Part shown: positions 1 through 64,000 of the stretch, piece by piece | Position numbering within the stretch: position 1 is the first letter of the stretch | Layout of the letters: each line of letters begins with the position of its first letter | Origin: Phallusia mammillata | Taxonomy: Eukaryota | Assembly: GCA_965637545.1 (NCBI GenBank) | Contig: OZ281497.1 | Coordinates: 17,608,001 to 17,672,000 of the forward strand | DNA length: 64,000 bases | Direction: 5' to 3' | Translations under genes and position numbers: made by a program | The notes under the pieces: generated by a model | What the model was told of the DNA's origin: nothing | Databases searched by the model: none | Seen by the model: the letters and a program-made list of their open reading frames with translations, nothing else

Positions 1-3000
1 AGCTAAAACTGTAAGCAGCAGGGTTTTTACTAAAATCATTGCTGACCTATGCTATATCAATTTAAGTTCTTATAGCCAAATACAAAGTCCAATACTTTAT
101 TAGTATAAGTAGTGTAGATCCTAATAACATTATTGTCTTGGAAAGCAAATATACACAAACACAAGACATTTAAAAACGTAGCTTTAAAAATGCAAAACAT
201 CTTGACTTGGTTTTTGCCCACAAACACTGTTATCATGCTGGCATCATTTGAACACTGTATTATAATCCTCACACAAATTTTGTTGCTTGTGAAATAATTT
301 GTTTTGTTTTCTATAAATATTTCTGATTTAACCACCTGAGATATAATTATTACCCAAATAACATACCACCTATTTACTCAGTATTGTTTTTTAAGGAACA
401 AGTTCGTGCGTCCAGACAATCACAAAAAAAGTCACGAAAGGAAATAAAAAGTACTCCTAAACTAAAACATGAACAGCAGACTTTGCAGGTTTATTCTAAA
501 TCTGGTACTATTTTTCATGACATATTCTGTGAGTGCCAACATTTGATAAACATCTATGTTACTCAGATTCCCACCTAAAAAAGGGGAAAAGGCACCGAAA
601 AAGAAAGAAGCACCTGTTGTTTAAAGAAGATCATAACTGTAAGTACATGATTTTCAGACTTTTTTACATAGACTATCATTATTTCAAAAATATTCATAAT
701 GTAAACAACTAATCAGCATTTTGACCATTGTACTTTTGACGAAGTTATACTTGTGAGAGGAAGAAGTTACAATGAAGATGAGCATGGACTTGAATGGACT
801 CAGGTAAGAAAAGCTCAAAAAGCTTAAATTTTGATCACTGTAATTTTAAACAAATGAATGTAGGTAACATCAAAAAAACACAAGCTTAAAACCAGCTCAA
901 AATCACCTGATGACTTGAAGGATTTAAAAAAGTTACCCCAAACTGCAAAGGTAAAACTTTATTTTTTACAATGTCACCAAAGATTTCTTTTTTTGAAAGA
1001 AGCACAATTTGTGCTAGTTGTCTTCATTGGTGTAGTATAAAATGGTTAAAACAAAAGTATACACTTCAGAATTTAGTTATATGGTGTAAAAAATGTGACA
1101 TTGTTTGTTAAAAGTAATGTGTTTAGTATTTTTATGTGATGGTCAGATCTTTCTGTAATTTACAAGATACAAACATCATTACCAATAGAAGCCTTTTGAT
1201 AATTATGGGTCCCCTTCCCTGAAGGGGACACATATTGATTTTACTCAAATAGTTTTTGTTATTTTCTTTTTTTTCTTTTAATTTTTTTCTTACCAAAGTT
1301 TGTCCGACTCGTTTTTCCTTCAAATGTTTGATGGATTTGGATGAAATTCACACAGATGGTAGATATAGTTATGTAGATGTGCACCCCACTTTGTTTTTGT
1401 TGATAACCCCAGTATTTACCCTGCTAGCCCCATAAAATGGGTATTTTTCCCCCGAAGTTTGTCCGACTCGTTTGGCCATCAAATGTTTGATGGATGTGGC
1501 TGAAACTTATACAGATGGTAGATATAGTAATGTAGATGTGCATCCCACTTTGTTTGTACAGATAACCCTAGTATTTACCCCCGAGTTTGTAAACAATGTC
1601 AGAATTGGCTAAAATTGGGATAGCTTGTAAAGTATGCCATTTATAGGTGTCGATTGTTGCGTTCAACCCTGTAGCCCTAACATTTACCCCACAAGCCCCC
1701 AAAGTGTAAAACGTATTTGTATGTTACTGGGCACCACAAAAGAAAGATTTCTGTGGCGCAATAGTGTTACAAGGGCAACCAGTTGTATGTTACTTGTTTA
1801 TGACTTTGTGAGTAGCTTGGTGGACGTTTTTGCGTCATGGCAGTTAGACATCAGAAACATTAACGGTTGTTGTTGAAAACACATCTAGTGGTCGAAATTT
1901 TAAACTTTGGCAGATTATGCTGAAATTTTGCAGTACTATTGATTGAGTCATCGAGGTTTCATATTTTTTTAGTTTGTGTGTCGAACCCCATTAGTAACCC
2001 TACTAGCCCCCTAAAATGGGTCAGTTTTTTAAACAATATCAAAATTGGCTGAAATTTGGACAACTTGTAGAATTTACCATTCATAGGAGCTAATTGTTGT
2101 GTTTAACCTTGTAGCCCCAATTTCACCCCAATAGCTTCCTAAAATGGGTGAGTTTATTAAAGAGTGTCGGAATTGGCTAATATTTGGGTAGCATGTGGAT
2201 TATGCTATTTATAGATTTCGATTGATGTGTTTTACCTTTTTACTCAACTAGTCCCCTAAGATAAGTGAATTTTTAAAAAAATTCCCGCTTACATGAATTT
2301 TGCAAAGTTCATTGAACTTACTATTTTAAGTCCTCAAATGTTGTGTTTTGCCCTGTAGCACTACAATTTAACCAACAAAATGAGTGACCCTTTTAACAAT
2401 GTTCAAATTGAATGAAAATTGGTCAGCTTGTAGAATTTGCTATTCATAGGTGTCTTATTTTTGTCTACCCCATTATGCCACTATTAATTCCTTCTTTCCC
2501 CCCAAAAAAGAGTGTTAAAAAATGTTAAATAGGACACACTTCAAACAATATTTGGGGTGAGTCTGATTTGTGTAGTTTGTATTCTACATAGTGTTATTAT
2601 TTAAGCCCAGTGCTGATCACTGTGTTTTGCCTTATAACACCCGACTATCCATGGTTATTTTTTGAAATGCATTATTTTCAACTTTGCATCTGTGGGGACC
2701 CATGCGTTTCTGCCTGCAGAAACAACTAAGGTTATAAAAGACAGTGGCTAATATGGGACCCAATAAATAAATAAGCATAGAAAATATGTTAATGTTTTAA
2801 GATAGGTTGTAGTGTATGTGCAATGACAAAATGTGCTAAGCTACCCTTCTAGTTTTAAAATTAAAATTACCAAGGTGAACAGGTAAATTTAACTACTATT
2901 CTGCCAACAGCTTTAGCCAACTCATGGATAAATTATTTGATGAATCTTTTAGCTCTGTGTCATATTGAATTTGCAGGAAAATGTCCTTAAAAAAGTAATA

Positions 3001-5625
3001 AGAGGCAGTGCTAATGGATCTGTTACTAATTTGCTGGAAAATGAAAGTAAAATCGAAAAGGTTTGTTTATTGGTAACATTTACGATTTGGTTGTGCTGTT
3101 AAGTTAAAATCTCCCAGCTATGCATTGGTATGTAAATTTGATGTAACATAACAACATACATAGGATATTTTCAACCAGAAAGAGATACTAGGTTCCATAT
3201 CAAAGTATGAATTTTGTGGATACAAAAGAACGACGAGGAAGAAAAATAATAAACTTTGTGTTGTGTTCTGCAGGTTACAACACCAACTGTTTTAGAGCCA
3301 CAAACCATTATGGATTCAAGGGGAAATTCAACTAAACATTGTGAGGAGAAACCAGGCAGTAAACAGACCCAGACAATGAAACCCGATCTATTGACTTTGA
3401 ATACAATTGTTGGCGTTGAATCTGGCCGGTTATCAAGGACAAGCTCGGGATACATATCAGATACAGAACTTTCTGCAAGACAAGAAAACAGTTCGCCTTT
3501 ACTGCAACTCAAAAAAAGGCAACACAAACCTAAACGTCCTTCAAGGATATTAGAAGGTCGTGTTGCAAATATTGACCACCACGAAGTGCAGGATCAGCCA
3601 ATAGAGAGGGTAATACCAGTTGGGGCTGTCACACACAGAGAGAAGGTTGATGCCAGTGGTGCAAATATTGACTTTCATAACTGCAAAGTGAAAATTGGAC
3701 GAGGTGCCCTGCCTGTTCCCACTACCATCTCAATAGACCGATGGAACAGACCTGAGGTCAGTGGCTGTTTGTTGCACTGTATTACCAACATATAACTTTG
3801 CCATGCAACATGTTTACCAGTTTTCTTGTCGCGCTGTTAGTTATCACTCATGTGTAGGTGTCATAAATTGAAAAATATATGTAGGTGCTTTGCGATGACG
3901 GCCTAATTATTACGCCCACTATACAATGTGAACCATCTGGATTGGTCTTCAAAGAACCTGTGCAATTTTCACTGCCCGTGAGCTACATGCCAAAGGAACA
4001 AGAAATTGAAGTCCAGGTCTGTCTGCTTGCTAACATAAGTTTTGGGAACTCATGTGACATGTACATTTTGATAATGTTTTAAGGTTGAAGTGAGTTTCGA
4101 TAATGTGACGTGGGAAAAGCTGTGTGTTCGTCGCCTTTCCCCAGGAAGCAAGCGCGTCATAGAATTCCAAAGCGATCACTTCAGCAGGTGCAGTGCCGGA
4201 TTAACCATTAGGCAAAGTAGGCACGTGCCTACAGGCCAGTCAAAAATCCAGGCCACTTTAAAATTAGTAGAAAGATTTGGCAACACGATAATTCTAATTA
4301 TTTAGTTGGCAATCCTGATTTTCGGGCCACTTATAAAATGTGCCTACAGGCCAGCAGAACCTTAATCCGGCACTGAGCAGGTGGAGATTCTTGAAGTTAG
4401 AAATCGCTTTAAAAAGAGAATTATAAAAATAACTTCGTGCACAGATATCGAGCTCGTGCTTGCAACAGTGACGTTTCTCAGTTGCTGAAATACGTCACAT
4501 CGGTCGGGTACGTCAAGCGTAACTGGTGGTGTTTGAACCCGGATCGGTATGACTTGGTGTGGTGCATTTGTGACGACGATCCGGAACTAAACGATCGAGT
4601 TTTCAAAGAAATGCAAAATGACGAAAACTATTGCTACGACAGAATTATTGATCCTGAGACCTTTTGTGTGGAGTATGTATGGCGCAAAAGTTGTTTAAAA
4701 TGCCTTTGTATTGTAAAAGCGATTTTCATTTTTTAGAGGATGTTTGTCTAATCTAAACGTTACTTTAAACTGCAGGCTGATTTTTTAGCCGTGTGCTAAG
4801 AAAAGCAAATAAATTTAACATAGTACCTTTTCCGTCCCGGCGTTCGGCAATTTTGTCCTATAACAAAAATGCTCATTTGCTATTTTTAGATCTGGTAATG
4901 AACTGATTTTGAAACTGAATTGTGGCCAACTTTCAATCACTCCGACAAGAGAAAGAATCGCCATAAAAGCAGACGACTGGCATCACCAAGTTAGTCGTAA
5001 ATGCAAGTTTATTCTTCGCAAGCGAACTCTGGAAGAAGAACACAAGCATTACACTCTCAACTGTTTAATCACGGTTAAATCTGCTGAAGGAAACAGAAAG
5101 ACAAAGTTGGATGAATTTGCTACTTTAGAATGGAGTAAAGATGTGCAATTGAAGAAAACCAGTTCAGTAGGGGTCATGGTTAACGAAATGAACATGAACG
5201 TTGCTAGTGAAGCAGCTGGCTTTAACATTGCACAAACTCAAACTTCTGTTTCTAGTGGAGAACCGCATTTTCGTGTAAATCAACCAAGTGGCGAAACAAC
5301 GCCGTTGACTGTTTCGTCTGCTTCGCCGTCAAATGAAAGTCAAGTGCAATCCCAATTCTTTGCTGCACGCACACCTAGTCAAATCGACCATATAGTACCA
5401 AACGGACTCTGTGACACGCCACCACGCAAAAGTCCTAAAAGAAACAAAACGACAAAAAAGAAGAAAAAAGCGGAACGTCAAGGTAAACAGCAAGACGACA
5501 TGACGTCATCATCGTCATCATCACTACCGCTGGCTTCTGGTAGAAGGGGTGTCAAAAGTATTATTCCAAAGATTTTTCGACGGAGTAAGGGGACACGGGA
5601 GTCAGATCAGCAAATACCCCAGTAA
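1..5625 (+). CDS. ZU5-domain protein (Lys-rich N-terminus, ZU5, UPA-like region, low-complexity basic tail); 5' end lies outside the window
   Basis: Phase-consistent exons: ..10, 396-504, 567-638, 745-803, 864-950, 2977-3060, 3274-3756, 3885-4016, 4084-4187, 4445-4672, 4890-5625 (stop TAA), all with GT-AG introns. The spliced protein contains KVKIGRGALPVPTTISI...IITPTIQCEPSGLVFKEPVQFSLPVS...FQSDHFSRY, matching the ZU5 pattern (I.IP.GAL...SP.V.C.P.G..F.KPV.L.LP...HFS). The first four small exons are less certain. Confidence 0.75.
1203..2733 (+). mobile_element. Non-autonomous Helentron/HINE-like element with internal tandem repeats, in an intron of the ZU5 gene
   Basis: Subterminal inverted repeats ATGGGTCCCC (1205-1214) and GGGGACCCAT (2694-2703). 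5' hairpin GTCCCCTTC-cct-GAAGGGGAC (1209-1229). 3' palindrome GTTTCTGC-ct-GCAGAAAC (2706-2723) just before a TT end. No TSD; interior is a degenerate tandem array. Exact ends are approximate. Confidence 0.65.
1298..2480 (+). repeat. Degenerate tandem array inside the HINE-like element
   Basis: Two near-identical ~100-bp copies starting GTTTGTCCGACTCGTTT (about 1299 and 1457). These are followed by about six diverged copies carrying AATTGGCTGAAATTTGG...CTTGTAG...ATTCATAGG...GTGTTTAACC (near 1604, 1890, 2043, 2172, 2290, 2406). Confidence 0.8.
4191..4375. mobile_element. hAT-type MITE (185 bp) inserted on a splice donor
   Basis: Perfect 14-bp TIRs CAGTGCCGGATTAA (4191-4204) and TTAATCCGGCACTG (4362-4375). 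Perfect 8-bp TSD AGCAGGTG (4183-4190 and 4376-4383). CAG termini with 8-bp TSD are typical of hAT elements. Confidence 0.92.
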
Positions 5626-7207
5626 AACAAGAAATATTTTTGTAAAACATCAAATGTGAAGATATAAACAGTTGTTCTCTTGATTTTGTTAACTTTTCGT
5701 ATTGCTTATGGATGTTAATATGGGACAAAAGTTTCTGTTTTTGTGTGAAATTGATCTTGCATTTGACTGCTCATGCTCTTTCTCCTCATATGGATTTATT
5801 ATTTCATGCTCCGCTGTAGCAAGTGAACTTTTAACTTGTTTGTATAGCTGAATAACGTTTTCAGAGCAAACAAACCATACAAAGCTTATAGTTCCAACGC
5901 TTCCCTGCGCCTGTTTGACCAAGAAAAGAAGCCCATAGTTCGCTCTATTCAATTAGGTGTATGAAAGTACATTAAAATATTACTTTGATCTTGCTTCGTT
6001 GTTTGTTTTGACCGTGTGTCCTTGTACATTTCTATGCAAGTTTTTTGTTTAACTCTTTGAAAGTTTTAAATATATTTCCCACAATCACAGTGCCGCTGTT
6101 AGTTTCTGTGCCACTTAAAAGTGTCATTAAAGAAAACTTGAAACCAATTGTTTTGTTTTTCAGTCCGTTTTGTGTACATTTCAGTGCGCTTTGTTTCAAT
6201 TGTTTTTTTCCTACCAAATCAACATATTAGCTTGCGTGATGCCGACGAATGGCAAAAACTTCGTTTTAAGAAAAGTTCATTAAATATACGTCATATACCC
6301 TCCCAGTTAATTATCACTGTGATTATGATTGTTTTTACGTTGCGTTTTTTTACTGTACGGCGCTGTACATATTCCGCTAAGTTCTGATTGTTCTTCACGT
6401 TTCCGCTGTGCAAACATGCCAACCGTGCTTTAACCTGTTGGTTGCTATTGTGGTGCTACTGATTTATACATAGCCAATCCAAAGCGGTGTGTACGATAAT
6501 GTTCCATAAAATTTGAGTTATTAGCTTGTCTTATACTATTATGTAGAAAATAAAGTCAAAACAGTATTTTTTGTATTGTCTTCACTGTTTTAAAGGTGGA
6601 GACGTACTCAACATTACTACAGACAGATTCGTCTTTATTGAACAGAACAGCGAAAAGAAAACGACAAAAAAATGTGCAGTAGAAAAGATAAATGTAAGGA
6701 AGCGGTAAAGTAAGCTCCAGCCCTTGCCCTCTGCGTTGATGCAACAAGTTAGAGGTGTGGGTGGATAAGCGCTGTACATAATATAAACACACCTTGGCTT
6801 CTGCGTGGTGTAACAACAGTACGTTTAACTGTTAAAATACGCCACTTTTCATTGGGAACATAGGTGGTAAGGTGAAAGCAGGTTGCAAAGACAGTCATCA
6901 ATATGGTGCTAGTTTTACAATCGAATGGTCCTCACCATAAAGGCATTAGCTTGAATCTATTTAAACACAACGATACATTGGAATGTTGCAATAAACGATA
7001 TCACCAAACAAATTCGAAACCCGGCTAATATAGCCTTTTGAGACTGCAAGCTTGAATTAAACAACTTACTGTTTAAGCTTGAGTTAAACCTGTCTAATGC
7101 TGCTGTAGATATACATGAGCAATTGTGGTCAGCTCTAGCGCCACGCTGTGGTAAAGGTTTCACGGCGTATTGTCACACTTGGAGGCAGCAAAGTGTCAAG
7201 TTTGTGT

Positions 7208-10200
7208 TTATGCTCCACCACTTTTCACCTGGTTCGTGCTTCGGAGCTCGACCTGCTTGAGGCCAGCCACAAGCGATTGAAATCCGGCGTTGTAAGTTAT
7301 CGAGACACCGTTGTAATACCAATCGCTTGCTGTATCTTCATACCTGAGTTGACAAAACCTTTTTTTATTCAATCATTAACTTGAATTATTGTATAAAAAC
7401 CATAAACAGCGTGTTTTATTTCTGGTTGATGCAGGATCCTAATTTAATTATGTCAGAGTTACGTACATTGTTTTATTACATTTGGCTAGACATTAATTCT
7501 ACCTATTAAACACCAACACACAAAAAAACTTAAAAAACAACCGTCATGAAATTTTCAGCTTGTTTACTGACCTCCCGTATTTGCTCGGTCCCGATACCAG
7601 TGCACCGTACAGCGTGTGTTCGTTGCGGGGCAGCGTCCTGTAGATGACGCTTCTTGAGCAGTATTTCGGGGCGGGCGGACACGTGCTGCATGTACAGACA
7701 AGTAATTAGTCGCCAGTGTAAACTTACACACAAAGCACAAACTGAAGAAAACAACAACAACAGGGGACAACGCCTTTCCCGCAAGACATGACTTATTGCG
7801 TCCGATCAGTGATGTCAATAAACAGAAATTAAAGATCATCTATAAAAAAGTTAAGTAGTTTGCTTGGGGTGACAGACAGATTGGACGTAAATGTGGTTCT
7901 TTGAAGGTCGTCGGTTTTACGTAAAGTCTTAAGGTTTATGATCAGACTTGTCGGATCAAAATCCGCAACATGCTTCATCTGAGATGTTATAGCGTAGGCA
8001 CCGAACACGACCGCCTTAGATGTCAAAGCTGACGGTTCAACCTTTTGGAATTCGATAAGCAATTTTGGTTTATATAAATTGTCGCTGCCAGGCATGCCTT
8101 AAATAGCTCTTCAGTAATCGTTTATTCAACGTCATGTTAATATCTCTCGCGTGGTGCATGACATAAAAGACCAAAAAACGGTGGATATCAGCAATTCCTA
8201 AACCAAAAAGGCTTGTGTGCACATAAGTAATTGTTTTATCATATATGATTTTGGTCAACGATTTTAAATACGATGTTTTTGATTTGGGTCAACGATGATT
8301 TGGTCAACGTTTCAAAACACCTCTTTGTAACAGAACACTAACCTTCCTCTATGGTGGGGCCTCGTGGGAGCATTGGGTCCAACCCCAACCACAAATCCAG
8401 TTCCACCTTCACCGAGAAGTATATTAAGTTGATCGCGAGCAAATACTACATAATCGTTCGCTTTCTCTTCCGTTGGAGCGAACTCCGATGCTTGAAGAGT
8501 TAAAAAGGCGACGTTTGCTTAAAAAAAGCAGAATAAATGTTAAATCCTAACTCATGTGACAGTGTTACTTGTCAACTGAATGCAAAATTTATTTATAAAG
8601 TCTTTAAACATTGTATAGTCATCTTTCTAAATGATGTTGTTTGTATCCTATAGCAGCAAAAATGGTCTATATATAGCAGCAAAAACTGTTATGCACCTTC
8701 AACTGTTTAAAGAAAGCAATTGCAGAACGTGCAACAATAAAGCAAAACAATACCTGCGTGCATGTTTGGTCCCCGTACGTTGAGCCAGACCAGGCCGTTT
8801 GGAAGCTTGTGGGCAGCAGAAGTAAGAAGCCAATTGACAAACGTCCACGTCGCCTGTTTGTAGACTTCTTTTTGTGTGATCTTTGCCAACATGGTCTGGA
8901 AAAATCACCAAGGTCAAAGAAACGAGGATTTTTGTTGACGGGAAACTTGCATCGAAAAATCATAAAAAATGTAAGCCAAACAGTTGTGAATTAGTTTACC
9001 GTAACGCCTTGAGTCTTGTCTTCCCAGTAAAACACCTCCTTTTCGCTGGAAGTCTTCGCCAATGAGCTTTCGTATATTGTCTCCGCCTGCTGAAGGTAGC
9101 TCTCTTCTCCTGTTGCCTTGTACAGCCAAGTTGCCGCCCACGCCTGCATGCAAATACAAGTGTAAAACATGTGACCATGTGCCACCAACGTTGAAAGCCT
9201 CGGTCGTCCCTCAGAACAAGCCACAAGTTTAGCACTTGCTCAACGCATGAAGAGCTCTCGAACTGTATTTAGTTATAATACCTTCTGTTTTCGCATCGTC
9301 AATCAGAATGACATTCCTCGGTTTAGCAGCCGCGTGCAAGTCACCGCGTAAACAAGTAGACTTTCGAAGAGCGTGATACGTAAAAATTTCAGTCTATCGT
9401 GAGCGTGCGGTGCCTGTAATAACGGGTCGGAGCGCTAAAGGTCAAGAGCAATTAGCCTGGAACGACCTTGGACCGTTGCCAAATACTGACGAAGCTTTGT
9501 TTTTCTGATTATTCTGGTCATAATTCGCATATGAATTGATTTTCCCCATGAGCGCAAAGATGTTTTTCGAACTTTTTAATCATTTTCTTTCAAACTCAAT
9601 GTTTTACACGAGGGGTGGCCAAACTTTTTTACCAGAGGGCCAAATTTGCAACTGTCTTGCCACTGGAGGGCCGGATTAAATGAGATTTACGTAAAATTTG
9701 TCGTAACTAGTTGCCACCTTTATTAAAATATATATTATTGTAGTAGAATAACAATAAATAACACCATCTTGTTTACACTTGTATTTGATAAAAGGTTTAT
9801 GTATCAATGAGATAAACGCAACTGTTGCACTGCTTATTCACAGTGGTAAATATGGTGCTTGGAAAAAAAACAGGCAAGGTGTTTGGCGGGCCGTAGTTTG
9901 GCCACCACTGTTTTACACTATGTGACTGATGAGGTGTTTTTTGACACTCTCTTTTCTTCAGCTTAAAACGTGCAAAACAAGGTTAATTGAACACGCGATT
10001 CACTTAAATATCGTCTGTAGATTTCGGCGGTTTATTTTAAATAAATGTAAAATTTCATGAACCAACATTTAAGTATATATGTGTGTGTAACCGCACTTGA
10101 ATGTACGTCACTGAAATGTTTTTCGGTGCAGTGCAACCTACAACGCATGTTTACTGACATTTTTACCGCAGAAGAGTAGCGCTATGTCAATTGCAGTTTC

Positions 10201-13200
10201 ATGCATCGCTCTTTTGTGACTTTAAGCAAATTAGACTCTGGCTGTGTTGCATCGCTCTTTCGTGACTTTAAGCTACATTGTGATTGCATTACATTTCAAG
10301 ACCAATTCACACAAGTACACATATGCTTTTACTCTTGTTTACTTACCAATTCATCGTCGACTGAGTTCCACGAGTAATAGTTTGTGGATCGTTTGGGAAT
10401 TGCTGAGCTGAATCCGCCTTTGAATTTTGTAGCAAAAGTCAACAAGGTCTTAGCATGCTCCACACAGGAACTGGCCAACTCAGGATCTGTTAAAGAATTG
10501 CCATGATTTTTTCGTGGTGAAGCTGACATTGTAGAAACGCATATTCGTTTAATGTTATTTTCAACGGGTTTGTATATAATATACCAAACACAAATACTTT
10601 TCTTCTAGGCAGATTTGTAACCACTGGGTCTATTTGACAAAGTCGCTCAGAATTTGTGTTAGGAATCTGATTTTCCGCTTAAACCCGCAGTACCAAGACA
10701 TCCGTGCGGATAACCGTTAAGAAGCAGCTTTTCAAAATTCCGGGCTTTGGTTTTACCCAAAAATGGTTCTACGTTAATACACAAACGGCATGCACTTGGC
10801 CTTATAATCGGATTATTACAACTTGCAGTCACCCTCAAAGTAGATTGCAAGCGAATAATTCCACCAATCAAACTTATCCGGACAATTAACGTCGTTCAGA
10901 TGTACGGACTACTGTGAGTCACCGATGCACTAGATGTGTAAACAGGATGGAAATTGGATTACCTCATATTTACTGCATTGTTTAGGGGCTATACGAGTTC
11001 TTTTTCGCAATATTTATGACTTATAAATGTTGACAAACACAGGGTGCTATCGTGCAGCATTAATTTAAGATATCTGTTGTATCTTAGCCGGGGGCTAACG
11101 GTCGCAGTTACGGTTGTTTGTTTCAAATCACGACATGTGTGCAAACGGTGGGAATCAGTAAAGCTTCAAAACAAGCTGTTTTGTGCATTACATAATATCC
11201 AAAAACCTGAAGAGATGAGCTAATAAGCTTACAAAATGGCTGCATTATGCATACATGACATCCAAATGGCATTTTGGAATTGATTTTACCATGAGAAAAG
11301 AATTTGAAGTGTTTGAACTTTTGGTGGCTTTTCTCCTTTAATTCAATAACAAAGTAAATTTCGATTGTTAATTTAATGTATAAGTCTTTGTTGTGACCGA
11401 AATCAATATGTTGGTGGCATTGCACAAAAAATTTTTTTTTTTTTTTTTCCTTGTATACGCAATTTTCTCAAATGTGCGGGATGTGTATCAACTTGCCGCC
11501 ATCCTGCTAAAACATAATTACAGCCTATACCCATACCTTCGCTTTTAAACAGAATACTTGCAGCTGCCAGGGCCGCGGCAACTTCAGCAACTGCGTCACT
11601 GCCAGGATTTTCTTCGTTAACTTTGTACACAGTTCGCCCGTCTGCTTTTGAATCCTCCGGTCGGGCCCAACCTTTTGACGGTGTTTTGTAATTGCCAACC
11701 TTGACGAAAAGTTTTATATTATTAATTAAGTTCAGGCTAATCTGAACAAGCAATATAGTAAAGCTTTCATCCTTAACAAAACAAAAAACGCGGGCGTAGC
11801 CTATGTTTTTTTTACAAATACAATGATTTAATAAAAGCGGTATTTAAAAGTCGTCACAAAGGGTCATGTTTTCCAATTCAGGCCAAAAAACAAAAAACAA
11901 ATATTAAATTCGCCAATGCTAACAATAGCTTTGCTGTCCTAGATGCAGTTGTTATGGGAATCGCGCTATATTACAGTTTTCAAAAACCAAGCACAAAACC
12001 ATAAAGTGCAGACAATTCCTGATCGTAAGGTATCCCATTAAGGTAAAGCGAAGTTACATCAACGTTACCTGAACAACAAGTTCGTTCTCGGCTGTATGAC
12101 ACTTCAACAAGTACTCGACCGCCCAACGTATCTGATCCTTCAAATTCGCACCCTCACCGGCGACCTCGTACGCGTTCCAGTAATCTATTGCTCCCCATGC
12201 AAGCATCGTGGTTGCATGCGCGATAATCATCGTCGTTTTTACATTTCCAGCACCTGTAAACATAGAAATAAAAGACCGTTCAATTTCCTGAAGGTCATTA
12301 GGTGCAAAGGTGGATAAAAATCAAGTTTCTTGATTGCAATGTTATAATAGTAAAACATGTCGTTCGTTTTCAGCGCATCTGTGACATCGATCATAGAAAT
12401 CGAAGGTGAAGAATCATCCAATTACAATTTGGTCGCTGAACAGGGCCTTGGTTTTCAAGATATCGTCGCAATCTCGCTGTTAGTCGGCTTGTTTGTGTGC
12501 ATGTCTGCCAGTTGGTTTGTTGTAATATCATGGCGCCCGTGATAAGTCGTTCCGTAAATGGCAACGCAATATCACATAAGCTGTGTGCAAGGTCAACTCC
12601 GCAAACAACTTCCGCGGAAAGAAACATTTCTTACACAAGCGAACTCCTATTTGATCAATGTGTCTTCACGACTCGAGATAACTAAACCGACTTTCAAACT
12701 TGGTCTTGATTTGTGTATTCTCTGAAAAGGTTATGGTGCTTCTACAAAGTTCACAGACCGTGCTAAGCTAGAAACCATTTTCCCCCTGGGGCATTGTAAT
12801 TTATTTCACAAAATTATTTTATTTTTATACTCGAATACGGATTTTTCGTCCATGCAGGAATTTCCTTTCCATAACGTCACGGTCGCATAGTTCAGTTAAG
12901 TGTGGCCACGAGTCAAATATATGAGAAAGTAGCGAAGAACTGGACGTTCTTCAAGCGAAGGGCAAAGCCGGGCGTGATTTTAAGCGTTACAAAGTGTCAC
13001 CTGTTAAAAAATCGCGACGGATGCAAAAATGCTCGACGATAATTATTAGTCAGTCAAAGTGAAGGCCACCAGGATGCCAAGCACCACAAGTGCGGGTGAT
13101 ACACGGCAATGTTATTGTTCTTCGCACGTTCGAAACAAGTTTTGTATACAAGTTGCCTGGACTTCAATGTAGGTGACAATTTTATACAATGGTAACCTAT

Positions 13201-16200
13201 TTCGTAATCGCTAAATACAGATGCGTGAAACAAGTTTGCGTGGGATGACTCGCACGTTAATCTTTAAAAATCTTATACTGGTAATAAGAACCAAAAACTT
13301 AAATGCAACATGTATCGCATTTGTGATTACATGTGAAAAAATAAACTTGGCACTTTACAGCGTTAGTTCAAGCCAGCCACGTGGAAATTGCGTAATCGCT
13401 GCCCTTTTCCTATTAGGAGTCTGGCCCGTTGTCTACATTCCCACGCACGCACGAAAATGTCGGCGCCAAAATCATAGGCAAAAGCCACAATATAAACCGG
13501 CGATAGGGCGGTGACGTATGCAAAGGCCAAGCAGGGACAAGTTGTTAGGTGTTTGTGATACCCTAAACATTGCGTCTTACCGTTGTACCAGCCACCGGTA
13601 AGGTCGGTGTTTATCGAACATCCGTCCTTGAGATCCGCATCACCCCTCCACGGGATTCGATGTTCATCTGGAAGCCGCCCTGACCTCTGGGCCTCGTAGA
13701 AGAGAATAGATTTGTGAAGGACTTCGTTGTAGTCGAAATCGGAATCTGAAGTTTCGATAGGTTGTTGCAGTTATGTGAATTTTGTCAAACTTCAAGTTCA
13801 ACATTTGTGCATTCGGCAAATATGAATAAATGCAATTTAGTAAAGCACAAAAGCAGAGGTTTCAAAGCAAGGAGACACTTCTCTACAAGGAATGATGAAC
13901 ATACTTGTGTGTATTTATAGGTAAACGGGATGTGTGCATTTGTAGGTATGCGGGATATGTGCGTGAAAAACTGAGGGATGAATTTATATTTTCAAAAAAT
14001 GTTAGTTGAAAAATGTGATCAAATCTTGAGAACCTTTATACCGTTTGCAATACACTCAATCCCAAAATAAAAACGTTTACTGCAATCAGATCTTGTTGGG
14101 GTAAAAATGGTGTTAGTGTACTTACTTTTCGATTCAGAACGGATCCAATTAGGTTCAGTCTCTCCGCCCATTGCTGCTATCCCGTTTGGCGCGAACTGGG
14201 CACATCGATCAGATCCCTCAGGCTCAGGAACGTCCCTCTGAGGGGCACCAACACCCGGCAAATTAATTGGACTGTTAAATTCTCCTCCTAGTGTGGCCAG
14301 TTTGCTTGTTTCTTGATTTAAAAGGTCTTCCTTCGATGAGAGGTCATCGGGGTCGAAAGATGCCACTTTCGCTCTAAAACAGTTTTAAATTCAAGTTCAG
14401 ATTTGAACGTTTAAAAAAATAAGCTATGTTTGTTCTGTATATTTCAGAAGATGTAGATATAAGGGAGATGGATTACACATGATGCTATTTGTCTGTTCTT
14501 CTCCTCGTGTGTCAAATTCAATTTTGAGGTTTGTTTTATGTTACAGTAGGGTTGGGGATTGGGGCCTCATTTTGTATTTGTTACAATTATTATTATCCTT
14601 TTGTTTCCGCACGACTTACCTGTCAGTGATCCAAGCATCGATCGGCCTGGACATCGGATCGTCAAACGGGAGCATGGTGCCAATTTGTCGCCCTGCTACA
14701 TTATCTCCGCTGCATATCCCAAGCAATTGAACCCATCCACGGACGAGCGGAATGCTATCTTCGGGATATCGACCATTGAAACTTATCGTCAAACCCTATC
14801 GCAATAAATAATACATGGAGATAAAATACGACAATAGAGTGAACCTTGATAGGGACAATTTATTTGTACAGTTTGCTACAGTAATATTTTTAGGAAGTAA
14901 TAAAGCAAACAGTATTTAAAATCTCCACAAAATTTTAGAGGTCAAAAGGCATGTTTGAATCTCTGTAACGTTCTTCCTTTGAACACAAAAGCGTATAGCA
15001 TAGTTTACTATTTTTTTACCTGGTTAGCATCTAGATTCACATGGTAATCCATAGGGGCAAGGCAAAACTCTTGTCGACTTCTGGATGCACTCATGAACCA
15101 AACGTTTGCTGGTTCAACTTCGGACACAGGTATGTTGAACATAAAGCGGACAACCCAGCCACCTCTGATTGCCCGTGGAAGTGAAGGAACATGCGCTGTA
15201 GCGCTGAATCCATCGTCCCATACACTATGAACCTTAATAGTTCCGTTATAAGTTGGGCAACCATAAACGTTGCCGTCCATAGACCTTAACGGCTTGTAAG
15301 TTATAGTTCCGTTTTCGATCCAGCTGTCGCCAACCAATGGAGTGTTGGAGAAGTCCGTCATGACCATATTGGTCGATGGAGTAGTTTGCAGTGGTGCTGT
15401 TTGCCCTGCAGTCCTAGGTTGAATTTGTTTAATAGAATTAACTTTCGTGGTTGGATTTACAAATGGTGTTGTATGGGTCGTCGTAATCTGCTTTGTAGTT
15501 TGGGTCGTTGTTGGCAGCACTGTTGATTCCGCCTCTTCTCCTGAAGCTACTTCCACAACTTTTTCTGCAGCTCCACCGGCTAGAGGTGCTGTTTTTTCAG
15601 TTTGAACTTTCTGCGTAGCGGGGGTTGTAATTACTGGCCTGGTTGTCTTAACAACCGGGGCCTTTTTCGACGTCGGCCCCCAAATGTTTTTGCTGGGGTA
15701 AAACTTTTGACGCGTCGTTTTTTGAGTCGTCGGATTCTCTTCCTCTTCTTCCGCTGATTCCGTCGGAGTGGGTTTTGCTGACTTTTTGACAGACGACTTC
15801 TTCTTGCCGTAGAATTTCCCTTGATTGCTGGCACTTCGAGGACGCGGTTTGATATAAGTTCGTCCCAAGTAAGAGAGCGGGAGCTCTTCCTCTTCTTCCT
15901 CCTCCTCCTCTTCTTCCTCTTCCTCTGCGGAGTCGTAGATCCTTTGCTTTTGTGCCCTCCAGGATCGTTTTAGTATCGGTGTGGGTTTCGCTTTAACTGT
16001 CGAGCTGCTTACACACTTGGGCATTTTGCTTGGACTCCACAGACCCGTTGTAATACTGCACGTTTTGTAGGCCGTGCCGTCGCTAATCACAAAGCCTTTA
16101 TTGCACATCACCCTGCAACGATTCCTTCTGATTGTGCATTGGATCTTGCCGTTCTTCGGATGAACCAATGGCCGACAGCCAGATTGCATCAGACGTTGAC

Positions 16201-19200
16201 CAGTGATGGTGCCTGCGTTAATACAGGGGTATATAAAGGTAAGTTAATGCAAACAAGTGGTACTATCATATCTTAAGCTCAAAAAGGACAACATAAATTT
16301 AAGCGATATTCCCACCAAAAACATATAGTTTTAGAAATAAGGCCGGTATGGCAGTCCTATCTACATAGTAAAAAATAAGAAAAGTAATTTTGTTGTTACC
16401 ACATTTTAAATCTAGACTGACTATTGGTATTGATGACTTATTTAATTGACCCACCATCAATAAGCCGAGAAAAGAAACGTGTGTTTCTTGGTGATGAAGG
16501 CACTGGATTGTAACGGAGTTTATAGGAGAGCTTGTTTTCTCCTTCTTGGTTGTTTCGCAGTTGAAGAAACAATATGTACTTTCCAAATGGTTTAACCGGA
16601 GTACATATTGGAGATGGACCGAAGGAACCAAGACTGCAAAGAAACAAAGATTATTTTTGTTGACCTATATATAGTCCTATACCATATGTCCTCCGAGGAC
16701 AATACAAATGCCCATACGTCTCCTGTTTACGTTTTCTGTTTTACCTAATGTACTTTACAATGCTATCAAAACCTTTGAAAACAATCGTCATCTTAACCTT
16801 GAGAAAACAGATATAAGAAGTTTTTGAGCGTATTATTTTTGTGATAGCGCGTACTTGTTCAGAGTTAAGTCTACAATTCATTCAAAAATCTACAATTCAT
16901 TCAAACTGGTATATAAAAATGGCTACGTTGAATTCGTGAAATATTTGATGTATTTATTGTTTGTGTGTACAAAAAATGTCTGTTTATAATGTTTTTCAAC
17001 AAAGTGTCATCTTTTTTGATGATGAAAATATGGTAGAGCTCTATTTGTGAAATCGTTAAACCGAAAACAATTCATCTGCAAGGTGAATAGTCGTTTTTTT
17101 GCAAACTTTAGATAAACCTACTTTACTTTTCGTCTTGACATATTGATTCTATGAAAATACCTACTTGAGTTCGTCTCCAATAGCAAGGCCTCCTTTTTTC
17201 TTTGAGAAAACGCTGATCACTCGAAAGGTGGCGCTATAGCGGCTTTTCGGGTCTTTCTGCGTCGTTTTGAAAACTATTCCTTGGACAACGACATCAGACC
17301 TGCAAAAAATATGCTGTTAGAGACCACGTTAACCCGAAATAAAGTTATTGTTTCAAAGACAGAAAAAAAAAACTAAACAGTTCTACGTCGAATCTGCCTT
17401 GTTACAACGGGGAAACCGTCGCTGGGGTGTGTATGGCGTTATCTGAAAGCAGCATTTTTTTTGAAGCGATATCTTCCTTTGTGGTTGGCATATGTTTGTA
17501 AACGCTACGAACTGTTTAGCCCCTATGGTGACCTGGGGCCGCGAACCTTTCTAAATAATCTAAAAAGTTAATCAGTAACACCTGTTTTTGCAGGTTTTTA
17601 AATAACAGGCAACCGCAGTTCGCTACTAAAATCCGTCCTAAACCTAACAACACGACTTGATGAAGTCAATTCGTGCACGAAGGACGCTATTGAAAGGTAA
17701 TCACATCCGCGAATAAACAAAAACAAAATGCCAACATCCCGCATTCCACTCTGGACCATAATAGCCTTCGCGCCACGGGCAATATTATCTACAGCTGGTT
17801 TCAACAACATTCCAATTCAAACGTGCAGAGAAAGGGAGAAAAATAACTTGAAAATTCCCCAATAAAACCAGACAATTAGTAAAGCACCACGATCCGGGCG
17901 ATAAATAACCAGTGTTAGGATTCGCGATCCGATAATTTATACGCGTCGGGTATATCAACGAAAAGATCTTGAAGCACGTCTCCATTTGTTTTTCGAACCA
18001 CTAAAGGGTTAATATCCCTTTCAACTTTTCTCGCCTTTGTTTTGATTATGATTTTTTTTTTAACTTATCAAATTGCTTTAGTTTCTGCTTAACGCACGAA
18101 GATAAATATCTTTGTTAAGGTAGACTGGTGATATTTAATATTCACCTGCATTTTAGACCGAGTGATCTATTAATATTTCCAAAGACACAAAGTGCAGTTT
18201 AAAGACGTTAATAAGTATCTGAACATAATTTGGCTAATTTGAGCAATTTGGATCTTAAAAATGTCAACTGATTTTAAGATGTGGTAAAAATTGCGTTTCG
18301 CAAACGATTGAATCTCGAGAGGAATTCCTAATCGCGGCATCGCGTCGTTGATTTTCAACTTACAAGGCAGATACGAATCGGCAATTACCGAAACAGACCT
18401 AAATTGAGTTCGGAACCCGGTAGTGAAAGCAAATATGCCGACCAAACCCGACCCGTATGGTCGCTGTGTGCAGTTGCGGAAAGCACAGGTGCTTTCACGT
18501 GTAATTTGTATCAGTTTTGGGTCTCTTCGCTACAACAAGAGTACACGCAAATTTCATGTTGTGGGTTGACCCAACAACGCCCATCAGGCGGTCACCTCTT
18601 GTCGAAACTAGTCAATGCATCAGTGTAAATACGTCAGACTAGTTTGTTTCAGCGAACGAGCGTAATCTCTGATTACACGTTAACAAGAGACGGCGATGTT
18701 TTCGCCAATTTCTAGGACTTCAATTTTTTCTCTTAAAAACACATGCACAGACATTAAGGATAACAGGAAAAATGAAGGAAATTAATAATAACCAGTAACT
18801 GCTTTTATTCGACGCCTAAGGGTTGACTATCGTATTACAAGCTGTCTTACCGCACGGCGACTATATAGGAGTCGAATGTTAAGAGATGAAATCTAACTTT
18901 CAAGCGAAATTGGAGGTTGTGTGGGTTTTTGAACTATCGACCGTGATGTAATCACCGCCTCCTGGCGGATGTTGGTTTTTAGCATCAACGTAACTTCAGT
19001 TTCCGGACCTGGTCAGTTGAGGCCACTATTAAAGCTAATAAATTCTGATTCGCCGTAAGATTGGAGATATAACTAGCTCTTATCCAAATGTGTTTTTTCA
19101 CGTTAATCGGATTTGGTCGTCTAAATCCCTGTACACGCAAATCGGAAACACGGCCTAAGGTATTTGGTGATTGACGAGCAACGATTCGACGCAATACTAA

Positions 19201-19750
19201 GTAGCATAATCTGAATTAGGCGGCGATCCTACATTAGTTGCAAAACGCAGATTTGGTTTGCAGCATCTCATATTGTTTTGAGAGTGTGGATGCAAATCTT
19301 GAAAACAGGGCTGGCTTTCCACGGCCAATAAAAGCAAATTCGGCTTGAATAAAACATGGATCAGAAAAACACAAAAATATTCAAATATTCCCGAATAAAA
19401 GTAGGCTAAATCACGCTTGATGTATGGTAAGCAAAACAAACGTTTTTTCATACAACGAAACAGTACAGAAAAAAATAAACTTATAAATCTATTTTTTTGT
19501 TTTCGTATCTCACTAAACTCGGTTTTACACCAAACACGAGTGAACAATTGTCTAAAAATCACACATACCTTGTGGCAAATTCACCAAATTTGATTCGTCG
19601 CTCGGGAACAACGCATCCTGATGTCACGTGAATCATCATCGAAGATATAAGACACACGTAAACGAAGATGGGCGTGAGATATCGATGAAAAAACATCATG
19701 TTGCGCGATTGACCATCATAAAATCCTGGGTATGTCCCTGATTTCGCCAT
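7208..19750 (-). CDS. Secreted multidomain GH9 endoglucanase-like protein (signal peptide, NtA-like, Sushi/CCP, poly-Glu/Thr-rich linker, CBM2-like, GH9), predicted catalytically inactive; ~1141-1158 aa
   Basis: 15 phase-consistent GT-AG exons: 19750 (or 19699)-19569, 17299-17165, 16633-16455, 16212-15020, 14795-14620, 14373-14126, 13745-13581, 12253-12069, 11699-11537, 10486-10347, 9143-9000, 8895-8754, 8517-8343, 7685-7572, 7343-7208. GH9 motifs present: DYNEVLHKSILFYEAQRSGRLP, DLTGGWY, LAWG, PGSDAVAEVAAALAAASILF, DELAWAATWLYKATG, PHHRGSTCP, GALVSGP, YNAGFQSLVAGL. Confidence 0.92.
9610..9910. mobile_element. hAT (Charlie-like) MITE, 301 bp, in a GH9 intron
   Basis: TIRs GAGGGGTGGCCAAAC (9610-9624) and GTTTGGCCACCACTG (9896-9910). 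Perfect 8-bp TSD TTTTACAC (9602-9609 and 9911-9918). GGGCCG subterminal motifs. Confidence 0.88.
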
Positions 19751-22700
19751 CCTGGTCTGGACGTTTGAACAAATGATAAAAATTCGCTGCAGGCTTCTTC
19801 ACATGCACCGTTTTGTTTCTTGCTTCAGTCAACGTTTACAAAAGTGACTACGAAGTCGGTCTCGATGTTCCTGAAGCTTCTTATTGTTGTTGTTTTTATT
19901 TCTGAAGAAAACAAATTTTTGGAAATCTTCTTCCTTTTTACTATTTTAGCTTTGATCGAAAATTATACATTCACTTTTGCTGAAAATCACAAAAACTGCT
20001 TATTTTTCTGACGCAGCAAAAACGCGATTTTTATCAGAATAGGCAGCGCGCCGATTGCTAACTGAGTTGGCGCTTGTCGAAATGAGGAGACTCTGGGCTG
20101 TATTCGGTCACACGCGGTGTAAGAAAATGAGCGCGCCTCGCAAAGAAGAAGGTGCGCCGGCAATAAAAGGTCGCAGGATACGTACGGCCGAAAACCGATG
20201 ATCTTTGATAAAAGAAAAGAAAACCGGAATTTTCGTTTACTTGTAGAAGAAGGCGCACCTTCAAGTGTTTGTTGTGCGTTAAATCTCCTCGATAGCAGAC
20301 ATCCAGCAATTTTTAGACCTCTGATGTAAAACTTATGGTTCGGAAGCAACAAGGCAAAATATCAATTGCATTAATACCAACTCGATTTTTGTATTGTGGT
20401 GTAATCTTTCATGTTATTTATAATCGTTGGCTTATAAGGTCATTCTACATTGTTACGAATGCCCACGCACATTTTCTGAGTTTCTACTACGGAATTTGAC
20501 CGATTTTTGTACATGATGCGTTTCCGTAAGTGATATGGGTTAGTCTACTTGTGTATGTCAGCTAATTGACTTCTCAAATACCATTCGCTGTCCGCCGAAC
20601 ATGGCAAAAGTAAAAGTGATTTCTTTGATATCTGCCACGAAGTATGCGAGTTAACATACCGTTTGGAAACGACCGATTCCGTTCTCATACGAATATGTGT
20701 ATTCGTCGGAAATATCTTCAGGGGATTTACTGTGCTGATGGCAATAAGATGTTGTTAAATTGACAACATTTGCACAGTGCGTCCGACGACAGGTTATAAC
20801 AAAACCAAAAAGGTATTGAAATCAAGCGGAAGTATATATTGCAAACAATCGCTGTTGTAGCCATTATGTGTGCAAAACGACCAATGTAGAACGTCTGCCA
20901 CTGGTATATTCAGTGTACACAAGCCTTTCGCCAGATTTATTTTTTATGCCACTACAGTTGCTTATACTTGTGACATTCAGAAGAAAAGGCGATAAAATGC
21001 AAATGTAGTTGGCAACGAACCCAACAATGCCTCGACTCGACTTCTTGTAACCCAGTAGCAGTTTAAATTTGGCATGATTCGACTGCATTAATTTGCATTT
21101 TTTTAAATGTTGCAAGCCACAGTCGTAACTAAAAACCCGCAAATATTCTTCAAGTATTTTAGTCCATCATTGGGCCGTACACGTCCCGCATAACACACCT
21201 GCTGGTGTAGATACCTTAAAATGACAGGTTGACTGAGGAGAAGCGTGTGCTTTGCACAAATCAACAAACGCTATGACCTGGTGCGACCTTACTGCGTCTT
21301 TGTTGTGGCCCACGCGACTTGACTGTAATTGGTCTTTACAGCCACTATACGGCGATGTACGTTACTATTGTCCAACATCTATTATTATCTGACAATGTAG
21401 CTTCGTGATATAAAAGCAATGCAGCACTATATGGTAGACGGGATTTTTGACCACATCCCTGATTGAATGTTTCAAATTGCAAATTTGATATCTTCACTTC
21501 CTCCAAGTTAAATGTACCGACGGATGATGGTTACCCCGGTGCAGCCTAAAATACCCGCTCGCCCAAATTTTAATTCACAAAGATAAGAATAATTAGTTCA
21601 CCGTTCTGCATAATAGACGTCGATTGCATAATTACCGAACTTGTTTGTTTCGCATCAAACAAGGTCGTGCAAAGGTTTCGGCGTTTGTCGACCGTTGCAG
21701 GTCTGACAAAGAAATTCCCAAATATTTTGAACATGAATATGGGTCGGTTAAATAACAACACTTTACTCACATCATATTGCAATTCCATGCTGAGATAATG
21801 CATTTATGTGCAGAACCTCGTGTTCTATAACAAGTTTTGGGTTTTTATACCAAATGAAGAATCACCGTGATTTCGTGATGCCTAATGTATGTAAGATTAG
21901 AGAGGTTTGTGGTATTTGGTAACTTGATAAGGTAAATTTGGTAAAGATGTCTGTTCTGAACAAAAGGTTACTACTGGTCGCCGGTTACTACTAGACTGTC
22001 TTACTACACAAAAGTAACCCAAGTAAAACAAAACATCGCCCTGGAGTGAATAGTTCAGGTATCGTAGGTACCTATCGGCGATAAACTATAGGTTGTATTT
22101 TAACCAAACGACAGCTGTTTAATCACCGTTAGCACCCGTTTACATGCCAATGCTCAGGGGTTAACGACGATTAGTGGGCACGCAAGTTATGAAGACTATT
22201 ATGTATTAATCCATTTTAGCTGGTTTATTGCAACAGTTAAACCTAATGGCCTCAGTACACGGCAATACACACAGTCGTTGACCTGTCGTAAGGTTTTTTT
22301 TTTATCGCGGTTTATGCTGCGCGCGTAACAACATTTAAAAGCTTGCTTTAGAACACAGTTGAGTTGTTGTAAATGACAAATTTGCTGGTATTTATTTAAA
22401 GTCTCAAAGTGGCCAACAAACTTATTATCAAAATCACATTTCATGAAACTTTAGCTGTAGTTTAAATGACTTGGCTAAAAGCAAATTCTGGAGTTTTGAC
22501 GTCACGTAGGTATACAACGCCTTCGGCAACAGACTGTCCGCATACGCCATGATAAAAGTCCTGTGTACCAAATCTTCACTTTTGACCTTTACGTTAAAGC
22601 ATGCAAACCTTGTCTTCTGTTGTTTGTCTTCATAAAACTGTATGTGACATTTAAAATTTAATTGTAAGGTCACGTGCAAGATTAAACAGTGTTACAACAA

Positions 22701-24548
22701 ATGCTTTTCTTTCTGTCAGAACCACTAATCATTTTTGTACGCTTATTCTTTGGAGTTTTAAAATAAATATTAATTTAAAATCCAAAAGCTGTTCGCTGTT
22801 TTGCCACTTTTCGGTTAAAACAAAACCGCCTTTACAAAAGTTGCGTTACATATTCGTAGATTTTTGATCTAAAAGACGTCACAGAATTTTGGTGTTATTG
22901 TTTATGTTCGGAACGATGTTTCGTCTGCACATAGTAAACATCTCTGTGGCACTCTCCAAGTGGCCTCAATTCACATGCCGCTTAAGAGCTTAATTGCTGC
23001 ACTGGTGGTTAATGCATACTTTAAGTACTGATAATAAGTTAGAAAGGTTTACCATATTTAAAAAAAATTAAACTTAACGTAACTGTGTTTTGGACAACAT
23101 AAATTTGTTTGGATTTTCAACCTAAAAAAATGCTTGTTACTAATGTTGGTATTGGACATTCCAATAGCTTTTTGTGGGTATATGATTATTTTTGTACTTA
23201 CAACCGAGTATTTTCACCCCAGTGGCGAAAATGTTAAGTTTGGACAAACACCTGACACAACGTCACTTTACTCACAATAATGATATTTTAGTCCGAATAT
23301 TTTAACCTGATGTCAAAGTTTCCGATACTTGTTGCAAGGCTTTATATAAATTACAATCACCGTTATGCAGCTTTATCTATAGGCCTACTATCAAGAAACA
23401 AAACTTACCTTATGCATAAAAATGTCCTTGACTGATGATGAAGTTTTTACCAAACACACGTCAACAGCAAAAAAAAACAGATCAAAGAGTCGTGCTGAAT
23501 TATCTCAGCTGACTCTATCCTATACGTCGGTGCGGCTGTAATGCAACACCGTGTGTTAAATAACGGTAGTTTTCGCTAGTTGTTACGGTATAATCCACGA
23601 CCACGACGCATATTTTACGACTGTCGTATATCACTACCGGGTCGCTGTCTTATCCCAGGCCTTAATATCATCCCTTGCATCTACTTAAGAAGTAAATTAT
23701 AGGCTAGGCCGCTGCGCCGTCCACGTATCTGCCTTATTGGTATGCTTTAATATCTGGTATGACCTAATACCAATGTTGGCCACATATTGTGTGACTTTTA
23801 TACTTTCAACCACAAAACGCTAACAAGTTTGATAAGACCTGTATGAAGCTATTTACTTGGCATGGCATTTTTCAGCTAGACAACTATAACGACAAGTAGG
23901 TTACCGAAACGACTAGAAATCGACAAATGTGCTTCAAGTTATATGACTCCTCGTTGAAATGACGGCAAGGATAAATACCCGATCCCATTCAGAAAAAAGA
24001 ATAGTTGTTTCTAACGAATGGTTTGTTTTAGGCGCCTCCCTCATTAAATAAATCCTGTCGCACTAGAGATGAACAAGTGCGACTTAATGGGGTGAACGAG
24101 CAACAAGAGCATTTCTAATTTTTCACCGGGACGGAAAATCAAATCACACTTACTTGTAGCGACCAGGTCTCTAATTTTTTTCGTTCCACCAAGCACCAAA
24201 CAAAACAAACTGGTTTTGAACAATAGATGGTTGTGTTATGTTTATGGAGCGGCCATGAAGACAACATGCCACTCTCCACTTTAAGGGCGTGTATAGCATG
24301 TTTAGATCAGAGTTTACAACCCTTTTTCATGTAAATTGATGTTCCTTCACCGTCATTGCAACCAATTTGTATGCAATCCTAGTGAATTGACATAAATACA
24401 CACGACCACTTATGCTTATTCAACTGTTTCAATTCGAATTTGATCCATTTCTACACAATTCTATTATTTCCGCTTAAAGTTGTAAGTTAAGGAAACTTGT
24501 TGCAACTAATAATTTATCATAGAAATTATGTGCAGAAGTAGCCTAGAC

Positions 24549-24700
24549 CAGTGGTCGGCAACCGCCGGTCCGCGAGGAGTTCGGTACCGGGCCGTGTAAT
24601 TTTAAGGGTAAATGCTTTAAATCATTTCATTGATAAATATTTGTAGTTTTTTGAATGCCGGTCCGTGATAAAATTTCACTTTTAAAAGCGGTCCGCAGAG
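24549..24700 (+). mobile_element. Truncated hAT MITE (left end only)
   Basis: Begins CAGTGGTCGGCAACC with repeated CCGGTCCGYG subterminal motifs (about 24566, 24658, 24689). No matching right TIR or TSD found. Confidence 0.5.
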
Positions 24701-25448
24701 CAACAATTAGACAATGTAAAAGGATCCATTTCACAACAATGTAAAAATTCATTTTTAAGACAACTAACAGGTTTTTCGACTGGTTAAAAAGTCGGCTTTA
24801 AATTAAAGGGGGAAATATAACCGACACGATTGGTGGATCAGGATTAAATGCGCTACAGTCAAATAGTGATTAGAATGTGCCATGTCTTACGTTTTGCACC
24901 AAGTGAATGTTGTTTTAACCCAGTAGAATTCGGTTGCGACAAAAAGGTTTTGAATTAAAAATGGTTATTCGGAATTTATCTGATACATAAACTTAGTTGT
25001 TTCAAGTCGGCCTTTTGAACTACGTCATTGAATGTAGGCCTATTAACAGCCCGCTAGCGCTGCCATGTGATTAAATTTTACAAATGTACATAATGACCCT
25101 AATTATTTATTTTCATTCCAAACTGAAATTGGTGACCAAGATCAATTGGTACACACATGGTAATCCTAAACTTTGCTGATTGTATAAAATTAATACAACA
25201 CAATACCATTATCATCCCAAGCGATAAACATAATTTCAACAGAGGGAAAGTCCCACATGTTAATCTCTGTCAAGCAAATGAAATTAATTTTAGTGTGATG
25301 TTTGAACTTTGGATTGTTTGCATTGCATCCCTGTTAAAAAAATAAACGGCGTAAGTCTAGAAAGAATAAATATAAACTAATTTGTATATATTTGTTGTTG
25401 TTTGTGTTACTTCAAGGTGCTGCGTGTTTGTCAAACGTTTTAGTCAAA

Positions 25449-26042
25449 ATGAGTCAATTTCCAATCACCGGTTTAGCTGATTGTGTTTATACCAAGTTCT
25501 ACTGTGAAGAGAATATTTGGAAACTGTGTGACATCGTTTCGCAAAAGACACCAGAGCTACTTGATCACCTTTGCGTCATTTTCATATCTAATGATAGCAA
25601 AAAAGTTGTGATGTTTAACCAAAGGGCAACAGTTGAAGATGATGAAGTGGTTGTGTGGGATTACCATGTCATAGCATTATTTACACAAATGGTTGATGGA
25701 AAACCATGTCATAGCATATATGACATGGACACCAAACTTCCTTTTCCCTGTGCTCTGGAAAAGTATGTTCTAGAAACATTTAAGCCTGACATGGTGCTAA
25801 GACCTGGATTTGAGCGTCTTCTTAAAGTTATTAAAGCAAGAGAATTTCTAGACAGATTTGCATCTGATAGATCGCACATGATTAAAGATGATGGCTCATG
25901 GCTAGCCACTCCTCCTGCGTACCCATGTATATGCACAAAAGATAGCAAAATGAACCTTGATGACTATATGAATATGACTCCTGGTATTGGTGATGTTTAT
26001 ACTGTTTCAAATTTTATGGGTCACTTTGGTTTGCCAGTTTAA
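25449..26042 (+). CDS. NTAQ1: Protein N-terminal glutamine amidohydrolase (Nt-Gln amidase, N-degron pathway), intronless, 197 aa
   Basis: Single ORF with YCEENIWKLC, VWDYHVIAL, IYDMDTKLPFP and FASDRSHM motifs; the Cys-His-Asp triad is intact. A splice-acceptor-like TTACTTCAAG lies ~35 nt upstream of the ATG at 25449, so the longer ORF start at 25392 is probably not used. Confidence 0.95.
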   Translation: MSQFPITGLADCVYTKFYCEENIWKLCDIVSQKTPELLDHLCVIFISNDSKKVVMFNQRATVEDDEVVVWDYHVIALFTQMVDGKPCHSIYDMDTKLPFPCALEKYVLETFKPDMVLRPGFERLLKVIKAREFLDRFASDRSHMIKDDGSWLATPPAYPCICTKDSKMNLDDYMNMTPGIGDVYTVSNFMGHFGLPV

Positions 26043-26307
26043 CTGTGTAAATTTATTAGACTTTTGTGCTGTGGTTAAAATCATAAAACATAATGTCCTT
26101 TGTGCTTTGGTTTTTATTTTATTTTATATCATGTAGTAAAATGTTATCTAAAACCTGATATGCATTTTAAAAATTTTGCTGTTGTATTTTTTTATTCATA
26201 TCTGTAAATTTATGAAACCATAAAAATTTGTGCATGTTCTTAAGTGCTTTAAAACTACTGTGTGTTGTATTGCATAACTGTATTTGCAGTTGGGTACTAG
26301 TTTTAAA

Positions 26308-29300
26308 ATGCCTGGTCGCTTGAAAGTTCGTGTTGTAGCTGGAAGACATCTTCCTGTAATGGACAGAGCATCTGATCTCACCGATGCATTTGTTGAGGTA
26401 GAGCTTTGCTTGTTTATGGTTAAATGCATACTTCATTCTGGTAAGAATGTTTCAATGTGCACCCAAACACATATATCCAGGCTGTTGTGTGCAGTCTTGT
26501 GGTACTGATATGAATTAAATTTATTACAATCAACAATCAAAAGGTTACTGAAAAACTGCATTATTTTTGCAGGTTAAATTTGGTTCAACTACATACAAAA
26601 CAGATGTTTATTCCAAATCATTAAATCCCCTGTGGAACTCACCCTGGTTTACATTTGAGGTAACAGTTTTTTGTTCTTACTCCGCCCAGTTTTTAAAGTT
26701 GCTTGTATTCTGTAGGTGGATGATGAACATTTGCAAGACGAACTGCTGCAAGTTCGTGTTTTGGACCATGACACGTATAGTGCCCATGATGCAATTGGTA
26801 AAGTTAGCATAGATATTGATCCTCTATTGGATCCAGAGTCAAGAAATGATTTATATGGTTGGTTTCCAATTTATGACACCATGCATGGTAAGAGTACAAA
26901 TACCACTTTAGTTACCTTCCCCAGAATTTACACATGAGTTTCTTTTCCTTTAAGGCATTCGTGGTGAAATCCTGTTAAAAGTTAAGCTTGAGCTTTTTGC
27001 TGACAGCAACCAGTTCCGACAATCATCATGTGGCTTTAAGTTCATCTGTGGTAAGAATTCTGAATAAATGCTCAAATGCATCAAGTTTATCATAATTTAT
27101 TGCTGTTGCTTTTAGCTACCAAAGTTCCTGATTGCTACACAATTACTGCTATTCATGGATTCGTTCATGAACTCCTTGTAAAAGAAGATCCTGAGTACAA
27201 GTGGATCGACAAGCTACGAACACCCAGAGCATCAAATGAAGCCAGACAGAGATTGTTTTCTAAAATGTCGGGTGAACTTCAGAGACATATTGGCAATAAG
27301 GTACAACAAACTGTGTGCAGTATAATATAAAACCATGAGCCTAGAGAATTACAAGTGGTATGTTATAAAACGCTGGATGACTTCAGAATTGTCATTGTCA
27401 TTCTGAAGGTACAATAAAGTATTAACCACAATGAATCTTTAAAATAGACAAATGATGCTTATTGAATTGTCTGTTAAAAGCAAATTAAAACATACATTGC
27501 CCTTAGACCTGTAGTGCCAAGTATTTTTGTTTTGATATAGGTGGAGAGTATTGGAGGCAATGCTGTAGTTGGTTTCCACCAGTCATTTGATATTGAAGGC
27601 GATTCGGGAATTGTGGTTCGAGGGATCGGTACAGCTGTCAGCATCGACGCCATCCCCCGCATGTCCCATCGAAACAGTAAAATGTTGGTATGCTTAATAA
27701 TGATGCAAACAAGCAGTTTTCGTCATTTTATTTGCTAACAGATCTCCGAAACTTTTTGACCAGCAAGACACTGCTTTTCAAATGCCAATCGAAGAGACCA
27801 GCTTTCCCGAAAGTGCCAATCTGGTATACATGGCCTTCAAACTTTAAGAGTGTTTTTGGTTGCTTTAATGGTGATATGACACGCTTTTATCTTCCAATGT
27901 TAATAGTTTGTTGTATAATATCTACTTGCATTAACATAGTTAATATATAAAAATAATACTTGATATCTATAGTTGTACACACATTTTATTTAGCTTCACC
28001 AGTCCTTGCACGAAGAAGCTTTTCACGAAACACGGGGTTACCTTTTTCACAGGCAATCGAATCTTCAAGGTCACTTAACAGGCGTGCTCAAGGTTTGTTT
28101 GTAGTTTCACTGCATTTTCGTCAACCCGGGCTTCATAACACTTTTAAATATGCAGGACTTTCCTTTCTATACACTGCGTTCGTTTCCCGTTAACTTCGTA
28201 ACGAGGATTGCGACCATGGTTACTTCGCACTCTGTAAAACTGCTGGAAAAAGTTTACAGCACAGGTTTGTATAGAGACGCAAATTCGTACAGTTCTCGAC
28301 CTTGATACAACATAATGTACTATACTATTTATGTAAGTTGTGTTGGAACTTGTCGGTAGTGATCAGATTACATTGGAAAAATGCATGGACGAAACTGATT
28401 TTACAGCCGAGTCGGAAACACGTAGTGGTTGGTGGAACGAACTTCGACAAGAGGTCAAAAGCAATTGTCATGCCCTCGGATGCAACAGCGTGATTGGATA
28501 CAAGGAGAGGACCACAATATGGTAACAATATGGCGTTTTGTCGCGTCGGTATTGGTAAGAAATAATGGCGCGTTGATGTGTTGTATTTTGCCAAATAACA
28601 ACAATAGTATGTAGGTTATGGTGCAGTGGTACACTATGCGCTCTTGTTGCAAAATATCATGAAAATCAAGCTCTAGTGGATCTTTTTTTAGCGATGAAGT
28701 TATCATCCTGAGCGCGCAAGGAAGTGCAGCGGTCATAGATTTGTCGTTTTTGGGCCAAGGCAGCAACTTTAATGGTAAGCATATGACCTACTAGCACGGA
28801 GTAAAGTATGTTTGGTTTGAAATTAATAATAATGTACTACTTCCCCTAACGTAAGCCTGTCACTTCTAATTTGCTTCTTAGCTATCAGCAGACAAAGTTC
28901 ACGTGATGCTCTAGCTCCACCATACGGTAGCGGAACGATTAAATCGGAGGCCAGGTACGGCTACAACTCAAAATTACAGTTTAACCCTAATACCAATAAC
29001 AGACAAGAATTAGGAGACACTTCTTTTGCAGCAGTACCAAACGCGAAACAAGCGAGGCCGACATCTTTCGAGTGCCCTTTCGCATGAATGAACAAACCTT
29101 TCCCATGAGCTTTCAGCCATCTCCCGTTAATCCTAATATTATGGTTCCCGACATTTTGTTTGCAGCCGTTGATGTTCCGGATGGAGTTCGAACTTGTGGC
29201 AAAGCAGCATTTATTCAAGCGAGGTTGGTAAATTACCTTGGCGCAAAAGTTAAAACCAAATTCGCAGTATTACGAATATACTTAATTTGGTAATTGGAAT

Positions 29301-31671
29301 TTTAGTGCATTTTTCTGTGTTAGGCCGTATAAATTCTTAAGCGTGGGCAAAAATATATTATTTCGCTTTGAAACTACAGTTTTGCTTGCAGGTATTGTAG
29401 AAGCAAGAAGAAGGGACAGGGAGATTCAAACGCAGTTAGTGTGAGCGAGATTCTTCCTTTTATTGAATACGAACTTCACAAGCAACTTTGCAAGAAGCTT
29501 AAAGTAGGCAAATTACGGATACATGCATGCTTAGTGTGAGGCTTATGCAAATTGGCAACACATTTTACTGGTAATAATAAAAAAAATTCAAAACGCAAAA
29601 CGCCTGTGCAAAAAGTGCTGATACTCTATCACGATTGGTTGCCAGTCGGTACTGCAGTTCACGCCCTGTTTTCACTCAGCTGCGCTGCATGAATGCTGTA
29701 TTCGGCTTAGAGAGCAACATCACTATGGGTGAAAACCTAATTGTTGGGGTGGCAACAGGCACTGCAGTTTATGTGGAAGCACTTCCTGCACCTAGCACTT
29801 TAACTGGTGAGTTATGTTGTATGTTACTGCTGTCACACGCCTTTAAGGACACAAATGAAAACGTGATGTTACAGAAAACTTTCCCAACAAACCAACCAGT
29901 TCGGCAAAGTCCTCAGCTGACCAGCAGTATGCTGATTTCATCAACAGCTGCAAGGAAACGTACGAAATATTTCCCAAGGTGGGATGGTTGTTTTTAGTGT
30001 TTTGTTTCAGCACATGCAGGTATATTTACATGTAGCAGATTGACGCAAACAAACAAAGCATAATTTCTTCTCCTACACATTCTACGTCCAGTCTAGATCT
30101 CTCTCTGGATGGTCGACAGTCGTTAGCAATCGGGGTAAGGTTTTAATGGCACCAAATTAATTCCACTCAATAACGCTGCTTTGTAATCGCCGTTTTAAGG
30201 TGGAAGATGCGGATGATGAAGCTGAGTTGCTTTCCTACCTTAGTGACGATCTACCACCTTCTGGATGTTATTTAAGTACTCTGGATTATTGTCCTGGAGT
30301 AAGGAACTGTCAACACCTACTCCAAGTAAAGTGTGAAAGTTTATCATCGATGTAAACTAAAACAAGAAACCCCCCAGTCATTTTATTGAACTACCGTATT
30401 TTACGGACCATAAGGCGCAACTTAAATCCTTTTTTTTCCTCATAAATTGATCGTGCGCCTTATAAGCCGGTGCGCCTAATGTATGGACCAAGTAGTGCTT
30501 TATTGCTTTGTTTAATGAGCTTTATACGGTAACCCATACTCCTTAAAATACGTTGCGTTCTATATGCGTTCCGGTGCGCCTTATGTATGAACAAAAAACT
30601 AATCAAAGCAATTTATTGACAGTGCGCCTTATAATCGGGTGCGCTTTATGGTCCGTAAAATACAGTAAATTATTTGTCAGAGTTTTTCATTGCTGAGGAG
30701 AGTTCGTTACCGTGACGACGCCGATGATGTTTCACTTAACGCGGGTTTGCGAACAGCCTGTGAGGAGGCGTTGGCGGGGGTGTGGTTTCGGCTTAGGATG
30801 AAGATGGAAACCTTCCACATTTGCTCTCTCCGCTTTCATATCGTGATACCGGACGATGACGAATTACAGGTAAAAATAACTATATGTCCATACCAATATT
30901 TGGATTATGTATATTGGTTGAACCAATGAGTTATCAGCAACTCAACAACTCTGCTCTGTATAGATATGGATGATTGGAGCTGCGGTATCACATGATCCGG
31001 CCGACCCCCAGCATTTACAGCAACGTAAACGCTCTAAAGAGTCTTCGGTCAGTTCATCGGCACCACTTTCTTCATCTAGACAACGCTTAAGCTCGTCAAA
31101 CGACGAACCCTTTCTCAGGCAGTCCTCCCGTTCCAACGACCCAAAACCTCTCGACTCGCCGTTGCTCCGCTTAGCCAGAACCGCATCACGGAGGTTCATG
31201 CGCTCCAGCTCGGTCGGTGGTCGATTCCGGCACGAATCCGGTTTAGGCCGGACGCGCCATAACAGCGAAGGCGGGGCGCCATGGAGCTTGCCAGAGACCT
31301 TGCTTGAAGACGTCACCACATCGTCAGAGCCTGTCAACGTTGTACCGATGACGTGCGTGCCTGGACACCGCGTCGTTAAGCATGTGGGTATTTTGAACAT
31401 GTTTATTATCAGAGAAACAACGTCAGTGCGCGGCTCGGATGAAGAGGTAGTTATCGCTGAACCACCGAACGGCACCGGATGCTGTTGGTTTGTGACGCGC
31501 GCTCTAGCGGAAACAAACGCTTTAATACGCGCCCACGTGGTGGCAGTAGGAGGTAACGCCTTAACATCTTACCATTCGTCGCAAAGAATCCTGTTTGAAA
31601 GTTTGACCAAGAACGAAGCTCAGACCCTTTTTCACGTTACTGGTGACGTTGTGATTGTACGAAGAACGTGA
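26308..31671 (+). CDS. C2CD5: C2 domain-containing protein 5 (C2CD5/KIAA0528/CDP138 orthologue)
   Basis: 19 phase-consistent exons: 26308-26397, 26573-26659, 26716-26887, 26955-27050, 27116-27300, 27541-27683, 27742-27823, 27994-28092, 28156-28264, 28407-28521, 28692-28774, 28882-28954, 29035-29223, 29392-29503, 29680-29806, 29875-29978, 30200-30325, 30681-30869, 30964-31671. N-terminus MPGRLKVRVVAGRHLPVMDRASDLTDAFVEVKFG..SLNPLWNS, plus DPEYKWIDKLRTPRASNEARQRLF, ETRSGWWNELRQEVK and LPFIEYELHKQL. Exon 6-8 boundaries are less certain. Confidence 0.93.
30394..30665. mobile_element. Tc1/mariner-superfamily (Tc2/Kanga-like) MITE in a C2CD5 intron
   Basis: TIRs CCGTATTTTACGGACCATAAGGCGCA and TGCGCTTTATGGTCCGTAAAATACAG, flanked by a TA duplication (30392-30393, 30666-30667). 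Internal repeats of GTGCGCCTTA. Confidence 0.88.
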
Positions 31672-33305
31672 TGTCACAATCGATAGTAATGAGAAATGAG
31701 AGATTTGCCCACAACTTACATTGCCAGTATAGGTGATCTACTATTATTTCACCGCAATCTCACGCCTTCGCGGGTTGTGATATATAATTACCTGGTTGCC
31801 AATTAAGATTCACGTCGCCGTTTGCCTACAGTTGTATACCACACACGCTCACTGTGAAACTTTGTTCTTACTTCTCTGCCTCATTTATTCCCTTGTTCAA
31901 CCTCCAGTCTCGAACTTGAGTTCAATTATATTTAAATCATTCCTTGGAAAATACATACCATTTCTCTAGCTTTTTGAATTTGAGCGTGTATGGCTTTGAT
32001 ATCACCTACCAATTAGCTATTGGCGCGAGTGATTTAACAATGCCCTGGTATGCCCCAAGTGTAATTATCAAAATTCACTTTCGGGGTGAGGTGCGATTTC
32101 AGTCTTTTTAAGTGTTATGTCTCAGGTGCGTTTTTGCACCCTTAAAAGTAATTGATCGTCTTTTCACGTGGTTTGAAAAAAAAAAAAAAAAACTTATTTT
32201 GGTAAACTAAATAAAGAAATTATTATTTTTCCAGCATCAAGTTGGATAAAAAACAAATACTGAAGCAATAATAACCTATTGACATTTGCAGTCCATTTTT
32301 ACATGTATGCAAATATAGTTAGATAAAAAGAATCGAGACAGGATGATTTTTTTTACAAAAACACGAGAGTTACCATTAAGACTACGAAGGTCTACACAAA
32401 AGCAACACAGGCAAGTCCGAAAATCTGTTTTTTCCTCTGCATAGTTGCCAACTCTTCTGACCCACATAGAAACAACACAAGAATCCAAACTAAAAATACT
32501 TTCGTGGACAGCAGGGAACGTAACAAAACAAACCCAGGCCGAAAACTAATCCTTCGTCATTACCGCCAGTATATGGGCCCAGGCCATCGCTCACTAGGGC
32601 ATCATTTACCGGGGTAAACGCATAAGCCTGTGTAAACTCGGCCGCGGAACAAACGGACTTACCCGCTTGTGTTATACAGTAGCTCCCCGTTAACGAGCTT
32701 CGCCTTAACACTTGAGTGAATTTGACCGTCGATGAGCGATTGGTAACGCGACACCCTGACCGTTGGGTTTACTGCCTTGACCATAGCACTCAGGTTAGGT
32801 TTTAATCGACTCAGGAAACTGCCCAAGACGCGCTGACTGTGTTGGTCCCACTGTTTGGTGGCAATTTAGGAAAACACTCAACAACATAAAAGATGAAACA
32901 CGAAGCTGGCTAAACGATACCCATGACTAACTTTACACTTTAACGTTACATGAGTTACACTTTTAAATATGGCTTTGCCAAAATGTACTTTTTCGTCTAA
33001 ATTCTATGTTTTGTTTGTATTTGACAAACCTGCGTATTTTTGACATTTTGCTTTGTACGTCTGAGACTCTTGAGTATTTTCAAACGCTGTCCCATTCATA
33101 CAAAATCTAAACTAATGAAGTGTTTGCAATGTAATAATACTTTCCCTTTTAATGTAAACATTAGTTCGCAGCAAATAGGCATCAAACTGTTTGTTATATC
33201 AACGTAAAATATTTGACACATTTATAATTTTATTACTATTTATGTTTCGACATGTCAAAATCAGTATTGTGGTTTTTAGGAAAAAACAATGTTGGGTAAC
33301 TCGAT

Positions 33306-33485
33306 CAGGGGTGCGTGTTCTCTTCGGGGGGTTGTTTAGGTGTGATTGTAAAATAGTGAAGTTTCATTATGGTATGAATGTGAATGTGGTAAAAATATTG
33401 CGAAAGACTTTGGTGCTAAAGCACGCATTGAAATAAATAAAAAATTTGAAAGGGAATATGGGCAAAAAAAGGTTAAGAACCGCTG
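33306..33485. mobile_element. Probable hAT MITE remnant (right end)
   Basis: Ends AAAAAAAGGTTAAGAACCGCTG, resembling the right termini of the other hAT MITEs here. Left end and TSD not identified. Confidence 0.35.
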
Positions 33486-36400
33486 CCACCGTAGATCCAA
33501 AAGGTGCCAAAGCAGAAGTCAAGTCAAGTTAAAAGAGTGCCGAAAGACCTGAGACCGATAGTAAGTTTCCGGTCCCCGACAAAACAAATCATTACTAAGT
33601 GCATTTTGCAACACTACACCAAACAAGGCCAAGGGGCCAAATAGAGATTTCGACAAGATATACTTGTTCTTTTTTGCCTGATTTCTGTCAAAACGGAGAC
33701 TAAGACATGGGAGAAGGGCCAAAAAATACTTCAACCATGCGTCAACCCGTTACCTTAACGCCCCAAATTCTGTATTTTAATATTTTTGCCAGTGGGCCAT
33801 CTGACAAATTCAATCACAAAATAGTTGTTTGTTTAGGCCACAACTCAAGTGAAGAAGGAGAATGTAACTCCGGTATGTTTGTCTTTGAACTACTCCACGC
33901 CCAATAATGATCGGTAATAATCCACAAAAACGACGTATGTTTTAAATAAGTTTTGGGAATTATTGAAATAAGTGGGTTAGGTCAATGGAGCCAAACTTAG
34001 AAAACGCATTTTAATTTTGGGAATACAATACAAAGACTTAAAAAGTAGTTTGTTTAAAAGCAGAACTGCCAAAGAACTTGTATTTAATTTCTGTCCTTAT
34101 GCATTAGCATTATTTAATTCTGGCGTTATTTTAATTTTGGCACACATTCAAAGCAACAACTTAGTTTTCTATAAAAATTGACTAGGACAACGGATTCAAA
34201 TACATGTCCGCTTTAACCTTTGAGCAAGCATACGCCTCAGAAGTGGGTTAAGGTGCCAAACTACTTAAGGTATTAGTGCACGCGTAAGGTGCCATCGTGC
34301 CACTTCACAGTGGTCAGTTACAGCTTAAAGGCTGCAATACTCACTTCCAGAGCAACTGATGCTACTTGAACCACTAGAAAGGCCACCGTTCCAGGTCGAC
34401 AATCTAAAAATCTACCCGTGACACCCCTATCTCACAGTACATGAGGTTTGGGCGCGGCCGTCGGGTCTTTTTCGGTGGTTTACTTTTCTGAGTGTTACCA
34501 CTTGAAGTGCGATGAGCCCACGCTAAACATATTGCTGGGCTTATTTGGGACCTTTCCGTTAGTGCCCCCAGGGAGGTTAACGTGTGGTTGATTGACATGT
34601 TGCCTGAAACGGGTTTCGTCCGAAATGAGGGAACATTTAACACAAGTTTCCCCGAATATATTAAAAAATGGAATTTCAAATTTATGCTGTTTTCTATTTT
34701 TTTTAATTCTATTTTTGTCACACAATTTAAGCAATTGAATCATGAAAATAAGCTTTGGTACTGAGTAGAGTTTTGGACAATTTTTAGTCCTACGCAAATA
34801 GTTACAACTTGCTTTGGTTTTTCTGTTCACAATTTCTGTTCACAATTGATCTTGGTTAAAACAACTATATCAAGGTGGGTTTAAATTTTGACTAAATTTA
34901 CCCTGGATCTACAAAGGTTTGTAAAAAAGAGATGCAGTATTTGGTGAATGAAGTCACGGGTTTCATGAGTTCGCAAGCGACCATGCTTAGAAACAACAGT
35001 TGAGCGATAACAATCGGCATCAAAGCAGGGTTTAACACAGGTCTTACAGCGCTTGGTGGGATTGACAAAAGCAAATTCCTCGTGTCAATTTGTGCGGTTG
35101 CTTTGCCACTGTATATCTCTACACTGCGCTACTGGCGCCTTTAAAAGTCAAGACTTACAGAAGCAGACCAGGCTGATAAAACTGTTAATTAGTATGCTGG
35201 TCGCACAAAAAGGCGGGTGCTTGGGTGTTTTATTTTAGGAATGGCAAATTTCAACAGGACTGGGAGTGCTGGTGCAAGAAGCAACCGCGTCTGGAGCTTG
35301 TTGGCAGACAGAAGTACAAACACGGTCATTTGATTGTCGGTGCGGGCAATCGTTTAAGCCCCATTAGCGTTCCTACGCAAACAGGCCGATATATTACCGC
35401 GTGATTAGCGGGCGCTGTTGTTTTTACTGCGGCTGCGGTGCGGCGTGGGCAACGAAATCGAGTCGTTGCGCCATCCCGCACAAGATAGCACCAAAATGGG
35501 CGCGCATAGCATTCCTTTACACCCAAGGCTCATGAGCGTCGAAGAAACAACGCAGTACAGTGTGCAAGCCTTGGTCTGTTGTGCACTCAAGAAATCTTTC
35601 GTAGAACATGACGCGACTGCCCGCAATACCAGGCGGTCGTAATTCTAAGATCGCCGCAAAAGTCGACGACCACCCACTCGCCTGTCCGTCACTGTCCACC
35701 GCCAGTTCACGCGGGACGGCTATTCATGCGACCTGACGCTTGGATCGCAAATGTGGCCTATACCACTGTTGGATTACAAGTAGTTGACAGCGGTTGATCC
35801 ATCAACGGGCCATCGATCATCCGTCAAAGCGACAGGGTCAAGACCCTTCAGGTCACGTGGATGAACGCTTAGGTCACGTGACACGCAATTAGTATCACAC
35901 GCACGTCGTATTGATGTTTTCACGCAGCTACACTTAAGCCTACCTTTTAAAACAGGAAATAGGGATTTGTTCGTTTGTTCAATATGTCATTAACGAGGTC
36001 GTTGATTTAACAGCGAAAAACAGTTGTTGAGTACTGGCGTTGCCTTACAATATGAAGCCTTTTTTGCAGTGCTTCATAAAAGCCGAACGAGTTGTATCGG
36101 AACGAAATAAACATTTTTTCATCAGCGAACCCCGGAAGGCGAAAATAGCGGAGGAATTCCTGGTCGCTTTGAACTTGGGCATTCAACAGAGCAGCACAAA
36201 CAGCGTCGCAATTAGAGGCAATTAAAAGCTGCGCCCGGTTCGGGGCGGCCAGGACGCGTGCACAATCCGCTTTGCCGGGAAACATCACGAAGAGACTCGC
36301 GCCTGCGTGGGACGAGGTGATGCGAGCCACAAGTGGGCGCGTTCGCTAATTACACGGCTCCGGGTCCGCTGCCGAAGAAGAGCTGGCGCCGACCCGATGC

Positions 36401-39400
36401 CACTCAGCGCTATTAATTAGCGTCAATTACACGTTTGGCATTTTTCCATTGAGTCGCTCGCGCGGGCCCCGGTAATTGAGATAGCGAGCCCCGCAATCTA
36501 CGTCACTTTCTGACGGACACAAAAGCACCGCTGTGAGTGTGGATGAAGCCGGAAGCGTTATAGGTTTCCAGCAAAGGGGTTTTCCAGTCCCTTGCCTAAT
36601 ATTTTACTCTGCTGGTATAGGAGACATATATCCCCGAGCGGTCTAATTTGAATATTTACGCCCCGTTACAATAATTATGCGTATTTTGCTGAACTGTGCA
36701 TTGGCAGTTTTGAAAATAAGCCGATATAATTAAACTTGCTCGTGACGGCTCAAGATTAAGGCTTTTGTGGACGATCCGGATTGAATATCGCCACTCCTTG
36801 TGGATTTCTAAATGTGGTACGAGTGAATATTGCATTTTCACATCATCAAACCCGCAGCAGATAAAGGTGTGCAATTAATGCAAATCGTCAAATATACTTT
36901 TTGGTTTTCTCGCACCGGATTAACGAGTAAATTACTCAATGGTGGATACACGATCTCGGTTAAAATGACATCGGTTTTGTTTCAAAGAGACGTTGCAACA
37001 TGATAATATTTCTTTTGTATCAATTTGGCGTGTTGTTTTTAATTAAAACGTTCTAATTTCAAAATCGAAACAGACCCCTCTTCATATATACCCTTGCTCT
37101 TTAGTCTTTACAATATGAGAGCTTAATCTATTGTGTGACAACCAGGAGTTGTCAACCATCCCGCGAGCATCAAGTCATGTTACAGCGGCGGAGACTTGTC
37201 GGCGAGAGAGCGAGTTTTCTCACGGCCAGGGGCCAGAAGAAGCGTGGCGACAACCAAACGTTATCTTAAGGCTTTTGTTGGGTGAGCTATCGCATTCCGG
37301 GGGTCGAATAATTCCTGTCCACTCGCCCGTTGCCCGACAACTGTCCCCTCCAGTCTGGCTGGCGCTGTAACGATATACGGCCTAATCATTGTCGCTGCAT
37401 ACCCCATAGTAAAAACACTGGAGCGGATATTCAGGATTCGGAATTAGGATTTTTATGTTTAAACCCACAACAAAATTTCTCAAAGTAATGTTTCGACAAA
37501 CCATGTTTTTAACAATATTTTAATGTTAGCCTTGATTACGTTTCTATAGAACTTGAACATTACTATAAAATTTATTACTGCTTGGGCTTTTTTAAAAGAA
37601 CCGGTGTAAATAAAGCGATTGTTGTCAGTACAACACACACATTCTACCGCAATATCAAAAAGAAGGCAACTGTATTCGATATTCATTCAGAAAAGTACTT
37701 GACCGAGCCATCGCCAATGCGAAAAAAAACTACAAGCCGGTCACAGTCAACGCCAAGAGAAGTAGCCTATACATTTCGTTACTACCAAGTAGGTTCGTAT
37801 TGATTTGTCGGTTGTTGGTCTCGAATACCCCGTTAACGCTGGGGCTGTCACATGAGTCGGGACGGATGAGCCACAGGGCACTTGACCCAGGGCGACGAGC
37901 GCCTCCGATTTTAAGGGCTTTCACGCGATGCGATGCAAGGCAAATCGCAAGAAAGAAAACAATGAAGTTTTAATGTCGTTGGGTGACGTCGGGGATAGGT
38001 AACACTAGTCGGCGATAAGTTTCGAAACCAACCACTGACTCGGATGTGATTTCAATGTTGTTTTGTAGATACTAAAAAAGTTTTGGTAAGTGTAGTTTTT
38101 GGTGTAGTTTGAATACTTTAGGCCAGGGTTTTATTGGAACCTGGTATCTAATACTTCAGTTCAACAATGTAAACACGATTTCGGATGTCAGCAATCCCTG
38201 GCTTACACTTTACGAAATCCCATTCAATCTAAACAAACAAAACCTGCACTCGTTGCCGTTTTTTAACGTGTTGTAAGGGACTTGGCACATTTTTAGCTGC
38301 CCGATTTGTAGTAGTTACAGGACGCTGGTTGCAAGTTGTTTGTCGTGTTATTTAGAGGCCCACTTTGTAAGAGTGGGACAAGACTTGGGCAGCAACAGCA
38401 CGATAGAGCAAATCCTAACAGCGAAAGCGAATGGCGTCGCGCGGACTGGGAGGGGTGCGATAAACTGAACGAATTCCTTTGTCACTGTGCGATCGCAGGG
38501 TGGGTGGGTGGCTTCCCTGTACAATTTGACATCAATTAATAACGCAAAAATAAATGCGTGAATGGGGACCATGGAAGTCGTATCGCGTTAATGCGTTGGC
38601 GTTTCAGACCACCGCCACGGCTGATAATCGTACAATGGCGGTTGGAAGAAGAACAATGGATTTGCATCTCGCTCTTGTCAATCACGCAGCTTTCGTATTT
38701 CGGGCTTCGTAACGCGGCAATTAGCTCGTGTTTACAAGAGCACTGAACAAGATTCCTAAACGCTTCTTGCGTAAGCTTCGCCAGAAACTATGCTGTCGCT
38801 TTGTGGTTTTTGATCCTGACAATGAATTGCTTTACGCTATACTCTGACGCAACACAGCTTTTGGAATGTCTTTGAAAATACGAATTTATTTATTAAAACT
38901 TCTGCACATGATCAGCAGCGGGACGCTATTCAGTTTGCGAAATTGCACGGACCAAGGCACGAAACAACAAACAGGTTTTAGTGTGTTAGTGCAAGACAGA
39001 AACACGAAAAAAGCGGCAAAAAAGGTTGTCAAATTTTACGCAAAAACAAATCCAGTACCACATTTGAAAATTAATATGGGTTAAATCGGTTCTCTGAATG
39101 TTCAAATAGAGGTAGTGACTTCTGACCATTTTTAGTGTCCACTGCCTTAACAAAGTGCGGGTGAGCAGCTATAGCTTCCACTTAAGCAATATGAATAGTA
39201 CGAATATAATCTTAAAACAAGTAGAAACGATATCTAGCATGCATACGCCAGAACAGTGACAACAAAAATGGCAGTTTGTAATATCAAGCAAAAGGACTCC
39301 ATATTTGGCGTCATCACAATGTGAGACAGATCGTACCAATGTTAATTCTGATTGCCAATGTGTAATGGAACATATTTATTGCACGACGCCGATCTTGCAG

Positions 39401-39488
39401 CAATCGAGAGAAGGCCATTATTGGGGTGAACCTGCGCATTGTTCGATTTTGAGTGACTCAATATAAACGGGAAAACACTGGGGAGGAT

Positions 39489-42400
39489 TCAAGTGCACAA
39501 ACCGAGCTTGTACATGTAGTCACTGGGCGTGGGATGAAGTCCGGGTTGACCAACCTGTCCAGGAGACATGGTTGATGTGCCGAACGGTGATGATCCCATG
39601 GCGACCGGGTTTGGATGTTGCGGGTGAAGGGTTGGTGTGGGATACCCCGCCATAGGACCACCCTGTCCCCCTGACATACCCGGACCCGATAATCCATTAT
39701 AACCGGCAGATACTGCGGTTCCATAAGCGGCGGCAGCGGCTCCGGCTACTGCTGCAGCAGCTGCGGCACCTGGAGCGTAAGCGTTGGGGTTCGGGTGCGA
39801 ATACGAGTTGTATCCGCACGAGTTGTACGAGTTAGGGTAATTGTGGTACGGGGTGACTGTGACGTTGTACGGCGCGGAGTATGGGGCATGTGAGTTTTGA
39901 ATTCCCGCTCCGGGACCACCAAGACACGGTTTCCCATCTCTCACAAGCACAGGGACAGCAACTCGTCGTGGTGGTCCAATGCTTGCCAATTCCAAGGTCT
40001 TGTCCTGTCGCATTCTTTTGCATTTGTACCGTCTGTTTTGGAACCAAATCTTTACTTGTGTTGATGTGAGTTTTAAGATCTGAGCAAGATGTTCGCGCTC
40101 GGGTGCTGAGAGATAGCGTTGCTGCTTAAATCGGCGCTCCAGCTCAAAGACTTGGGCTTGTGAGAATAGAACTCGTGGCTTACGGCGTGTGCGGTGTCGT
40201 GCCTTCATTCCATCCTCGTCACCCTTCTTTTTGTCACTCTCTTCCGGACTTCCGCTGCAGTTGCTCTCCGAGAAGTTGTCTGACTTTTCAGAGTCTAAAA
40301 ATTAATTAAAACTTGTTGCATTTTTGTTGGGCAAAAAAACACAATTTATTTTTCTGACAGAATTACACACTGTTTTAATGTGGGCGGGAAAAATAGATTC
40401 TTTTTAGGACATCAAACATATAGCCGATCTTAAACTCCGCGAAATCCACAACAAACGCGCCTCTGCTTCGTATTCATGTTCGGTTAATCCTTTGCGGTTA
40501 GCTTAGCGTGTATTCTTCACAAGTTGAACCCAATGAACTTCGTCACATCGCAAGTAACACGTCTCGTCGGCAAAGCAAAATCTCATCACCAAATCTGATT
40601 CATCGCATTGCGGCGCGAATTCTTTACACTGCCCCGCATTGTAAAGCGATCGGAATGGCGCCGCTGGGACCAGCGAGGCCAGCTCGAGGCGCGTCGAATG
40701 CAGGAGCTGCATCACATCGATCATAGAGCCGGAGATAAGCGCGGTCTTCCAGCGCGAACTCGCTCGGATGCGTCTCTATTATTTGTTGTTATTTGCTTGT
40801 CGCCGTCCGATCGCCCCCCGAGCGCGCACGGTTTCTGTTTTCTAAACGCACCCAAAACCCACAGACATGGATCTGTCATTGTACGCGTACACAAATAGAC
40901 GTCGCGCCAGGCCAGGGTCCCAGGGTCGCGTAAACGCCGTGCAATTTATTGAGACAAATATCGGAGGAGATTGTAAACAGCCCTTCCTCTCACACGCTTC
41001 TGCCAAGCTCCCGTTATCGTGCGCCGACCTGCCCTGCAACCCTAAACCACGTCCTTTCGTTTTTACGTTAGTCTGCGCATATGTTGTCACTTTATTGCCA
41101 AAATGGTGGCACTATTTAAAATAAAAACTTGGTCATCCAAAATTAATCGTAATCAAGACGGGATCCAGAGTATTCAAACTTGAAACGAAACGTGATATCT
41201 AGCTCGGTTGAGCGCTCATAAAATTAATAAAATGTGGAATTTAAACTACATTTTTGTATAACGTTTTTGCATTTTGTATAAACACACGACATAATGTTCG
41301 TGTATTGGCAAATGAGCAAAATGCCATGGATAAAAGGGTCGCGCCATTTTAACATTTGCTGAACCGCTCTCAAGAGGTGCGGGCGATTTTGAACTTGACG
41401 AGCGGTCGAATGTCAAGGAACAAAGATAAACAAAATATCGCTCTGGAATCCGCAGACAAATCCGTTGCGCGACGACGACGAAGTAGATGTTAATTGCACG
41501 CGCTTTAACCCACAATCACGAGCAATTAAACGCCCTCAAATGAGCCTGCTTTGTGTTCGTTTTATGTTGGCGCAACCTCCAGTATTTGCCTTTACATGCG
41601 ATTTGCGCGTAAAATCCCGTCTGACGACGAAATTACATGTTTCCATCGACAACCGGCACCACAACTTGCGCAAGACTGCTCAGAAAACGAAAGCACAAAC
41701 TGAAATTTGAACATATCGAACCATGTATATAGTTCCTCATGTTTAACCTGACAACAATCACGATTTTCGTGAATTATTAAAATACGGCTTCCAACGAAAA
41801 CATGGCAATTACAGTAAATTCCAAACTCTGTTAAATCGACAAGTGCCCAGCTTTTTAATTAGCTCTTAAAAAGGTCGCCAAAACTTTACATAGGCAGTAA
41901 ATTTGTTCTGTTTAGCAGTAACGGTGAAGTTTTGTTGAGTTACCAAGTTACCCAAGTTTTTATTGTAGTGACCGGACAGTGGCGATTACAAAATGCGTCC
42001 GCACATACAACATCCTTTGTCACGACGAGTCAAAAGCAAGCACTTGGCGAGGTTGCAATTTGTCGAAGTCGATTACAGTGCGACATTGAGCGACATCAAC
42101 GCAAAGAGGCAGGCGCGTGGCAGCGACAACAGCACAGGCCACTAATGACCAATTGAAAAATTGGATCGCGATCGTCGATGCTTACCGAATTTTGAAACCG
42201 TGTATAAACGTGGCGCCTTGTAAATGGTAATTTTATTACGGATGTCTATTTCCGCTGTTGACGGTGATGAATCACCGAGAATGTCGATACTGTACGCCCG
42301 AGAGTAAGAAATGCAGACCGGAGGAATATTTTGTTTATCAAGCTTTACATTCGATTGGGATAAGATAAATAAATTGCGAATTAAATTAAAAAGACATGCA

Positions 42401-45400
42401 GTGTTTCCTTGATCTAAGAATGATTTGTAAATCATAGTTCGTTCATCTTAGCAAAGCAAAGTTGGTTTCAGCTTTGTAATTAAAAACTTTACCGGTGTGC
42501 AGAATGGTGAATTAAAGAAACATTTTATCGCAGTCCGGAAAACCAAAACTCCGATCGTATCTGTGTTATAAAAACTGTCGGGAAGTCGTTTGAAGGACCA
42601 ACACCGTTTGGCAACACTAGCTTATGCAAACAGTGGGAGTTTATCGGTCCGAGACAAACTTCCGTGGGAGCGAAGTCTCACGAAAACAATTATTTATCCC
42701 CCAAAAAATCACAAGTCCCTCGCAACGGGGCCCGATGAACCAAAGTTGTCACCCCAGTGTTGAGCCTGTGTCCAGCGTTGGTAAGGACCAACCGTGCGTT
42801 AAATCCTGTAATTCGCCGCAACCGTTGAGCACGCGTAAGCCAAGACGGTAGTGAGCAAATATTTTGGGTCGGGTTTGATTTGATTAACTTGTCCACTTTT
42901 TAAGATCACCCGGTCGCTGGTACTCCGGGGGCAAATGCGGCCTTCAGCTGAATAATGCGATAAGCCTACAGAGCATTAACATGCTTGTTTCCCAATTATA
43001 TATCCGACAGTGAGGTTTTTTTTCATGGGTTCGCTGTTCGTAATTGTTTTTGTCGAATAGATATTGCCCCCAAAACATAATTAATGGTCCGCTATACAAG
43101 GAATTAGAGTAAAAATAGCAACCTTATCGTGGTAAAAACGCGTGACAGTGACAAGAATTCAAGAACTGCCCGCACATCGTGATACAAGTCAAGAGATCTG
43201 CGGAAAGGTGCACTTCGCTGAACAGCCTAAATGTCATGTGCCGTTAATTGCTTTCAGTTCTTGGATTTTAAAATCGAACGATGAAACGGACTCCACCCTA
43301 CCCGACCTCTGCCCAGCGATTTCGGCTAACAAAGTGATGGAATTATAATGCGGCAATTTGCAGGCGAAAACGAGTAGTTAGCAAATGACGATATCAGGCA
43401 GTGGCGTCGTTCTGGTGATGGGCTCAGAGACTGAAGCAGGCGTCGCGTTTAATTACTTGAGTTTTTGCGAACGACTAGTGTTGATCGGAGAACTAAAACG
43501 GCCTCGATGCCGTTCTGGCGACTCAAGTTTGTCGTGGTTCTGTTTACGATTATGACCGGTTTCCAACTTAAACAGAGTACACATTTCAAAGACCTAAAGC
43601 ACGGACTCTATAATTGTTTCTTGTAAACATAAAACCTACAATTTCAAATGATATAACATTCCCACATTTAAGTATCAAGGTTCCCACTTCTGGTACCGGT
43701 ATGGTTCTACGCAAAATGTATGGTTTTGTTGCAAAACATTTTACCGAATTGCCCACAAGAACATTAAGTATGAATAAACGCTTATTAGAAAACCCACAAT
43801 TACGGCAGTCGTCATTCAAAACCGTTATGTGCGATTATAAAGCCTCAATCAGAGTTGTAAATCTACTGATTCCGTTCCCCAATCGCCGGTTTACGTAATA
43901 CCCGATGGTCGCAATTGTAGCAAGTTTAGGCGCCAATTAGTGGTGCTTTCCAAGCGCACGTGTAATCGCTTGCGATGATGCCAGGGTTGTGTTTTGCTTG
44001 TCGGCAAATGGTCCGTATTCTGCCCAAGGAAGACCGGTGATTTTCGCTCTATGGCGCAGCGACCCGATGTTAAACTGGCCTGTTAGCGCTGAAAACAAGT
44101 CGATGTGCCTTGCTCAGTTTCACGCTCGTTCGTCAAGCCAAACCGCGACCGTTAATTAAAACTTTAAGCGCACAAAAAATATCAGACCTTCTTTTGTGTT
44201 TTAATGGTTAGTTGCTGTCTAGCGAGCGTGTAATAATACATCGGCCTTTGCTTCAACTGGTGGCAATTATATGTCGCTCCGTGAAAGCCTAAACACAGCC
44301 TTACGCGGTGCCTGTTTACTGGACTTAGCGGTGTGATTTTCTCTTTCGGAGCAAATTGCAAAACGTAGACGGACAAGTTAAAACCACCACAGACGAGACA
44401 GAAACATTGCAAGTAAAATGAACTTGGCACAAGTTAGCCGGAAAACAGACAGAACCTCGCTTCCCAACCGCCGTCAACGACTTTCCCACGACGGTATCGA
44501 TATCAGGCGCTGCCGTTTAGCGCGGACCCCGCTACTGCATGCGCATCACAACACTAAGCAGCAAAGTCGCCCGGCTGAAGATGGCAAGTGTAGATTGTGG
44601 GGCAAATCCGATTATAAGGCAATTGTTTTCAAAAGCAATCCAAACTATGCAAGTGGACAGGGCGGCACGTGAAGACAAAATGGCGACATCGCTCCACCGC
44701 GGGCATTGTGCGTCGATCGAACGGCAATGGCGAGCAGTCAAGCCGGCGTCTGGGCTCCCATCGCGGCCACTGTTTTGTCAGGAGCGGGCGCGTCTATTTG
44801 TCCTGCCACTTGTTAACTCGCAATTAACCCCTTGTTCGATTATTTGCCGACGTGTCGCACGCGAGAAGCGCACAATAAGCGCTGCGCCTCTTCCGTATAC
44901 AATAATTGTTGTTGTTACGCATTACGGTTCAGAATACCCCAGAACTTGTTTCCAAAACTGACTCTGTCGGGCACTTATCTCGCGCTCATTCGCATCAATG
45001 CGTCTGTGAAACGTGCTGTTGGCGCCACTCCAAAGAATGGAAACGAAAGCGATCCCCAACGCTAAGAGGTCGTTTGTTGATTTGTTAATGCCTACTAATT
45101 CGCTACACTTAGTTTACAAACACTGCGAACAAGCGACCTTTAAACCTTTGCGGCTTGACGACGACTGGTCAAGTTTGCAATAGAAAGCATCAACAAGACA
45201 TTGTGGTTCAATTGAAGAAAACAAATTGTTCTCGTTTCGTGCTATTTAGTCTGTTTATAAATCGAAAAAAAGTTTTAATTGCGGCGAGATGTAATTTTTA
45301 AATGGCGGTAGATACGTTAAGTGAGTTTTGTAAATCGTTACAACACATTCGATGTTTATATCATCGTTGCATAACCAACTTTTAGCTCTGACAAGAAAAT

Positions 45401-46615
45401 TTTCCCAATGTATTTCCTGCAAGTTATATGCGAACCTATGTTTCCCATTCCACACAGTAAGACAAATTTCAATGGAGATAAACAATTTGTAAAATATCAC
45501 GCACCTGTGATTGGTTGGGTTGAGTCTTCCACTCTCATTTCACCACCAGAGTAGTTTCGATGGCGCGAATCGTCTGAGTTTTGCTCCAACAAGTTCTCTA
45601 CGTTCGAGCGGGGATTAACATCGGATGATCCGGGCGATCGGGACGGCGAAGAGGATGACGGGAAGGGAACGAGAGCCGTGCTGCTGCCACCGTGTGTCGA
45701 AGATGCGTAGAGGGAAGCGCTTGTAAGGTCGGACTCCGAGTTGCGATCGCTGTAAGTTGAGAGTTTCCTGCTTAAGTCTTCGAAGGGGTGAGAGGTGGGA
45801 CTTCCCCCGCTTGATTCCTGTTCCCTCGGCATGAGATAAGACTCGGATGTGAAGGGGAAAGGAGGGTTTTGCGAGGGCGCGGAAGAAACTTCGTAACCCG
45901 GCGTTCCGTGCTGGTAAAAAGGTTCAGCGGTTGTGGCGGACATGGGCGAATGGTGGGGCTCGGGTTTCAAACTGTCACCACGCTCAGTTTTAGCGTAGCA
46001 ATTCCCCACGTATTGATCATCCCTGGCCGCAACCAAATTGTCGTTGCTGGTGTACTGTTGCGCGACACCAAAGTTCCCTTCGTAGTGTGGAATCGGGTTG
46101 TAGTAATCAACAGGATAGCGGTTCACGTCATATTGACCTGGAGGAACCTGTTGCTGATTTTGGATGTTCTGCGAAAAGTGGACAAGCGTCGAAGCTGCAG
46201 CTTCAGCTGAAGACGGGTAACCGGTACACTCGCTTCTCGGGACTTTGTACTTCGCGTCCACGTCGCTCTCGCCGCGATACAAACCGAGTCCAGGCGCCGT
46301 TGACACTGCCATATTTTTCGCTTCCATATTTATAGCATCGCCATTTGACAGCTCAGCACGCACTGGAGAATGAATTGAGCTTGGACTGCGGTATTGCATG
46401 CTCATGCCATTAAGGTTTTGTCCAACTTCGCCCAAAGTCTTGGGGTCGCAATTCAAAGGCATTGCGGAACTGTAGGAATTTGCGTAAGTATCGGAGTGCT
46501 GTTGGCTGCTGCGTTGGTCAACGGTGGATGCGCAGGAAATTTGCTGGTGACGTTCCAGCTTGAGGATGTCTTTAACTGAGAATGGAGTCGATCCCACCGG
46601 ACTTGGTATCATCAT
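39489..46615 (-). CDS. NKX2-5: NK4/tinman-class homeobox transcription factor (Nkx2-3/2-5/2-6 orthologue), 638 aa
   Basis: Two exons, 46615-45505 and 40294-39489, joined by a phase-1 GT-AG intron. TN domain [13 protein letters not shown]; homeodomain [58 protein letters not shown] (Tyr54 NK2 signature); NK2-specific domain [17 protein letters not shown]; Tyr-rich C-terminal region. Confidence 0.96.
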
Positions 46616-49300
46616 GCGTCACGAAAAAACGCGAAAGAAATTCCAAAAGCAAGTTTCCTTTCTTTTATAATTTAAACTCTTTATCTGCTGAAAAGTAAAG
46701 CAAAAACATATGATCACTTAGCTTTTGACTTAAAAATCTAAACTTGGCTAGCGCAAGGACTGATCTAGCTCACCCTCACAACAGAAATAAGACAAACCCA
46801 TATCATCGCTCGCTTGTCCACGTAATTTTCTGACACGAGTTTCAATCTTCCTGACAAGGGACATCTGAGGCAGATAATTTGCTCCGAAATGGAACGGCTC
46901 GTCTCAGCCACAAGTCCCTTGCGAAATCTGGTTTGTGTAAAGACGATCTGATTGTTGTGACTAATTGCGTCCTTCCAACGCCACTTTAAACTTTTCCAAT
47001 GGCCAAGCAGTCTTACCACTGACGTCTCTGCCACAACGATCTCACCCTTCGACAGATTCCTAATCGCATCCTATCTACGCCGCCGATAAACTTTCCACAA
47101 TTAGGGCTCGCCCGCCTGTCATCTGAACTACAACCAAACATCCGAACGTCCTTAGCTTCACTTAGCCTTCAAGAGGGCGCAACAACTCAGGGGTTGACCC
47201 CCAAACGCGCCTGAGCGTGTTGTCTTAATGTCTGCTTTCACGCCTAACCGCGTTGACCCGCGCACGCCGAACAAGTCGATGCGTCAAAATTCTTTAAAAA
47301 TCCCCGAAGTTTCGACAGGTCCTACAAATAAATCACATTGGGTTTTTGGCGCCTGCTTTTCTTAAACTTGCGTTTAGCGAAAAACTACGCTGGAGCAAAA
47401 GCAAAATCGTGCTAGCGCGCGATATGGTCGATATAGAATGACGACCTGTGGTGAGATACGCTTTCCGCCGTAAGCGAGAGAGGGGCGATCTCGCCTTCTT
47501 CGTTGCGCTCCAATCAAAGTGGCGTCACCGAGACGCATCCATGTACAAAATAATGTTGTTTTTCTCGCGGTATTCTGTTGCGTGTGTCATTAAATTACCA
47601 CAACCCGATGAACAACACCCATATACAGATCAAACCCGATTTGCTGTTTGTTATGATTCGGATTTTTGCTTTTAGAATTTTTCCGTGTTGTTGTTAACAA
47701 CATACTGCAATAAGCTATGATCGCATTTCCGACATATAATATATCTATTAACAATAAACTACAAAATCAATAAGCAAAAAAACAAGCTGTACATATTATT
47801 TAGACATTTTGCATAATTTTGTCACAACCTAAACGTTAAATTTGTCAAAAATTTGCACACTTAAAAATAAACCTATTAGGGCAACTTAAGTTAATTCTGC
47901 GAAACACTTTTATTTAAAGTACTTTGAGTGCTTAAACAAACACAATTTTTCCCTTGGATATATATGGAAATAAATCCTTGTTCGCAAGTCAATTACGATC
48001 AATTAACCATCGTTCCGCTGCCTGATCATAAGGGAATGTTAATTCGATCTGAATTACACACCGCCGGTGCAATCAGCATCAACTAAATCACAAAATCACT
48101 ACGTCACAGGACCATGTGACCGTTGAGCCGCCTCCCACACTAAATATGGCCCTCTTTTGAGCTCGTCTACTGTTGATACAAATGTTTTACAAACTCACAA
48201 CAAATACTGGGCTAAACAATATCAGTAATCAGTTTGATTTACAGAGTTTATGCATATTTGGATTTTTTTCTGTTGTTTATCACAAATCAAAAACGTTCCC
48301 CCCCAAAATGTTGACTTGTTTGAATTGCGCCACTTCCTACTTTCGAACATTTGTCGATTTCATCTCCCGAATGATGTAAAAATGTGGCGATGAATTTCTG
48401 CTTATAGCCAGGTTATTTTTTTTTATCCAATTCACATTCTGCACCAAGACAACAAAAGTCCTACAGTTACTACAATTATGATGACTATCCTTTTCAAAAG
48501 TCACTTTCAACCGCTATGCTCACCTCAAGTTGTCAATGATTCACTTTATTTAACTGCAGCGTAGGTCGGCGTCACTCTACCAGGTAACCAACACCCACCC
48601 CACCTATCCCGAAAAGCCGCGTTTCTCCGGCGCTTGAGCGACAGGTGATCTCGTACCCGTACCAGAAAACCAGAGCCGCGCGGACGAATACAACAAACAG
48701 CGCGGACAATAAACAGATTGGGCTTGATCTAATTCTGATTGCTCGGTCGAGTTCAAAGGCGCCACTTGAGGGCCGAGTGACGTGCGGCTGCGCTTAATCC
48801 AGGCCCGGTGCCCGTATGTTGGCTGAGTATCAGCACCGGCCGCTTCCTTGCGGTCATTTGTCAGTGTCAGTCGTTCACCAACTTGCGCTTTCTCATAACA
48901 CTGCGAGGTGTGATAATTTGATGACCGCATGCCTTTGATTATAGCAAGTTAATTCGAGTGTCAATTATGATTAGCTCAGCAGTTTTATAAGCATCGTGAA
49001 TCGTAATTTGTAACGGTTTTATATGTTCTTAGTCATCATATCTGTAATTGTAGTATCATAGCCCAAAAAACTTCGGGAAAAACAGCAAAACACTCACAGT
49101 TTAAGGTTTTCGTGATTGTTACGTTATGTCATTGGTAATGGATTTGAATATTAAATGCGTGGTGTCTATGTGATGGAACGGTTGGTCGTCGTTACTCATC
49201 GACAATCATTCCTGGTTGATAGTTCCTAAAAAGACAAAAACATGTTTTTGATGAAAACAAAATATGTTGGCGCCATTTTACTACAACACTAACAAAGTAC
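46616..49300 (-). promoter_or_regulatory. NK4 5' UTR/promoter and proximal enhancer region
   Basis: Non-coding DNA upstream of the NK4 ATG. GC-richer patches with GGCGCC (47348, 48758, 49269), an NK2-type CACTTGA site (48763-48769) and TAATT cores. Function inferred from position and motifs only. Confidence 0.5.
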
Positions 49301-49965
49301 ACTACCACACACGTAAAACCATAATAAAATCATTTCAACAGACAGGATATGGGTAAGTTGAACACAGACACACTCAATCACAATGTCATGTCAACCGGAC
49401 ATTACTAAATCCAACGCATGTGTACAAAACCGGTATCTCTATTTGCATCGCGTTCGCACAACGCCATTATTCCTGAAGCCCATCAATTTGTACCAGACCC
49501 CAGAGCGCAAGCTTTATAGCACAGAAGCTGCTATCGTGAGGCCTGCCCCGCGATAAGGAGATGACGTAGCGGTTGCGAGGTCAGAGGTGTGAAATTACAA
49601 CTTGTGTAAACGAACAAGGGTTTGGAGTGGTTCTTCGAGTGCCATGGCATTGTCTTGGCGGCGTGTGACAGCGCCAGAGTCCCGGGAGCGGCATTCCGTC
49701 TGTGTATTATACGGGAGCGAACAATAGGGAGCTCGACGGCACGTCCACAAACGTTAGCACAATGTGGGATAAGATAACTGCTGGGGCCGGGGGCGACAGC
49801 ATGAGGGTGATGCCTATTATTTGCCTTGCTGTGATCGCGTGACCCCACACCGGCTCTGTTGTGCATCTCCGGAAACTGTATATATTTGTGTTGATGAATA
49901 GATGTGGCGACAGACGCCTAGTGTGATATAGTCGTTTGCTTGTATGTAACTAAAGGGAAATATGA

Positions 49966-50034
49966 TGTGGCTAATTTCTTACCTTCAAGTAAACAGTAAG
50001 ACACTGTGGCTAATTCCTTAGCTTCAAGTAAACA
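49966..50034 (+). repeat. 39-bp tandem duplication
   Basis: TGTGGCTAATTTCTTACCTTCAAGTAAACA at 49966 and TGTGGCTAATTCCTTAGCTTCAAGTAAACA at 50005. Confidence 0.8.
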
Positions 50035-50907
50035 TTAGTGAACTAATTGTAGGAAAGCTTAAAGCTTGTGTCAATAAAAATCCATGTAAATACATTTGAA
50101 CTGTGTGACATTTATATTCACAACAACACGATAGGCAAACATGAATCACGATAGTCTGCTTTTTGTCATTCTCTTTAACGTGTGTGAAAATCACAAATCG
50201 ACATGAAAACATGCGCTGTGACAATCGCGCGGGACGAAAGCATTCTCGTTCTGCGAAGGCGACAAGGGGATCACTTCGATGCGTCATTGTGGCATAGTTG
50301 TTGTTTTCGATCTTGGTTTATTTGTTTAAGCACCGGCATAAGATCACTTTGTCGCTGGATCACAATCCGCGGTGTTCGCCTTTCGCCGCGTGTTGTCTCA
50401 ACGCCTTTTTCGGGGGCCGAGCGCGTTCGATAGTCGGGCCGCTTATTCTGGCTTGTCGATCGTATTTTTAGCTCCTGGAAGGCGAGAGAAAAAGGTCGTG
50501 AACGCACAGAAGCGGGGTGAAAACGACCACATAATCGCATCAGGCTGTTCATTGCCCCATTCTTCCCTATGCGTTGTGTACACGAGGTCGGATGCGTCGC
50601 GAGATTAAGGCTCCCCGACATGTCAGCGTTCATAAGCGACTGTCAATCGGGCGAGTCGCGTTGGTGGAGTGACTGATGGTTTGCGATGGTCTCCTGGCGT
50701 CCCGGAACTCCATGGGAACGAGAGCGCTCGATATTTTGCAATGATAAAGGTGATGATGATATCAGCCCAACGAATCATTTGATGTGTGATTTCAGAGTTG
50801 TTCCGTCACCAACGGCGGAAATTTTGTACCGTTTGAGGTTTGAAATGCTGCCAGTTACATGTATCGGTTAATCGTAAGCATCTTTTGAAACTTTCCAAAA
50901 AAGGCAC

Positions 50908-50983
50908 AAGCGCATGCAACGCAAAGAGGTGAAAGCGCATGCAACGCAAGAGGCGAAAGCGCATGAAACGCAAGAGGCGAAAG
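50908..50983 (+). repeat. Minisatellite, 24-25 bp x 3
   Basis: AAGCGCATGCAACGCAAAGAGGTGA / AAGCGCATGCAACGCAAGAGGCGA / AAGCGCATGAAACGCAAGAGGCGA, followed by AAG. Confidence 0.9.
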
Positions 50984-51998
50984 ATCTTACCAGCGTTTTG
51001 ACAGCACACTTCACAAGACACTAAACTTCTACCTAATAGTTATAATATTTATTTCTCCGCAATAGAGATCCAATGTTTTTAGCAATTAATAAGTTGAGAT
51101 TATTAACGAAATCTTACAATTATACCAACGTTTTGACAGCACACTACCTTACGCACAAAACTACAAGAAAAACAAATTGCACCATATGTTGCCATCAAAA
51201 AGAATATTGTTTAAACCATACGTCACTAAAGATCAGAGAGAAGAAAACATCAGTCGCATTAATCGTATTTGAACAAATACACAAAGATGCCTCTTTGTCT
51301 CAAGTGAAATTTATGTGCTGATGTAAACGGTAAATAACTTCAGACTCACAAAAGTTTAACAGCCTGCATCATACAAGTTGGGTTTTTATACTGTATGTGC
51401 AAAGCCGTGTTGTTTGAGAAATCAATCAAATATTTTTGGATTTTAGTAATGCGTTAGTCCTACTCCTATCGCTGTCATATGAAAAAATATGGTAGGTTAA
51501 AACAAAGTTTAAAATTTAAAAATCATTCAATTTCTCACGGATGTGATAGTGCGTACGTTGACCAGTAGTTCGAATGATGATGCGTTATAGTTAGCGTTCA
51601 ATGAAAGACGCCTGTAATTTAAGAAATACCTGTTCGAGCCAGGCTTCGGCGTAATTGTCACGGCGAGAATTTATAGGACCTTAATTAAATTGGACTAACA
51701 CAAATAAGTCGCCTCTGATGCCACAAAACGACTCCGACTCGTGATGACATCAGCAATTAAGCTCATTGCGTCACAGCACTTGATCACAGGGTGTAATTTC
51801 TGTTTGTTGCGACGCCACAGCGGAATACAAAGCAACCAAGACTACCATGTTCGCCTCTATTGCTTGGAGGCGTGGCTTCCGATAGAACATTACCTCACTA
51901 ATGACGCTTATGACTTGCCGCGTTTGATTTGCACCGTATAGATTGTGGTTGCTAAGAGGTTTATCAAAGCAAAAGTTTTAGACCACAACCATCTAACC

Positions 51999-52683
51999 CA
52001 GTGTTTCTCAATCTTATACTGATCGCGTACCACCTGACAACTTTTTTCCATCGCTGAGTACCACCTAAACCAGTGGTTCCTAACCTTTTGTAGTGACGGA
52101 CCCCTTTTGTAAATTTCCCCCCAACTAAATTTGCCGCAAGTCTTTTGATGTTTCTCGTTTCTTATGCGTTATTACACTTTTAAAGCGTTTTAAATTCGCC
52201 TTCACAGTCCTCTAATTACAATGAAGTCTGTACCGTAGCGTTCAAAACATCGAATTGATAAAGTAATTGCTCTTGGCTCAATTGAGGTGTGATAAACAGT
52301 TTGCACTTTTATGCTGGATTGTAAAAGCGGTTGAGAAACCTAAAAATATTTTCTGTTGATGATACTAGTAATGATAATGATACTAAATCTCCATGGATCC
52401 CCTGAAACCATCTCACGGACCCCTTGGGGGTTGGAAACCACTGACCTAAACCCTGATTAAATGGATGGAGCAAGAAATAGGCTTATTTTCTCAACCTTGC
52501 TAGGATATTTAGCAATTTTAGAAGAAGGTCCAGCCCACGAGTTTCGCCAAAACCAGGGCTGGTCAGTTGGGGTGCAATTTCAAATCGGACTTAAATAAGG
52601 AATCACAGAAAACTACTCGCGTACCACCTGAAAAGTTCCGTCGTACCACTAGTGGTACGCGTACCACAGTTTGAGAACCACTG
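51999..52683. mobile_element. hAT MITE (outer element of a nested pair)
   Basis: TIRs CAGTGTTTCTCAA and TTGAGAACCACTG. Perfect 8-bp TSD ATCTAACC (51991-51998, 52684-52691). GTACCAC subterminal repeats at both ends. Confidence 0.9.
52071..52443. mobile_element. hAT MITE (inner element of the nested pair)
   Basis: TIRs CAGTGGTTCCTAACC and GGTTGGAAACCACTG. Perfect 8-bp TSD ACCTAAAC (52063-52070, 52444-52451). CGGACCCC subterminal motifs. Confidence 0.9.
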
Positions 52684-55600
52684 ATCTAACCGCTAATTGT
52701 TTTAGGCGTGTACAAACTATAGCATTTAAATGATTCCAAATTTATGCAATATACACTTGGGTACTTTCCTTGCTCAATTAATCTCAGGGTAAATTGTTAC
52801 ATAGACGTTAACGTACAGAGGCTGGACAAGAAACCAAAAGTTGTTTTTGCGAAAACAACACCGAATCGAATGCAAAAATGCCGAACTGGTCCAATAGGGT
52901 CAACAAAGGTCAAGACGAACATGTAAAAACCTGTGTCTTAAAAGTCTTAATGTGTGCGTCCATTTTCGCAGAAATTGCCACCGATGATCCTATGCTTCAA
53001 TGAAATGCAAAAACTTTCCCAAATTTACTTTTTGGACCCAACCTTTACCGTTTGGGGTTCCAGACAAAACAGTGACTTGGAGATTCCCGTGGGAAGCAGC
53101 GACGATTCCAGACATTAGGGCGCGCGATGATTTTAACGCGACAAAAGAGCGTTAGGCGATTGTTGACACTGCACGCGCCGAAAAGCTCCTGTTTCACAAC
53201 CCCAGGGTTGAGGGATACACTGCCACCAAGCGGCAACTGCTTAGTGACAATTGTGAATTGATAAAATAGTTCGTTTTGGGATTCATATGGGGCTGTTCAT
53301 GTCGCTTCACAGCCTATACTTGCAACAACGAGGTATGATAAGAAACGTTTACCTGCTCTGGTCATCTGAGTGAGAACACATAGCACTTTGCTAATTGGTG
53401 TTTTTTTAATACAGGAAATATTTCCTAAATGTGCTAAAGTTAATCAAAATGTGATCGACATTTAAGATAACGTCGCCCTATAATAATTTTACAAACGAAA
53501 ATATACTATTGAGTTCCTTCAGGTTGAACAACGCTTTTATGTTAGAGTTTGTTGGATGTCGACTTAAAATTAGAGATTTTTGTTAGAAACCCGGACAAAA
53601 ACGAATGCATGCAGTGCGGTTACGCAATACACAGAACACGGTGTGTGGTCACGATTGTCGTCTCTTCGGCATACAAAATGACAATTAACACACCGCCAAA
53701 CAAGTAAAGCGGCTTCGGACTGTCTGCGCTCTGCATCTCCCGACAGTGAAGCCGAGAAACGGGAATAGATCTTCCATTTGCTGACGCCACAGACTTCAGG
53801 CTTAGACCAACGCGCGTATTTATAATCACTCCTGCGGCAGCTGATAATTGCCGCCTTTGATACGCACGCCATTTAGCGGCATAATGTCTGTTTATGTCAG
53901 ATCGACCGAACAAGCCAGCGTCGATGCGAAATTAAATGTTGTCGGGCCACCATTACGACCGCGAGCGGTGTCTGACACAAACGGTCCCGCTTATAATCTG
54001 CAGAGGCATGCGATGAAGAGTCCGCGCAGAAAATCACTGCTTCCCGTTCTTTCCTGGTAAGATCACATGCCGTATAAGGAATTGAATCACAAAAACTCTG
54101 AATATGAAAAAAAGCGGGAGAGGTAGGGGAGCGTTGGTTCACAAAAAGTGTCTGTGTGCAGTAATTTCTTTGTGTCAAAGAATTATTGCAAACTAACCAA
54201 TTTTACTTTTTCTATCACATAAAATACAATCCAAGATCCGGTTGAAAGTGGAGCGTTGTGTGTCAATGGCGCCTTCCAGTGGAATTTTGTTTTTGTTAAG
54301 AGAACGAATTAGGCACAATTTCACAAAACTAACATATTCTGAGTGTCCAAAATGCACTATCACTCCAATCATCACAAGAATCTGTGTCTAAATAATATGT
54401 AAAAAACACAATTCGATTTAGTTGTAACTTGTAAGAAAATCGTTTTGAAACAGAAACAAAATGCAAGAGTGGTTATATTGGTTGCTTCATGGAAAATCGT
54501 TGCACAAAACAGAGTCACAGTATTACGACATCATTACTTGACATAAATGTCTCTGCTATATTGAGTACCCTGCCAAATTTTCTCGGTTGTTTTGGGAGGA
54601 AATTTTCCAATGTAGCCAGAATAGTTAAATTATGTTTTATAATTTTTGTAATTTCAAAGAGTTTTCATGTTTAGCATGCCCACGGTACGGTTTCCGAACA
54701 GACGCCCAAAACACTTCAAAACATCTTAAAAACCACTACACCTGTCACAGGGTTTTCGCACAAACCGATAAACAACAAACAGACGAAAAACAAATCGAGT
54801 CAATGAGTTGTGCAACGTTGAAATCAATAATTACAAGCCCCGAGAATATGTGACAAACAAATGTAAAAGTGTAAGCCTATTGTTAGATGCGAGCGTGGCC
54901 CATTTATGGCCAGGACTGCTGTTTCAGCTGTACCAATTAAACTTGACGGTAAACCGCAAATCGTTCTGTTATTCCGAGAAGGCGATGCAATAATATCAAT
55001 GACATCAGCTGTTTTTATGCTCCCGTCACCTCGCCAGAAGAAAGTTTTTGAAGAGCAATTTTAGAGTGCAAAAATGCAGGACAATGCGAAACTGAGAAAA
55101 CTTATATATACTTGCTACAACGAACCAACACATTTTTTTGCATTACTTGTTTTGTTTTTACCAAAGCGACCATTTGAAGTATGTCACATGAAGTATGTCA
55201 AGAGAAGAAAATACTACAGAAACGGAAGTTATATGTATGCAATAAATCAATGAAATCGACATATGCGAAAAAACAGTAATTTTACTGAATTGCAAAACCT
55301 GCTAGAAAATGTAGCATGTTTTAAAAAATGCACAAAATATATGTGTTACTTGGCTGCGTGTTGAAGGCAATTACATTACAAGTATGTGAAAAACAGATCA
55401 AAAACAAATCTGTTAGTGGTATGACTCAGTTCCTTAACACTTGAACGGAAACCTTTTTGTTCTAACTATACGGTTTTATCTGAAAATGGGTCAAAAAAAT
55501 CTGTTTTTGCAGTTAATAGGTCAAGCACTTTAAAGTGTTTGCCAAGTGCAGAATTTTGTCTTCAGCATTACTAGCACTACCTAGCGGCAAATATATTTTT

Positions 55601-58014
55601 GTGTTTGTATCAAAAGTGAGCGCTTGAGTTCATGGTTTAAAATTAAGTAAGGTCGAGTTGCACAAAAGGACTACAGAACAATGACTCTAAGTGTTAATTA
55701 CCGATTACCAATATGACCAAAAATACATAAATTCAACAAACACATACTTCTGCCAACACAACATATTTGGTCGTTGATCACAGTAACACAAACCGAAGGT
55801 TTTTTCGCAGCATCGCTGAAAGTCGTGGAAAGAAATAAACACGTTTGCAGTCTGACTAGTGAACTCTGGGTTGTGTTTGACAAACTTTTACAAACGCATC
55901 CTTACTTCCGTAATAAATACACACTTTAAGGGGGTGGTAATTACGATTTGAATATTCTTGGTGGTAATTGCGATTAGAAAGGAAATCGCAGTAGCCTATG
56001 TATCAAAACAAGTTAAAGTCTGAACATATCCGCTTGGGTTAGGTACGCAGTTGACTGTTTTGCCTGATGTACATTAACCGCATACAGATGCAAACAACCT
56101 CGGGATTCGGAATCACCAAGGCTTCGAATCCCGCAAAAAGATATATGTGCAACATTTTGTACTTAAATCCCACCAAGCTGTTCGACTATTCTCTCCAAAT
56201 AGACAGGACTTTCAAAATGCATTTTAAAGGTGGACCTAACAGTTACATTAGTTTTGTAGATATATTTTGTGTAAGTTTGATTTGTTTTATATCTCTTTGG
56301 AAAGTTTGTGGCATTGCAAATACATATAGTTTGTTTGCTGAGGCTATAACAACTTTGGAAACATTAGGTAAACAGCGTTAGTGCATTCGATATTGCGCGA
56401 TCAAAACCTGCTTCTATCAATGTACGTTGGCGATAAAGTTTTTGAAAACCAGCAAATTGTTTGAAAACTACACATTAATATGAAGACGTTTTAACTTTGT
56501 TGTCGCGCTTTGAAGTAAAAAAACTGCTGCAAAAGCAAACAATGAGTTCAAAGAAGTCATTCTCCACGGTGCGAACGTGCATAGCAGAGCCATGAATTTG
56601 TGATTACGAAACGCTTTGTAGTGTCAACGCAAGGAGAACAATCTTGAAGAAACTACTACAGCAACTTCCACAAATCCATTACACCATGGGCTTGCGTTGT
56701 TTTGTGTAGTGTACTGGCATTCGAAAACGATCTTTAATAAACGTAGCAAAAAACTGTTTATTTATTTTGGCGGAGCAAATTATCTTTACACAGTGGAAAT
56801 TGACTAAGCGTTTTTATCGCAACGTAAACCCTAAGGACTGTGATGTTGTGGGTTCCCAAAATAGATACACATTAATCACGATTTGAAGAGTGTTTAGGCG
56901 AAACAGGGTTCAACAAAAGATCGCTTCCTTTAAAAAAAATCTGAACAGGAAAAGGCATTGATCAAACTACTGACAACCGCATCGTGAGAGTAACTCACTT
57001 GAACAGCCTTCAGCAAATGCTACCGAATTTAGAAAACACACACACACATGAATGCGGCGTTAGTGGCAAAAACAAACGTCCCGTCACTCAAACTCCCTAT
57101 TTTTCTCTTCCCTTTTCTTGGTCGTTTGTTTGCTAATACTTCTCCGGCGGCAAATCCGAGAATAAAAGTCGCCGAGGAACTTCAACTCCAAATAGACTTT
57201 CGTATAGCCCCCTTGGTAGCGAACACAACGTAAACGTCGAATCAACCGAGATCATGGAGACGTTGCCACGGTAAGAATGGATGTTTGTGTATTTTGTACA
57301 GGATTTGTCATTCGGTGTAATTGTACCGCGTTGTAAAAGTAAAGTGTGCGAAGGTATGAATTTCGAAAAAGGTTAGAGGAAAATACGCTAAAACAAAGGA
57401 TTAAAACAATTGCTTACACACAAAGTTTTGGTAGAAATACAAATATATTATATTCTCAGCCGATCTACAGAGGACAGACCGTGTTAAACAACATTATATG
57501 GCGGACGTATTAACAGTTAACTTAGCAATTATATTGGTTCTATATCAGTTAGTCACTGCAAAAACAGAAAAACCTATTCAGCGAGTATATGTCGCAAGAA
57601 TTAAACAACTATTTAAAGCGATAAGTAACGTCATGGGTTTGTCTTGCGTAGCCTTAACCTTACAAGCGAAATCGTTTTGTTGTAGGACTAAGGGTCGCTG
57701 CATAATAGCTTGACAAACCGCAGTCTTACGTATAGCGCGAATGAATAGAGGCGAAGTAATAATATTCTGCTGAGGCAAGTTTACTCGTGTTGCTCTTTAA
57801 CGCGAGCGCAACACAAGGGCGTTCAATAATGTGCGGAGCGCGGCCTATTGAGAACGATTGAGAAGTTTTCTTAACATGAGCGCGTTTGTATCAAACCGGG
57901 ATCTCTTAATCAAACAGACGCCACTTCGGCCCGGACGATTCCAAGGCAACGTGAAAAATGAGTTTTTCGCCTAAGTCGAGCGAGAGGTTTTGTGTTTAGC
58001 GTGCACCCGCAGAT

Positions 58015-60247
58015 ATGGCTGAAACAGGATATTATGAACAAAGACAGGTGTACAGGTGGATAGATTCCAACCACAATGCAGATCGTCAAACTGGTTCGGC
58101 ACACAAAACAATTGGTCTTATTTTGAGATCTGACGAGTCTGCAATAGACCAGGATGCAACGAACGCGGTGTTTTATGACGAAGCGTTGCCCAAAATTGCA
58201 GGGTATGATAGGTTATAGTTCATATGAATAACAGTTACAACGTTGATTTCTGCATCAACTGAAAGCTCTCGTTGTACGCTTTTTGACGCTGCTAAATTCA
58301 ATATTCATATAGCAAGGTCATTTATTCCATTTTCGTGATTCTGGCATTTAAATTGCGATACTGTGCGAAACACCACATAGTGTTCAAAGTTTCCCGTCCC
58401 AAGTTAAAAGTTTATATTGTTTATACAGGTTGCCACAACCATTAAATCACGAACGGTTCGACAACGCCGAAGTTCCGCGATTCAATACCAACACAAACAA
58501 ACGCAACGGTGAAAATTGGACGCGCTTACCCTTTCTGCGCGACGGTGACAAAGCAACCGCCACCAAGGAAAACACATGGGAAGATGAATTCAGCAGGTTG
58601 AGGTTACCACCAGAAAAAACTGGCCAATCAGGACACGCTAATGTCACCGAACTTTACGAGAGTTTTGCGCGAAAACCTCGGGATGAGGATGCAGACGTAA
58701 ATGATGGAAAGAAAAAAAGAAGACGTAGACACAGACATCACCGACGTAAAAGATCACAGGATGACCAATCAAAGACAAATGACGAGGAAGATCAAACTGA
58801 CGAGAGCAGTGGGCCACGAAGGCATCGGCGGCGACACAGAAGGCATAGGGATCGTGTTAAAGAGAATACTACAGAAGGAGACAACACAAAATCGATTTCA
58901 ACAGGAGAAACTGGGATTATAGAAGTCGTAAGTCGTCAAGAAAAAGAAAAAGTTGTAGACGCAAGTCACAACAAAACTGTGCAGTTTCCAAAACAGACGA
59001 AGCTTGTGAGTTACGTTAGCATACCGACAAAAAGGGACGATGTCAAATCTGCTGAAGTTGATGTTCAACCAAAAGTCACAGTCAATACTGACAAAACAAA
59101 CGAGCAGAAATCTGATAGGGACATGTTTAGGCCACAGGTCTTTAAGGTGGCGTCATCCAAAGGAGTGGAAGGACATGCTATACAATTGCGTACAGCTGAA
59201 GTTAAAAAACAAAATGGTATCAGGTCGGTTTTGCTTACCCAAAAGGCAATTTCGCGTGAACGAGCGATTTCAAAACACAATACGGTGACAAAGACTCAAC
59301 ACAATGTTCAGGGCCGCACGGTTACAGCACCAACAAAAGTAGTTGAGGAAAAACGTCAACAAAACCACGAAGTAAAACCAAGTAGACCACTTACCGAAGC
59401 GAACACTCGTATGCCTACGCAGACTTCACAAAAAGCGTACTTCAGATCGAAGACATGCATGGACACGCAAAAAATTGCTGTACAACCTAAGCAGCACAAG
59501 TTTGTGTAAGTGAAACCCTTGGTTTATGATGTAGAAGTCAAGCATTTTAATGAACGATGAGTCATACGAATACGACACACGTTAACTTTAAAGCGCGTTG
59601 GTTTTAACAAATATGACTGTAACTTCTGTATTCTAAGTGCAAGACAAGTAAACACATAATTGTAGCTGAGAGAAGAAATATCTGCAGAAATTTTTTCACA
59701 AAAACAATGAAAGTTTTTTATTTTAAAGAGTAACAAACGACCGTGAAGTGGCAAGATATCAGCAAATGCTCAGTGTTTATTTGGACGAAAAGTGGCACAA
59801 AGCAAGAAAACAAAGATTCTTCAAGATGCTCGAACAGTTCCAAATGAAAAACAACGTACAACACGTGGTCAAACAACGAACCAAAGCCAAGGAAATCCAC
59901 AAAGCAATTATGAGGTTCAGTCAGTTCATGTGATATTATAAATTATTTTGTCACAAAAAAGCCCTATGTTTTTGACGCATCAAACAAAATATGGTTTAAG
60001 GACAGGAATCCAAACATCAATGGCGTAAATGTTGGCTTACAAAAACAAATCTAACCCTGGTAATCCAATCCACACCCATTACCTTGTTTGCAGGCAAAAC
60101 GAACAATTAGAGTATGTACGAAACAAGCACATGGCAGAGAAAGAAAAGCGTCTCGCCTCTCAACATGTCAAATGGAAATTCGTCCGTAACGCCATCAATG
60201 ATCGACAGAAATTCGGGTTGCCCAACAAACTCCATGTAAGTTCTTGA
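58015..60247 (+). CDS. Uncharacterised protein (~534 aa) with Arg/His/Lys tracts and a predicted C-terminal helical/coiled-coil region
   Basis: Phase-consistent exons 58015-58202, 58429-59505, 59729-59914, 60094-60247. An alternative donor CAT|GTAAGT at 60236 could add a tiny terminal exon at 60592. Acceptor-like CCCGCAG lies just before the ATG. The 1077-nt second exon is open. No family recognised. Confidence 0.75.
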
Positions 60248-61074
60248 TATGTGAGCGACATCTAGCGTCTAAAGTTTAAACAAAACCTGTACCCAATTTG
60301 GCGCTAAAGAGTCAACTTTAGCCTCCTCGTGTTTTGCATCACACAAAAAATGTTTAATTTAAAATGACCAAATGGGTGTACAAAAACATGGAATGCGCGA
60401 CGTATGCATTATGTTGAAAATTTTTTAAGGACGTGGTCATTGCCAAGCAAAATCTTGAAAGAAGCGTTGTATCGGAAAGGCGAAAGCGAACGTTTTCCAA
60501 AAGTGAATTGAGACGTAGGAACGAGGCAAAGTAAGTTCAACCCTTTACTTAATGAAAGACGAAAAAAACTTTAAACCATCGTTTTATTCAGATTTGAATT
60601 TATGTTTGAACCAACAACTGGAAGACGATACATAACCGCAGTTCCTAACGTATGACAAAGGTTCCCTTGCATCCTGTAATGAACGCTTTCAACATCAGTG
60701 AACTGAAGACGATACGCTAAAAAAATGCAAATCGTTACCAGCTTGTGTATTAAATTGACTTCAACCGTGCTTCGTTTACCTATATTCCAATGTCAAACAC
60801 GACATGCGTCAAATACTGTTGCAATGAACCAAGCAAGAAGACATTCAGTAGCATGAGTAAATGCCGACCCATGATGCTACGGTCAATGATTGCTGCCCAT
60901 GTGTGAAAATTTTGCCGCGTACTTTAAATTAATAAACTCCTGCAACAACAACAACAAAATTCTTTTTAGCCAGTTAATAAGTAGAAAACAGAGATAGACT
61001 ACACAAATTTTTTAAAATAGTTACATTTATTCAGTAAGTTAAATGATTTGCTGACTCCTTTGTTACTGCGCATG

Positions 61075-61215
61075 GTTGCCAGTTGTCATGCAGTCGAAGT
61101 GGGATGTCCTACGCTGGCAACAGCTTTCTCACGTCTAAAAACAGCTGATGTCACCTTGACGAGCATGCATGGTGACAATGTGGTGGCCTTTCTTTGTCAC
61201 ATTGGCGTATAAAAG
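61075..61215 (+). promoter_or_regulatory. Muscle-type promoter of the MRLC gene
   Basis: E-boxes CAGTTG (61080-61085) and CAGCTG (61142-61147); T-box-like TGTCACC/GGTGACA (61149-61155, 61171-61177); CRE half-site TGACG (61157-61161); TATAAAA (61208-61214), about 95 nt before the ATG. MRF, Tbx6 and CRE motif clusters are characteristic of ascidian muscle gene promoters. Confidence 0.65.
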
Positions 61216-61302
61216 GCGATGCAAGTAGAGGAACAGACATACACATTGATTTGATTCACTTACCTGACTTGGAACCATCATCGGACAAGACAATCAACAG
61301 AC

Positions 61303-62604
61303 ATGGTAAGGGTCTTGTAGCATGGAAGCAAGTAGTTGTTTAGAAGTTACCTATCAGCGAAATTCAGTCTAAGAGTGCTTTAAACATTGCTGACTGGAAA
61401 GTATAATCGGCAGCAGTAATGGAGACACAAAGTAAAAAAAACAGATAATGGAAACGAAAGCGTATATGAAACAGGCACATCATTTTGCAGGCACCCGGAC
61501 GTAAAGGAAAGAAGGAGGGAGGCAAGAAGACCCAGAAGTCAACCTCCAATGTTTTCTCTATGTTTGACCAAAATCAAATCCAGGAATTCAAGGAGGTTCG
61601 TAACTACAATTCTGTGCTTTTGAAGATCCACATTCGATGGCGTTACTTAATCAAATACATTTGAAATAGTTTTGCTTACACCAGTCTCTACAAACATAAA
61701 GACAAATTAATTTTCATTTTAGGCTTTCTCCATGATTGACGCCAACAGAGACGGATTCATCGACAAAATCGACTTGAAGGACACATATGCATCTTTGGGT
61801 AAGTCGACAAATGCGTTCACTTTACAACATGCACGCTAGAATCTCTAAACCAACTAAGGGCAATGCCGTGAACCACAAAATTTGAAACAGGTGTACGCGA
61901 TATCAAGATGGAGAAATTGGAAGCAATGGTGTTGGAAGCCCCGACCGCCATCAACTTCACAGTCTTCCTTAACATGCTTGCCGACAAACTGCATGGTACT
62001 GACCCAGAAGACACGATTGTCCAAGCCTTCAAACTGCTTGACCCTGAACAAAAGGGAGTCCTCCACAAAGATTAGTGAGTTTCGCTGTCCAAAACCAAGT
62101 ATTTTTCAATTATGTGTAACACGACTAACATTATGTACTTTCACAGTATTTCCGGCCTTCTGATGTCACAAGCTGACAAATTCACCAAAGAAGAGGTAAG
62201 TTTTTAAAATAAATTCAGATATTTAACTCGAACGTATGATAATAATGCTACGCCGCTAGGTGGCAGCAAGCACAAAACATACGAATACCGTCGACCCATA
62301 ACAAAACAAAGTTGTTTGAAGTTGGTACATCCGCTAGGGTTCAAACCGTACAAACAGGATTAAACCAAATGTTATCCAAGTTTGAAATGTAATGCTGTAA
62401 TCATGGTTTTAGTTGTTGCGATTTTCAATCCAACTTAAAAGTAGTCGTTTGGCAAGTATGAACCCAAATTTACTTTAACAATAAGGCTCATTATTTTATT
62501 CACAGATCGATCAAATGCTGGAAATTGCTCCCGTTGATGTTGCTGGTAACCTTGACTACAAGTCACTGTGTTACATCATTACTCATGGTCAAGAGGAGGA
62601 GTAG
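61303..62604 (+). CDS. MRLC: Myosin regulatory light chain, sarcomeric type (MYL2/MYL7/MYL10-like), 171 aa
   Basis: Exons 61303-61305 (ATG only), 61491-61595, 61723-61798, 61891-62074, 62147-62195, 62506-62604. Protein includes [35 protein letters not shown] (EF-hand), [17 protein letters not shown] and [25 protein letters not shown]. Confidence 0.96.
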
Positions 62605-64000
62605 ATTTGCTAAAGCAAAACGCAACCATTTCGCTTCTACGTTTAGCTCGTTTAACTTTGTTTACCTGTATATAAGTTTGTACAAATGTTTTGTCGGCAA
62701 GTGGCAGAACTTAAACCTGCTGTAACAAGTAACTTTCGAAGAAACCAAGTTCAGAACCGCAGGGATGGCATTAAAACAGCGGATGGCGCTGTGCGATACG
62801 GATGTATTGTGCAGTGCGCAACCGTTGTCTGTCAGTGAATTTCCCGGACGAAGAACGCATGTTGTGTTGTGTAGCTGTTGTTGTGTGACTCGCTAGTCAA
62901 AATAAAACTTGCCACAAAATCTGACTGACCTCGTTTTTTAACACCAGGATTTTAAAGTAAAAAATCGACCTCAAGTTAATTTGAAAACAAATAGGATACC
63001 ATTCAAAACACAATTTAACAACCTTTTTCAATAGATACAAAAAAAACACTGCCAATATTTAAAGTGATTAAAGAACAAACAAATTTTGAAAGCAGCGGAG
63101 TGAAAGCAGACATATTTCTTCAAGCCAAGCAATGATTTGTTTTTTTATATAATTTTGACTTGATAGTATAACAGTTGCAAACAAATTAACATCACCATAA
63201 TAGCAGCTGGCCACACGTTAAATAGAAGTTCAGTGCCGAAAAAAAAACTATTCAAAATTTTTAAGGTTTGATGAAAATGCATTCGATTTCGGCGGTCAAC
63301 CTAAAATTGTTTGATCTATTTGTCAGTGATTACACGGGTTTTCTTGTACCGGCACCTTTTAAGTTTTGTGTCGGCCAGCTTTGATTGGGGGCGATCACAG
63401 GATCCCACGTTTCCACAGCTTGATACCTGAATTTCGGAATGTAGTCGCGTGTTTACCCTCAAAACAAGCGTGAAACAATGTCGGCGCAGAACCAGGCTTT
63501 ATCCAAGCAAAGTGGCCATGGAGGCGGTGGGTTTGATCACGTAACCTAACCCGCTTGCCAGCCAGTTGATACAAATCATCCCAAATCGGGCGAGGGAGAA
63601 TCATTGGGCGCATAATTAGCCGTCGCAATTCTATGGTGCAGTGTGCGCCGATCGCGGTGAGCTATGTTTATGGTATAAACTCGCGACAAGGGAAAGCGGA
63701 CAATGACGCGGCTTAGGAATCATCGACGGTGAAAGATTACCCTGCTGTCGAAGCACCTTTTGCTAACAGTTTTTTTTAAACTGATGTGTCCTTCCGTTGC
63801 TCAAGAATCCGCGAACAATCAATAGTGACGCCGGGTTAGGGCACCCAGCAGCCACGTCCATAACAACGAGAATGTCGTTGCTTTTTGGTCCATCTCAAAT
63901 ACCTTTTGTTGCCAGCCTGTCGAGCCACGTACCCACAGCACTAGCAGCATTCATTTACCGATAAACAACGCGATCTGTTACCAAACATGTCGCAGTATTT

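What the first reader, a model, noticed from the sequence alone, without database searches (positions are those of the whole stretch)
14126..19750. Unusual architecture: agrin NtA-like + Sushi/CCP + CBM2-like modules fused ahead of the dead GH9 (possible matrix-to-cellulose adaptor)
Seen in sequence: after a signal-peptide-like MMFFHRYLTPIFVYVCLISSMMIHVTSG, exons 1-3 splice to CVVPERRIKFGEFATRSDVVVQGIVFK...RYSATFRVISVF...NLGSFGPSPICTPVKPFGKYILFL. By eye this parallels the agrin N-terminal (NtA) domain (CPER...NVVLTGTV...YSCKVRVWRYL...ISGFGDPLICD...RIFFV). Exon 4 starts with a CCP module (CRPLVHPKNG...CRVMCNKGF...KTCSITTGLWSPSKMPKC). Exons 4-5 encode a CBM2-like module (CPTYNGTIKVHSVWDDGFSATAHV...GGWVVRFMF...LTISFNG...C). 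Established: agrin NtA binds laminin coiled coils and CBM2 binds crystalline cellulose. Inference: one secreted protein with a protein-matrix-binding end and two cellulose-binding ends could link epidermal surface or matrix proteins to tunic cellulose. I do not recognise this combination from characterised proteins.
Basis: partly seen in the sequence, partly recalled or inferred. Interest (0 to 1): 0.8.

Follow-up and report, generated by a model that had tools for sequence, protein, structure and literature searches.

The report
Barrel–Sushi–CBM2 head on dead cellulase
A sea-squirt gene makes one secreted protein that joins an agrin-NtA-like barrel, a Sushi module and a cellulose-binding module to a cellulase lacking its catalytic residues; other sea squirts keep it, so it may tie tunic cellulose to proteins.

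Summary
A 15-exon minus-strand gene (19699 to 7208) encodes a 1,141-residue protein. In order it has a signal peptide, a beta-barrel, a short Sushi/CCP module, an acidic and Thr/Pro-rich linker, a divergent CBM2, and a GH9 domain without its catalytic Asp/Glu.

Transcriptome-like contigs from four runs (two studies) show every predicted junction. One 4.2-kb contig spans exon 1 into the GH9 part, so this is probably a single transcript.

All three module calls are right, with one correction. The barrel's closest solved fold is agrin NtA (Z 10.8-11.1), tied with NTR modules. By sequence it belongs to Pfam NRG2_N, not NtA. Laminin binding is therefore not supported.

- CBM2+GH9 is the common animal cellulase layout.
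- Active sea-squirt GH9 paralogues also carry a similar Cys-rich Sushi-like module, CBM2s and the same short motif before GH9.
- Only the barrel is specific to this catalytically dead lineage. It is present in Clavelina and in at least four other contigs.

The matrix-to-cellulose adaptor idea is plausible but untested. The scan already noted the dead GH9 on this same window (s1-380842). I rate this a new variant of a known kind, interest about 0.55.

The parts
19616..19699 (-). Start codon and signal-peptide-like N-terminus (residues 1-28). An upstream in-frame ATG at 19750 would add 17 residues.
   Evidence: The translation has a hydrophobic core and small residues at -3/-1 before Cys29. The transcript contigs extend 341 nt beyond 19650.
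19569..19615 (-). Barrel, part 1 (exon 1 remainder). The predicted mature N-terminus starts with Cys and continues into the first helix.
   Evidence: It is collinear with L001, L005 and Clavelina. The exon 1-2 junction is seen in RNA contigs.
17165..17299 (-). Barrel, part 2 (exon 2): first two long strands.
   Evidence: Pfam NRG2_N 22.8 bits on profile positions 4-43, with weak Vein_beta-barrel and TIMP hits. Junctions.
16455..16633 (-). Barrel, part 3 (exon 3): second Cys, last strands and C-terminal helix.
   Evidence: Pfam NRG2_N 19.9 bits on profile positions 48-88. It is 54% identical to the L001 exon.
16013..16177 (-). Short Sushi/CCP module (Cys161 to Cys215) with six Cys. Four sit at the CCP consensus positions together with the Trp; the other two are an extra pair.
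   Evidence: The profile of nine orthologous modules hits almost only CCP proteins in the PDB, best E 1.4e-5. Pfam Sushi matches 8 of 9 members. The window's own module folds at pLDDT 83 and all top 50 fold matches are CCP modules, most at rmsd about 2-3 A.
15332..16012 (-). Linker with a run of 14 Glu, Lys-rich stretches and Thr/Pro-rich mucin-like stretches.
   Evidence: Translation. It cannot be aligned between species, whereas the modules can.
15020..15331 (-). Conserved pre-CBM2 segment plus the first three quarters of the CBM2 (Cys467, Trp480, the GGW core, Ala517 at the middle aromatic position, Tyr538).
   Evidence: Pfam CBM_2 E 0.016, below the cut-off. hhalign against Pfam-verified animal CBM2s gives 99.2% probability, E 2.6e-19. 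Column comparison.
14712..14795 (-). Last strands of the CBM2 (exon 5), ending in the conserved C-terminal Cys574.
   Evidence: Splice junction. Conserved in L001, L005 and Clavelina.
14126..14711 (-). Linker (rest of exon 5, intron, exon 6). It includes a conserved Arg-Cys...Trp motif at about 14145-14207, just ahead of GH9.
   Evidence: The motif is 52% identical to Clavelina. It is shared with active sea-squirt GH9 paralogues and absent from the acorn-worm protein.
7208..13745 (-). GH9-like domain (exons 7-15, residues about 689-1126). Asn-Gly-Ala-Gly-Asn replaces the Asp-Ala-Gly-Asp motif and Asn-Gly-Val replaces Asn-Glu-Val.
   Evidence: Pfam Glyco_hydro_9 on exon 7. Gene model and motifs. 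This is the subject of earlier finding s1-380842.

Best explanation
SHOWN. One expressed gene encodes a secreted 1,141-residue modular protein. In order it has a signal peptide, an NtA/NTR/TIMP-fold beta-barrel of the Pfam NRG2_N family, one short Sushi/CCP module, a long acidic and mucin-like linker, a divergent CBM2, a short linker, and a GH9 domain without catalytic carboxylates. It belongs to the sea-squirt branch of the old animal CBM2-GH9 cellulase family. Active sea-squirt paralogues share the Sushi-like module, the CBM2 and the pre-GH9 motif. The dead lineage alone carries the N-terminal barrel.

INFERRED. The protein no longer cuts cellulose but still holds it. The CBM2 would bind on its flat aromatic face and the GH9 would bind in its cleft. 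The barrel and Sushi head, held away on a flexible glycosylated stalk, would bind a protein or glycosaminoglycan partner. The molecule would then tether or organise tunic cellulose relative to a cell-surface or matrix component. The partner is unknown, and laminin is only one candidate.
For: - The gene model is in one frame with canonical splice sites.
- All junctions of exons 1-7 appear in contigs from four runs in two studies, and one contig spans exon 1 into GH9.
- Barrel: the Clavelina orthologue scores 46.6 bits on NRG2_N against a cut-off of 27, and the window's exons 2 and 3 hit the same profile collinearly. The AlphaFold model has pLDDT 83.5. Its top matches are agrin NtA (Foldseek E about 3e-5, TM 0.63; Z 10.8-11.1), then PCOLCE NTR (Z 10.2), C3/C4/C5 C345C and TIMPs. 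Scores drop to Z about 6 for generic OB folds.
- CCP.
- CBM2.
- Conservation: collinear barrel, Sushi and CBM2 exons occur in L001, L002, L004 and L005, and L005 also has the GH9 exon. The Clavelina RefSeq protein has barrel+CBM2+dead GH9. Modules are 40-54% identical between species while linkers cannot be aligned.
- Origin: the window's and Clavelina's dead GH9 domains form a 100/100 clade. That clade sits inside the sea-squirt single-GH9 group that carries Sushi-like and CBM2 modules.
Against: - No expression site, binding data or partner is known, so the function is inference.
- The window's CBM2 has Ala where the middle surface aromatic normally sits. Orthologues have Tyr or Phe there. 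This copy may bind crystalline cellulose more weakly.
- Pfam CBM_2 and Sushi stay below their cut-offs for the window's own modules.
- The Clavelina orthologue lacks the Sushi module, so that module is dispensable.
- The barrel and the full CBM2 of the window could not be folded themselves because introns split them. The barrel model is of the Clavelina orthologue (46% identical), built on a shallow alignment made of exon fragments.
- The node placing the dead clade inside the sea-squirt group has only 82/99 support.
Confidence: 0.6

Rival explanations
1. One reading: the barrel is a true agrin-type NtA domain that binds the laminin coiled coil. The protein would then bridge basement-membrane laminin to tunic cellulose.
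For: The four agrin NtA entries are the top four fold matches, aligned over nearly the whole domain. Both domains sit directly behind a signal peptide and start at a Cys. The helix-barrel-helix layout is the same.
Against: Pfam NtA gives no hit at E up to 1, and no NtA chain in the PDB is hit at E up to 10 by sequence or by profile. The domain scores above the cut-off on a different family, NRG2_N. Structure-based identity is only 14-17%. The Z for NtA is within 1 of the PCOLCE NTR module, which the tool treats as a tie. Agrin's laminin-contact residues could not be compared. The tunic lies on the apical, outer side of the epidermis, away from the basement membrane (general ascidian anatomy, from my own knowledge).
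Confidence: 0.12
2. A TIMP-like inhibitor head: the barrel, with its Cys at the mature N-terminus, inhibits a metalloprotease, and the CBM2 and dead GH9 park it on cellulose.
For: TIMP-1, -2 and -3 are among the fold matches at Z about 7-8.7. A weak Pfam TIMP hit falls on exon 2. The Cys directly after the predicted signal cleavage site is conserved in the window, L001, L005 and Clavelina.
Against: The barrel has only two Cys, so only one disulfide is possible. The Cys-x-Cys start of TIMPs is absent (my own knowledge of TIMPs). TIMPs score below NtA and NTR modules.
Confidence: 0.08
3. A leftover of a digestive cellulase with no role in the tunic. It would be either a gut-secreted cellulose or algal-wall binding protein, or a gene drifting towards loss.
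For: Animal GH9 enzymes are usually described as digestive (PMC10334666, background). The window's CBM2 has lost the middle aromatic residue. The dead clade has a long branch in the tree.
Against: The reading frame is intact across 15 exons. The gene is transcribed in eight runs. The same modules are kept at 40-54% identity in several divergent genomes while the linkers are free to change. In Oikopleura, GH9 genes are expressed in the cellulose-secreting epithelium (preprint 10.64898/2026.03.31.715263).
Confidence: 0.15
4. A gene-model artefact: the 5' exons belong to a separate neighbouring gene and the fusion is only apparent.
For: Assembled contigs can in principle be chimaeric, and the tool warns that a contig across two genes does not prove a single transcript.
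Against: The exon 3-4 and exon 6-7 junctions are present in all four runs. The reading frame is continuous. The same order of exons is found in L005, and the same fusion is annotated independently in Clavelina.
Confidence: 0.03

Closest known systems
Animal CBM2-GH9 endoglucanases (molluscs, sea urchin, acorn worm, coral, Oikopleura)
   Same: A secreted protein with N-terminal CBM2 module(s), a linker and a GH9 domain. The window's CBM2 profile matches theirs at 99.2% hhalign probability.
   Different: Those proteins keep the Asp-Ala-Gly-Asp and Asn-Glu-Val catalytic motifs and have no barrel. The window's protein has neither catalytic motif, has only one CBM2, and adds a barrel and a Sushi module.
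Active single-GH9 proteins of sea squirts (for example Clavelina P0054/P0056, Phallusia P0057/P0051, Styela P0052)
   Same: A similar Cys-rich Sushi-like module at the N-terminus, divergent CBM2s, the Arg-Cys motif about 35 residues ahead of GH9, and membership of the same GH9 clade.
   Different: They have two CBM2s, intact catalytic motifs and no NRG2_N-type barrel.
Clavelina lepadiformis LOC143461127 (P0036; CAK8689662 = P0008)
   Same: The likely orthologue: signal peptide, barrel (46% identical), CBM2 (40%), the pre-GH9 motif and a dead GH9 (49%). Precomputed Pfam lists PF25518 + PF00759.
   Different: It has no Sushi module. Its long repeat linker lies between CBM2 and GH9 rather than before the CBM2. 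It is only machine-annotated, as 'uncharacterized' or 'cellulase'.
Agrin NtA domain (PDB 1JB3, 1JC7, 1PXU, 3I70)
   Same: The best structural match, with Z 10.8-11.1 and 115-119 aligned residues. It is a five-stranded barrel with flanking helices, placed directly behind the signal peptide.
   Different: There is no detectable sequence-family match, and identity is 14-17%. It is followed by a Sushi module, not by follistatin-like modules. Laminin binding is unknown.
NTR / C345C / TIMP modules (PCOLCE, complement C3-C5, meteorin, TIMP-1 to -3)
   Same: The same fold class, with Z 7-10.2 and a clear gap to generic OB folds at Z about 6. These are extracellular protein- or glycosaminoglycan-binding modules (general knowledge).
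   Different: Those modules carry more disulfides and most are C-terminal. The window's barrel has one possible disulfide and is N-terminal.

Membership tests
Agrin NtA (Pfam PF03146) | Sequence-profile match to the NtA family | tested here: not met
   Neither the window's exons (E up to 10) nor the Clavelina orthologue's domain (E up to 1) hit NtA in Pfam. No NtA chain in the PDB is hit at E up to 10 by phmmer or by profile.
Agrin NtA (Pfam PF03146) | Five-stranded beta-barrel flanked by N- and C-terminal helices | tested here: met
   The model of the orthologue has helix 14-20, five strands and helix 113-123. NtA entries rank first, with Z 10.8-11.1.
Agrin NtA (Pfam PF03146) | Binds the laminin coiled coil | not testable with these tools
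   This needs a binding assay. The contact residues could not be compared because no reliable NtA sequence alignment was obtainable.
NRG2 N-terminal domain (Pfam PF25518) | Score above Pfam's gathering cut-off (27 bits) | tested here: met
   The Clavelina orthologue scores 46.6 bits over profile positions 2-88 of 90. The window's exons 2 and 3 score 22.8 and 19.9 bits on adjoining halves of the profile. The window's spliced domain could not be submitted whole.
Sushi / CCP (Pfam PF00084) | Four consensus Cys, the conserved Trp before the last Cys, and a sequence-profile match | tested here: met
   The Cys and Trp pattern is invariant in nine modules. The profile hits almost only CCP proteins in the PDB, best E 1.4e-5. 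Pfam Sushi matches 8 of 9 members, best E 1.5e-6, but not the window's own copy.
Sushi / CCP (Pfam PF00084) | CCP beta-sandwich fold | tested here: met
   The window's own module was modelled at pLDDT 83.4. The top 50 Foldseek matches are all CCP modules, most at rmsd about 2-3 A, with E from 3e-3.
CBM2 (Pfam PF00553) | Sequence-profile match | tested here: met
   Pfam alone is below the cut-off (16 bits against 24). hhalign of 14 sea-squirt modules against 14 animal modules (taken from proteins found, several with Pfam CBM_2 hits above the cut-off) gives 99.2% probability, E 2.6e-19, over 99 columns. Three of the four weak PDB hits are CBM2 structures.
CBM2 (Pfam PF00553) | Cys near each end of the module | tested here: met
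   Cys467 and Cys574 are conserved in the window, L001, L005 and Clavelina.
CBM2 (Pfam PF00553) | Three surface aromatic residues forming the flat cellulose-binding face | tested here: inconclusive
   The window has Trp480, Ala517 and Tyr538. Most orthologues have Trp, Tyr/Phe and Tyr. The geometry was not modelled.
GH9 endoglucanase (Pfam PF00759) | GH9 fold by profile | tested here: met
   Exon 7 alone gives E 2.7e-15. The orthologue scores 377.6 bits over the full profile.
GH9 endoglucanase (Pfam PF00759) | Catalytic Asp pair and catalytic Glu | tested here: not met
   In my gene model, Asn-Gly-Ala-Gly-Asn and Asn-Gly-Val replace the motifs kept in all active relatives compared. This agrees with earlier finding s1-380842.

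The most novel reading that the evidence does not exclude
In the only animals that make cellulose, a cellulase was disarmed and given a matrix-type docking head (NtA/NTR-fold barrel plus Sushi). It became a non-enzymatic organiser that clamps nascent or mature cellulose microfibrils to a defined epidermal-surface or tunic-matrix partner. This would be an animal counterpart of the cellulase-like helpers of cellulose synthesis in plants and bacteria, working by binding rather than by cutting.
Probability: 0.18. Interest if true: 0.8.

Novelty: new variant of a known kind. Interest (0 to 1): 0.55.

Why it matters
Sea squirts and their relatives are the only animals that build with cellulose. Apart from the horizontally acquired synthase and GH6 genes, very little is known about the proteins that shape tunic cellulose or attach it to the animal. 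This gene is a concrete, conserved and expressed candidate. It keeps two cellulose-recognising modules, has lost catalysis, and has gained a head of a kind used elsewhere for extracellular protein docking.

It also gives the recently defined NRG2_N domain family a new context outside neuregulins, and links that family structurally to NtA and NTR modules. If the adaptor idea is right, the protein is a handle for asking how an animal epithelium organises a plant-like polymer. If it is wrong, this is still a clean example of a pseudoenzyme formed by domain accretion.

Tried and rejected
- The window's own barrel and complete CBM2 could not be submitted to Pfam or folded as whole domains. I used per-exon references and the Clavelina orthologue as a stand-in.
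- Alignment A3 misplaced the exon 5 fragments and A6 misplaced the exon 3 fragments. Both were discarded. A5 was used for folding although six residues of each exon 3 fragment are misplaced in it.
- Sequence searches of the barrel against the PDB gave only chance hits such as ROP5 and IpaD, or nothing.
- In the large protein search, P0002, P0011, P0017, P0022 and P0023 are repeat proteins that match by composition. I ignored them.
- L001 ends before any GH9 exon, so it says nothing about the fusion.
- Ciona LOC100176349 and Styela LOC120328443 looked like possible orthologues but are tandem double-GH9 proteins without the barrel.
- No annotated barrel-bearing orthologue from Ciona, Styela or Phallusia was found within the length ranges searched. 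That is not proof of absence.
- Five full-text literature searches found no description of this architecture.
- The organism and the tissues of the RNA runs are coded, so no expression site could be read.
Full report
**What is in the sequence.** The feature lies on the minus strand. From the ATG at 19699 I could join six exons with canonical GT..AG introns: 19699-19569, 17299-17165, 16633-16455, 16212-15020, 14795-14620 and 14373-14126. They keep one reading frame, which runs on into the first GH9 exon at 13745. An upstream in-frame ATG lies at 19750. Guided by the Clavelina protein, I extended the model through nine more exons to a stop ending at 7208, giving 1,141 residues.

**Is it one transcript?** Eight runs whose small contig sets look like transcriptomes hold exon 4. 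I laid the contigs of four of them, from two studies, on 13651-19650. All six junctions appeared at the predicted bases, each with CT..AC ends on the plus strand. Intron depth was zero. In one run a single 4,224-nt contig runs from 341 nt upstream of 19650, through exons 1-7, and 1,775 nt beyond. That length fits a 3,426-nt coding sequence plus untranslated ends. The tool warns that contigs are not molecules. Even so, the continuous frame, the repeat of the exon 3-4 and exon 6-7 junctions in all four runs, and the same fusion in other genomes make a two-gene artefact very unlikely.

**Relatives.**
- A word search with exon 4 found one homologue on a 13.5-kb metagenome contig, L001. It carries collinear exons 1-5 at 32-54% identity.
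- A full-library profile search with the CBM2 part found 29 proteins. These include exon-4-like fragments from several assemblies and an annotated Clavelina lepadiformis protein.
- The longer Clavelina isoform (P0036, 1,177 aa) has a signal peptide, the barrel (46% identical), a CBM2 (40%), a long repeat linker, the same short motif ahead of GH9, and a dead GH9. It has no Sushi module.
- Contigs L002, L004 and L005 also carry barrel exons ahead of the Sushi/CBM2 exon. L005 has exons 1-5 and the first GH9 exon.
- Modules are conserved across these genomes while the linkers cannot be aligned.

**The barrel.**
- Exon by exon, the window's exons 2 and 3 hit adjoining halves of Pfam NRG2_N (22.8 and 19.9 bits), with faint Vein_beta-barrel and TIMP hits.
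- The spliced Clavelina domain scores 46.6 bits against a cut-off of 27. Nothing matches Pfam NtA.
- Sequence and profile searches of the PDB find no NtA chain.
- An AlphaFold model of the Clavelina domain, built with the window, L001, L002, L004 and L005 exon fragments as alignment rows, reached pLDDT 83.5 and pTM 0.79. It shows a helix, five strands and a helix.
- In Foldseek the four agrin NtA entries come first (E 2.5-4.6e-5, TM about 0.63). PCOLCE NTR, complement C345C, TIMPs and meteorin NTR follow.
- VIA-align gives NtA Z 10.8-11.1, PCOLCE NTR 10.2, C3 about 9 and TIMPs about 8.7.
- A search that does not depend on Foldseek gives the same order, with a drop to Z about 6 for ordinary OB folds.

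NtA is nominally nearest, but it is tied with NTR modules, and the sequence family is NRG2_N. I know of no described function for NRG2_N. Agrin's laminin binding cannot simply be transferred to it.

**The Sushi module.** Nine orthologous modules share six invariant Cys and a Trp. Four Cys and the Trp sit at the CCP consensus positions. Their profile hits almost only CCP proteins in the PDB, best E 1.4e-5. Pfam Sushi matches 8 of the 9 members, though not the window's own copy. The window's own module folds at pLDDT 83.4, and all top 50 structural matches are CCP modules, most at rmsd about 2-3 A.

**The CBM2.**
- Pfam alone is weak, at E 0.016.
- Three of the four faint PDB hits are CBM2 structures.
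- A profile of 14 sea-squirt modules aligns to a profile of 14 animal CBM2s, drawn from proteins found, several of which hit Pfam CBM_2 above the cut-off. The match has 99.2% probability, E 2.6e-19.
- Reciprocal HMM searches agree.
- The terminal Cys pair and the first surface Trp are kept, and the third aromatic residue is Tyr.
- The middle aromatic is Tyr or Phe in most orthologues but Ala517 in the window.

**How unusual is the combination?** A survey of GH9 proteins of 647-2,060 residues shows CBM2+GH9 in molluscs, a sea urchin, a coral, Oikopleura and an acorn worm. Only the Clavelina proteins carry NRG2_N+GH9. My own HMMs show that active sea-squirt GH9 proteins start with a very similar Cys-rich Sushi-like module followed by two CBM2s. 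They also share an Arg-Cys motif about 35 residues ahead of GH9 that the acorn-worm protein lacks.

In a GH9 tree, the window's and Clavelina's dead domains form a 100/100 pair on a long stem. That pair sits inside the sea-squirt single-GH9 group, with 82/99 support. The simplest history is this: a sea-squirt Sushi-CBM2-CBM2-GH9 gene duplicated, and one copy lost catalysis and one CBM2 and gained the barrel. The order of these events was not tested.

**Function.** Shown: secretion signals, module identities, transcription and conservation. Inferred: the protein holds cellulose without cutting it and uses the barrel/Sushi head to bind something else. A preprint reports GH9 genes expressed in the cellulose-secreting epithelium of Oikopleura (10.64898/2026.03.31.715263). 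This makes a role outside digestion reasonable. I found no paper describing this architecture. The expression site in this animal is unknown because the run metadata are coded.

**Verdict.** This is a new variant of the animal CBM2-GH9 family, partly overlapping an earlier finding on the same window (s1-380842, the dead GH9).

Noticed in passing
window 25392-26042 (+): A single-exon ORF of 216 residues that is a clear N-terminal glutamine amidase (Pfam Nt_Gln_amidase, E 2e-64).
   Followed up: partly
window 26284-26937 (+): Two short ORFs hit the first and last parts of a C2 domain. They are probably exons of a C2-domain gene next to the amidase gene.
   Followed up: partly
P0045 (Ciona LOC100176349), P0038 (Styela), P0042 (Clavelina), P0043: Sea squirts also have proteins with two GH9 domains in tandem. 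My motif scan found no Asp-Ala-Gly-Asp motif in them, and Gln-Ser-Ser-Val in place of Asn-Glu-Val in one domain. This may be a second, independent group of inactive GH9 domains.
   Followed up: partly
P0013, P0018, P0020, P0027: Proline-rich repeat proteins that end in a CBM2-like module of the sea-squirt type but lack the first surface Trp. Pfam finds nothing in the two I tested, P0013 and P0018. Their source organisms are unknown.
   Followed up: no
window about 14145-14207 (-); P0036 residues 729-750: A short Arg-Cys...Trp motif about 35 residues ahead of the GH9 domain. It is shared by dead and active sea-squirt GH9 proteins and absent from the acorn-worm protein. Its role is unknown.
   Followed up: partly
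P0036 residues about 400-720: The Clavelina orthologue has some twenty Thr/Glu/Ala/Pro-rich repeats between CBM2 and GH9, whereas the window's long linker lies before the CBM2. The RefSeq isoform also skips the first part of the GH9 domain, which the other Clavelina model (P0008) includes.
   Followed up: no
window 15491-17203: Nine single-base differences between the transcript contigs and the window, several shared between the two studies (table 3). They look like ordinary polymorphism.
   Followed up: no
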